NCBI GenBank assembly: GCA_026770705.1
Contig: JANJGN010000392.1
Coordinates: forward strand, 186,001-250,000
Direction: 5' to 3'
DNA from: Isurus oxyrinchus
Taxonomy: Eukaryota
DNA: 64,000 nt
The notes beneath the pieces were generated by a model that did not search any database, was not told where the DNA came from, and saw only the letters and a program-made list of their open reading frames with translations. The translations under genes and the position numbers were made by a program. Of the stretch, positions 1-64,000 are shown one piece after another (the first letter of the stretch is position 1; each line of letters starts with the position of its first letter).

Positions 1-1830
1 GAGAATCTCGGAATATGACCACCATTGCAAGCACTATTTACAAAGTTTCCCCAGGGATTGTGCCAGCATTTACAGATTATCCCCAGGGAATGTGCCAGCA
101 TTTATTGGGGTTCACTGCGATGTGTGTCAGTATTAATAGGGCGTCACTGGGGAGTCTGTCAGTATTTACAGGAGGTCCATGGGTGTTGTGTCTGTATTTA
201 CCGTTGATCATATGTGTGTGAACACTTATAGGGGCGTCGTTGGAGTGTGTAGAGTTCTCAGTATGTAATCTAATAGTCACATGTAGTATCAAAGAGTTTG
301 GCGTGGTGTAGGTTGGGGGGTGGTGGTGGTTCGGTGTGGCAGCTGACTGTGGTGCATGATCTTGTGAAGTGTCCCTGGCCTTTGCAATGCCTCCCCTGCC
401 TGTGTGTCAGTATGGACAAGGGGTTCTCGACCTGTGTGTCAGTACTTGCAGGAGATCACCAGACAAGTGTCAGTGTTTGCAGTTTTTCCTTGGGCCATAT
501 TATGTATTTCACATGGCTCACTGGGATGTATGTCAGTAACTAACGTGCTGCCTGCTGACTGCTGACTGGTTCAGCAATTATAGGCTGTTCATTGTGAGAT
601 TGTCAGAATTATGAGAATCCCGATTGACACTGTCTTTATTTAGATTTGGACCGGGGAGTACGTTAGTGATTACCCGTATTCCCTTGTGTGTTTGTCAGTT
701 TTTAAAGTTTTTGCCTGGGGCATATGTCAACATTCACACGAGTCCCTGAGTTTGTGTATCAATAACTGCATTTGGTCTCTGGAGAGTGGTCTCCATATTT
801 ATAACGCGATCAATTGTGACTGTTTTTCTAATGGTTGTTGCTCTGTGTTGTTACTCAGTATTTAAAACGGTGTCCCAGGGGAAATGTCAGTATTCGCAGG
901 GCAAAGCAGGGAGCATTTCAATATTTACAACACCTGCCCTGATGAGTGATTTACTATGTTAATGTTATTATTGGGGATTGTGTTAGTATATACAACTTGA
1001 ACAAACTGTGTCATTATTGACAGCGGATATTGATGATTGTGTCAATCTTTAGCAGTTTCCCCAGGGAGTATGTCAGTACTTATCACGTGACCCTGCGGAA
1101 TATGTCATTATTAACAGGGGTTCACTGTGATGTGTCTCATATTCTGTGTATCGCCAATGTGTCAGCATTTGCAGATGATACACAGGTAATGTATCAGCAA
1201 TTACACGGGGTCACTGTGATGTGTCGCAGAATTAACAAGGTTAGCCTGGGGAGTGTTTAAGTATTTATGGAATGACCACGGGGAATATGTCAGTATTTAT
1301 AGTGGAAGAGTGGGGAGTGTCCGTGTATATAGGATGCCCAAGGTGGGTGTCAGTATTCATAGTGAATCTCCATGTGAGTTTTTCAGTATTACCTGGGGTC
1401 CCTGTGGAGTATCTTACATTTTACAGCTGTATGAATGGGGAATCTTCCAGCTTTTATAGTGCGTGTCCCTAGGGTTTGTTAATACCTTTGTGGAACCCTG
1501 GGGATTGTGCCAGCATCTATGGGGGGTCCCCAGATAATTTTGTAGTATTTATTTTGGGTATCTGGTGGATGTGAATTTATTTATAGGTGATCTCTGGTGA
1601 CTGTGCCAGTATTTATTGGGATCTCCGGGAAGTGTGTCAGTATTTGTAAGGGGTCTCCAGGATCTGTGTCAATATTTATAGGTGGTTTCTGGTTACTTTG
1701 CCTGTATGTTAAGAGGGTCTCCGCGCAGTGTGTCAATATTTATAGATGGTATCTGTTGATGGTATCAGTTTTTAATCGGGGATCCGCGAGGAATGTGTCA
1801 CTATTAAAAGGGGGACCTTGGGATGGGGAG
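1..1830. repeat. Degenerate ~32-bp tandem satellite (consensus approx. GGGAGTGTGTCAGTATTTATAGGGGATCCCC), block 1
   Basis: CAGTATTT-like core recurs at 1607, 1638, 1670, 1702, 1734 (31-32 bp period); the whole unit is degenerate. Confidence 0.85.
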
Positions 1831-1950
1831 GTGACTGCCTAGTGTGTTTGTCGCTGGACTGGTAATCCAGAGGTCATATTAATGGTCTGTGGACCCTGGT
1901 TCGAATTCCACCACGGCAGAAGATATCATGGAATGAGAATGAACTGGCCA
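1830..1950 (+). mobile_element. tRNA-derived SINE head (SacSINE1/DeuSINE-like)
   Basis: A-box-like start, 'ctggactggtaatccagag', B-box 'ggttcgaattcc' at ~1898, then 'accacggcag'; resembles shark DeuSINE 5' ends. Confidence 0.6.
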
Positions 1951-2279
1951 AGAAAACCTCCTGCTGATTAACAGGTTACCCCCTTGCTCTGCTGAGAAAT
2001 CACTGCTCCTCCATGTTGAACATCAGTTGGAGGAACCAATGAGTGTGGCAATGATGCAGAATGTACTCTGCGTTGGTGAATTCCATTTCCCATGTAGCAC
2101 CAGTGCTGACCGAGGGCAAACGGACACAGACTGGATCTGCAGCATGTGTTGAGTGAAGCAGCAGCAAGGAAAAATAAATATCTGTCATCAACCTGACTGT
2201 CGCAGTTGCATTTATCCATGACCACGCACTGTCATTCCGGTGACAAAGCACAGCCTTTCCAGTGAGCATTCCCTAAGTT

Positions 2280-3870
2280 GTGTTGTCTGGAACGATGACC
2301 ATGCTAAATAGAATAGATTTTGAGCAGGCCTAGCAATTCAGCACTGGGAGAACATGAGTCTCTGTGGGCCATCAGCAAATAAAGAAATGCACTCAAATAC
2401 AATCTATAACCTTAATGCAGGGCATCTCCCCAACTCTACCGTTATCATCAAGCTTTGTGGTCAACAGTGATTCGAGGAAAAATGCAGGAGGGCATGACAA
2501 GTGCAGCGCCGGACATTGCGAAAAATGTGACAATTTTCGTCCAAGCAGTCTAACCTCCGTCATCAGTAACGTGATTCAGGGGGTCATCAACAGTGCCAAG
2601 AGCTTTGCAAAAACCTGCTCACTGACGTCCAGTTTTGTTTCCACCACGGTCACTCAGCTCCTGACTTCACTACAGCCTTGGCAGTAACATGGAGAACAGT
2701 GCTGAACACACTAGGTGATGTGAGAGGGACTGCGCTTGATATAAAGGTTGCATTTGACTGAGTGCAGCATCAAGGGGCCTTAGCAAGCCTGGAGTCATTA
2801 GCAAAAAGAGTCAACCTGGCAAAAAGGAAGGTGCTTGTGGTGTTTGGTGCTCAGTCACCTCAGCAGCAGGATATAGCAACAGGAGCTTCTCAGGGTAGTG
2901 TCATGTGCCCATGCATCTACAACTGCTTCACCAATGACAATCAGTCCATGAGAAGGTCAGAAGTACTGAAGTTCAATGATTATTGCACAATCTTCATCAC
3001 CATCCGTGACTCCTCAGCTGCTGAAGCAGTCCGTGTCCAAATGCAGCAGGACGTGGAGAATGTCGAGGCTTAGGCTGACTACTGACATTCGAGCCACACA
3101 AGGGCCAATAACCAACTGCAGCAAGAGAGAATGCTAATATTTCTGCTGGATGTTCGGTGGCATTTCAATCAACAAACCCCCAACTATCTACAATTTGGGT
3201 TTTACCGTTGACCAGAAACTGAACTGGAATGGCCATATAAATACTGTAGCTTTAAGAGCAGGTCAATGCTAAGAATACTCCAATGAGTAACTCACCTACT
3301 GTTTCCCTAAAGACTGTCATCCAACTACAGGTTATATGCTAGAAGTTTGATGGATACTCCGCACCTGCCTGGGTGAATGCAGATCTCACATCACTCATGG
3401 TGCTTGATACCACCTAAGATAAATAACAGTCCAGCTGATGGGCACGAAGCCAGCAAACAATTAGACCCTCCATCACCAATGCAGGGTAGAATCAATTTGT
3501 TCTGTCAACAAGATGTCATGCATCAATTCGCCAAAGCCCCTTCAACAGCACCTTACAAACACTTGACCCCTACCAACTGGAATGACACGTGCAGTAAGTA
3601 GATTGGAATACAACCAGCTGGATGTTTCCCCTCCCCACTCCAATTCACTCACTATCCTAACTTGGAAATGTGGCACCGTTCCTTTGCTCTTGCAGGTTAA
3701 TAACCTATAATTCCCTGCCGAACAGCACTGTGCTTGTACCTACTCCATCTAGGCTTCAGCGGTTTAGGAAGGCAACTTAACAGCATTTTGTCAAGGGCAG
3801 CCATGGTTGGGCAATGAATGGAGTCTCAGAGAGCAAAGCAAACATTCCATGAATGAATTAAAAACATTAA
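2280..3870 (+). mobile_element. Decayed non-LTR retrotransposon (CR1/L2 group), RT to 3' end
   Basis: RT remnants ALDIKVAFD..HQGAL, GASQGSVMCPCIYNCFTND, KFNDYCT (FADD equivalent); 3' tail 'cattccatgaatgaattaaaaa'; related 3' end at 55150-55415. Confidence 0.8.
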
Positions 3871-3889
3871 TTATGATGCGGAGCCTTGA

Positions 3890-4815
3890 AAATTTGTCAG
3901 CTTTTAAAGGGGCGCTGTGGGGTTTTGGTGTGTTATCAGGGCTCTCTGGGGCGTGTGTAGGTATTTTAGGGAGTTCCTGGGGCTTGCGTCATGTATTTGA
4001 AGCGGGGCACTGGGCAGTTTTTCGGTGAATATAGGGATCACCGGAGTGCTTGTCACTATTTATGGAAATCCGGATAGTAAATCGGTATATATAGGGGATC
4101 CCTGGGTTATGTTTCAGTATAATTTAGGGATTACCCTGGACAGTATCAGTGTTTAGAGGAGTTCCCGTGGACTGTGCTTGAAGTTCCATTGTGCTTCCCA
4201 GGACAGTGCAATTAGGTGGAGATTTGCTTCCACTATTGAGTCAGTGTTTGCGAGAATACACAGGGAGGTGAGAGAGTTTTTGCAGGGTGTCACGTGGTAT
4301 GCCTGAACATTTACATTGTACTCCAGGAAGTATGTCATTATTTAGAGGGGTCACCGTGCAGATTTACTGCATCTAGAGAGTGTTGCTATTCGTAGTTACA
4401 GGGGGTAATAGATTAGAAAGCAACTGTTTATGAAATCAAAACAGGGAGTGAGTTAGCATTCAATGTGTAGAATGGGGAACAGGAATTGAGTCCATATTTC
4501 CTTGTGGACTGTGAGAAGTGTGTCAGTATTTCGTGAGGTCTCTGGGGAGAATGTCCGTATTTCATTTGGATCCTTGGGGAGAGTGTCAATATGACCAATG
4601 GGCCCCTCGGGGAGCATAGTTACCTGCCGCGGGTCACTGTATAGTGTGTGATTATCTCTTGGGTGTCCCTCGGGAGTGACTCTGTATTTCCTGGTTATCC
4701 CTGTGGAGTGTGTCCTGATTTGCAGCAGGCACCTGGAGTATGTGTCTGTAATTGTTGGGGAAACCTGTGGAGAGCATTGTGATATATTTCGGGTTCCTGT
4801 GGAGCGTCCTAGTAC
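3890..4815. repeat. Degenerate 32-bp satellite, block 2
   Basis: Same GAGTGTGTCAGTATTT..GGGATCCC motif family as block 1. Confidence 0.75.
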
Positions 4816-4817
4816 GT

Positions 4818-7800
4818 TACAGAATCACAGCGTGCAGAAGAGGCCCTTTGGTCCATCGACTCTGCACCATCATGTGGGAAATACTTGACCTACCTACTTA
4901 ATCTCGTTTACCAAAAGTTGGTCCATAGCCTTGAATACTATGATGTGCCAAGTGATTATCCACGTACTTTTGAAAATATGTGAGACAACCTCTGCCTCTA
5001 CCTACCTCCCAGGCAGAACTTTCCAGACAGTCACCAGCCTCTGGATAAAAAGTTTTTTCCTCACATCCCCCTAAACATCCTGCCTCTCACCAATAATATA
5101 TGCCCCCTTTTGAGTGACCCTTCAAACAAGAAGAACTGCTGCTCCCTATCCACCCTGCCGATGCCCCTCATAATCTTCTGCACCTCGATCAATTCGCACC
5201 TCAACCTATTCTGTTTTAACGGAAACAACCAAAGTCTGCACTGCCTCCCTTCGTAGCTTAAATGTTTCATTCAAGGAACATTCTGATGAAGCTCCTGTAC
5301 AGCCACCAGGGCAATCTTTTTTATTATAATATGACCAGAACTGCACACAGTACTCCAGCTGTGACCTCACCATGTTTCTTCAACTCCAACGTGAGATCTA
5401 TGGGCACACACACTAAGGTCCATTTGTGCCTCAGAACTTCCTAGTGTAATGCTGTTCATTGAATACTTCCTTCTCAAATTATTCATTCCAAAGTGGAGAA
5501 CCTGAAACATTTCAGGGTCCAATTCCATATGCCACTTAGCTTCCCAATCCCCATTCCGTCTCTATCTTCCTGCAGCTTGGGAATCTCAACCTCACTGTTA
5601 ACCAACCAGAGAATCGTTGTGTCATCCAAAAAACTTTTTAATGCTACTACCCACATAGACATATTGCTTATATAAATGAAGAATAATAGGGGTCGCAGCC
5701 CAGCTCCCTGTGGTATGGCAAGGAAACTGGTTTGTAATCACTAAAGCATCCTATTGTCATCACCCTTTGTCTCTTTAACCTAAGCCAATTTTGTATCCGC
5801 GTCATCAAATTACCCTGTATCCCTTCTGCAGCGGTCTTCTTTTTTAAGTCTCCCATGTCGGACCTTTCACAGTCTTTGCTGAAAAATGTATAAAATACAT
5901 GAACTGCACTAAGATCATCTGCACACCTGGTCACCTCCTCAAATATTTCAATTAAATATAATGTCATGACTTCCCTCTGACAAAGCCAAGGTAAGTACCC
6001 CTGATCAAACATTGCGTTTCCCAGTGGAGATAGATTTTCCTTCAGCATTTTCTCCAATAGTTTCCCTAACACTGACTTGAGATCTAATGGCCTGTAGGTC
6101 CGTAGCTTATCTGTGCAAAACTTCATAAATAACAGAACCACGTTGGTATTTATTCAGTCTCCGCCCACGTCACCTGTGACCAGAGAGGAATAAGAAATTT
6201 GGGTCTGAGCCCCTGCTATCTCCTTCCTTGCCTCCCTCAGCAGTATGGGACACAAATCAGCTGGATGTGGAGATTTGTCCTCATACAAGCCTGCCACAAA
6301 CTCCAATACAGTTTTAGTCCCAATGTAAAATTGTTTCAGTGTCTCGCAGCTGCTCTCCCTGACTTCGAAACATCATCCTCATTCTCTTGGGTGAAGACAA
6401 ATGTGAAGTAATTGTTCAAAACATTAATGATGTCCTTTGAGTCCACCCAGAGATTCTCACCTTGGTAACAAATGGGCCCTTCTCTTTCCCTGGTTTTCCT
6501 CCTCAGATTGATATACATATGGAATATCTTGAGTTTTCCGCTACTTTTGCCAGCCAGAGAATTCTCATATTCCCACTTTACTCTCCGAATTGTTTTCTTT
6601 AGTTATAACCTGCAATTTCTGTACGTCAATAAATTATCCGCTGTTTAACTCGCCGTGTGCCAGCCAAAAGCCTCTCTTTTCCATCTCATTGTATTCTGAA
6701 TATCTCTGGTCAACATTGGTTGTCAGGGTTTGATAATAGTTCCTGTCACCCGAAACAGAAACGCTTCATAATCTGCCCTCCCCATTTCCTTTATGAATGC
6801 CCCCCATTGACTTTCTGTAGATTTCCCCACAAGAATCTGTTCTCAATCTATCTTGGCCACATTCAGCCTTATTTTACTAAAATTCGCTCTCCCCTAGACC
6901 AAAATATATATTTTTTGCAACCTATCCATTTCTATATCCAAATCAAGCTTAATTTATGGCATTGTTTGGTCACTATTACGAAAATGCTCCTCCGCCAACA
7001 CCTCAGCCACTTTTCCGGATTCAATCACCTGTTGGACCATTTAGATAAATTGTTGTCTTCTGCAAATTTCAAGCAATTCACTCGTTTCAAGCCCTTAAAA
7101 CTATATGGACCCCAATTAATGTAGGGAAGGCTGAAATCACAGAGTCACAGATTCACAGGTTCAGAGAGAGAATTACAGAATTAAAGTGCAGTAAAGGCCC
7201 TTCGGCTTATTGAGTCTGCAGCAAAACGTGAGGGATACCTGCACTACTTACTTAATCCCATTTACCAGCACTTGGCCCAATAGCCTTGAATGTTATGACG
7301 TACCAAGTTCTCATCCAGGTGTTTTTTAAAGGATGTGAGGCATCCTGCTATCAAACACCCTCCCAAGCAGGCCATTCCAGAACTTTACCTCCTTCTGAGT
7401 AAAAAGGTATTTCCTCACAACCCAATAAGCCTCCAGCCCCTTTCCTTGAACCTATGCTCCCTTGTGTTTGACCATTCAGCTAAGGGGAACAGCTGCTCCC
7501 TATCCACCCTGTCCATGCCGAGCGTAGTCTTGTTAAAGTCGATCAGGTCGCCCATCAGCTTCTCTGCTCCAATGAAAACAACCCAAGAAAGCAACATCTC
7601 TTCATAACTTAAATGATTAATCCCAGGGAACATTGTCTGAATCTCCACTGCACCCACTCCAGTGTAATCGTATCCTTCCTCTAATGTGGCGACCTGAACG
7701 GCACACAGCACTCCAGCTATTGCCTCACCAAGGTTCTATACAACTCCACCATTACCTCCCAACTTTTGTAACGTAACCTCCCTACTTTTGTAATCAACAA

Positions 7801-8210
7801 ATATAATTACACTATGTTATTTTTCCTATGCACCACCACAAATTGTGCACATTTTTGCTCCTCAATATTCCACTTTCTATCTGGGTGCCAATCTAACAAT
7901 GTGGCTGCACCTTTTTTATTCCTACGCACTACCCACAAAGCTTCATTCGATGCCTCCTTCAAAATATCATCTGTCCATATTGCAGTAACTGACTACTTCA
8001 GTACTAATGAAATGACTCCTCCTCTTTACTCCTGCCCCTTTCTCGTCTGAGGATCCAATATCTTAGAATTTTGAGTTGCCACTCCTGTCCCTTCCTCAAC
8101 CACGTTTCTGTGACGGATACTATATATCAATTTCAAGATTCAATTCTTATGTTTAACTCAACCGTTTCAACTGTAATGCTCCTGACATTAAATGAGAGGT
8201 CATTCTTTAT
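4818..8210 (-). mobile_element. Decayed CR1 LINE (ORF2 EN-RT-3' end), interrupted at ~7140-7770 by a nested CR1 3' fragment
   Basis: Minus ORFs: YRPLDLKSVLGKLLEKM..., NLMTRIQNWL, VLNNYFTFVFTQE, LRCELIEVQKIMRGIGRVD; 3' UTR at 4818-4960; sequence resumes at ~7790 after the insert. Confidence 0.9.
7140..7770 (-). mobile_element. Nested 5'-truncated CR1 3' fragment
   Basis: Second copy of the 4818-5390 3' end (LSYEE..LMGDLID..GMDRVDREQLFPL); acaga-type microsatellite tail at 7140-7180. Confidence 0.85.
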
Positions 8211-8289
8211 CCCCTGCAAGTTAATGCAGCTGTACACCCTCTGAAGTGAATAACATCCAAGCAGCCCCTCACTGTTTAATTCGGACCAC

Positions 8290-10100
8290 CGGTGAAGGGT
8301 CTCAGTGTTTGTTGGTGATCGCGGGGCAGGTCATCTGTATTTATAGTGGTCGCCGGGTTCAGTGGCGGGGGGAATGAGCAGGTCATCAGTATTTATAGTG
8401 GTCATCAGGGTGCTTGTCAGTATTAAAATGCAATCTCCTGTGAGTGCTAGGGAATTTAAAGGCCATTTCCCAGAAGTTTCTCAGTATGAATAGTTGATTA
8501 CTTGGTGCATCTCAGTAGTTACCTGTCTCACCGAGGTGTGTCTGAACATTAAATTTTGATCCCCAGTCTGCGTCTCTCTATTTATGTGGGACCGCGGAAT
8601 GTGCCTCAGTATTTACAGGGATCCCCGGGGTGTGCATCAGCATTAATCATGGATCCACGGGCAGATTCTCAATATTTGTATGCAATCCCCAGGCTGTATG
8701 TCAGTGTTTATTGGGGATCCTCTGGGCGTGTCTCTTTTTTATATTAGTTCCCCGAGCAATATCTTAGTATATGAACAAGACACCCTTGGTTAACCCAGTA
8801 TTTTAGGCGATCCACAGGGAGTGTTTCTCTTTTTCATAATTGATCCCGGGGTTTGTCTCAGTGTTTAAAATGTTTTCTGGGCAGTGTGTCTGCACGCACA
8901 GGGGATTCTACACGGACTGTATTAGTGTTTATAGGTGATATCGGCGGACTGTGTCACTATTTTTAGGGGTCTATTGGGCTTCTCCAAGGATTTTTGCAGT
9001 GTTTTCAATGGATCACTGGCGAGCTTATCAGTATTTCTGTGCAATCTCTGGTGAGTGCCTCAGTATTTATGGGAGGTCCCCAATGAGTGTTGAAGTATTT
9101 ACAGATAATACAGTAAAGTGTCTCAATAATAATAGAGGATACTCGGAAAAAATATCTAGTATGTACTGAAAATCAATGTGGTTGGCGTCAACATTTATAG
9201 GAGTCCTCGGCGAGTATCTGAGTATGTATAATTGATCCTCGGTAGTGTCTCAGTTTATACTGTGGATCCTGTGTGATTTCATCATTGTTTAAAGTTAATT
9301 CCTGGATAGCATCTGGGCATTGATAGTATTTCTCAGGGTACAGTGTTAGTATTTGTTGGCAATCCAGGGAGAATGTCTGTGTATTAAAATGTGATCGCCA
9401 GGGTGCATATGATTATATACAGGGTTCCTCTGGGAGTGTATTTCTATTTAAAAGGGGCTGCCTCAGCATTTTGCATGGAACCACACAGAGCATGTCAAAA
9501 CTTATAGGGGAGCAGTATCTTTATTCATATGCTATCCTTGGGGAGTGATACAGTGTTTACGGCTGATCCCCAGGAAACGTGGTGTATTTATAGGTGTCCC
9601 CGGGGATTTTATCAGAATTAATAAGGTATCCTCTTGGACCATGCCATATTTTAAAGGTGATCTCTTCAGAGTTTGGCAGCATTTAAAAGGTTTGCCCGGC
9701 GAATGCCTCAGTTCCTATTAGTTGTGTCAGGGCAGTTTGTCAGTGTTTGTAGCGCTTCCCTGTGAAACGTTTTAGTAGTTATAGGGAATCGGCGGGGTGT
9801 ACTCAGTATTTACTGGAGAACCCCATGCAATGTGATCATATTTCTACGGATTCCCAGCAGTGTGCCTCAGCATTTGTAGCGGGTTCCAGGGGAGTGAGTC
9901 GCTATTTATAGTGGAAAACCTGGGAATGGGTCAGTGTCCATAGGGGATTTCGCAAATTGTCTTATACTGCATACTGGATCCTCGGGGAGTGCTGCATTAT
10001 TCATAGGGGATCACCTGAGAAGGTATTAGCATTTATAGGGGATCCCCGGGGAGTGTTTAAGTTTTTAAACATTATCCCCTTCGAGTGTCTCAGTGTACAT
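8290..10100. repeat. Degenerate 32-bp satellite, block 3
   Basis: GAGTGT at 10051 and 10083 (32 bp apart); repeated GGGGATCCCC dyad. Confidence 0.85.
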
Positions 10101-10189
10101 AGGAAGAAGCAGAGGTTTGCGATGTAAATAGGCTTAAAATGCACTTTGAGAGGGAGCATGAACAACATTATATATTAATGCTGGTAGAT

Positions 10190-11330
10190 TAAAATGAAGA
10201 AGTAGAAATGAAGCCTTTTGAAATTAATTATCCACTAAGCAAATTGGATAATGAGGGGTGAATTGAAAATGTGTAGGTAATATTGAGTTAACTTACAGAG
10301 AACTGTCAGAGTGATTTGGCAATACGATGGCAGTCAGGCAAATCTATTTGTGGGATTCAACATCGAGAACACATTTAGCTAAATGTGATGCCTGTGTAGA
10401 AGGTCCAACTTGAATAACGCCTGATATATTAAATCTGATAGCATTATCACAAGTACTGAAATAAATTGAAATCATATTTTAAATTGACATAATTGAGTCC
10501 AGTCACAGTAAGTGGAATTACTCAATGGTAATGGTACTGAAAACAGTGGAAAACACAGGCTGTGGGCTGATTATTCAAACGTAAATGCAGCGGATTCAAA
10601 TCTGAAACCAGGGTTGGAAGTTTGAATTAACAAAGTGGGACAAATACAAGTGATCACCAATTAACTTACTGACGGGATATTGGCACGAAACATTATCTGA
10701 GAAAGCCAAGCAGATATTGGCTTTTGTGACGCGAAATAGACTATATCTCTTTAAAGTCAGGCCATTTGGAGTGATAATATTGCACTTGCAACATTTCAAA
10801 GACTGACAAACAAAATAATTGCAGGACTGAGCAATTGTCCCTTTTGTAGAGGCAACTCGGTAGTTTCCAGTCAAGTGTGGTAGGACCATTTAGAGCATCT
10901 GGATGAATTATCAAGTCGAATTCAATGAGCTAATTTGATCATGAAATTGGCTGAATGTGACCTTGCAAAAGTGCAAGTCACATACCTAGGCTATGGCATT
11001 GGGCGTGGTAAGATGGCTCAGAGAGATGTTGCAGGTCTGTAACAAAAACGAATAGTTTTGGGAATCCTGAGCATGAGTGGGTTTCACCTGAATTTCTTCA
11101 TCAAGTTTTAGCAGTGTGGTTGCTCCATTGATTTACCTATTAACAAACAACAGAAAGATTTATTAGACACTGGAGAGCCAGAAGTCAATTCAAAGTGAGA
11201 AAACTGTGTTAACTACCGCACCAATTCTGGCTGTAGTTAATTATGCCAAGCAACTTAGTTTGATTTTTCACGCAAACAAGAAAGGCATTAGGGCTGTCCA
11301 TTTACAAGAAAATGAAACTCAAAGGCGGAA
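10190..11330 (+). mobile_element. Ty3/Gypsy pol (RT-RNaseH) relic
   Basis: From ~10491 reads IESSHSKWNYSMVMVLK..GKHRLWADYSNVNA (Gypsy IEPS.S.WSSP.V.V.K..G..RLC.DYRK.N); later PFG..., V.YLGY.IG and TTAPILA motifs; many stops and frameshifts. Confidence 0.75.
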
Positions 11331-11359
11331 TGGTTGAAATATTGGGAGGGAGTAAGTAA

Positions 11360-11760
11360 AGTGCCTTATATTACTAAAATCCAGTCTGCACCATGCCAAA
11401 ACATTTTTTGCAACCAGTCTATTTCTTTGACCAAAACAAACTTCAACTGTACCATGTTGTGCTCACTATCACTAAAATGCTCAACAGCTACAACCTCAAC
11501 GAGCTATCCGGCTGTGTTCCCTAAAGTTTGATCTAGCACTGCTTCCTCCTTTGTTGGACCCTTTATATATTGACCTTCAAGTTCTCCTGGACACATTTCA
11601 AGAAATCCACTACATCAAACCCTCAACACAATTTCAATCCAAATTACTTCTTAAAAGTTGAAATCAAGAAATGTAATTAACCTATTTGCATTGCTTTTAC
11701 ACAGCTCTGGAAATTGTGGACACATTTGCTCTACAATTTCCCGCTGACTCTCTCTGATTA
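11360..11760 (-). mobile_element. CR1 fragment (endonuclease region)
   Basis: Similar to the CR1 segments at ~6880-7140 and ~22900-23200. Confidence 0.6.
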
Positions 11761-12469
11761 GAGAGAAAAATATGAAAACTCCTAACACTTCAGCCCTCCC
11801 ATTGGCTGGGCTGTCTGTTCACGATTGATATCCCTCGCTTATTGCACAGATAATAACCACCTCTGACCATTTCTATCCTCCCATTTGCCGGTCATCTCCT
11901 GGTCATGGATAGGACTTGCTAACTTGGCATAAAAACACACACTATAAAGTGACTGTCCCCTCACCCCCTTACCCTCCCCCTTCAAAGTACCCACCAAATT
12001 TGCCGGACAGCCTTCCATCATCAACATCGGTCAGTGATTTTACATGATAACCACGTCTGAAGAACCCATAGCCCAAGTGCATTGACTTCCTTTCCGTCAC
12101 CTTGATCCCACAGATTGACTGCATAGGAAAAAAGCCGACCCCTAGCAGCTCTGTCGATCAATTGACTGTGTTGCTAGTCCATCATTGTTATCAGTCTCTG
12201 ATGGAACACATATGACCAACTCGTGACAGGTCTGCACGCGCATTGGCCAAGCTCCCTCTCCATCACCGCGATATCTCACATTGATTGGAGGAGGATCCTT
12301 CTATCAGAAAATGGGAAGAAAATACCCAGAGAGCACGGCAGGGGGGGGTGGGGGGGGGGGGGGGGGGGTGAATGGTGGAAGGATTTCAGGTCATAAAGAG
12401 AAAGCGAGTTGGAGGGTAAGAGTTCGGCGACAAACCCACGGTCAACATTGGGGGTTAAAGAGGATTTTG

Positions 12470-12935
12470 GTGAGACAGAGATAAATTGGAACACAGTCAA
12501 AGAAGGAGAGATAGCAGAGTAGGAGGGAAGAATTGAAAGACAGATAGAGGCGGAGAGAGAAACATACAGAGAGATTTAGAGAAACAGAAAGCTGGAGGGA
12601 GGAAGGTAGTGCGACAAAGAGAGATGGAGAGAGTGAGACAGAGTGGGAGAGAGAGACAGAATGAGGGAGCGAGCAAGACAGAAATATATAGCCAGGTGGA
12701 ACACAAGAGAGAGCGAGAGAGATGTAGAAATATAAGGAGCCGGGGCAGTTAAAGAGGGGGAAGACAGAGCGAGAAAGAGTGAAATAGTTCGAGGGACAAG
12801 GACAGTCACATAAAGTGAAATGGAGTGAGAAAGGAAGAGAAGGAAATTGAGAGATTGGAAGTGATGGTGAGATAGAGGTAAATAGAGTAGAGCAAGAAAC
12901 ACTGAGCCCGAGTTAGAGATAGCGAGATGGAGAAT
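12470..12935 (+). repeat. Purine-rich (GA) low-complexity tract
   Basis: Direct composition; preceded by a near-pure G run at 12341-12368. Confidence 0.9.
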
Positions 12936-13151
12936 CTCATACTCACAAGCAAATGTACAGAGAAATATTATTTTTGTTTAATTGTTGACGCCTGAATTTA
13001 TGGCTCATACTTAGCATTTGTCTTTCTCCTTCTCTACACCCATGCACCCCGCCACCACAACCCCCCACCCCCCGCCCCCACCCACACATTTTATTACGGT
13101 ACATCCTCCATTCGTTTGTTTCAAGGCTCATTAATTCCAACAACTCTGGGT

Positions 13152-13883
13152 TGTTATGACTAATGCAGCTGGTACAGCCAGTTTATTTTAAAATCCCCGA
13201 GGGAAACAGTAAACGACTGTCATAACCTGTACGTTTAAGTGTTATGTTTGATGAGTGATTCTACTTTCAGCAAAAGGACAACCAGTTCTCGAGATTTTAC
13301 TTTAAGTCAAATGCAGCATTTTATTAATATACTCAGGTTAAATTATTTATGCACATGGCTACAAATTACTACTATCATTACTGTTAACAAATTCTCAAAC
13401 TAAACTCTATTAAGGCAACAGCGAGTGACCCACAGATTTAATCAAAACCATTCGCAGCATTTTTAACTCACATTCAAAATAAGTTTGCTTTCAATTTCGT
13501 TCCTGTGGCGACAGTTGGATGCTTCGAGCTGCCTTTTGATCTAACATTCTCCCTGCCCTGAACACACAAAAGTTCTGAATGTATATCTACCAGCCCCATG
13601 GAATGTAAATTCTCCTCAAATCCCAAAAGTCTGAACGAAACCACTCTAACAATAACACCCCTTTCATCGCATCTATTTTAATATTAATGCAAAAATATGG
13701 TTTGTTATCTGCTAGATGGGCGTTAGCATTCGCCCCTCTTCTTGAATACTATATTCAAAAGATGCAAATCAAAACACCCTAACTAACAGGCTTTAACCAA
13801 GTCCGGACACGTCCACAGATTAAAGACCAATTTTAAAACAAAAATATGACCTATGATATTGTTGATAGTAATAGATTCATGCA
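13152..13883. mobile_element. Candidate solo LTR (Gypsy-type)
   Basis: Starts TGTTATGA and ends TCATGCA (imperfect terminal inverted repeat); no clean TSD. Confidence 0.35.
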
Positions 13884-13889
13884 CTGGCG

Positions 13890-14480
13890 AAATCGTTTTT
13901 TCTCTTGTCAACTCTAATCCTTCTACCAATTTCCTTGAACTTGTACCACCTGTTTATTGAATTCTCCGCCTGGAATAACTGTCGTTACTGTCTACCCTAA
14001 CTCGACATCTTATGATAGTGTCCACCTCAATTGTGTCTCCTCTCAGCCCCATCAGTTCCAAGAGAACGAGTCTATAAACATATTCCTTAAAGCTGCAATT
14101 GTCCAGCCTTTGGAAACATACATGCAAATCTCCTCCGTACTCTCTACAGAAAAACATATAGTAATGCAGTGGTCTGATTTATACAACACATAATCCATCT
14201 ATGGCAAGCCATCATTTTTTTTAAAATTACATTTCCAATGTTACATCCATGCTATTGTATTCAAAACCTCGTCCAATAAAAACAAAATCTGTATGCTCTC
14301 TTTATGAACTTGTCCACGTTTCCAACCATGAGGAATCTGTTAACAATGTCTCTCAATTCACCTACACATCTGCTTTGCTTGCCCTCCCCAAAGGCAGCAC
14401 CTCACAGTTCACAGGATTGAATTCCATTTGACATTTTGCAAACATTTACGCAAGCGATTGATTTCATCCTTTAGCCTCTC
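13890..14480 (-). mobile_element. Old CR1 3' fragment
   Basis: Minus ORF 13954-14157 LRGDTIEVDTII..RVD (CR1 LRGDLIEVYKI..GIDRVD). Confidence 0.7.
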
Positions 14481-15109
14481 ATTCCAGGATTGGCCGTCTC
14501 CCTTAAATTGCACCAGATCCCATACCTCCTCATTCGATTTGATGTATTTTGCGGCTTTCCACCCGATATTGTGCTAATCATGATGGATATGCGCTCCCAA
14601 GGTTTTCCAACTCACAACATTAATAATGACACACATATGTGAGGTCATATTTTATATATATCACTAAATTACCTAGAGGTTTGAGGAAGTGGGGGGAAGC
14701 TGTGCGGGACTGGGGGAAAGGACACAACCTTCAGACTTTTCTGCATTCTAACTTTAAAATTGGAGTGTGGGATGAAACTGTTGGCGGCTTTCAAAAAACA
14801 TCCCCACATCAGGCGCACCACCAACTGCCAACATTTCACACGGCCTAAACCCCAGGAATTATCTGTGTATGAAACACACATTTAAAGAGCCGCATCACAT
14901 TTCGAGGCTTAATCCAAGGCTCATGGAAAGATTGTGCAAGTGAATGAATTATAGCGTTTTTCAAATATGCAGTGCAATAAAAAAACTGCAGCAGGGAATT
15001 GTGCGCAGCAAATTCCTACAGCCAGAAGCACCAGGGAGAGTGGCACATTTGGGAAATTGCACATCGATCCCCAATCACAAGATACTAATTTTTCCCTTCA
15101 GCCTCTATC

Positions 15110-15640
15110 CTCCATTTGTTCTTCGATGTATCCTTCTTCATCAGTGTTTCCATCAATCCGTACAATCTCGTTTTTTTCTCTCTGTCACCCTCTCTCCCTG
15201 CCCCTGTTACTGTTAACTCGATCTTTCCTCTCTCTGTGCTTTGTCTGCATACTTCTTTGTCCCTCTCATTGTTTCCTCCATCTCTCTTATCTTTCTCAAT
15301 GTGTCTCTCTGACTCTCTATCTCCCTCTCTCTGTCTCTCTCACGCTTTCTTCCATCTCTCCTTTCCATTCTTCCCTCCTCCTCTGTTTCCTCAATGCTTC
15401 CATCTCTCTCTCACTCTCTCTCCCTCTCCCTCTGTTGTTGTCTGTCTCGCTCTACCCTATCTCATATTCCTCCGCTCAAACGCTGTTTTCTCACTACGCC
15501 TCACACTTTTGACTCAATTTCTCCTTTACCTGTCTCTCTGTCATTCCCATGCTCTCTTCCTCTTCTCGTAATCTCCAACACACATTCACCCAACCCATCT
15601 TTCTTTCTCTGTCACGCTCTGTCTCTCACCTTCACGTGCC
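15110..15640 (+). repeat. Pyrimidine-rich (CT) low-complexity tract
   Basis: Direct composition. Confidence 0.9.
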
Positions 15641-15972
15641 ACTGGATTGAGATGCTCAACGTTAGTGAGAACGAACTCTAGGACCTCAATAATCCGAATT
15701 GAAAAATCGTTAAACCATCATTCCATCGCATTGTCTAAGATCCCATCTTTAGTTTTGAATTATGATATCTTCACGTTAACAACTTTAACATCGAGCGCTC
15801 CCACGTTCTTTAAAGTCACTGAATTCACACTCATTAAAGCGTGGTTACAGATTACTTTTAAAAATTATGTGTGTATTTTCTCACAGTGAGTCCCCAAGCA
15901 CCACACGCTGGCAAGTGCGAGAGGAACATATCTTTGATGATAACTGGTGATAAATCAGTGTAGGAAAATAAA

Positions 15973-16473
15973 TTTCGTGATTTATCATTGACAAACGGGC
16001 GACGATAGTCCCAGGAATAGGTCACAAACGTTTATTCGAACAGCTGCAAGGAAAGAACCACCTCAATGCAGCTTGAGATAGCGCTCTGCTAAATTACAAG
16101 GGTTTCACATAATTATACTTCAATGATCACGTACATCCCTGGCATCAGTTGCATCCCACTCTTCACCCAGTTGGAGAAATCCTCTTCTATCTAAGCTGGG
16201 ACCACTTGTCTTTCACCTACCTGTAGAAGAGCACACTTAATCTTAAATAGTTTCCAACCTAATTCTCCAGCCTGACTCCCCAATCACCCAAACTATCGTT
16301 TTCTTAATTAGTTCATGTGTATTATGGCTTCCAGGGCTTTGCTGCTGATAGCAATTCTTGAGGATTTACGAAGTTCATGGAGTTTAACTTTTACCGTTTG
16401 CTTTACTCTTTTGTGCTGGCATACCTGTAGATTCAAATTTAAGGATATTATTCTCTTATAATGAATTCTCATG
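15973..16473 (-). repeat. 3' LTR of env-only element
   Basis: Shares blocks with 19455-19911, e.g. ctgctaaattacaa, ctggcatcag, cttctatctaagc, tacctgt.gaagagc.cacttaatc; inner boundary approximate. Confidence 0.75.
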
Positions 16474-16719
16474 TTTTTTTTTCCCCTCTAACCGTCTTGC
16501 CACCACCCCCACCTTTAGCCCTTGGCAAAGAGGGGTACTCTCCGTTCCTTTAAGAAGCGCCGCCAATTAATGCTGACCAACCTCCAACTTTGGATTGTAG
16601 AAGATCTGGTCAGATCATTTGTATCGTCTGGCCCTTCAGGACGCTGGCTTAAAAACTTCTTCTCCGAATGTTAAAAATCCACGAGCGCTATATCTTCTGT
16701 GACATTCGGTTCCGATGAA

Positions 16720-18250
16720 TCAAGTATATATAAATAATATCCGGTGAATCACACATAGGGCGTGGGAGATAATCCGAATCCACCAGCGTATTTGTCCCTT
16801 TGTGATCCAATTACACCAGCACCATGCAGAGAAACCACTTTGTTCGATATCCTCTTGTAGTGTCCCAAATATTTGCTGAACCATTTTATGAATCGCGGAA
16901 AACTGATCTGGTAGGGAATTAAATAGAACAAATGGTTAAATTAATGTTTTAGCGTATCCTTAATGCTTTCCTTTACCTGAACAGTAGTCGTTATTAAGTT
17001 ATATATTTCGGCCAGTTTCACTTTCCCTAACCATGCTGGCGCTTGCACAAGCAAGCACACTGTATGATTGTGAATGGGGCATATCCGCTTGCTCCCATAT
17101 TGGATCTTTTGCTGTCACAAGGTAATACAAAATCTCCCATTCCCCACGTGTGCCCCATGGCCCATTTCATTCCGAGCTCACTTGGTTACAGTTGTACAAT
17201 TTTGTTGCCGCTTTATATGCACACCTTGCTTTTTTGCCTCATATATTAAATATGTACATAAAACTGTTGCTTTCTGTATATTACACCCTTCTAATATTGT
17301 GCTACATATATTCCCTTCTATGTCTGCTGCATGCGGCGGAATGTTATGGTACCTAATATAGTGACCCCCACTCCTTATCTCCCCTTATCTTCTCCATGCA
17401 TTAATCTTTCGGTTGTTAACATAGTTATATCAGTTATCATTGTGACAATATCATTTGGCATATTTTTTCAATATTATTTCAAACTTCATGCTGTGTTCAC
17501 TGTTAAACCTCTGAGCTGGATACCAGTCAAGTCATGACCATCATGTAGTGAAATATAAAATTAATTTTCATTAGTTAACCATAAACGAACATTAATCAGT
17601 CTTAAATTCTCTCGGTGTTTTCCAATGCCCAGCATCCATAGCTGCTACAAACAACATTTCAGTTTGCATCATCTAAAATCTGTTTTACTATACCGATCAG
17701 TTTATTGATAGTCCAAGCATGACCTTCGTGCACGGTAGCCAGGTTTTGGATTAATAGTGTTATGTCTTGGTCTGTGTTTAATTGGGCATTATGAATTCCC
17801 TGTCCCAGTTCTAAGATTTCCTTAAGCCTGGAGTTCAAGGTCCGAAACTTCAGATCAACGGCTGCCAGATCAATCGACTGAACCATTGACGTAACTAAAC
17901 ATATCAGATCCCTGACACCTCTGCCCCCAATCTGAAGAAAACCACTGCTACAATTAATAAAGCTTGCAGAATCTGAATTAGGGACAATTGTTGTAAAAAA
18001 TCGTGAAAAAAGAAAATTCCCTTTTGAGAACTTTATCACGAAACAAATTTCAAAATGTTAACCTTAATTATCAGTGTAATTAACAGGATCAAAATTAGTA
18101 TTACCTCTTTCTCATGTGTATTGATGTTTATGCAAATTAAATGCTCCATATGTTTATCAACCCATTGTTCATCTTTGATAGCATGCACGTTATTTAGAAG
18201 TAAACTCTTAAAGGTCACCGCACTTAACTTCGAAAGACTTTTCAAAATTC
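16720..18250 (-). pseudogene. env: Decayed class I viral fusion glycoprotein (env) with Cys-rich ectodomain and C-terminal TM
   Basis: Hand translation across stops and frameshifts: RGVR|DL cleavage-like site (17911-17922); heptad-like SIDLAAVDLKFRTLNSRLKEILE..INKLIGIVKQIL; Cys-rich HYIRYHNIP..CSTILEGC..VLC..NCT..AHVGNGRFCIT..YG..CPIHNHTVC; TM-like WWIRIISHALCVIHRILFIY (~16725-16785). Confidence 0.65.
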
Positions 18251-19433
18251 AACTCGCTGTGCTTTTTGGATGCAGACTTCCATTCCTATTTAATTCATCA
18301 CTTCAAAATGAATCCCGTTTTATCCATTGGAGCCAACTAGACCTTTTGATTATGCCTTTTGATTTTAAACTCGTATGAGCTAATGTAACTCGTATGTATC
18401 AAACCCAAACATTTCAATTAAAAGCAAACCATTTTGTAGCTTTCAAATACCTTCGAAGTACGATTTTTGCGATAAATCTCGAATCAAACCTAATCCTCAA
18501 ATGTTTGTAATGTTTTTGTACACTTTTCTTCAATCTGATCTGGGGTGTCAACTCTTTAAAGTTGGTCTACTAACACAAATGACAATTTAAGGAAGGGAAC
18601 ACGTTAAAGCTCACATGGAAATGCTTCCTTGCTCACAAACTGACATCTCTTAACAAGTGTGCATTTATGTTGCTGTATCCTTAGCTTAACGTCCTAAAAT
18701 TCTCATAATCTATACGAAACCTCAGATAGCCGAGGGGGAATAAAGGAAAACTTGAAGGCTCCACCAATAGGGGCAATCAAACTGGCTGAAGCACCCATTT
18801 CCTCTAGCTCCAGCACGTTATTGCTCATTAGTCCACCTATGGCTGCCCCCACTCTCTCTCTCCCTCTTCAGCACAAGCAGTTCTTGTGACGTAGATCAAT
18901 ACATTTATTTATTGTGAAATAAAATTCAGTAGTGGAATTTCTGTGTCCCAATCATCCTCCCATATGTTCTTGATTATTATTGACCATTCTTTCTCTATGG
19001 ACCACGTAATGGAGTCCGCGGATCTCCTGTCGAGTTCCATAGCACTAACCAGTTTTGCCGAGAGCATTGTACTTCTTTGTATCTGCACAAATAATTCATT
19101 TGCCTCTGACTAGTTAGTTACTCACGCTTTAATTAGGGGTCTGGGCCCACTGCCCGGTTTCGGTTGTGTTTATATTTCACACGGTAACCCGCATGTACTG
19201 CTCTACCTCACGCTTTGGAGCGTGGTCATGGCGGCCTCGGCACCGCTAGTCCGCCAGGGCGGCTCTTGCCTTCTACCTCAGCACGTATTTTCCGTGTCAG
19301 GTACTGAGTCCTCCGACCGATCCTCTGATATTCGGCTGGATTATTCTCGGTTAGGCTTCCTGCACTAACGGCTGGTGGTAAATACAATATACACACCCAC
19401 TATGCAGAGCCTTCCCGAGGGACAGTTTGGAGT

Positions 19434-19451
19434 CTCCTGCCAACTATGCCA
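19434..19451 (-). promoter_or_regulatory. Primer-binding site, tRNA-Ser(AGA-type)
   Basis: Minus TGGCATAGTTGGCAGGAG vs the complement of the vertebrate tRNA-Ser(AGA) 3' end TGGCGTAGTCGGCAGGAT; two of the three mismatches are CpG transitions; lies 3 nt from the LTR end. Confidence 0.8.
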
Positions 19452-19454
19452 AAC

Positions 19455-19911
19455 TGTTGTATTATCTTTGACAAGCGGTCCAAAGGAAGCTCAGCTACAG
19501 TTCACGATCGTTTTTTCGAGCAATTGCAATTAGAGAACCAAGTCGAGATGGCTTGAGAAAGCACGCTGCTAAATTACAATTTCAGCATACTTTTGCTTTG
19601 CTGATCCCTTCATCTCTGGCATCAGGCATTCCCAATTTATAGCCAGACAGACACCTACCCTTCTATCTAAGCAAGGATCATCTGTCCTTTCCTTACCTGT
19701 TGAAGAGCCCACTTAATCCATGTTATTGCCATCCTCTGAATCCAGTCCGGCTCCCAAAGACTTTCTGTTGATTGCAGTCCCTAAGGCTGGGCAAGGTTCA
19801 ATGGTCATCTTTATCTCTTCATCTGCTTGGTATCGCTGGCTGCCTGGAACTTTTAAGTAATTAATTCCCTTTCATTATATTATTACTTATTTACCTGAAC
19901 ATTCTATCACA
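19455..19911 (-). repeat. 5' LTR of env-only element
   Basis: Minus strand begins TGTGA and ends CAACA; immediately upstream of the PBS. Confidence 0.8.
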
Positions 19912-19949
19912 ATAAATTATTACATTTACCCGGTCTGGATGGGATGTAT

Positions 19950-21390
19950 GAGAGTCAGTGTACGATGAAATGCTGGTGTTAATTTAAGCTCTGACCATAA
20001 TGTTTTAGTCATCCCTGATTATGGGAGAGGGTTTGATAATTGAAAATGTTTAAACCTGTTTATAAATGGAGAGAGGGATAAACCCAGGAATTACTGAACA
20101 GTCAGGGAAATGTCGTTGGTGGGGACGTTTCTAGAGACTATAATCTTGGGCAGAAATTATTGTTAATTTATTAGAAAATAAAAGCTTTCAAAAATCGGAA
20201 GCATGAATATTTCAATGGGAAGTCATATCTGATAAACTGAATTGAGATATTTGTCTACATAATGAGTTTTGATGAGGGAACTCAGGTTTATGTTATGTAT
20301 TGATCAATTGTCATTTACAAGACTTGTTGCACAAAACGTGTCTAATGAATTAAAGGCGATATTGGCACTGCTAGTATGAATTTGGCTAAGCAGCAAATAT
20401 GAAAGAGGAGAGCTTAATGATAGATATTCAGGCTAAAAATGAATATAACGTCATGTTCCCTTGGAGGTCTGTATGTGGACCGAGGCTCTTTTTGATGCAC
20501 TTTAATATAAACGATTCTATATGAAAGGCATGATTTCAAAGCAAGGAGGGGATTGTTTTACATTTATAGGTTTCTGTTTTCTGACGGAGAAGTGGAGAAT
20601 TTTATTTCTCTGAGACGGTTGTTCATATAAGGATTTCTCTGCCTCACATGCAGTGCAGGCAGGGGCACGGAACATTTTTAGACTGAGAGGGGTAGGTTCA
20701 TGTGAGGCAAAGTAATCAGTGATTAGCGGATGCAATTGGGAAAGTAGAATTCGAAACACAAACAGATCAGCCATTATGTTTTGAATAACGGAGGAGGCTC
20801 CAGGGGCTCAGAGGCCCATTTGTTCACTTATGTCACATGTTCTTTTTGCAGATGACAGAAATCCGAAATTGGAAACTGCAATGGATAGTAGTAAGCTTCA
20901 GTACGATGTACACAAATTGGGGAAATGGAGAGATAGGGAGAAGGAAAATTTATTTCAGGGATGCATGGAAGATGAATCTGGGAGGAGGTATGCGGGGAGA
21001 GAGACTATAAGATGAATGAAAATCTTAAGCAGAATGCCAGCATAGTGCGGATAAATGAACACACTTCTTTATAACTGGAATGACAAGTTGTTAGAATTGT
21101 TTATAATGCACAGAGGATGATTGATTCTATAAATAGAGGCAGCGAGCAGACAAGCAAATCATGTTAAAGATTCTTACAACACTGTTAATGCCCGGCTGAG
21201 GTTTAATGTCCATTTCACGTCACAATATTTTAGAAAGGGTATGAGAGTCTTGGAGATGTCTCAGAAGGGATATGTTGGAATGGTGACTCGAATAATTGAT
21301 CTCAGTTCCATGGGGAGAGTGGAGAAGCAGAACTTTTTTCCTTTGATCAGTCACAGTAAAGGGAAATTTGAGGAGAGGTCTCCAAATTAA
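19950..21390 (+). mobile_element. Two old CR1 RT/3' fragments
   Basis: Degenerate KPLFK.G.R..PGNY.PV, LFADD.. and 3' UTR 'gctcagaggcccatttgttc' motifs. Confidence 0.6.
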
Positions 21391-23357
21391 GACCATAAGA
21401 ATATGAAACATAGGAGCAGAAATTTGGCCATTCGGCCCATCGAGTCTGTTCTGCTATTCAATCATGGCTGATCAGTTTCTCAACCCCATGCTCACGCCTT
21501 CATCCCTTAACCTTTGATCCCCGTATCAGTCAAGAACCTATCTCTCTTGGTCCTAAAGAAACTCAATATCTTGGCCTCCACAGCCATCTGTGGCACCGAA
21601 TTCCATAGATTAACGACCTTCTGGCTAAAAGAGTTTCTCCCCTTCTTGCTTTGGAAAGGTCTTCCCTTTACTCTTGATGCTGTGCCCTTGGGCTCTAGTC
21701 TCTCCTACGAATTGGAACATCTTCCCTACGTCCACTCTATGTAGGCCTTTCAGTACTCTGTAAGTTTCAAGACAGCCAATCTGCTATCCAGGCTAATACC
21801 TTGTTTCTAACACCATCTTACTGAGCAGCCTCATGTGCAACACCTTGTCAAATGCCTTCCGGAAGTCCAAGTATATAAAATTCATTGGCTCTCCTTTGTC
21901 TAACCTACTCGTTACCTCCTCAAAGAATGCAAACAGATTTGTCAAGAATGACCTACCCTGGATGAATCCATGCTGACGATGCCCTATTTCACCATGCATT
22001 TCCCAGTATTCTGAAATCTCATCCTTAATAATGGACTCTAAAATCTTACCAACGATCGAGGGAATTCGGAACGGCCTGTAACTTCCCGTCATTCGCCTCA
22101 CTCCCTTCTTAAATTGCTGAGTTACATTAGCAATTTACCAGTCCTCTGGCAGCCTCCCTGAATCGAGTGATTCCTGAAAGCTCAGCAATAACGCCTCCAC
22201 TATCTCTTCAGCTATCTCCTTCAGAACTATGGCGTGTAATCCATCTGGTGTAGGTGATTTATCCACCTTCAGACCTTACCCTTGTCCTAATCACCTTCTC
22301 CTTTTTAATGGCCACCATACTCACCCCTGCCCCTCTGGCTCTCTTGAACTTTGGGTGATCTTACTCGTTGTCTTCCACAGTGAAGACTGACGCAAAGTAT
22401 CTAATCATTTCCTCCACCATTTCTTAGTTCACCACTACTACTTCTCCAGCATCAAAGTGGACACTTTTGCCTCTCTCTTACACTTTATATATCTAAAAAA
22501 AAACTTTTGTGATTTTCCTTTATATTACTGGCTAGTATAACGGCATATTCCATCTTCACCCTCCTTATTTCTGTTTTAGTTGTCTTAACTTGGTCTTTGT
22601 AAGCTTCACATTCCCCTGGTTTCCCACTGCATTTCGCCACATTGTAAGCTTTTTCTTTAGGCTTTATGCTGCCCCTGACTTCCCTTGTTAGCCATGGTGG
22701 CTCGTCCTCCCTGTAGTATGCTTCTTTTTCCATGGATGAATTTTTGCTGTGCCTCCCAAATTACTCCCAGAAACTGCTGCCATTGCTGTTCCATAGCGTT
22801 TACTGCTAGGCTCATCTTCCAGTAAATTTTGGCCAGCTCCTCCCTCATACCTCTGTAACTGCCTGTTTTCCACTGTAGTTCCGTTACATCTGATTCCAGT
22901 TTTTTGCTCTCAAATTGCATGGTAAATTCTAGGATATTATGGTCACTTCCTCCTAAGGGTTCCTTCTCCGTAAACTCCATTGTCAAATATGCCTCAATAC
23001 ACATCACTAAATCTATAATTGCCTGTTCCCTAGTGGGTTCCACCACAAGCTGCTACAAAAAGTCATTTCTCAAAAATTCTACATATTCCTTTTCTTGGGA
23101 TTCACCACCAACCTTTTCTTCCCAGTCTACGTGCATATTGAAATCCACGATGATCACGGTAACCTTGCCTTTCTTACACGCTTTTTCCCTTTCCTGATCT
23201 ATCTTGTGCACCATATCCTGAACACTGTTCGGTGGCCTGTAAATTGCTCGCATTATGTTTTTTTATTATCTTTGCGGTTCCTCAACTCTACCGACACAGA
23301 TTCCACATCATCTGTCCCTACATCATTTCTAGCTATCGATTTGATTTCATTTCTTAC
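21391..23357 (-). mobile_element. CR1 LINE, left part (host of the ERV), with an internal deletion at ~21770
   Basis: ORFs YRPFRIPSIVGKILESII..YLDFRKAFDKV, EPTREQAIIDLV, IYRPPN; relative to the paralog at 43096-46200 about 700 bp are missing. Confidence 0.9.
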
Positions 23358-24197
23358 TGTGGAAGATTAAAATACATCTACGGGACAACTAAGGGTTAAA
23401 CGGTTGAAATCATATTGGAATACTACAGCACAGTTCCCTCATCTGTTCTAGAAGGCACACCTGCAGCTGCCAGCTAATTGAGCAGGAAAGGAGAAAAGGA
23501 TTATCATATTGAAGATTCCTAGAATCCTTGAGGCAAGGCTAGGATGTCAGCCCCCAACACAAAGAGACAGGATCAAGCAATGGTCATCTGTTCTCTAGAA
23601 TGTCCACTCACTAGCACTAAAGATAATGTCAAGCATGGTTATCTATTCTCAGTCTCACTTTTTATCACCAGATGGACTCCTCCTAAGATCCGGGGTAGTC
23701 ATAAACTAGAATAGAATAATTGTGTGGAAAAATTCAGAAGGTCTAGCAGCATTAGCAGAGAAGAAAAGTGTTGACGCTTTGAGTCCTCAAGACCCTTCAA
23801 CGGAACTGGAAGTTCTGTTAAAGGGTCATGAGGACTCGAAACATCAATTCTTTTCTTCTCCGCCGATGCTGCCAAACCTGCTGTGCTTTTCCAGGTAACT
23901 CTGTTTTTGTTTTGGATTTCCAGCATCCGCAGTATTTTTTTGTTTTTACATTAGAATAATTGTGTGCCAAAGATAATGGTTCTCATTATAATTAATTATT
24001 GAAGGTTAGGCAGTTTTATCACCTTCTTGGTCTATGATATGTACGACTGTTACTATAACTATGTGTGTACTCTGATGCTGGCTCAGAGTGTCAGCTAGCT
24101 CCATTGTATTTAACTGGACTGTCTGTGATATCACGATTAAATAAGGGATTCTGAGACAACCCTCCTGGGTCTATTTGTTCACTCCGATTCTGCAACA
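23358..24197 (+). repeat. ERV 5' LTR (with a 225-bp secondary insertion)
   Basis: TGTGGAAGA...GCAACA; aligns with 31798-32396. Confidence 0.92.
23727..23951. mobile_element. Palindromic non-autonomous element (Penelope-derived/MER6-like hairpin, by inference) inserted in the 5' LTR
   Basis: ~80-bp inverted arms around 'gaactggaagttc' (~23803-23815); exact 15-bp flanking duplication TAGAATAATTGTGTG (23712-26, 23952-66); absent from the 3' LTR. Confidence 0.75.
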
Positions 24198-24200
24198 AAT

Positions 24201-24218
24201 TGGTGACGAGGATGGGAT
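24201..24218 (+). promoter_or_regulatory. Primer-binding site, tRNA-Ser(GCT)
   Basis: TGGTGACGAGGATGGGAT vs the complement of the tRNA-Ser(GCT) 3' end TGGCGACGAGGATGGGAT (one CpG transition). Confidence 0.9.
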
Positions 24219-24541
24219 CCAACTGAAGACTAGGAGCCTCTTAAGTTGAAGAGGAATTTGAAATTCTTGGTTGGATCCCTAAAAACAAAGAACCTTCTGG
24301 AAAAAGTGAGGAATACCTCTCCCAAGTTAGAGAGAGTGCATACTGCATGCTAACAGAAAGGGGGATTGCAGTCAATCAGCATCCTAGCTGAGAAGTGGAC
24401 AGTGTGTAAAATGGTAGCTATTGGCCAAAGAGACTTGCGTGACCACAGAATCGGAGGACGTGTTAAGGAACTCTTAAACACCGGTGAGCACATAGGGTAG
24501 GAAAGGCGCCACGCTGTTAATTGTGCTTCCTTTTCAGATAA

Positions 24542-26290
24542 ATGGGAGGACCCAGCAGCAGAGCGGGCTCTGCCACTCCCCCTGCCTCTCTAAGTAATAA
24601 GAACATACAGAAACTACAACTGAAAGGGGGACCCTTAAAGATGGGTAAGAGAACGGAAAAACAAAGGATAATGGTAACCAAAGCTCATCAGCAGGTAAGA
24701 GATCCGCTTGTCGATCCGGGTTCACCAGCCAACGTTGTAATGTGAGAAACGGGCGATGACCGGTATGCTGTGCCTTTTAGCAGTGACTTGTACGGGTGGA
24801 CGCGGGGAGAATGGCCGTATGGGGGATGTTTTAAAATACCCCTTATTCAGGTCTGGTGGGATGGGGTAGCTAATGGGGCTGGAGATCGCAACTGGGATCT
24901 TGACCATATGATGGGTTGTTTTAGTAAATGGATGGAGGTTGCAAAATGCCACCAACCCACTATATTATAGAATAAAATGGAAAATCAGACCAAAGGTACT
25001 GAAAAGATGATAGACCAAAACGTGGCCCACGAGACTGTTTATGTAGATGCGCCCTCCACTGCACCCTCTGCATCTCCACCGTATCCCCTCAGCACCGACC
25101 AACTGGGACCTTACACCTTGTATCCAAGACTCGCGGCATCTGGCAACCTTCACTGGCACCCCCTTCCTGAACCTTTAACAGATGAACTTATAGAAATATC
25201 CTCGGCCTGAAGCCAATCCAATGGGGATGTCATGGTTAGCCGATGCCAGTTTAGGAGAGGGAGCAGGAGCGGGACCAGCAAATAATGAACCGGATAGTAC
25301 TCAATCCGACCTCGAATCCCAAATTAGGGAAGTCGACGTTGGTAGAGCAATGACGTTTCTCTGGCAAAGTACACAGGACAATCTACCAAGAAGGTAGCGA
25401 CAGCGGCTGACTCAACCTCTCCTGTATTTCAGAATCCTAAAATTATGATTGGTGACGGCTATACCCAAACCATGGACTCCAGCGGAAGCTTGAGCTATGA
25501 TAGCCAAAGCGCCCGATCCTATAAAACGCCCAGCTGCATTCCTAAATTGGCTGGAACAGATATATGAATTTTACCAGCCCCTTCCGGGCGATTTGCAAGC
25601 TTTATTAAAATTTGATTATGGTAGCTCCTGGGCACCTTACAAAACACCAATCCGGTGCCACCAGGGGAGAATGCAGACTGGCAGGAAAACGCTGAGCTAG
25701 CAGAGGGTGGGAATGAAAGTTTAAAACATTGGCTGCAAGGCAGGGACAAAGCTGCTATTATGGCAGCAGCGCAAAGATACAGGGACATGGGGGAAGGAAC
25801 TCGGTGCCTGCAAAGGAAAGAGGAAAGCACCCCTGATTTTTTGAACCGATTGCATAATACTTGGGAGGAGTATGTGGGCGTTTCCCTTAGCAACGTACTC
25901 TGAGCTATACAAACAGTGCTGAATTGCATGCTCGCCCAACATGTCCAATCTTTCAAAATGTGAATCCTAAACTGGCAAACTTTGAAATGGTCTGAAACAA
26001 CCACTGCCTTGGTTAATATGGAACGAGAGGGTCTATTTGTTAGCAACAGGGAGGGTTCCAAACAGCAGAAAAACAATTTTCTTCTTCAAGGTCAGAATAA
26101 ACGTATGGGAAAAGTAAGAAGCCAGAGAGGAGATAAATCCCTTGACACGTGTCACAAATGCGGAAAAAGGGGACACTGGGCTAGAGAATGTTGATCGGTT
26201 CCCCCCTAGGGAACCTGTTGGGTCCCATGGCCAGCAGGCTGTGGCGATTCCCTCCTTTACTTTCAACAAGAAAAGGGGTGCCCAGGGGAG
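24542..26290 (+). pseudogene. gag: ERV gag (disrupted)
   Basis: PSAP/PPY-like late-domain region (PSTAPSASPPYP), capsid-like PDP.K.P..F..WL, MHR-like QRKEESTPDFLNRL, zinc knuckle CHKCGKRGHWAREC; 5' start uncertain. Confidence 0.85.
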
Positions 26291-26293
26291 GCT

Positions 26294-26700
26294 ATGATAC
26301 AGGGAGCAGTTATATCACTTTCGCAAGACTCTGGAGCGCACCCTATGGTAATCCTTAGAATAGGAGACACACATTTACGAGCCTTGGTGGACAATGGCGA
26401 TACCCTTTCCTCAGTACCTCCCTCCCTGGGATTACCCCTTAGTCAGAAAAGGGTAGTAACCGCAGGAGTGGCAGCCGTTCCCTTGTTGGAACCTCCATCT
26501 AAGCGAGTTGCCTTGTCACTGGAAGACAAACGTGTGGAAGAAACTCTGTTACTTTCAAAAACCACTCCTTTACACTTGTGGGGAGGCCAGACTCTGTGTA
26601 AATTAGGGGTCACTATTTACTTCATGCCACAAGGCATGTACATGGAAGTGCCCAGACCCCAAACTCACCACTTCACATTCTTGCTCCTTGCCTTTGAGGA
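26294..26700 (+). pseudogene. pro: ERV aspartic protease
   Basis: ALVDNGDTLS (LVDTGA) and TPLHLWGGQTLCKLG (NLLGRDLL.KL). Confidence 0.85.
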
Positions 26701-26729
26701 CGCCCCTGAGACTAAGTCTGAAACAATTT

Positions 26730-27200
26730 TATATGTTGGCATCTTGAAGATAATGCTTACATGGCAGGGATGGGCCGATTGTGGCAAGAACTTGATATAT
26801 TACCTAATGCTCCACCTATTAAAACCCTAAAAAGCTTGATACAGGTAGTGCTGAATTACTCCCGTCTGCATTGTACCACATGGTATACAGTGAAAGATAA
26901 CCCCGAATATCATCAAAAGGCCAGCATTCTCATAGGAACAGTGACTCCCATCTGTCCTGATCCCTACCTTTACTTTGCCGAGGCGGGCTTGGGCATACTG
27001 GGACCGCAGTGCAGCAGCCTCTGTTTCAAGAAAACTCTGAGTCTGTGCCCCATCTGATCCTTGCAATTCGGCCCCCTTTCAGTCACACCATATACGTCCT
27101 ATGATAAAAAGGCTTCAACAGATCCCTACCTCTGTATGCCTTGGGTCAGTTGAATGGTTCGGATCTGTGGAGGTTAGGATCCATCTCCCAGGGATTTCTG
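26730..27200 (+). pseudogene. 2H-phosphoesterase-like domain between PR and RT
   Basis: LHCT at 26866-26877 and, after a frameshift, LFQ..SVPHLILA at ~27021-27066; the two Hx(T/S)-type motifs are ~60 codons apart. Confidence 0.6.
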
Positions 27201-27299
27201 GGGACTCCTGTAAATTAATTGACCCCAAAGCCAAATTTCAACAACAACAGCCCCCTGAGCAATCTGACTTTATATGTCCCTATGCGTTAGACGTTGCCG

Positions 27300-30200
27300 A
27301 GGGTGGTCTGTGGGCTTTGCATAAAAATCATGTCGGTCGAGTGCTCTCCGCCCCAGATCATTGTGTTAAGCTGTGATAAAATGTTGTCCTGCCCTGCGTT
27401 CAGCAGTATCGGTTAACCACTGATGCTGAGACAGGCATAGCTCCTGTTGTAAATGCTCTGCTTCATCAAGGGGTTCTTAAATCCACCGTTAGCCACTGTG
27501 ACACGCCCATATTACCAAAACCTAAAATTGGACAGCCAAACGAATGGTGTTTTGTACAGGAGTTGCGAGCATAAATTGCATTGCTGTCCCCATAGCACCA
27601 GTAGTACCCAATGTAAATGTAATCCTGTCCTCCATCCCGACTACCGCCATGCTTTATACCGTGATAGAACTATGCTCTGCTTTCTTTTCTATCCCGCTCC
27701 ATCCCCACAGTCAGTATTTGTTCACTTGTACGAATAAAGAGCCGCAATATACCTGGACGATGTTTCCCCAGGGATACACTGAAAGTCCTGCTGTATACAC
27801 TGCTGCATTAAATGGAACTTGGACGAATGTTATTTAACTGGGAACTCCACACTTATACAGGATGCCAATGATCTTTTAGTGGCCTCATCTACACTAAAAG
27901 ACTGTGTGAAAGACTCAACTACTTTACTTCAATTCCTAGCAACGAGAGACCATAGAGTATCAGAGTAAACTGCAGTTCTGCCAGCCACTAGTTCTGTATC
28001 TGGAATTCACTTTAAAAAAGGGACTCATCAGATCGGACCAGAATGGCTACAAGCCATCCTGTGGATACCTGCGCCTAAAACAAAGAAAGAGATTATTTCC
28101 TTCCCAGGTATAGTGGGCTATTGCAGACAGTGCATTCCCGATTACTGTCTATATGATGCTGTCCTCTGTGGAGCTACGATGAAGGAAGCACCTTTGTTTG
28201 TCCAGTGGACTTCAAAACAGGAGGCATCGTTTAAGACTTTCAAAGCAGCTGTAACCACGGCCCGGGCTCTCGGGTTACCCAACTATCTGTGTCCCTTTCA
28301 GATGCACTTTTGCAAAAGGAAGGGATTCGCCACCGGAGTTCTTTCTCAGACCATAATGGAGGTAGGCGACCGACCACTTGTTATTCTATGGCTCTTCCTG
28401 CTGTGGTGATGGGGATGCCTGCTTGTCTCCATGCTGTTGCAGCCGCGGCCACAATGGTTGAGAAGTCGTTGCCTGTTAGTCCTCGATCACCCTTGTGAGG
28501 TATGAGTGCCCCAAGCCATCATGCTGCTGGTAGATTCTGCTGCTACACAACATTTTACTGCCTCATGACGCACGGGGTATGAAGTTATTTTATTATCGCA
28601 TCACAACTACACGTATCGCCTATCGCCGGCCATTAACACCACTAGTTTTTCTCCCAAGTCCCCAGAAGAGGTGGAGCATGACTGTATTGCCATGGTCGAG
28701 CAGTCCATTTCTTTTAGAAGGGATTTGCAGATGGAGCTACTTCGGGACACAGATGTTATTTCTTACACCGACGGCTCCTCTCAGCGACCTAGATTCTATT
28801 TGCTCATCACCGATTAAGCTGTTTTGAGTCAATGCCACATCATAGAAGCTTACACACTACCCGCTGGCACTTCAGCCAAGGCAGCAGAACTGTTTGCTCT
28901 AACCAGTGCTTGTATCCTGGCCAAAGTTTTAACGGCCAATATTTATACCGATTCCCGATATGCCTTTGGTGTTGTCCAAGATTTTGGTGAAATATGCAAA
29001 AATCGGGGTTTTATTACATCAACAGGTTGGTCTATTAAATATTCCCAGCTCGTGCTGAACCTCCGAGAAGTGATTCAATTGCCGAAATGTCTGGCGGTTA
29101 TTAAATGTGAAGAACACACTAAATTGACTGATGATGTCTCTGTAAGAAATGCTCGCACTGACCAAGCAGCGAAAGAGGTCGCAGCTGTGCAAACCCCCCA
29201 TGTTCCAAATCGAGCCCCCTTCCTGCTCTGGAGTCTGCTCAGTTGCAGGCAGCCCAACAAAATGGTACGAAGCAGGAAACACGGGCATGGGAAATGGCAC
29301 AATGCTATTACAAAAAGGGTTTTTGGTTCCATTCGGATGGTCGACTGGTTTGTCCTCGAAGTCTGTTTTTTGCCCCCGTGTCGCCTAATTCATGCACAGA
29401 CACACATGGGGAATGAGGGGAGGCAGCATGCAATAAAGCAAGAAATGATTGTACCTGTTATCACTCCAACTATCCAAAGAATCACTCGTTCTTGCTTAAC
29501 CTGCTAGCAGAATAATAAAGGGACAGCAGCAGCTAAGTACAATCACCTGCCAATGCCTGTAATGCCTTTTGAAAACTGGAAAATTGATTTCGTACATATG
29601 CCCCTGGCCTCAGGGTATAAGTATTTATTGTTAATAGTAGATACGTTCACCCGATGGGTTGAAGCCTACCCTACACGAAGGGGTGATGCACGAACATTAG
29701 TGAGAATATTGTGGAAAGAACTGATACCTAGGTACGGAATACCTATGGGAATAAACAGTGATCGAGCAACTCACTTTACTGGGAACATAGTGAAGGATTT
29801 AGTGCAGAACATGGATTTTCAATGGATGTTGCATATTCTGTACCAGCCACAGTCCTCAGGAATAGTTGAAAAGGTAAATGGGGAACTAAAGAACACCTTA
29901 TCTAAGTTTCTCAGGATACTAAACTTTCGTGGCCCGAAGCGCTCCCAGTAATGCTCTTTGCTACGCGAAACTGAAAGAATAGAGTTACTGGATTAACACT
30001 CCATGAGGACCTCATGGGACAAACCATGATGATTGGAGCCCAACCTCCTGCTTGTGCAGAGAGATTAGTCTTAATTTGGAATGATGAACAGTCCCTGGCT
30101 TACTCCCAGACAATTTGTAAAACAGCAACTGAACTACATGAGATAGTTAGGCTGGCTCAGGCAACCGTGGGCTATGCACCAATACACACCTTTCAGCTGG

Positions 30201-30360
30201 GTGATCAAGTGTATGTAAATCATTTAAACAAAGATTTTTTTTTCTCCTAGGTGGCAAGGACCCTATCTGTTAGTGCTGACCACTCGAACGGCCCTGAAGG
30301 TTAAATGGAAGGAAGATTGGATCCACGTCACTCGTTGCAACAAACATTGTCCAGCAGTTG
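27300..30360 (+). pseudogene. pol: ERV pol RT-RNaseH-IN (disrupted)
   Basis: TPILPKPK..WCFVQELRAIN, IELCSAFFSIPL, FPQGYTESP, LIQDANDLL (decayed YVDD), YTDGSS, AELFAL, NIYTDSRYAFGVV, H..THMG..CLTC, IDFVHMP/SDRATHFT/SGIVEKVN, WQGPY. Confidence 0.95.
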
Positions 30361-30379
30361 TTTAACGATTTCTAATAGT

Positions 30380-31775
30380 GTATCAGCTTGTGTAATGTAT
30401 CAGATACGTTATTTGCTATATGTTATCCTTTTGCTATTTTTTATCGAGTGTATCTAAAGGATTGCCACCCTGGCACTTTTTTGTCTTTATGCCGCACCTA
30501 TGCTGGAAAAGTCAGACAGGGTGTCTGTTGGATACGTGCCCAGATTCCCAACCATGGGGGTGAGTCAAGCACCTATCAGGCAAAACCCCTGACTGAGGAA
30601 GAAAGAACGGATCTCACAAACTTTCTTATCCTGTCAGATGATGCAGAACCCAATATGTTTAGAGGGTGGTTCCTTCGCTCTCCCCCTGCTAAGTAATGGA
30701 ACTACACAAAGCATGGGATAAGAATCAGGCCCCCTCCAGTACCAATAAACGCCACCTGTTGGTGTTCGACTCTTGCAACCGGTACCTATAACCTGGGAAA
30801 TAGTAGTTGCCCAAACACAATTTCTAATAGACCTGGTAGTTATGATCCTAAAAATCCTTTACATGGTACTTACTGGGTTTGTGGAGAAAAAGCATATCCC
30901 TGGCTGCCTGGGATGCCACAATTCTCTTCCCTTTTTAATCGAAATACCGATAATTTGGTCAAGGGCACTATCACGCCCACCTGGAGTGGTTGCTGCTGCC
31001 TACCATATTTGAATCCATACCTCCGCTATATAAGTAAGTTAGATATTAACACACATCTGCGTCTGTATCTCCGTGGCATCTCGGAGTCCAAATGATTTTG
31101 GATGATTCGCATCCACTCATACGGGACTGCGTGTAATTCCCAAGAGGCTATCAACCATGCGGCTGCGCTTGAAAAATTTGCCATTTCAACAGCTGATGCT
31201 TTTATTGAGACACAGGAACAGATTTCAGCTGCCAGTACTGAAATGATAGCCCTATGCCTAACAGCTCTGCAAAATAGAATGGCCCTTGACTTCCTCCAAG
31301 CTGAAAAGGGCAGTGTTTGTGCCATGATAGGTTCAGAATACTGCACTTATGTGCCTTATGTTTCTGAGAATATTACTAACCTGGGGCAGCACGTTTTAGA
31401 TAAAGTGCAAGAAATAAAGAAAGTTGGGGAAAGATTGAGAATTTTTGTAACAAGGATTCCTAGTGGGCTGCAGTAATGGGGTGGTTGTGGAAGTTGGCTG
31501 CTGTATGATTTAATTGGATTAGTTTTAATTGATGTAAGAGGGTGTTTTGCATGTGCTACTTTGAACATTTGCTGTGTCCACTGTTTTAATGGAGCTATGA
31601 ATGGAGCCACCACTGGATTAGGAGGAACTCCAATCATTCCACAATTGATGCGCACTGGCCACAGCAAAAACGATTGGTGGGTAGAAAAAGTTTACCCTGC
31701 CATGGATCGGCCTTTTCCTTATGGTTATGAGCGCACTTATGATAATGAATATACTATTCATCATTGGTATTAATC
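30380..31775 (+). pseudogene. env: ERV gamma-type env (disrupted)
   Basis: VCWIR (CWIC), WSGCC.L, immunosuppressive domain LQNRMALDFLQAEKGSVCAMIGSEYC (CX6CC-like), hydrophobic TM at ~31495-31580. Confidence 0.9.
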
Positions 31776-31797
31776 TACAAGGTTAACAAGGAGGGAT

Positions 31798-32396
31798 TGT
31801 GGAAGAATAAGATACATCTACAAGACAACTAAGGGTTAAGCGGTTTAAATCATAGTGAAAAACTGGGCACATTTCCCTCTTTTGTTGCCGCAGGCACACC
31901 TGCAGCTGCCCGGTAATTTAGCAGGAAGGGAGAAAAGGATTCTGTTAAACAAGTTTCCTTTAATCCATGAGGCAACGCTAGGATGTCTGCCCCCAACACA
32001 AAGAGACAAGATCAAGCAATGGTCATCTGTTCTCAAGAATGTCCACCCCCAGGCAATAAAGATAGGGACAAGCAGGGTAATCTATTCTCTGTCTCACTTT
32101 CTATCTCCAGCTGCTACGATCCTGGGTAGTCATGAACTAGAATAGAACAATTTTGTACTGTATGCCAAAGATAATGGTTGTCAATGTAATTAATTATTGA
32201 AGGTTAGGCAGTTTTATCACCTTCATGCTCTTTGATATGCGCGACTATTACTATAACTATGTGTGTACGCTGATGCTGGCTCAGAGTGTCAGCTAGCTCC
32301 ATTATATACTACTCGGCTTTCCGTGATATCACAATTAAAAAAGGGTTTCCGAGATGAAGTTCCTGCATCTGAGTGTTCACTCCGATTTCCGTGATA
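31798..32396 (+). repeat. ERV 3' LTR
   Basis: Preceded by PPT AACAAGGAGGGA; starts TGTGGAAGA; by eye roughly 80-85% identical to the 5' LTR. Confidence 0.92.
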
Positions 32397-32770
32397 TTTA
32401 CTAACAAGGAAACCCCAAGCCCTCTGCAAACTTGCCTTTCTTTTCGATAGGATATCTGTCCTTGGGTATTTAGCTCCTAGTCCTGATCCCCTTGCAGCCA
32501 TGTCTCCGTGATGCCCACCACATCATACCTGCCAATTTCAATATACACCACAAGTTCATTTAACTTATTTCGTATATTGCGTGCATTCAGATACAACAAC
32601 TTCACTCCTGTATTTCCTCTCCCCTTTCTCATTGCCGTCCCTTTATCTGATGTGCTTGAAGTTAGATTCCTAGCCCCTGCCAAACAATCTGCCCTATTTT
32701 GTGTTTGAGAGACTTTAATATCCTCTCCTGAGCAATCCGTTCTTTTCTTCTTTTTGCATAACTTTCCAGG
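32397..32770 (-). mobile_element. CR1 LINE, right part (ORF2 N-terminal endonuclease)
   Basis: LYLNARNIRNKLNEL..YDVVGITETWL; continues 23357. Confidence 0.9.
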
Positions 32771-33289
32771 AAGTTCATTCCACCCCCACCCCCTAGCACC
32801 CCCCCCACCCCTCCACCCACCCGACCCGCACAAACGCACACACGTTAACCTGCTGCTTTGTTTCCCACAAGTGCAGTTTAGAGAGAGTCTGGAACAAGAA
32901 ACAGTAACACAAATTACAGTAGTTGCTAAAAGAGCCCGAGGGGACATAAATATAAAACTGATTGTACACATTTGTTATAATCTGGAATCTACCATCTGAA
33001 GAGATTTTGTAAACGGATACAACAGTGAGATTACAAAGGGTGCTGGATAAATATTGGCGGTGCTGCAGAGCTTTGCTAAAACTGGAAAGATGACGGGCAA
33101 TATATCCTACAAATTCAGCACAGACAAGATGGACCAAATGGATTCCATTCAAGCTGGATAAGACTCCGATTTTGTGCCAACAGACCAATTGAGACCGTCT
33201 CGGGAATTTATAATGTTGAGCAAATGAATAGAACAACGAGCGAAACGCAAATGTTGGTTCTGCCTTGACATAGGACACTCAACAAAACA

Positions 33290-34910
33290 TAGCAGGAATG
33301 TTGGGGGAAACAGGTTTTAGTGAGAGGCAGGGACTGAAGAAGTCAGTTTTAGGAGGGGAATAGTGTTAGCGAAATTGATTGGATTGAAGGCCGGTAAATC
33401 CTCAGGGACTGATCGTCTAGAACCAGGAGCATATTGGATGCATTGGTGGCCGTCTTACGAGATTCCATAGACTTTGGAATAGTTCCTACTGGCACTGCTT
33501 GTAGGGTAGCTAAAGTAACTCTACTGTTCCAAAAGGGTGGCAGAGAGAAGACAGACTAATAGACCAGTCAGACTGTGGTCTGCAGTGGGGGAATTTCTGG
33601 AGTGCATTATACAACAGTTAATATCTGACATTGGGGAAACAGTGGCAGAATCGGACAGAGGCAGCATGCATTTGCTTTGACAAATCTATTGGAATTTAAA
33701 AAGAGCGTAACTATTGGAGTTCATGATGGGGAGCCAGTGGATTTTATTTATTTGGAATTTCAGAAGGCTTTTGACAAAAATCTTACTTAGCATGTAAAAT
33801 GAAAGCAAGCGATTGGTGAAATTATTTGAGATCGATAGAAAACTGGTTGGTAGACATGAAAAAAAAACATGATTAAAAATAAACAGGCCTTTTTCCGAAT
33901 AGCAGGCATTGACTAGCTTGTTCCACAGGAATAGGTGCTGGGGCCCAAGCCACTAGCACCACATATGAATGATTTAGATGAGGGAATTAAATATAATGCC
34001 TCCAAATTTACAGATGACGCATTGCTGGGTGGAACTTTGAGCTGCTAGGAGGGTGCGTAGATGCTTCAATTTGATTTGGACAAGCTCTGTTTGTGGGCTA
34101 CTACATGGCAGATGCTGTATAATTTGCGTAAAAGTGTGGCTTCCTTTGTTTGCAAACACAAGAATGCGGATTGTTATCTGAATGGCAATGCATTAAGAGC
34201 AGGTAATGGAAAGCATTAAATGTTGTATATCAGACACATAAGGGGAATATGGAAGTGCAGCAGGTGTTAATGAAGTAAATGGTATGAAGTATTTTGGGCC
34301 TTCATTCCGTGTGGATCAGAGTGAAGGACCAGGGATATCTTCCTACAATTATCGAAGGCCTCAGTGAGACAACATGTGTAACATTGTGCACAGTTTTGGT
34401 ATCCTTATCTGAGGAAGGTTGTTTTTGCTATAGATGGAATGCAGCGAAAGTTTAACACACTAATTCCTGGGATGGTGCTAATGACAGGTCACGACACGTT
34501 GAGACGTGTAGGATTATATGTGCTGGAGTGCAGTAAAATGAGAGAGCGTCTCACAGAAATCTATACAATTCTAAAAGGACCAGGCTGGGTAGATGCAGGA
34601 AAGCTGTTCCCGATGATGAGGGAGTCCAGAACCAGGGTTGACTGTCTGATGATGCAAGGCAGATTATATAGGTCCAAAATGAGGAGAAACTCTTCACTCA
34701 AAGAGAGGTGAGCCTTTGGAATTCGAAACCACAGAAAGTAGTTGAGGCCAATACATTGTATTTTTTTGTAGGGGCGAAATGGATCAAAGTATACAGGGGA
34801 AAAGCGGAAGCAGTCGGTTGAGGTAAATGATCAGCCATGATCATAATGAATGGCGGAGCAGGCCCGTAGGGCAGAATGGCCTATTCCTGCTCCTATTTTC
34901 TATGTTTCTC
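33290..34910 (+). mobile_element. Decayed CR1 (RT to 3' end), duplication copy A
   Basis: VTLLFQKG, YLEFQKAFDK, SKFTDD, 3' UTR 'gaatggcctattcctgctcctattttctatgtttc'. Confidence 0.9.
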
Positions 34911-35289
34911 GATATGACATCATTATTAACGAAGTTTCAGAAGTTTTTGTGTCAGAGATTAATCTTTGCTTACTCTCTGATAAGTGTGACAGCAGAAAGG
35001 AGGGCACAGGAGGTTCTGAGTCAAGTTGTGTTGACAGTATGATCAATGGAGAATGATGTTCCACCTGATTACAGAGCTCAACTGGCTTTGTTCAATAAAT
35101 CACAAACTCATTGATCTCATTTCTGTTTTCCGTCTGTTCTTGAAAGGTCATGCGTGACAGTGAAAAAGATTGATGGTATCCAAGGTCTCAGGTGCCTATT
35201 CCGGCTGAAGTAAAAAAAACACCATGAAACTATCTCGAAAGAGAACAGAGGAGCTCTTCCAGTTGCCCTGGCAAGAAAATACCCCACGC

Positions 35290-35740
35290 CACGACTGGTA
35301 CTAAATTAAAATTCGATGAAAACCAGGGCCAGTAATGAGGATGACAAAGCAGCTGATTAACACTGTTAATTTTCTTTCAGGGAAGTAAACCTGCTGCCTT
35401 TGCTTGGTCTGGACTTTATGTGAATCCAGGGCTGCTGTGATTTAGTTGACACATCAGTGACCTCTGAACAGGTTACAAAGAGAAATAATAGCTGAGAAAA
35501 TGAAAAATGATTTGGTTGTTGGAGGTCATTAATCGCAGCTCTAGGACATCACTGCGGGATTCCCTCTGGGTATTGTTTTTGGCCCAACTATTTTCAGCTG
35601 CTTAATCAATGAATTTGCCTGCATGAAAGGTCAGCAGTGGCAACGTTCACTGATGATAGGGCAATGTTCAGGGCCATTCATGACTCTGCAGATACTGAAA
35701 CAGTCCATGCCCACATGCAGCAATACCTGAATGTTATCCA
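35290..35740 (+). mobile_element. DeuSINE core followed by LINE RT fragment (paralog at ~48500-48970)
   Basis: Deu-like 'tttcagggaagtaaacctgctgcctttgcttggtctggactttatgtgaatccag', then G.PLG..GPTIFSCLIN. Confidence 0.6.
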
Positions 35741-38179
35741 GGTACAAAATATCTGCAAAAAGCAGCTGGGACTCGGCATCAAGAGAGAGAGAAGCACCTA
35801 ATGCTGTCTGCCATCATTGTTATTTTCCGGGGATAATGAGCAGCACTACAATCGTGAAAATTCAGCAACAGATACTATTGCCCTCTCTCTCGCTGACGGA
35901 GCTGAACAGATGATTATGATCCTAACAATTTTTATTAAATTTCACTGCTACGTTTATGGAATAACAAATGATTGTTTTAGTAAATAGATGCACGTAATGG
36001 ATAACAGCCACTCTCTACATATGAGCAAATACAAAAAAAGGTTATTGGGACAATTATTTGTAAACAAACATTATCAACAAAAAGCACAGAAGAAGAGTCA
36101 GCTAGGCTCGAAGCAATAAATATCCTTATCTTCACAGATCCTGCCAGGGATACCGATTTGTATTCAAGTGTTTTCTGTTTGTGTTAGGAAAATGTGTTCT
36201 GCACACACATGCATAAAAACAATAAATACATGGACACATTTATTACTTAAACGAATGCAACACCCTGGAGGCAGCTGATTGCCTCCTATTAGGTGAATTT
36301 AAAGTGATTAGTGTGCCTCTTCGCATATCGAGAGGCAAATTAATTGTATCACTCCAGAAGTGCTTAAACGGTGCATACTAAGGCCTCAGCTGTGTAGGTT
36401 GGCTGCACAGAGACTCTGATTCTGCTCAACATGTTTAGCAATGGACACTCCAGCCTTAGTAGATCAAAGCCTTCCATTCGATAGGTGGGGTTTGTCCCAT
36501 GTTGCTCAACTCAGCTCTATTTAATAAAGGGGTTATTACAAGCACACGATCAGTAAGCTTGAACATGAGCAGGTGAGAGAACTCATCCTCAGTGAGACAC
36601 AGCCTGAGTGAGTCAGACTATTGGCAATTTGGAGCACAGCAGGGATTGAACTAGTGAGTCATTCTCTTTTATTTCTCTAATTATAAAGTTGGTAAAGGTA
36701 CCTGACTCAGCTAAACTTGTGACAGTTAACAGTCAAATACGTGAGGCCTGCTTAGAGCCTGAATATGTTTGAAACTTAAGTCGTGTGAGCCATTTTATCT
36801 CACATCAGTTCAATTTAATATAAGGGCTATAAGAGGCTGACGAGTGAGACCATACATTACCTTGGTAGATACATCATCCTGAGTGAGGCAAAGACTTAGT
36901 GATTGTGGGTATTGGCAATTTGGTGCACAGTGATAATGCGTTATTCTGGGGGAAATGTGATATTCGCGTTATTTCTTTGACATCCAACTTCCTTAAATCT
37001 TCAGAGAATGTTCCTGCCCTGTTGAAGCAGTAAACACAACAAGAAACAGCAATGATCTCAAAATAATAGGAAAGGTTGGGTAATTATTTATGACCTTATT
37101 CGCTTCTAGTTTAAGGTAATTTAGTGGATTATAGTCTGCATATTGTGTAATAACCTGGATCAAGAAATAAGGGTCCTCGATTAATTGGTTTAATTTAATG
37201 GGGTGAGAGAATTGCTGGTAAACCTGGATTAGGCCTCACTCTGCTGCGTGTGAAATAGGGCTGGGCTGAAAAGAGGCCTGATGTTGGCATGTAATGGCCA
37301 CTTGGGATGCTTAATAGGCTCAAAGGTGAGTGGAAAAGTAAAGCCTTACTCTCGTCTACTCCCTCTTAAATTTTAAGGCAGGTCGGGATTGCAGGAGGGA
37401 AGACGCCATTCAGGGCTTGGCCACATACATTTTTGGTACCTCAACACCGCTGTGGGTGGAGTCTGACATCCAAACAATTGCTATTGTTCATACAAATAAA
37501 GAAAACATTGCAAAAATACCAACTTGGTATGTATTAAATGCTCCTTATTGTAAAGTATGTAGGGATATATCATTTTTTGGAAAAGTTCAGTACTGATGAT
37601 ATCTGAAATGGTGCCCAGTAAAAATGTTCAGTTAGAGAATCCTATGTCATACTACATAACAATATGCAATTGTACTAACGTGTTTGTCACAACGACGAAA
37701 AACACAACAACTAGTGAGTGAGTGGAGGTGAGAGCTATTGTCTCAGTGACATACTTACATTATATTGGCTTATTAAAAAAAAAGATATTTGCATTGGGCG
37801 GAAATTGCATGATGTCTTTAATGTTATCCACAATCAGTCACGTGCTCTTTCCAAACCGCCTAGATTTTCCTGATATGCAATTTTTATGCTTTTTATTTTG
37901 CATGCGTCTACAAGTCGGTATGCTTAATGTTTGTTTTTGTTTACACAAAGACGTTTGTTTAATGTTTATGTGAATGTGTTTACTTGAACACGTTTTTTTT
38001 GTTTTTGTCTATGTCTAACCATAAGCACTTGTTTATCTTTGTGTGTATGTGTGCAAATAAACGGTTGAATAGTTTTGTGTTTTCATATCAGTGAAGTTTA
38101 TCAAAATGTTTCATATAAAAGGAAGATTTGTGTAGCTCCATCAGGGATACAAGGCTTGAGTGAGCGTTTTATTTTCTAG

Positions 38180-38464
38180 ACTTTCCTGCCTCCGGCTCAG
38201 AACATTAGTGCTGCACAATGATTGCATACACGTTTACATGTTAATGACTCTCCTGCATCTGAGTCCCTGCGCATTGCTGCAGCCAGTCTGTATATTAATC
38301 GGTGTTGGCGCAATGTTACTTACCACGTGGAAATCCAGAAGGGAATGCTGAAGAGGTCCAGTCACAAATGAGTACAGACTGCTACTGTGTCCAAGGAGTA
38401 ACGAATGATATTGAGCAGTGTGCGTTATCATGAACAAATCTCACTTCCAAAATTATGATTCAGG
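38180..38464 (+). pseudogene. Candidate decayed single-domain (Ig/FN3-type) exon, copy A
   Basis: ttttctAG acceptor, G|GTAGGT donor, 285 nt; begins LPPAQNIS; contains stops and indels; family uncertain. Confidence 0.3.
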
Positions 38465-38589
38465 GTAGGTCACTGAGGAAACAATTGAATATTACTGGAA
38501 ATTGGATATTACTCTGAGGATAATATGCACCCAAACCTGTAGCTGAGATGGGTGACCTGCAACTACTTACCAACATCTTCAGTTTTTAT

Positions 38590-40500
38590 TTCCATCCTAG
38601 GACTGTGGCTGCAATGTGACCTGGAATTCAGCGCCTCGAGTGGAAGCCACGCTGTACGTCAGTGAACAGCTTATTGCTGAGTAAGTACGACTTGATCGCT
38701 CTGTCCATGACCCCATCCATCCCTCTCCGAATGATCCACCGCAAGCTGAATGAGCGGTGATTGTGTGGCTTGGATTGGATGTGTTTTTTTGTGGACAGGA
38801 CATTGCTGCACACTTGTTTTCCACTTTAGGAAAATTCCAGTCTTCCACTCGTAATGAAAAGTTTGGCTCAGGCAGGGCACCGCTAGATTTGGAGCAGACA
38901 TCTCCTGCACGGCTGCCAGAATTTTATCATGGTCCTTCGCCTTTTCTGTATTCAGTTCCTTCAGTCATTTCCTGTTATTACAAGGAATGCTTTCACTGAG
39001 CTGAAGATTGATATTTCTGATGCAGAGTAAGCCAAAATGTCACTTCTTGCTGAAGGTTGTTGCAAATGATTCAGCCTTATTTTCCTGCGCTGACGTGCTG
39101 GGCGCCTCCGCCATTGTGGTTGAGGGTATTTCTGGAGCCTCATCCTCCACTTTGTTGCTTAATTGTCGGCCATCATTCCCGAATAGAAGTGGCGGGCCTC
39201 CAATGTTTACACATAATCCAATGAATGTGGAATCGCTTACCTCTCTCTTTCACTTAATGCATTTCAAGGTTGCCGTGCAAGTAGCCTTGTGCTGCAGCTT
39301 CACTAGGTTTGCAGCTCATTATTTGCTACGCCTGACACTTGGCCAGGCATTGCCTCGTACACTCTTCATTGAACCTGGTTTGATCACCCTGTCTGTTGGC
39401 AATAGGGAACATCGAAAAAAGGGACCAGATTTGGACATTTGGCACTTCGATTTTGCACTACCAGTCAGTATGATCACGGCTGTTTCTCCAGATAATCGCC
39501 ATCGTCCCACACTATCCCTATACCCTGTGATGCATTTCGAAATCAGAAATCTGCCGATATAATTATTACATATAATCATTGTCTTCACCTGCACTGTCTT
39601 CTCTGGTGGAGAATTCCATAGGCTCAACACCCTCAGTCCTACATAGTGTAACCGTATCCAGGGACTGTGGCCGGTTGTCCAGGCCCCCCAGCCAGAGGAA
39701 ACATCACCCCTGCCCCCAGTCTACCCAACCCTGACAGGATACTATACGTTTCCATTGGATCCCCTCTGATTCTTTTGAACTCCAAAACATACAGTCCTAT
39801 TCAACACAATCTCTCCCCCTACGGAAATCCTGCAATCCCAAGATCAGTCTGGTGAACTTCAAATGTAATCCATGAATGCCTAATTTTCCTTTCTTCTGTT
39901 AGCAGACCAAAATATAACAAAATTGCAAATGTACACTCGCCCAGGCCGTGTACAGCTGCAGTATGTCAACATTGCTCCCGTACTCAAGTCGTTTTTTTGA
40001 AATGAGCTTCAACATACAATTTGCCGTCTTAAATGCTTGCTGCACCTGCATGCTTGGCTTCGGAGATTATCGTACAAGGACAGCCAGGTGATTGTCTTTT
40101 CCACATTCAGCAATCAATGATCAAGTTTGTAATAATTTGACATTTTTTCCCTAAAAAGTGTATAGGTTCACAAGTGTCCCCGGTATACTGCATCTGCCTT
40201 GCATTTGCCAACTATTTCGACTTAACTGAATTGCATTGAAATCTTTTAACATCCTCCTCAACGCTTATATTCCCATCAAGCTTTGTGACGGTAGAAAACT
40301 TGGAACTATTATACGTCGTCACCTCATCCAAATCATTGATAAATAAGGATAATTTTCGGCAACCAAAATCTGAACCTTGCATTACTCCTCTAGTCACTGA
40401 CAGATACTCCGAAAAACGCCTGTTTATTCCTACTTGCTGCCATCCAATTCTCTCTCCGTTACAATATAGTCCACACCAATTCCTCGTTCTTCAATTTTAA
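38590..40500 (-). mobile_element. LINE fragments (CR1/L2 group, then CR1 3' RT), copy A
   Basis: Minus ORFs LWNSPPEKTV, GVMQGSDFG..LFINDLDE..SKF; paralog at 50290-52220. Confidence 0.75.
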
Positions 40501-43095
40501 CACTCAGAACCCTTATAGTGTAATGTGATGAAAACAAGAAACTGTAATGTATTTATTTATTTATTTTTCCTGTGATCTAGAATGCATGCTGTTTGGCGGT
40601 ATAAAAATAATACTTTGCAATAAGAGCTGGAGTAACTGCAAGGCCCTACATCCTTCAGTAAGGCGTGGTTTTGAAATGTTATTGAGCCAAGAAGACATTC
40701 AATCAGATCTTCAGAAAAGCATAACAGCTGAAGCAATTTTGAATTAAACTGTTTTAGTTCAAAGGGGGATATATGCAGGCTGCAAAAAAGTTGTCAGGAA
40801 GGAAGGTTCAATATAGGATAGGTTTACAACATACAAAAAACCCCCTAAAATCTTAACTAGTGAACATTCTAATCGAACCTTGTTGAGACAAGGGAAATCT
40901 TAAAAGGAACGAACGCATTTAAGTAATTACTGAAGCCTATGTGAGAGGGTAGCTAATCATATCCCTTATATAACGTGGGGAAGCTATTCAGAACTCCCAG
41001 AATACAAAGGGTAGTTTGCCAGTTTGGAGTATACTGTGTGAAGAATGCCAGATTGGAAGAATCAATTATCTGTCAGCCTTGGAGGACACACCAAAGAAAA
41101 TGCGCTATGCGGTTAAAATATGTAGAATTGTATAGATTTTATTTCCATAAGGATTATTACTGAACAGAAACGGGGACGATTATTCTGAGAGTGGTTAATT
41201 TAAGATATTGAGGAGCTGTTATAAAATATTGTTGTCCGTGTGAAGACCATTTTATGTTAAAGTTCATTTGTGTTATTTATTCTTTATACTTTTGCAAATT
41301 GTGTATTTCACTGTAAATCTATCACATGTAGTTTGGACTCTGTTTCATGTCTTCCTCTACGATCGAGCATATCGGCAAGCCCATCAATTGTGCCAATAAA
41401 ATTAACTTCATCAAATGCTTTCTGAACATCCATATATACCACGCCCACTGTTTCTCCCTGATCTATTCTGCTAGCTAAAATAACTCAAGTATGTTTGTCA
41501 AATATGACTTTTCTTTCATAAATCCACTTTGAGTCTGTCGAACACTGTTGATAATTTCTAAGTGCCCTATTGTCACATCCTTCACAAGAGAATGCAACCT
41601 TTCCCCTAATGCTGCTGTTAGATTAATTAGACTTTAACCTGCTGTTTTCTCCCTACATCCTTCTTTTATAAATGTATCTGGGTTACATTTTCCATTCTCC
41701 AATCTGTTCCGCGTTCTTCTTCGAAATAGTGTAATTGTTTCATTTCATTCAGCCAGAGCAGGTGACTGAGACCTCTGTTACAGTCAATCCAAATGGCATC
41801 CTTATCAATCTAACCCATATCCTGAGAACAAGTAGATAGGACACGTAAATGCGGTCAATGAGTTTAAATTTCACTTAATGACAACAGTTGAGTTGTGTGA
41901 TTAGAGGGAACATCATTCTCCACTGAATATATTATCAACACACCTTGCCGCACCAACCCCTTGAGCTTGCTAATCCATTGGCAATTTTATCAGAGAACAA
42001 ACAATGATTCATCTCTGACTGAAGAAGTGCAGAATGCCTATAATTCACAGGAAACATGGACTCAATAGATTCCTTCATGACAGAATTAGAGAATTGTTCA
42101 TCTTGTATTGAATGTCTTTTGTCCGTCGGGTATTGGTGTTCTTTAAGGAATGAGTCTCGATGTGCCCTTTCCATGCTTGTTGTCAATGGTTCTACAAATT
42201 GCCCCTGTCAGTATTTAAACACTTCTCTTCTTAAGACTCACCATTGAATCATCTTGCACCATATCCTAAAGTAGAGTATTGCAGCTTCTAAACTCTCTGC
42301 ATTAAAAAATATGCCACTTTTATTCCCCTGATATGGTTTCCCCAATGGCTGTGAACCTACTTATTGTCGTCACGGCTTACAAATGGAGGATGTGCTCTAA
42401 TATTGAGCCCCCTGTTCCCCGAGTAACGGCACGTGTGAAAGGTTTGAACAAACCATCAGATTGCCCGACCTCTACCTCACTTCTTCATTAAGGTTAACAA
42501 AATACGAGCACCAGGATTGTATTTTTGATAACTTAAAAACTGTTAATTGACAACATTTTCTTTAACCAGGAGCAAAATAAATATATAACTGCTAACTTGT
42601 AACACTATAGATTAAACTTTAGCATCTTTTTTAAGGAGTAATCCACAGGTACACGGCCGCACGACACAGTACCCACACATCATGGATATTACGTGAGGGA
42701 TAAAACAGCAGAATAGCACCAACCCAAAGTACAAATTTCAAGCGGTTGATTTTGATCAATGTTTCCCAATTTCCGTTCAGTTCCTTGTTGAAAACACGAG
42801 GTGCTCTTTCAACTGGAAAACCAAGCTGATAGGATGATTATAATGCACAGTGGATGTTTGATTTCATGCTAAATATTCATAAATCACAGTTTGTACCAGG
42901 CTGAGGATTTGTGTCCGATTCACGTCACTATATTTTAGAAAGGATGTGCGAGTATTGGAGATATCACAGGAGGGATGTACTGAATGGTGACAGGAATGAG
43001 TGATTTCAGTTCCATGAGGAGACTGGAGAAGCAGGAATTGTTCTACAATGATCAGTCAAGTTAAAGCGAAATGTGAATAGAGGTCTCCAAATTAA

Positions 43096-46000
43096 GACCA
43101 TAAGACCATAAGACATAGGAGCAGAAATTAGGCCATTCGGCCCATCGTGTCTCCCTCGCCATTCAATCATGGCTGATAGGTTTCTCAACCCCATTCTTCT
43201 GCCTTCGCCCAATAACCTTTGATCCCCTTGCCCATCAAGAACCTACCTATCTCAGTCTTAAATACATGCAATGTTCTGGCCTCCACGGCCTTCTGTGGCG
43301 ATGAATTCCATAGATTCACCACTCTCTGTCTAAATAAGTTTCTCCTCAGTTCTGTTCTAAACGTTCTTCCCTTTTCTCTGCGGCTTTGCCCTTGGGTCCT
43401 GGTCTCCCCTACTAATGGAATCATCTGCCCACGTCAACTCTATCCAATCCTTTCAATATTCTGTAAGTTTCATTCAGATCACCACTCATCCTTCTAAAAT
43501 CCATCTAGATTGGACACAGAGTCCTCAGACTTTCCTCATATGTTAAGCCTTGCATTCCTGGGATTGTTCCCGTGAACCTCTTTTGCTCCTTCTCCAGGGT
43601 CAGGAAATCCTTCCTGAGATACGGGGCCCAAAATTGCTCACTATACTCTAATTGTGGTCTGACAGCTTGATGAAGCCTCAGTAGCAAATCCCTGCTTCTA
43701 TATTCTAGTCCTTTCGAAATGAATGCCAACACTGCTTTTGCCTTCCTAACTACCATCTCAACCATCAAGATAACCTGAGGAGAATCCTGGACCCCCAAGT
43801 CCCTTTGCACTCCAGATTTCTGAATTCTCTCCCCATTTAGAACCTAGTTTATGCCTCTATTATTCCTAACAAAATGCATGACCACACACTTACCCAAGTT
43901 GTATTCCAACTACCACTAGTTTGCGCATGCTCCAAACATGTCCAAATCATTCTGCAGCCGCCCCGCCTCCTCGAAAGTACTGGTCTCTCCACCTGATTTT
44001 GTATCATTTGCAAACTTTGTCAGGATGCCCTCAGTTCCTTCATCTAGATCAATAATGTATAAAGTCAAAAGTCGTGCTCCCAACACTGTCCCCTATGGGA
44101 CTCCACTAGTCACTGGCCGCCATCCTGAGAGGGATCGCCTTATCACCACTCTCTGCCTCCTGCCAGACAGCCAATCTTCTATCCATTCTAGTACCTTGCC
44201 TCTAACACCATGGGCTCTGATCTCACAGAACTGCCACCTGTGCGGCACCTTTTCATAGGCCCTCTGGAAATCCAAGTAGATAACATGCATTGACTATCCT
44301 TTGTCTAACCTACTCGTTACCCCCTCAAAGAATTCTAACAGACTTTTCGGGCATGACCTCCCATTCATAAAACCATTCAGACTTTTCCCTATTTCATCAA
44401 GCACTTCAAAGTATTCTGAAATTGCATCCTTAATAATTGAGTTAAAAATCTTACCAACGACCGAGTTGAGGCAAACTGGCCTGTAATCTGCCGTCTTTTG
44501 CCTCATTCCATTAGTAGACCGGTGGTTACATTAACGATTTTGAAGTCCTCTGGGATCCTCCCTGACTCCAGTGATTCCTGAAAGATCACCACTAACATCT
44601 CCTATATCGCTTCAGCTATCTCCTTCAGAACTTTGGGGTGTAATCCTTCTGTCCCATGGGATTTATCCATCTTGAGACCTTTCTGAGGTTCTGGGTTTTC
44701 CTAGCGCCTTTTCCTTAGTAATGGTCACCATACTCACCTCTGCCTCTCGACTCTCTTGAAATTTGGGGATGTCACTCATGTCTTCCACTGTGAGGACTGA
44801 TGCAAAGTAGCTATTCAGTTCCTCTGCCATTTCTTTGTTCCCCACTACTATTTCTCCAGCGTCATATTCCAGTGGCCCTATGTCCCCTTTTGCCTCTCTA
44901 TAATCATTCATATTTCTAAAAAAAAACTATTGTCACCTTATTTTATATAACTGGCTAGTTTACCCTTGTATTTAATCTTCTGCCTCCTTATTTAATTTTT
45001 ACTTGTCCTCCATTGGTCTTTACAGCCTTCCCAATCTCTTTGTTTCCCACTGCTCATCGCCGCATTGTGTGTTTTCTCTTTAGCTTTAATGCTTTCCTCG
45101 ACTTCCCTTATCAGCCATGGTTGCCTTGTACTCCCTGTAGTATGCTTCTTCTTCCTAGGGATGAATTTTTGCTGTGCCTCCGAAATTACTCCCAGAAACT
45201 CCTGCCGTTGCTGTTCCACTGTCTTTTCTGCTAGGCCCATCTACCTGTCAATTCTGGCCAGCTCCACCCTCATGCCATGTAGTTGCCTTTGTTCAACAGT
45301 AATAACGTCACCTATGATTCCAGATTTTTCCTCTCAAATTGCAGGATAAGTTCAATCATATTATGGTCACTTCCTCCTAAGGGTTGCTTCAACTTAATCT
45401 CCCTTCTCAATCTGCCTCATTATGCATCACTAAGTCTAGAATTGCCTGAACCCTAGTGGGCTCCACCACAAGCTGCTCCAAAAAGCCATCTCGTAGATAT
45501 TCTACAAATTCCTTTTCTTGGGATCCACTACCAACCTGATTTTTCCAGTCTACCTGCATTTTGAAATCCCCCATAATCACTGTAACCTACCTTTCTTAAA
45601 TGCCTTTTCTTTCTCCTGGTGTATCTTGGCCCCACATCCTGACTACTGTTCGGTGGCCTTTACATAACTCCCATCATGTTTTTTTTTTACCTTTACATTA
45701 CTCACCTCTACCACCCAGATTCTACATCATCTCACCAATCGTCATTTCTTCATATCTATTTAATTTCATTTCTTACTATCAAAAATATCCCACCCTCTCT
45801 GCCAATCTGCCGATCTTTTTGATAGGACTTATATCCTTCAATATTTGCCTCTTTGTCCTGAGCCTCTTGCAGCCATGTCTCGGTGATGCCCAGCACATCA
45901 GACTTGCCAATTTCAATCTACACCACAAGCTCATTTTTCTTTATTCGTATACTGTCAGCATTCAGATACAGCACCTTCAGTCTTATATTTCCGGTCCCCT

Positions 46001-46200
46001 TTTACATGGTCGTCACTTTATCTGATGTGCTTGAAGTAAGATCCCTTACCCTTTCCAAACGCTCTGTCCTACGTCGTTTTCTGTGGACTTTAATAGCCTC
46101 CGCTGGGCTCTCTATTCCTTTCAGTTTTTTTCCTTCATAATTTTCCATGAAGTTGAATCCTTCACCCCACACGCTAGCCTGCTGCTTTGTTTACCACAAG
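43096..46200 (-). mobile_element. CR1 LINE, near-complete ORF2 relic (paralog of the ERV host)
   Basis: YRPVCLNSVVGKI, YLDFQRAYEKVPH, WRPVTSGVP, RPQLEYSEQFWAPYL; (gaccataa)n tail. Confidence 0.92.
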
Positions 46201-46649
46201 AGCAGTTTAAAGAAAGTAATGAGTATTTTTTATTCTCTGGAACAAGAAATAGTAACACGATTTACAGTAATTGGTAAAAGTGATCGAGGGGACACGAAGA
46301 TAAAACTGATTGTACAGAGCTGTTAGAATCTGGAATATACAGTCTGAATAGATGTTGGGAGCTGATACAACCGTGAGTTTAAAAACAGAACTGGATAAAT
46401 ATTGGCACTATTGGAGCGGAGTGATTTGCAGGGCTATACTAAAGCAGGACTGAAGAAGGAGAATATATCCTCGAAATCACACAGAGACGATAAACCAAAT
46501 GGAGTCCATTGAAACTGGAGCAGACTCCGATATTGTGCTAACAGACTAATTGAGGCCATCTCGGGGAATTTATATTGTTGAACAAAGGAATAGATCACCA
46601 ACTAAATACAATTGTTTGTTCTGCCTTGACAACAGAGAACAGAGAAAAC

Positions 46650-48125
46650 ATAATAATACTGTTAGGGAAGACAGGGTTTAGCGAGAGGCAGGGACTGAAG
46701 AAGTCAGTTTTAGTAGGGGAATGGTGTTGGCAAAATTGACTGTTTTTAAGGGCGGTAGATCCGGACTAATACACCATTCAGAATGGCGTTCGTAGTGGGG
46801 TTAATTCTGGAGTGCATTATAAAAGACTTAGTATCTGAATATTTGGAAAACAGTGGCAGAATCGGAGATAGGCAGCATGGATTTACATTGACAAATCTAC
46901 TGGAATTTTACAATGATGTCACTATTAGAGTTTATGCCGGGGAGCCAATGGATTTGATTTATTTGGATTTTCAGAGGACTTTCAACAGAAATCCAACATT
47001 TGATATTAGCGTTTAACATGAAAACGCATGCGATTGAAGATCTTTGAGATTGATAGAAAACTGGTTTGTAGACAGGAAAAACACGAGTAAGAATAACTTG
47101 TTTTTTTTTCTGAATAGCAAGCAGTACCTAATTGGTACTGCAGGAATAAGTGCTGTGACCCCACCTAATAACACACTGTATGAATTATTTAGATGAGTAA
47201 AGTACATATAATGCCTACAAAATTTCAGATGTCACAAAGCTGGGTGGAAGGTTGAGCTGCGAGAAGGGTGCATAGATGCTTCAATTTGGTTTGGACAAGC
47301 TGAGTGAGTGGCCTAATGCATTGCAGATGCAGCATTGCCGGTGTAAGTATGAAGGTCGCTTTGTTTGCAAAAACAAGAATGGCTATGAAAAAGAGCGGCT
47401 AATGTACAACGAGACCTGGGTGTTGTCGCACAGCAGACCCTTAAGCTAAGAATGCAAGTGCGGCGGGGGTAATGAATTAAATGATATGATGGTATTTTGG
47501 CCTGCAATCCATGAGGATTAGAATACAGGAGCAGGGATATCTTGCAACAATAATACAAGGCCTCGTTGAGACTACACATGTAACATTTTGCGCAGATTTG
47601 GTGCCCTTATCTGAGGAAGATTATTCTTGCTATGGAGGGAGTGCAGCGAAATTTTACCACACTGATTCCCGGGATAGTGGTAATGATTTTGTTAAACACA
47701 TTGAGACATTTCGGATTATATTCGCTTGAGTTCAGAAAAATGAGTGGGAGTCTCACAGAAACCAATACAATTCTAAGAGGACCAGACAGGGTAGATGCAG
47801 CAAGTCTGTTCCCGATGTTGGGGGAGTACAGAACCAAAGGTCTGATGATGGGAGTCAGATTATATATGGCCGAGATGAGGAGAAAACTCCTCTCTCAAAG
47901 AGTGGTGAGCCTTTGGAATTCGATACCACAGAAAGTAGTTGAGGCAAATACATTGTATTGTTTCATGAAAGAGTTAGATATACTTCTTGGGGCAAAATGG
48001 ATCGAAGGTTATGGGGAAAAAGCGGGAGCAGACTATTGAGGCAGATGATCAGTCATGATCGTAATGAATGGCGAAGCAGGCCTGAAGGGTTTAACGGCCT
48101 ATTCCTGCTCCTGTTTTCTATGTTT
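46650..48125 (+). mobile_element. Decayed CR1, duplication copy B
   Basis: RQHGF..TNLLEFY..YLDFQ; MEGVQRNFT..SLWNSIPQKVVEA. Confidence 0.9.
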
Positions 48126-49854
48126 TTCGAAATGCCAAATATATTATAGATGTTTCAGGAGTTTTTGCTGCACTGTTTAATCTTTCCTTACTCTCTGATA
48201 AAGGGGAAGCAAAGAAGACGGTGCAAGAGGTTGCTGAGTCAAGTTGTGTTGACGGTGTGTTCGGTGGAGAATGATCTTCCACCCTGACCTTAGAGTTCAC
48301 CTGGCTTTATTTATTAAATCATAAACTCATAGATCTCATTTCTGTTTTCCGTCTGTTGTTGAAATATAATGCGTGACAGTGAAAAGGATTGACGGTGTCC
48401 GTCGTCTCTGATGCCTACTCTGGCTGATGTAAAAAAGCACTATAAAACTCTCTCGAAGAAGAGGATGGTGCCCTGGTAAAAAATCACCCCCTCCCCACGA
48501 CAGTTACTAAATTAAAATTCGATGAAAACCAAGACCAATAATGATGATTACACAAAAGCTGATTAACATTTAAAGAAAAACAACATTTCACTATTAATTT
48601 TCTTTCAGGGAAGCAAACCTTCTGCCATGGCTTGGTCTGGCTTTCATGTGAATCCAGGTCCGCTGCGATGTGGTTGACTCATCAAAGACCTAGGAACAGG
48701 TCAAACAGATCAATAATTGCTGAATAAAGGAAGATAGTTTTGTTTACTGGAAGTCAGTAATCTGAGCTCGTGGACATCACTGTCTGTGTCCCTCTGGGCA
48801 TTGTGATGTCTCAACCAATTTCAGCTGCTTTATCAATAACTTTCCCTCCATGATAGGTCAGCAGTGGCGATGTTCACTGAAAATAGGGCAATGATCAGCA
48901 ACATTCAAAACTCCTCAAATACTAAAATTGTTCATGTCCAAATGCAGCAAAACCTGAATGTAATCCACGTGCAAAATGTCTGCATGAGGGAGCTGGGACT
49001 TGGCATCAAGAGAGCGAGAAGCATCTACTGCTGTCAGCCATCATTGTTATTTTCCGGGGATAATGAGCAGCACTACAATCGTGAAAATTCAGCAACAGAT
49101 ACTATTGCCCTTTCTCCATGACGGAGCTACACAAATGATAATGATCTTAACAATTGTTATTAAATTTCACTGCTACGTTTCTAGAATAACAAATTATTGT
49201 TTAAGTAATTAAATGCACATAATGAATAAACACCGCTATCTACACAGTAGCAAAAGTAAAAAAAAACAACAAAAAATGAGCCGTTATTGGCACAATTATT
49301 TGTGAACAAGCATTATCAATGAAAAGCTCAGAAGAAGAGTCAAACAGGCTCGAAGCGATATATATCCTTATCTTCACTGATGCTGCCAGGCATACCGAAT
49401 TTTGTTCGAATGATTTCTATTTCTGTTAGTATAATGTCTTATGCACGCACATGCATACAAAAAGTAAATACATGGAGACGTTTAGTAATTAACGAATGCA
49501 ACACCGTGGAGTCCAGTGATTGCCTCCTATTAGGTGAATTAAAAGTGATCACTGCGCCTCTACGCCTGTGGAGGGGTAAATTATGTGTGTCGCTCCACAG
49601 ATGCTTAAAAGGTTCGTACTAAGGCCTCAGCTGCGTAGTTTGGCTGAACAGAGTCCCTAATTCTGCTCAACGTTTATAGCAATCGATATGTCTGAACAAA
49701 AGCACTTTATGTGTATTGTTGTTTGTATGTGTGCAAATAAACAGTTGAATATTTTTCTATTTTCATGTCAGTGAAGTTTATGAAAATGTTTCATATAAGA
49801 TTTGTGAAGCTCCATCAGAGAGACAAGGCTGGAGTATGCTTGCTTTCCTTCCAG

Positions 49855-50154
49855 ACTTTGCTGCCTCCAGCTCAGAACATTACCGCTGCACCATGATAAT
49901 GATTGCATACACATTTACATGTTAATGACTCTCCTGTGGCTGAGTCCCTTCGCCCGGCTGCAGCCATTTTGTATATTAATCGGTATAGGCACGCTGGCTG
50001 CATTGTTACTTACCACTTGGAAACACAAGAGCGAATGATGTACAGCTCTTGATGCACATGAGCACAGACTGCTACTCTATCCACGGAGTTACCAATGATG
50101 TTGAGCACTATGCATCTCCATCCACAAATCTCTCTTCAATAATTATGATGGAAG
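49855..50154 (+). pseudogene. Candidate decayed single-domain exon, copy B
   Basis: ttccttccAG acceptor, G|GTATGT donor, 300 nt; LLPPAQNIT...YASPSTNLSSIIMMEG. Confidence 0.3.
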
Positions 50155-53100
50155 GTATGTCACTGATGAAACAATTGAAGATTGCTGGCAATTGGACATT
50201 TCTCTGAGAATAACATGCAAATAAACCCATGCCGGAGATGTGTGACCTGCAAATACTAACAACATCTTCAGTTCTTATTTCCATTTGAGGTCTGTGCCTG
50301 CAATGGGGCCTGGAATTAAGCGTCTCTGGTGGAAGCCACGCTGTCCATCAGTGAACAGCTTATTGCTAAGTAAGTGCGACTAGATCGAAATGTCCATGAC
50401 CAGACCCATCCCTTTCCAAATGATCGACAGCAGGCTGAAGGAACGGTTATTGTCCAGCTTCGGTAGGATATCTGTTTTGTAGACAGGACATTGTTGCACA
50501 GATTTTTTCCACATTAGGAAGATTCCATTCTTCAAATTGTAATGAAAAGCTTGGCTCTGGCTGTGCACGGCTAGATCTGGAGCCTACATCTCCTGCAGGG
50601 CCGTCACAGTGTTATCATGGTCCTTTGCCTTTTCTGCATCCAGTTCCTTCAGTCATTTCCTGTTATTACATGGAGTCTATTGAATTAGCTGAAGATTGAC
50701 ATTTCTGATGAGGGGGGCCTCCAGACTAGGCCAAAATGTCAATTCTTGCTGAAGGTTGTTGCAAATAATATGCCTCATTTTCTTGCGCTGACGTGCTGGG
50801 CTCCTCAGCCATCGTGGATGCGGGTACTTATGGAGAATCCTCCTGCAATTAGTTGTTTAATTGTCCTCCATTATTCACGAATAGAAGTGGTAGGCCTGCA
50901 TTCATCCAGTGAATGGAGAATCCATTTCCTCTGTGTTTTATTCATGCTTTTGATGTTTGTCACACAAGTAGCCTTGTGTTGTACCTTCACCAGGTTTGCA
51001 GCTCATTATTTGCTACGCCTGATACTTGGCCAGACATTCCCTCGAACACTCTTCATTTTACCTGGTTTGATCAACAGTGTTGTCGGCAATAGAGAACATC
51101 AAAAACATCCAAAAAGGGACAAGAATTGGAAATTCGTTTCTTCATTGTTACACTGCCAATCAGTATGATAATGGCTGTTCCTCCATATACACCCTATTGT
51201 CCCATAATATCCCTATGCCCTTTGATGCCTTTCGAAATCAGAAATCTGTCAATATAATTATTACATATGATCAGTTTCTTCTTCTGTACTGTCTTCTCTG
51301 GTGGAAAATTCCATTGGTTCAAAACCCTCCGAGAGATTAATATTATCCTCATCACAGTCCTACATGGTGTACTCGTATCCAGGGACTGTGACCGGTTGTC
51401 CAGGCAGCCCAGCCAGAGGAAACATCACCCCTGCACCCAGTCTACCCAACCAGGACAGGATACTATAAGTTTCAGTTGGATCCCCTCTGAGTCTTCTGAA
51501 CTCCAAAACATACAGTCATATTCAACACAATCTCTCCCACTACGAAAATCCTGCGATCCCAGGATCAGTCAGTTGAACATGCATTGCAATACTTCTATGC
51601 AATTTTTTTCTTTTTTTATGTTAGAAGAACAAAGCTGAACTCAAAACTGCAGGTGTGCACTCGCGAAGGCCGTGGACAACTACAATAAGACATCCTTGCT
51701 CCAGTACATTTTTTTTTGGTCAGGAGGTTCAACATACAATTTGCCTTCTTAACTGTTTGCTGCACCTGCATGTTTGGTTTTTGGAGATTATCGTACAAGG
51801 ACAACCAAATGAATTTATTCTCCACATTCAGCAAACAATCATTATTTAAATTATAATCTGACATTCTGTTGTTCCAACAAAGTGGATAAATTCACGTATC
51901 CCCGTTAAACTACATCTGCAATGTATTTGCTCACTAATTCAACTTATCTGAATTGCGTTGAAATCTTTTAACATCCTGCTCATCGCTTATATTCGCATCA
52001 AGCTTTGTGTTCGCATCAAATTTGGAACTACTTTATGCCGTCCCCTCATACAAATCATTGATAAGTAAGGAAAATGGTTGGGACCCAATCTCAGAACCCT
52101 GCCGTACGCCTTTAGCCACCGCCTCACACTCCAAAAAACGCCTCTGCATTCCGACTCGCTGCTATCCAATTCACTATCCGTTACAATATAGTACACACAA
52201 ATTTGTCGTTCTTCAATTTTAACACAGAAACCCCGTATAAGGAAATGTCAAGAAAACAAGGAACTGTAATATATTTTCATTATTTTTTCCCGTCATCTAG
52301 AATTCAGGCTGTTTGTGGGTATAACAATAATACTTGGCAATAAGAGCTGGAGTAACTGCAAGGCCCTAAGCCACACAGTAAAAATTGGCTTTGATATGTC
52401 ATTGAGCCAAAAAGACCTTCAATCAGAGATGAAAAAGAAACATAAAAAGAGCAGAGGTAATTTTGAAGTAAGTTGTTTTTGTGCAGAGGGGGCATATGCA
52501 GGTTGCAAACAAGATGTCAGGAAAGAAGGTTCAAGACAGAATCGGTTTACAATATTGACAAAAAAACCTAAGAGCTAAACATGTGAAAAGTCTAATCGAA
52601 CCTTGGAAGAAAAAACAACTAAAGATACTTGTTGAGCCAATGGAAATTGCAAAAGGAAGGAACACATTAAAGTAATTCCTGAAGCTTTTGTGAGAGGGTA
52701 CCTGGTCAGGTCTCTAGAAGCCGTGGGGAAGCTGGTCAGATCTCCCAGAATACAAAGGGTAGCTTGGCAGTTTTTGCTAATACTGTGTGAAGGCCAGATT
52801 GGAAGAACCAATAATCCGTCAGCCTTGGAGGCCACCCTAAAGAAAAATGCACTCCGTGGTAAAACCAGTGCCATTATACAGATTTTCTTTATATCAGGAT
52901 TGTTGCTCAGCACAAAATGGGACGTTGAATTCTCAGGGTAGTTATGCTAAGACCTTTTGGAGCTCTTAGATAATATTGTTTTATGTGTGAAGACAATTTT
53001 GTGTTAAAGGTCAATTGTGTGTTTTATTCTTTATACTTTTAAAAGGTGTGTATTTCACTGTAACTTTTGTCACATGTAGTTTGCCATCTGTTTCAAGTCT

Positions 53101-54102
53101 TCCTCTACGATTGAGCATCTCGGCATGCCCATCGATTGTGCCATAACCGTAACTTATTCAAACGCTTTCTGAACATCCATGTACCCATTGGTTCTACCAG
53201 ATATATTCCACTAGCCCAAAGAACTCCAGCATGTTTGTCAAATATGATTTCCCTTTCATAAATCCACTTTGAGTCTGTCGAACCCTACTGATAATTGCTA
53301 AGTGTCCTGTTTTCATATCCGTCACAATAGAGTACAGCTTTTCCCCGAATAGTGAGATTAGTTTAACTGGACTCTAATATGCCATTTTATCCCTATGTCT
53401 TTCTTTTATACATATATTTAGGTTACATTTTCCATTCCCCAATCTGTTTCGGGCTATTCTTCGAAATAGTGTTATTGTTTCTTTTCATTCAGCCCGAGCA
53501 GGCAACTGAGCCCTCAGTTACAGTCAATCCAAAAGGCATCCTTGTCAATGTGACCCATATCCTGAGAACAATTAGACACAAAACATGAATTGCGTCAATG
53601 AGTTTAAATTTCACTGAATGACATCTGATGAGTTCTGTGATCATATGGAACCACATTCTCCACTGAAAATATTGTCAAAACTCCTTGCCGCACCAACCCC
53701 TTCTGCTAGCTGAACCGTTGATACTTTTATCAGAGAACAAGCTACGATTAACCTCTGACTGAAGGACTGCAGAATGTCTATAGTTCACAGGAAGCACAGA
53801 CTCAATGGATTCTTTAATGACCTAATCGGAGAATCATTCATGTTGTGTTGATTACTATTTCTCCAACTTGAATTTGTGTTCTTTTAAGAATGAGTCTATA
53901 TTTTCCCTTCTTTGCTTGTTGTCCATTTCTCTGCAAATCCCCCGACCGTATTTATCCAGTTCTCTTTTTGAGACTCAATATTGAAGCATCTTGCACCATA
54001 TCTTAAAGCAGAATATTCCAGATGTTAACAGCCATGCATTAAAAAATGATGCTACTTTTATTCCCATGAGATTGTTTCACCAATTGCTGTGAAACTAATT
54101 TT

Positions 54103-54955
54103 TGTTGTCAGGGCTTACAAGAGGACAGTGTACTCTAATATTGAGACCGAATGTTGCCCGAGTCACGGCAAGTGTGAATGGTTTGAACAAAGCACCAGAT
54201 TGCCCGAATTCTACCTCAATCTTTCGTTAAGGTTAACAACATACGATCACCAGATTTGTCATTTTGATAAATTTAAAACTTTTAATTGATAACATTGTAT
54301 TTAACCTGGAGCAAAAGAAAGATATAACTGCTAATTTATAACACCATGAATTCTACTCTACCCTCTTTTTAAATACTAATACACAGACACAAGCACGTAA
54401 GTCACAAAGTAACCAGAAAACATGGATTTTAGGTGAGGGATAAAACAACACAATAGAACCAATCCGTAGTACGGAATTCAAACGGTTGATTTTGATCAAT
54501 GTTTTCTAATTCCCTTTCAGTTCCTTGCTGATAACAGGAGGTGGTCCATCAACAACTTCAGTGCTTACTTCATTGGCTGAGAACTTGGTATTCAATGTTT
54601 ACAATATCGGGTTTTATCTTTTCCTTTTTACAGGGGCTTCCTGAAACCAAGAGCAGTTTATAGATATATGAGGACAATAGATTTTAGATTATTTGCTTTT
54701 GCAGGGCAAGATTTCATGCTGCGCTGATAACACACGAGCCATGGTCAACGCTTAGGAGCCAATCAAAAGCTGTTGTAACGCACACCCCTTGGGCGGAGAC
54801 ATTTCTGGGACTATTCTCCCTATCTTGACGCAAACTTTCCAGGACCAAAACATTGTAAATATTTCTTATCATATTCCTCTTTCAAACTGCAGCCTTTGCC
54901 ATTTTAAATACACAGTGCACCGGAAATATTGAAAAGTAAAACGATATTGGTAACA
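54103..54955. mobile_element. Candidate solo LTR (truncated paralog at 42365-42810)
   Basis: TGT...GGTAACA termini; AT-rich, non-coding; no clear TSD. Confidence 0.4.
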
Positions 54956-55149
54956 TTCCAGTGGAGAAGTTTGTACTTACTCTCCCTGAACTATAGGTTT
55001 ATGTGGAGAATTATTTTCTAGTCCACTTTACATGACTCACTTAGGGAACACAATATCAGCTTTCCTCTTTCCCAGACTGAAACTGAAGCCTCTCATTCCT
55101 GGCACCATTCCATTGAAGCTCTGCTGTGCTCTCACCAAGAAGGAAAAGA

Positions 55150-55415
55150 GATGCATGCACATGGAATCGCAAGCAGCTAGAATTTCCCCTCCAAGGCACT
55201 CATCATCCTGAATTATTAAATATGTCGTCGTTCTGTTGTTGTGGTTGTGTTAAGATCCAGGAACTCCCTTAATTACTACGCAGGGGTGCATTTACAACAC
55301 ATGGAGTGCAGCATTTCAAAGACGGAGCTTGCCAACAACTTTTCTAGGGTAATTAGAGATGAACAATAAATGCTTGTCTATCCAGTAAGGACCACATGTC
55401 ATAAATGAAGAAAAA
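55150..55415 (+). mobile_element. 3' end of the LINE family seen at 2280-3870
   Basis: Matches 3600-3870 (ggaactccct..., caataaatgc..., catgtcataaatgaagaaaaaa). Confidence 0.7.
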
Positions 55416-57027
55416 ATATATATTTTCTAATACGTTGTGAACAGTTAGGAACGATTCCACAGCTGATGAGGGGCCATGAGGTATGAAATATTAAAGCAAC
55501 TATTTGTTTCTCTGCTGATTATTTTATAAACTCAAACATTCTCTGCGTGTTCTAACAATCATAGCTCCTTGCCCTTCCTGCTATAAATAACTGTGCATCT
55601 GTATCCTCTCTGTTTTTGTGCCCAATTTAACATTGTTCCATTTAGCTACATATGCCTCTCCTCATTATCCTTCCAAATATATCGTTCACTCTTCCCTTAA
55701 TTTAATTTCCAATCCCCGTCTCTCTCCAGTTCACCAATCTACGTATATCCTCCTGAAAATTACAACTGTTTTCGAAACTCTTAACGTTCTCGGCTTCCTG
55801 TTTCTGCTATTATGAACGCAGGAAATTGGAACGCATAATCACATTTGCCCCCTCTAGCCTCTCCGCTATTAAATTAGGTCATGGATGCACTCTTTGTGTT
55901 TCAAATGCCAAATCCCTATTTAACCCGATAAAGTCTGATTCCCTTTGCTAAAAGTAATCTGCTAATCTCTGCCCAAAAGTAATTCAGTGACCAAACCTCC
56001 ACTGCCTTCTGCGACAGAGCTAAAAATTTGCTCAACCGTTTGAAAGGAAATATATTCCATCAGCAGCGATCTAATAGGGCAACTCCTCTTTGTAAACCGG
56101 AACAACTAGTTAATTAAACATTCTTATTTATGTAACATTCTTTGTATAATTTGCATCAGAAAGAATAGTGGCCCTAATATTGACAACTGAAGACTATCAC
56201 TGTATATACCTCGGCTGTTTGATTATTAATCGTTCGCCACTTGTCTCTGCTTCCTCTATTTTAGCTACCACCATATCCAGACTGTGACTGTCCCTTTAAT
56301 CCATGGGGGCAGATTTAATAACAAGTCAATTAAATTACATTTGAAAACAACTTTTTGAAAATCCATATCTACAAATTCAAAAGCACTCTCTCAGCAACGG
56401 TGTCTAATGCATCAACAAATGATTCCATCACACTTAACTGACATGATTTCAGATTAAAATGTTTGTGTTACTAGTAATTTGGAAGTTTATGGATTTTTCA
56501 AGGCATAAATTATTTTCTCTGATGATACATTTTATAGGTATCCCCACCGTTTCACTGCCATCAATCTGACTGATCTGCAGCAATATAATTTATTCAACTC
56601 TTCTTTTATAATCCAGGTGGAATATTAATTACCCTCCTATTTTATGACATCGCTGGTAAATCCAATGTGGACTGAAAGATTACGGTCTATGCCACCGCTA
56701 CTTCAAGCATTCTGTTCTTCATTGACCCTTATCCATCCCATCAAGGTCGGATAAATGTTGTATTTTATTGTGAAATAAGAAGTGTTGAAATGAAAGGGGT
56801 TAACTGCACGTGTTTTTTTAAGTGATTGTAGTTCATGTCAGTCTCCAGGGATTCCGAATGGTTCACTGGAGGATTTCTCTATTCTGTTAATAACGGGCTG
56901 CTTTCAATTTGGGTTCCCGTAGTGTCAGCGGTACCAATACCTCTGATACTAACAGATGTCAGCGACTTCAGAGAGAAGGGAAGGAGAAATCAGAATCTGA
57001 GAACAATAGATTGTAAAGGCACCAACA

Positions 57028-57202
57028 ATGGCTCAGAATCTGAGAGCAATAGAGTGGAATGTTTCTACAATGGACAGGAGTTTACCTAATTCTCTTTATT
57101 GGCTTTCACGAGACTGGCTACCTTTAGCATGGCGGATCGAATGTGTACTTATAATTATTCAGGCAGGTTACTATCCCAGCCTGGCAATTTTTGGCATCCT
57201 TG
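57028..57202 (+). CDS. First coding exon of a GPR139/GPR142-like class A GPCR (shark-expanded family); exon 2 not found in the window
   Basis: Open frame MAQNL..NVST (N-glycosylation)..IIQAGYYPSLAIFGIL, ending mid-TM1 at a canonical phase-1 donor G|GTAAGT (57203), matching the YYP.LA..G.P|(A/V)N split of this family. Confidence 0.7.
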
Positions 57203-57309
57203 GTAAGTCGCTCTCTCCAGTCATTTATTCTATAGAAATGTTTAACTATGTTACTGCCCGTTTATTTCACATCATGTAAAGATGAAAAACGTTCTTTACA
57301 GTTCCAGTC

Positions 57310-57790
57310 ACTGAAACCATTTCCTTTCAACCGTCCCCCCTCCACTTTAAGGCTGATATCTGCGGCAGTTCAAAATCTACACGCTAAATCTGACTCTGAG
57401 CTCTTTTCCGACTCTGTATTTTGTCCATCCCCGATCATGCCCACTGCCACCTCAATGAGATCAACCATCAGCAATTGTGTCACCACACAGCTTCTGAATA
57501 AAACCTCATCTGTGAATTTGTGACATCCGCTCTCCACTATTCTAAAATTATCCTGACCTCACAGCCTGTAGTACAAGCCTTCATAATATTCACTTTAAAC
57601 AACTCTCGCAACCCAATTCACATTTTCACTAAATCCCATTCTCCCATTCTCACTGGGGCAAAGATGTGCACTTGTTCCTGCTCTGTCAGCAGATCCATTT
57701 TAACAATTTGAAACTTGTGTTTTAATCACTTCATGGCCTTATGCTCCAATTCTACTTATTCTCCAATCGCTATTTCCATGATCCTACAAA
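57310..57790 (+). mobile_element. L2-like LINE 3' fragment
   Basis: Decayed VQNL..FD.EL.F, H..P.L..LHW and FK..V..SLHGL motifs. Confidence 0.5.
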
Positions 57791-58019
57791 CTATTCCTCT
57801 TCCCTTTCTTCTCGATTCTCTGATGAGAAAGTTATTGGAGGTGCTGTCGATGTTTTTCTGGATATTGTGCTGTCAGGTGTTGCTGACATTATGAGAATAC
57901 AGAGTATTCGGCAACCCAGCAATGGACGAGTTATGGGGACTGTAATTACATCACATCTGCGTCTGTAACATGAGCAACAAATGGAGCAGAAGCTGTAGAG
58001 AGAGGGAAAGTTCTGTGAA

Positions 58020-59100
58020 GATGGATGAGGAAGCGGTGTCTGCCGTATTTGCTCCCGGTTTTCCAAGAGCACTTTGCCAAACTGTAATTTACCAAGATCT
58101 GAGCATGAGGCGACATTGATTCAAAATGAGGTGATTTCAGAGCTGTGACAACTCCTCCAACAATAGCTGGAGCCTTACAGCAGCTTGAGGGCAGTGCTTT
58201 TATGGCCAGAACTGTCACAGTACCATTGAACTTCTGTGGATCCTGAATTTACCAGACAGGAGCGGGTGAAATATCCATCAGCTCCCAGTATGCTGTCCAT
58301 AGAACTACCCACGAGATAATGGAGGCCATCTATGCCGGTTCAGGATAATACATCTCTTCCTCCCTCAGAAGGGAGAAGCTGAATGAAAGGTTTCCAGGAC
58401 CAAGGATTCCAGTTGTCATATGAGCCCTGCCAGACACCTATGTTGACAGACATGGGCGTGAATCGGCAGTTGCCCTTGAGAAGTTAGTGGTGCGCTGCCA
58501 TAATTTAAAGTTGTCTTTTCACCATGCACAGTGCATCATTTTGATGAACGTACATTTTCCTGCAGCAGTCTCAATAACTTCATTCCGAAACAGTCACCAG
58601 TTCCCAGCATCATTGGAAATCCAAGGAGAAGCAGAGGATGTCTTCCTGAAAATGAAGCCTGCCTTTTCAATAAATATAAAAAATCCACCATGGCTCACCA
58701 TCCCCACTGGCGGATGAACACACAAAAGTCACACATGTATAGTGAGGGCAATGAAGCCACCAATAGCTTTGGTGAGCGGACCATCAGTGAGACGAAGCAA
58801 CGCTGCTGATTCATAAAACACTTCGAGTGAGCTCTTCAGTACATGGAAGAGCAGCGGGTCAAGTTCAATATGTTCTTCTGCACCTTCATTTCATCACCAT
58901 CATGGGGGTACAGTTATTTTCAAGAGGAATCCAGAAGACACCTCAGCAGGAGGGCCAGGAGAAGGAAGCATGGAGAATATTTCCTCTAGGCCTTCTACCC
59001 AGACAGGCATCTGGAGAGACCTTGAATAGGCTCCAGTCCCTATTCGGCAAATTTTCTTTGCCACCATTGACACCCCCATTCTCCACCGTTACAATCAGTT
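58020..59100 (+). mobile_element. PIF/Harbinger transposase (HARBI1-like DDE) relic
   Basis: EVISEL*QLLQQ*LEP, VTVPLNFCGS*IYQTGAGEISISSQYAVHRTTHEIMEAIYA, PWL, YSEGNEATNSFGERTISETKQR. Confidence 0.8.
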
Positions 59101-59429
59101 GAGACATCCCATCACAGCTTTCCGTTGGCCACAATCCTTAAAAAAAAGTCAGCACCAACAATCTTTTTCTTAAAGTCTTTTTCTAATAACACATCAGATA
59201 TCACAAACAAAACTGGAATATTTACACTTCTCTGTTGCCTTAGCGCCTGTCTCGTTCGATCCCTCGCTGTGCCAGGCACTCTGACACATTTCTTTGCCAA
59301 TGCCAAAGGAATATGCAAACAAGGGAAAGGAGTAGGACATTCGCCGCCTCAGCCTGGTACACCATGTAATGTGATAATGGCTGGCATGAGAGATTGCGTA
59401 CATTTGCATTTCACCTACCCTTTATAACC

Positions 59430-60245
59430 TATCACCCTATTACTTACCTGGACATTTTCCATCTGTGCCTGTAAATATATTGAAAGACGCTGCTTCAACC
59501 ATCATTGCAGGCCGAGAATTGCAGAGACTCAAGACTCTTTGAGAGAAGAAAATATTGTCCCATCTCTTCTGTAAATTCGTGAGTCCTTATTTGTAATATA
59601 ATGAGCCCCAGTTCAAGACTGACGATCCAAAGCGAACATTCTCTCCATATCAACCCTGTCAAGACACATTAGGATCTCCTTTGTTTCAATCAAGTCTCCT
59701 CTTAGGCTTTCAAATTCCAACAGACACAAGAGTATCCTATCAAACCTTTACTCACAAGACAAACCGAGCATTCTGCATATGTGTCTGCTAAATTTTCTCT
59801 GAAATGCACCCAGTGTAATTACATCCTTAATCAAGTCAGGAGAAAGATACCATGCACAGTAATCGAAATGTGACTTCGCAAGTACTCTGTTGAAGTGGGA
59901 CATTGCCTCCCTATTTTTCTATTTAACTTCTCTCAATAAATGATAGGATTATATTGGCTTTCCTAATTATATTTTGTACCTGCATACTAGCATTTTGCGT
60001 TTCATGCACAAAGACAGCCATGTCTCTCTGCATCTTAGAGCTCCACAATCTATGTCCATTTATATACTGTGTCCCTCCTTTATTCTTCACACAAAAAATG
60101 GACAATTTCACTATTTTCAACATTGTAATGCATTATCCAGATGTTTGCCAGCTCACTCAACCTTTTTGAAGCCATCATATATTTTCCCTACAAACTATTT
60201 TTCTCCATATTTTTGTGTATTTAGGAAATTTGACAACCATATATC
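59430..60245 (-). mobile_element. CR1 3' fragment
   Basis: QRDMAVFVHETQNASMQVQNIIRKANIILSFI. Confidence 0.8.
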
Positions 60246-60259
60246 CATAAGGGATCTTA

Positions 60260-62625
60260 AGTGCGCCTGAGAGGCAACAACCTTAAGAGCATAATGCCAT
60301 TGCCCCTGTCGTTCGCCTGTCAAATCAACACCCCATCCGAGCTTCAGTTGTTGAATCTGTCAGCATGTTATGGACAAAGAAATAGACAAGTTGCAAAGAA
60401 AAACATATCTTCCATTGGAAGAGAGCTGATTTTAGTAAAACAAGGCAGGATCTGTTCAAGGAAGACTCAGTAAAGCTACTTGTGCTGAAATCCACAGAAG
60501 AGGAATGGCGTTGAAAAAGGAAACACAGAGGATACAGGCTCAACATGCTCCCTTAGGTTGTTGAAAGGAGCAAAAAGCCGAGAGAACAATGGATGACCAG
60601 ATTAATTCAGGGTATGAAGATAAGTAAAATGGAGGTTTTTAGCATGTACAAGTGGAGCAAAATTGCGGAGGCTTTAGTGGATTATATAAAGTGCAGAGTG
60701 GGACTTAAGAAATAAATTAGGAGAAATAAGTGGGGATATGAGGAAGCTCTGGCTGGGAAAAGTGGGGAAAATTCATATATATTTTATAACTCGTTTTATG
60801 GGAAGATGATATCTAGGGAAAGAGTACGGCCCATTATTGATCAAGGGGGTAATCTATGGAAGGAGCCCGAAGCCAATTGCAGACTGTAGAACGAATACTT
60901 CACTTTCACCCTCACCAAAGATATTGAAAATTAATGTGTGGAACTGGAGGAGAGAGACGGCGAGTTTCTTGAGCAAATTGACATAGGGAGTGACATTGTA
61001 TTGGAGGTTCTGGCAGTCTCAAACATGGACAAACTAACAGCTCAGGATCATTTGTGAATCAGACTGCTGAGGGTGGCAAGGAGGGTGCCGCAGGAGCTCT
61101 GGCTAAAAGTATTAAAATCCTCTTTGGTCATTGGAGTGGGTGCACAGGACTGGAGAAGAGCGAATGTGGTTCCTCTATTTAAGAAGGGTTGTGGAGCTAA
61201 GCAAGGGAACTACATTCATACGAGTTTCCCGTCAGTGCAAGGAAACTTTCTGAGAAAACTCTGAAGGAGAGAATCTATCTCCAATTGGAGGCATGTTTTG
61301 ATCAGGGATTGTCAGTCTGGCTTTGTCAGGGAGAGGTCTTCCCGAACACATTTGATAGATTTGTTTTTGCTGAGGAGGTGGCCAGGCGCATAGATGAGGC
61401 TCGTGCAGTTGATGTAGTTTAGGATGATTTCGTCTAAAGCCATTGACAATGTCCAACATGGGAGCCTTATATAGAAAGCAAATGCAATGGTATACAAGGT
61501 AATTTGCTAAGGTGGATTCAAAATTGGCTTAATGGTTGGAGACAGGAGGAGATGACAGAAGTCATGATTTAATGACTGGAAGTCAGTGCCCAGTGGCGTA
61601 CCACAGGTATCTGTGTTGTGTCCCTTATTAAATGTCATTTTTTATAAACGACAGAGACCGCTATTGTGGGGGTAGGATTAGTAAGTTTGTATATGGCATG
61701 ATTGTTCAGCTGGTTAAAATTTGGTGTTGAGTGTCCTAGGCTAAAAGAAGAAAAATATGGGAACGCCAAATGGGCATAAAGGTTGCAGATGGATGATAAA
61801 CCTGAAAACTGTGACAGGGTACACTTTGTAAAGTGTAATTTAATTAGTTAATCAATTAATTTGGCAAGGAAATATTCAATGAAAGGCATGGCATGAGGAA
61901 CAAACGGAACTTGATGTGTGTGTCCATACATCTGTGAGGGTGAACGTGCATGTTAATGGGTTTTTGAAAAAGGCATATTGAACACGTGCCATTTTCAATC
62001 GAGGTATGGATTACAAAAGTATGGAGATCAGTTGTATAGAACGTTGGTAAGGAAACAGTTGAGTTCAGTGTGGAGTTCTGGTCGTCACATTGCAGGAAGG
62101 ATGTGATTACACTATTGGGGGTGAAAAGGAGTGTCACCAGGATGATGCCTTGGATGAAATATTTAAGTTATGAAGAGAGATTCGATAGACCTGGGCTGAT
62201 TTCATTGGAGCAGAGATGTCTGTGGGGCGAACTAATTGAGCTATATAATATTATCAGTGGTATGGAACAAGTGCACATGGAGCACATGTTTCCTGATTAG
62301 TCGAAGGGTCAGTCACGATGGGACAGAAGTTCAAGTTGACAGGTAAGAGGTTCAGGGGGTATGTGATGAAAAAGTATTTTAACCTGAGGGTGTTGACCAT
62401 CTGGAATGTGCTGCCTGGGAGGGTGCTGAAGGCATGTTGCTTCAGAGCCTTTAAAAAGAATCTTGGTGAGCACTTGATGCGCAATAACATTCAAGGTTAT
62501 GGGACAATTGTTGGTAAACAGGACTCGGTAGGTAGATCAAGAATTTCTCACGTGTTGGTGCAGACTCTAAGGGCCGAGTGGATTCTTCAGCATTGTGTGA
62601 TTCTCTGATTATGTGATTCTATGAA
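60260..62625 (+). mobile_element. Decayed CR1 ORF2 to 3' tail
   Basis: DWRRANVVPLFKKG, SGVPQ, FWSSHCRKDV, LSYEER, IWNVLP; (gattctnt)n tail at 62599-62623. Confidence 0.9.
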
Positions 62626-62714
62626 AGCTGCACCGTGTGAATTCGCTATACTTATCATCAGCCCGGTTTTCCTTAGCTCTTGCACTTTGGAGACTGGCTG
62701 TAGTAAGTGGCCCA

Positions 62715-63177
62715 ATGGGTGAGGGAAGCAATGGTTTAATGTTAATATCGTTACAATCCTAACCTAGAGGCACAGGCACATGTTTGTGGTGCATGCGTTC
62801 AAATCCAACATAGCCATTGTTCCTTGACGTAAAACCCATCTCTTTCATGGAATTAAGCTTGCCACCCTTATGTTGCCTGGGCTACAGCTGACACCAGACC
62901 AGAGCAAGATGGGTAACTCTTAAAAATTGTTGGCCCTTGCCTTACAATTGTCAGTGTGGTTGTCCATCCAAAGCCTTGTCAATGACAACCACATCAACTG
63001 GATAAGCTGGATAGCTGCAATAATGGCATCTACCCGACAATGTGAAAAACTACCCAGCCATATTCTGAACAGAAAAATGAAGACATGTCCAACATGGCCA
63101 ATGGCGCCCATCTCAACTTGCCCAACCCCGCCCCTTACATACATACATACACACACACACACACATACACACACACA

Positions 63178-63220
<43 letters not shown>

Positions 63221-64000
63221 CAGTTAACTCCTCATCATCAGGAAGGCGATGCAAGGGATCATCAACATAACGAGCTTGTGATTCTTTAAGTCCACTCAGC
63301 TGCTGACGACATTAAAGCCTTAGCTAAAAGATAGACAAAGAGGTAAACTTCCTCGCTGAGTGAGAGTTACTGTCCATTTTACCAAGGCCTGATTTGACTG
63401 AGTGTGCCTTCAAGAAGCCCTAGAAAATCTGTTCTTAATGGGAATCAGTGGAACATTCTCCACTGGTTAGAATCATATCAGTCATGAAGGGAGATGGCTG
63501 AGGTCCTCAGAGGCCATTCAATCCAGCTCCTCAATTCATCTTTCCTCAATGCAATGTACAATGCCCAAGCATCTTCAGCTGCTTCGTCAATGATGTACTT
63601 TCCATAATGTGTACATAAACGTGGTGATCGCTGATGATTGGACAATGTTCAGCACTATTCGTGACTCTTCAGAAACTTATGCAGTCCATGATCAAATTCA
63701 ACAATAATTGGTTTATATTGACGATTTTGCTGTCATGTGGCAACTAACATCAATAAAACACAAGCGTCTGGCAATGACCATCTCCAACAAGCGATTATCT
63801 TAACATTGCTGGTGGACATTCAAATACATTACAATTACTGAGAGCCCCACGATCAAAATCCTTGGTTTTCCAATGACCAGATATTGAAATCGACTAGACA
63901 TTTAAAAACTGCAACTCCTCGAACAGGTCAGAAGCTTTGAATATGGCGGAGAGGAGCTGATATCCTGTCTTCAGCAAGTCTTTCCACCCTGTACAAGTGA
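62715..64000 (+). mobile_element. DeuSINE-like head/core followed by LINE fragments of the 2280-3870 family
   Basis: B-box-like gttcaaatcc (62797), Deu-like core at ~62845-62925, later IFSCFVND..ADD motifs. Confidence 0.65.
63139..63219. repeat. (CA)n microsatellite
   Basis: Direct. Confidence 0.98.

Follow-up and report, generated by a model that had tools for sequence, protein, structure and literature searches.

The window, that is, the whole stretch of 64,000 nucleotides from Isurus oxyrinchus analysed here, contains an LTR element at 15973-19901, which lies on the minus strand, as do all of its parts, and which is composed of two LTRs, a tRNA-Ser primer binding site (PBS) and an env remnant and carries no pol. 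The 5' LTR (19455-19901) starts with TGTTCAGG and ends with ACAACA; it was delimited by alignment with the LTR starts of the family, by BLAST against family LTRs and by its 72% identity to the 3' LTR (15973-16493), which in turn was assigned by repeat comparison, BLAST and alignment with family LTRs. The direct repeats described in the initial annotation were borne out at 71-73% identity (71.9% and a K2P of 0.355 over 295 aligned bases), with a global alignment score of 194 versus −73 ± 15 for 100 shuffles. Likewise, the proposed Ser PBS is real, since 19434-19451 matches the 3' end plus CCA of the genome's own tRNA-Ser(AGA) in 15 of 18 bases. The polypurine tract (PPT) exists as a decayed run at 16494-16516, in the position of the family PPT directly before the LTR start, whereas the more obvious purine run, at about 16475-16490, already forms the start of the 3' LTR. 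The ATAAA target site duplication (TSD), on the other hand, was a misreading: alignment with family LTRs places the start of the 5' LTR at 19901 and not at 19911, so that ATAAA at 19912-19916 lies 10 bases outside the element. The family TSD is 4 bp long and exact in three of eight loci scored; the flank at the 3' end of duplicates of the window insertion reads TATAT, not TTTAT, in 7 of the 8 that retain this end, and no TSD is recoverable for the window copy.

The interior is not env only, as had been thought, because about 1 kb of it is shared non-coding filler. The PBS is followed by a leader with a short trace into the gag start region (18970-19433, mapping to positions 438-897 and 1080-1152 of the full-length element L041) and by the 5' half (17949-18969) of an AT-rich non-coding stretch of about 2 kb, which replaces gag-pol in a pol-less subfamily and has the same start there. 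At 17945-17960 lies the junction of a private deletion, which removes the remaining filler together with an integrase remnant and the signal peptide of env, and at 17893-17910 the junction of an in-frame env deletion that is the same at eight independent loci. As the initial annotation had it, pol is missing: the interval from leader to env shows no gag, pro, RT, RNase H or integrase homology to a full-length family member.

The decayed env remnant (16600-17955) comprises HR1, a Cys-rich F core, HR2 and a TM segment, and tblastn aligns it at 42-63% identity with an open copy of the family, in line with the heptad, Cys-rich and TM parts originally recognized. The cleavage site read from RGVR is the deletion junction itself; the RxKR of the family and the first half of its fusion peptide are absent, as the shared deletion has taken out the family Env from about residue 78 to 297 (net 657 bp in six of the eight loci). 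This deletion was inherited, and the signal peptide was lost privately. An exact-motif search retrieved the deletion junction at 4 sites and the undeleted motif at 76, both of which are lower bounds in decayed copies and are not comparable with each other. The window env decayed neutrally: its 392 codons contain 6 stops and 14 frameshifts, and its private N/S ratio is 1.06. Rather than providing a function, it is a broken passenger, and the window copy as such is unremarkable, decayed non-coding DNA. We offer no absolute date, since the K2P of the LTR pair, at the substitution rate that PMC4422223 assumes for sharks (2.2e-10 per site per year), translates into an impossible age of about 800 My.

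Elsewhere in the window, the gamma env noted about 12 kb away belongs to a class I-type ERV at about 23.4-32.4 kb with the ISD peptide LQNRMALD. Among the 90 other window frames, Pfam identified a single RT domain, at about 21.8-22.1 kb, and no domain of a host gene.

Full-length relatives and their envelope

The initial annotation had proposed to look for gag-pol elements with the same LTR and PBS. Indeed, the same genome holds complete three-gene proviruses with both (8920, 8956 and 8807 bp), and the translations of L015, L041, L047 and L057 display the order gag-pro-pol-env including tether and RNase H. The family has two Cys-His knuckle-like motifs in Gag, YVDD in RT and an Env of 727 aa. 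It is from this gag-pro-pol-env family of 8.8-9.0 kb that the window element derives by deletion. The proposed likeness to lokiretroviruses did not hold for the polymerase, because the family RT carries LPQGFH, as is typical of snakehead retrovirus (SnRV), and not the PFGY of Loki; by eye, its RT and RNase H motifs (YTWTRLPQGFH and SAQVAELVAL) are those of SnRV. The best PDB matches of the RT are foamy virus (137 bits), MLV-type (116), HIV-2 (79) and Ty3 (76). In a 31-row RT tree, which includes no named SnRV or Loki sequences and whose backbone among retroviral classes is not resolved, the family stands with class I/III RTs and apart (100/98) from P0018, which bears the Loki motif. By its motifs the family RT is probably SnRV-like; by motifs and tree position it is not lokiretroviral.

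The envelope was said to resemble paramyxovirus F, and fold searches with a model of an open family Env agree with this prediction. Foldseek matched the predicted structure to RSV F with an E value of 3.7e-9, and a VIA fold comparison of model residues 212-601 gave Z 12.1 with an rmsd of 5.8 Å over 305 aligned residues; 124 of 996 chains reached Z ≥ 8, and among the 50 matches listed all are F proteins. The model, which was derived from a natural open copy, is modest (mean pLDDT 60.5, pTM 0.38), and its residues 1-200 have a pLDDT below 50. In BFVD the top match was A0A384ZVF2 (928 aa), and feline foamy Env was a weak match (E 5.6e-5); the Env of a walleye epsilonretrovirus is represented in BFVD as well. 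Homologous Env proteins are present in other sharks and in frogs. The family Env has RxKR, a fusion peptide, a coiled coil and a TM segment, and Atlas features point weakly, with low recognition value, to F likeness. The suggested check for a fusion-protein fold succeeded with the open family Env, and that for Fusion_gly (PF00523) came back blank: hmmscan against Pfam found neither PF00523 nor another F match in the window fragments, the open Env or 14 homologues, and phmmer and hmmsearch of PDB detected no F homology, which is thus visible only in the Atlas features and the fold searches. The absence of gamma env motifs was confirmed, as the open family Env contains no CW[ILV]C or CX6CC, and by eye no ISD. 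The family Env is accordingly predicted to adopt the paramyxovirus/pneumovirus F fold behind an extra N-terminal region of about 200 residues. An SnRV-like backbone would thus be combined with a fusogen of the F type (class Ib), so that such an Env would not be confined to foamy viruses and lokiretroviruses and gives no ground for calling an element 'loki'.

The search for an intact env frame under selection, likewise suggested at the outset, led to an old provirus (G000:C40) whose env spans 727 codons with 0 breaks, next to a pol with 27 lesions in 733 codons. Of 61 candidates that were scored, no other matches over the full length without a break. The private N:S of this env is 15:18, compared with 2690:894 across 93 further copies (Fisher p 3.5e-4), a sign of purifying selection in an otherwise dead provirus, and the gene is a candidate for a domesticated F-type fusogen that is likely kept by the host. 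DNA of Organism B has the same C40 insertion, with 2 of 290 bases different in one env piece versus 108 of 3004 outside env; a fraction of only 0.37-0.39 of the C40 env words is shared there, and one contig has an uncompensated 1-base insertion. None of the sequencing runs listed for the C40 env is recorded as RNA. Putative RNA contigs, about 90% alike, were set aside as paralogues, which count neither for nor against expression. If expressed, the C40 env would be a co-opted F-type fusogen; the open-access texts found in our literature search contain no report of a co-opted shark env or F-type fusogen.

A probable satellite subfamily without pol

Lack of pol is not a peculiarity of the window locus, a possibility that the initial annotation had left standing. 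In a de-duplicated census, for which an exact env motif served as the anchor and which therefore misses env-less forms and copies like that of the window, 58 of 63 loci are pol-less and pro/RT/RH is found in 5. Family leader plus filler without pol characterizes 38 of the 63, and 30 of these 38 resume at one and the same integrase position, which provides the multiple independent loci that had been asked for. First-look candidates in G000 (1524 for env, 826 for filler, 81 for RT) are not copy numbers. The pol-less loci occupy independent sites and have their own LTR pairs, LTRs being nearest to their own partner in 38 of 52 cases, and relatives of the window element lie on other chromosomes. 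The 5' start of the filler is identical in 37 of 39 elements, and filler is absent from the full-length elements L041, L047, L052 and L015. It contains no ORF over 82 aa, shows no codon periodicity and no tblastx match to a full-length copy, and yielded nothing near the gathering score in Rfam. The filler recurs in elements with other LTRs, and this movement of a non-coding core between LTR families points to a transferable cis element.

The largest pol-less subgroup inherited a 4-bp env frameshift (31 of 35 copies). By comparison, 16 of the 38 elements span the whole env and share no lesion across a majority, for which reason the founder of these env-complete elements may have had a working env. 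Pol-less and pol-bearing sequences are interleaved in the env tree. Shared env variants have an N/S of 0.22, which we ascribe to helper ancestry because the subgroup with the frameshifted env shows a similarly low N/S.

The subfamily displays structural traits of non-autonomous satellites of the ETn/VL30 type, namely no coding for replication enzymes, retained cis signals and many independent insertions. We are confident that the window holds a dead, old copy of this pol-less subfamily, which was likely packaged, reverse-transcribed and integrated by helper Gag-Pol and which has its env as a broken passenger. The helpers were likely the complete tRNA-Ser-primed, SnRV-like proviruses. The dominance of pol-less loci together with the shared breakpoints and the shared filler makes copying in trans likely, by analogy with ETn/MusD or VL30. 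Of the two options first considered, satellite or deletion derivative, each is partly right, since a member of a satellite lineage underwent a further private deletion. A recombinant would have exchanged gag-pol for filler and kept LTR, PBS, leader and PPT as cis signals, and would then have spread within germ cells on helper proteins. The env and LTR sequences of the satellite would have been renewed as reverse transcription repeatedly switched templates with helpers, and successive internal deletions would have generated a nested series of 3.7-7.6 kb, with the 3.9 kb window copy among the shortest.

In a bipartite system, pol-less elements would give Env to env-less gag-pol partners and receive Gag-Pol in return. 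All sampled S-LTR pol-less forms, most of which were found via env, do retain the 3' part of env, the two large deletions in env mostly preserve the reading frame, shared variants of the 16 elements that span env have an N/S of 0.23, and there are a few gag-pol copies whose env is absent or deleted (L042-L046, L053, L005). However, these copies are few, L042-L046 resemble duplicates of one insertion, complete three-gene proviruses have an env of their own, and N/S is equally low where the frameshift was inherited. Neither the window lineage, whose env lacks RxKR and half of the fusion peptide and in the window also the signal peptide, nor the largest pol-less subgroup has retained a functional env, which speaks against the role of envelope supplier initially assigned to the element, and we consider such a system improbable.

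It is even less probable that an ordinary provirus suffered a one-off deletion after insertion, with no satellite lineage involved. The exact 3.9 kb form does occur only at the window insertion, which was later duplicated together with its flanks, and at its segmental duplicates, as these make up all of the 8 of 40 scored matches that cross the private junction; but independent loci on other chromosomes have two of its three rearrangements, namely the one at the filler start and the deletion in env. A one-off deletion is hence refuted for these two and holds only for the last, private one. Two independent insertions, or a recombinant of two elements, that mimic a single one would be just as improbable. 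The window LTRs are only 72% identical to each other and 79-81% to other copies, from which a recombination after insertion would be conceivable, and there is no TSD. Against this, dispersed relatives have a collinear order of LTR-PBS-leader-filler-env-PPT-LTR, the env and the two LTRs all sit on long branches, as for one old or fast-evolving insertion, and the segmental duplicates have the same LTR divergence (67-73% alike). We therefore retain the reading as a dead satellite copy. In a wider picture, towards which we lean only slightly, an SnRV-like lineage of cartilaginous fish carries an F-fold envelope, the C40 env was domesticated by the host into an F-type gene with a syncytin-like or receptor-blocking role, the window element is what remains of one member of a swarm of satellites from the same family, and the non-coding core was passed among at least three unrelated LTR families.

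Comparison with known systems

SnRV has a tRNA-Arg PBS, whereas that of the family is tRNA-Ser; RT and RNase H motifs are common to the family and SnRV-like ERVs (clade Huo, class III-related). According to the accessible part of PMC12193657, SnRV measures 11.2 kb and has a 136-residue Env tail, compared with 8.9 kb and a short Env tail in the family. SnRV-like ERVs already occur in a cartilaginous fish, as lineage I of CmiERV in the elephant shark (PMC4422223; PMC6001957), and the available portion of PMC11089739 assigns cartilaginous-fish ERV RTs mostly to clade III. An F-fold Env in SnRV-like or epsilon retroviruses is not stated in the open-access literature we found.

The RT of lokiretroviruses forms the sister clade of all other retroviruses, their integrase is close to CGIN1, and some members have an smc gene. 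Their Env, which is related to paramyxovirus/pneumovirus F, has a signal peptide, an RxKR site, a fusion peptide, a coiled coil and a TM segment (PMC7947760). The family shares this Env plan, whereas its RT lacks the Loki PFGY and groups with retroviruses; one supplementary row of the same paper records no Loki in three chondrichthyan genomes. Foamy virus Env is described, in the accessible part of PMC11468914, as a class Ib fusion protein that shares the F-protein core; the family Env is predicted to share this core and is shorter. Spumaviruses have no Cys-His knuckles as far as the excerpt of PMC8278194 goes, in contrast to the family Gag. The same excerpt presents XtERV-S, from an aquatic vertebrate, as an ERV of class III type whose PBS is tRNA-Ser(AGA/TGA) and of which many copies have internal deletions, all of which resembles the family. 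XtERV-S differs by a gamma-type Env (CWIC, ISD, CX6CC), YIDD, a dUTPase, the lack of a zinc knuckle and a 5-bp TSD; in the family, Env is of the F type, the RT has YVDD, knuckles are present and the TSD measures 4 bp.

For ETn/MusD and VL30/MLV, the accessible part of PMC6466679 reports that non-coding LTR elements outnumber the coding helper, which they need for retrotransposition or co-packaging. The pol-less elements of the family outnumber their coding relatives as well. Unlike ETn/VL30, they retain integrase and env remnants, form a nested deletion series and have their filler under unrelated LTRs, and all copies seen are old and decayed. With these differences, the subfamily would be a cartilaginous-fish counterpart of the ETn/VL30 satellite systems.

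Structure and losses of the window element

The window corresponds to C392:186001-250000, and its element, which lies on the minus strand, is a real but dead satellite copy. Its two direct repeats are located about 3.48 kb apart with an identity of 71-73%, and their global alignment scored 194 compared with -73±15 for 100 shuffles, which bears out the two LTRs described in the initial annotation, as does the match of 15 of 18 PBS bases to the genome's own tRNA-Ser(AGA) for the tRNA-Ser PBS. Alignment with family members places the starts of the 5' and 3' LTRs at 19901 and 16493, respectively, so that on one side a gap of 10 bases separates the element from the ATAAA pair previously taken for the target site duplication (TSD). 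Since the family TSD is 4 bp long (exact at 3 of 8 scored loci) and most duplicates of the insertion show TATAT at the other flank, the TSD of the window copy is unconfirmed.

Like its pol-less relatives, the window copy has lost gag-pol and carries an AT-rich filler instead. An in-frame env deletion of about residues 78-297 additionally eliminated the RxKR site together with the initial half of the fusion peptide; its junction, which had been mistaken for a cleavage site, is found at 8 independent loci, one of them still pol-bearing. A private deletion at about 17950 took what remained of the filler, along with the integrase remnant and the signal peptide, and this junction is spanned by only 8 of 40 scored matches, all representing the window insertion or its duplicates. 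Across 392 codons, the env remnant has accumulated 14 frameshifts and 6 stops, and its private N/S ratio is 1.06.

This remnant yielded 41 matches (40 scored of 1524 first-look candidates). The closest (76-99%) are located on contigs C392, C402, C18 and C746, extend into the flanking DNA and are segmental duplicates of one insertion; dispersed relatives measure 3.7 to 7.7 kb. The insertion sits in an old segmental repeat (C18 0.2-1.5 Mb, C392, C402, C746) with two age layers of about 77% and 93-99%, and 90 window frames contained no host-gene Pfam domain. The window also harbors a class I (gamma/epsilon-type) ERV at 23358-32387 (plus strand) with protease, RNase H, integrase and the ISD peptide LQNRMALD, the LTR pieces of which are 83-86% alike.

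A pol-less subfamily and its envelope

The census was anchored on an exact 21-base env motif with 76 sites, 71 of which were covered by 70 loci (the other 5 sites are on small contigs), and removal of 7 segmental duplicates left 63 loci. Pro, RT and RH were present in 5 of these, whereas 38 comprised the family leader and filler without pol; 3 had the leader with the filler probe unmatched, and in 17, which are truncated, interrupted or chimeric, no family leader was detectable. The same integrase position is the resumption point in 30 of the 38 leader-plus-filler elements, and the filler 5' end is common to 37 of 39 elements, including the window copy. When the 52 LTRs of 26 elements were compared, 38 proved nearest to their own partner. 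In the filler (2.0 kb and 36% GC in locus L064), which is missing from four full-length-type copies, neither a long ORF nor codon periodicity was apparent, and at the protein level it matched nothing in the full-length copy. Based on the census structure, the shared breakpoints, the LTR pairing and the non-coding filler, this is likely a non-autonomous subfamily copied in trans, which is the mobilisation route the initial annotation had proposed.

Gag-pol elements with the same PBS as the window element, where tested, were found using pol DNA as query; these proviruses have the complete gag-pro-pol-env set and measure 8920, 8956 and 8807 bp (LTR pairs 92, 94 and 70% alike by BLAST, respectively). 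Loci L042-L046 (C44, C59, C213), which resemble duplicates of a single insertion, and L053 are family gag-pol derivatives without env.

The satellite had also been suggested to supply the envelope, which the results do not support. We consider it improbable that an env-complete pol-less subgroup had this role, even if the whole env is covered, without a majority lesion, in 16 of the 38 leader-plus-filler elements of the census, both large env deletions are mostly in frame, and the N/S of about 0.22-0.23 for variants common within pol-less groups would by itself suggest selection. However, a 4-bp env frameshift is inherited in 31 of 35 copies of the largest pol-less subgroup, in which N/S has the same value, and pol-less and pol-bearing sequences are interleaved in the env tree (variant set: 94 of 112 copies with a match; 16 duplicates were dropped and the remainder was too short). 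For these reasons, the low N/S of shared variants most plausibly reflects descent from functional helpers, or exchange with them, rather than selection on the satellite.

The 20 loci found with the filler divide into 6 with the family LTR, 6 with a second LTR type, 6 with a third and 2 in which all three are missing; BLAST showed no similarity between the three types. Since the filler also occurs under other LTR types, the 826 filler candidates do not all belong to the SnRV-like family. Loci of the second type (L124, L125, L132-L134, L136) have a Ser PBS, and their env-like remnant is a different one. Those of the third (L130, L137, L138, L140-L142, L080, L097) are chimeras in which an integrase of class I type and an env with CWIC follow, and their PBS may be of the tRNA-Gln type. 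Filler and integrase remnant occur together inside elements with unrelated LTRs, among which L127 is also listed. A frame at L132:6431-6760 (plus strand) resembles the cleavage site and fusion peptide of another F-like Env, with a weak profile match to the family Env (probability 16%, E 0.0016).

An unbroken env on contig C40

Locus L015 on C40 is an old provirus (LTR K2P 0.17) with an unrecognisable PBS and ruined gag-pol, which nevertheless carries an F-type env of 727 unbroken codons (L015:1452-3632, minus strand), a natural open frame with RxKR site, TM and a cytoplasmic tail shorter than that of the family. Over 733 codons, its pol shows 19 frameshifts and 8 stops; env has none, compared with 27 lesions expected at L015's own pol rate (P about 3e-12) and a median of 16 (minimum 6) in the other 93 copies. 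L015 was chosen post hoc; at the family median lesion rate and corrected for roughly 1500 loci, the probability of an open env is about 2e-4 (hand calculation). Private env changes (15 N : 18 S vs 2690 : 894 elsewhere, p 3.5e-4) show signs of purifying selection. Among 61 scored candidates, L015 was the sole full-length unbroken match, and since none of the rest exceeds 83% identity, a recent conversion from a young copy is unlikely.

DNA of another organism contains this insertion at about 96-97% identity; there, 2 of 290 bases are changed in one piece of env, compared with 108 of 3004 in the sequence outside it (p 0.005). However, only 0.37-0.39 of env words are common to both, which fits about 3% divergence and counts against a conserved env, and a 1-base insertion in env on one contig of this other organism counts against domestication. 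Judged by its sequence, the L015 env is a candidate domesticated gene.

Envelope fold and placement of the virus

Pfam and PDB sequence searches with the family Env gave no match; its 42 relatives at E <= 0.001 (protein representatives) include named shark and frog proteins. The nearest named homologues, together with the initial annotation, are what identifies the host as a shark. An AlphaFold2 model of the L015 Env (37-row alignment, mean pLDDT 60.5, residues 1-200 unreliable) resembles the F proteins of RSV, hPIV3 and henipavirus (Foldseek E 3.7e-9; Z 12.1 with an rmsd of 5.8 A over 305 residues). The family Env is thus predicted to have an F-type fold, i.e. the fusion-protein character assumed earlier is recovered by structure and not by the Pfam search. 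The best BFVD match is A0A384ZVF2, an unnamed protein of 928 aa; others include F proteins of mononegaviruses and baculoviruses as well as the Env of walleye epidermal hyperplasia virus and of feline foamy virus. As weak evidence, 18-85% of members in the top three Atlas clusters contain PF00523. Because walleye epidermal hyperplasia virus 1 Env matched with E 1.5e-8, epsilonretrovirus Env may also have an F-like region. Env pieces terminate an annotated F-box protein 15 isoform of a shark (P0002/P0003) and open a protein with a cadherin domain (P0065), reflecting either exonisation or annotation artefacts. Many full-length 677-aa distant homologues on large scaffolds of a frog (P0073 cluster) suggest that a related virus expanded there recently.

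The natural 243-aa family RT frame scored higher with foamy RT (137 bits) than with MLV-type (116), HIV-2 (79) or Ty3 (76) RT. Its motifs correspond to the SnRV and not the Loki rows in the alignments available from the PMC7947760 supplement, and a tree of 31 RTs, which took in no named SnRV or Loki sequence, placed it among other fish/shark retroviral RTs on the retrovirus side, split from a Loki-motif protein at 100/98. Both results speak against the lokiretrovirus membership considered initially. Cartilaginous fish are not among the Loki hosts named in the accessible part of PMC7947760, a supplementary row of which gives 3 cartilaginous-fish genomes with 0 Loki-positive, and the elephant shark carries SnRV-like ERVs according to the accessible text of PMC4422223. 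Further context is provided by parts of PMC6001957, PMC11089739, PMC12193657, PMC8278194, PMC13709493, bioRxiv 2023.10.26.564294 and bioRxiv 2024.03.17.585361.

The main weight of the finding lies in the predicted F-type Env on an SnRV-like backbone and in the candidate domesticated gene. An F-type Env is no proof of a lokiretrovirus, since the accessible part of PMC11468914 describes the same F-protein core in foamy Env, a likeness that the family Env shares by its predicted model. The probable non-autonomous subfamily of this shark family resembles ETn/MusD and VL30/MLV, which are likewise described as non-autonomous elements copied in trans in the sections available from PMC6466679.
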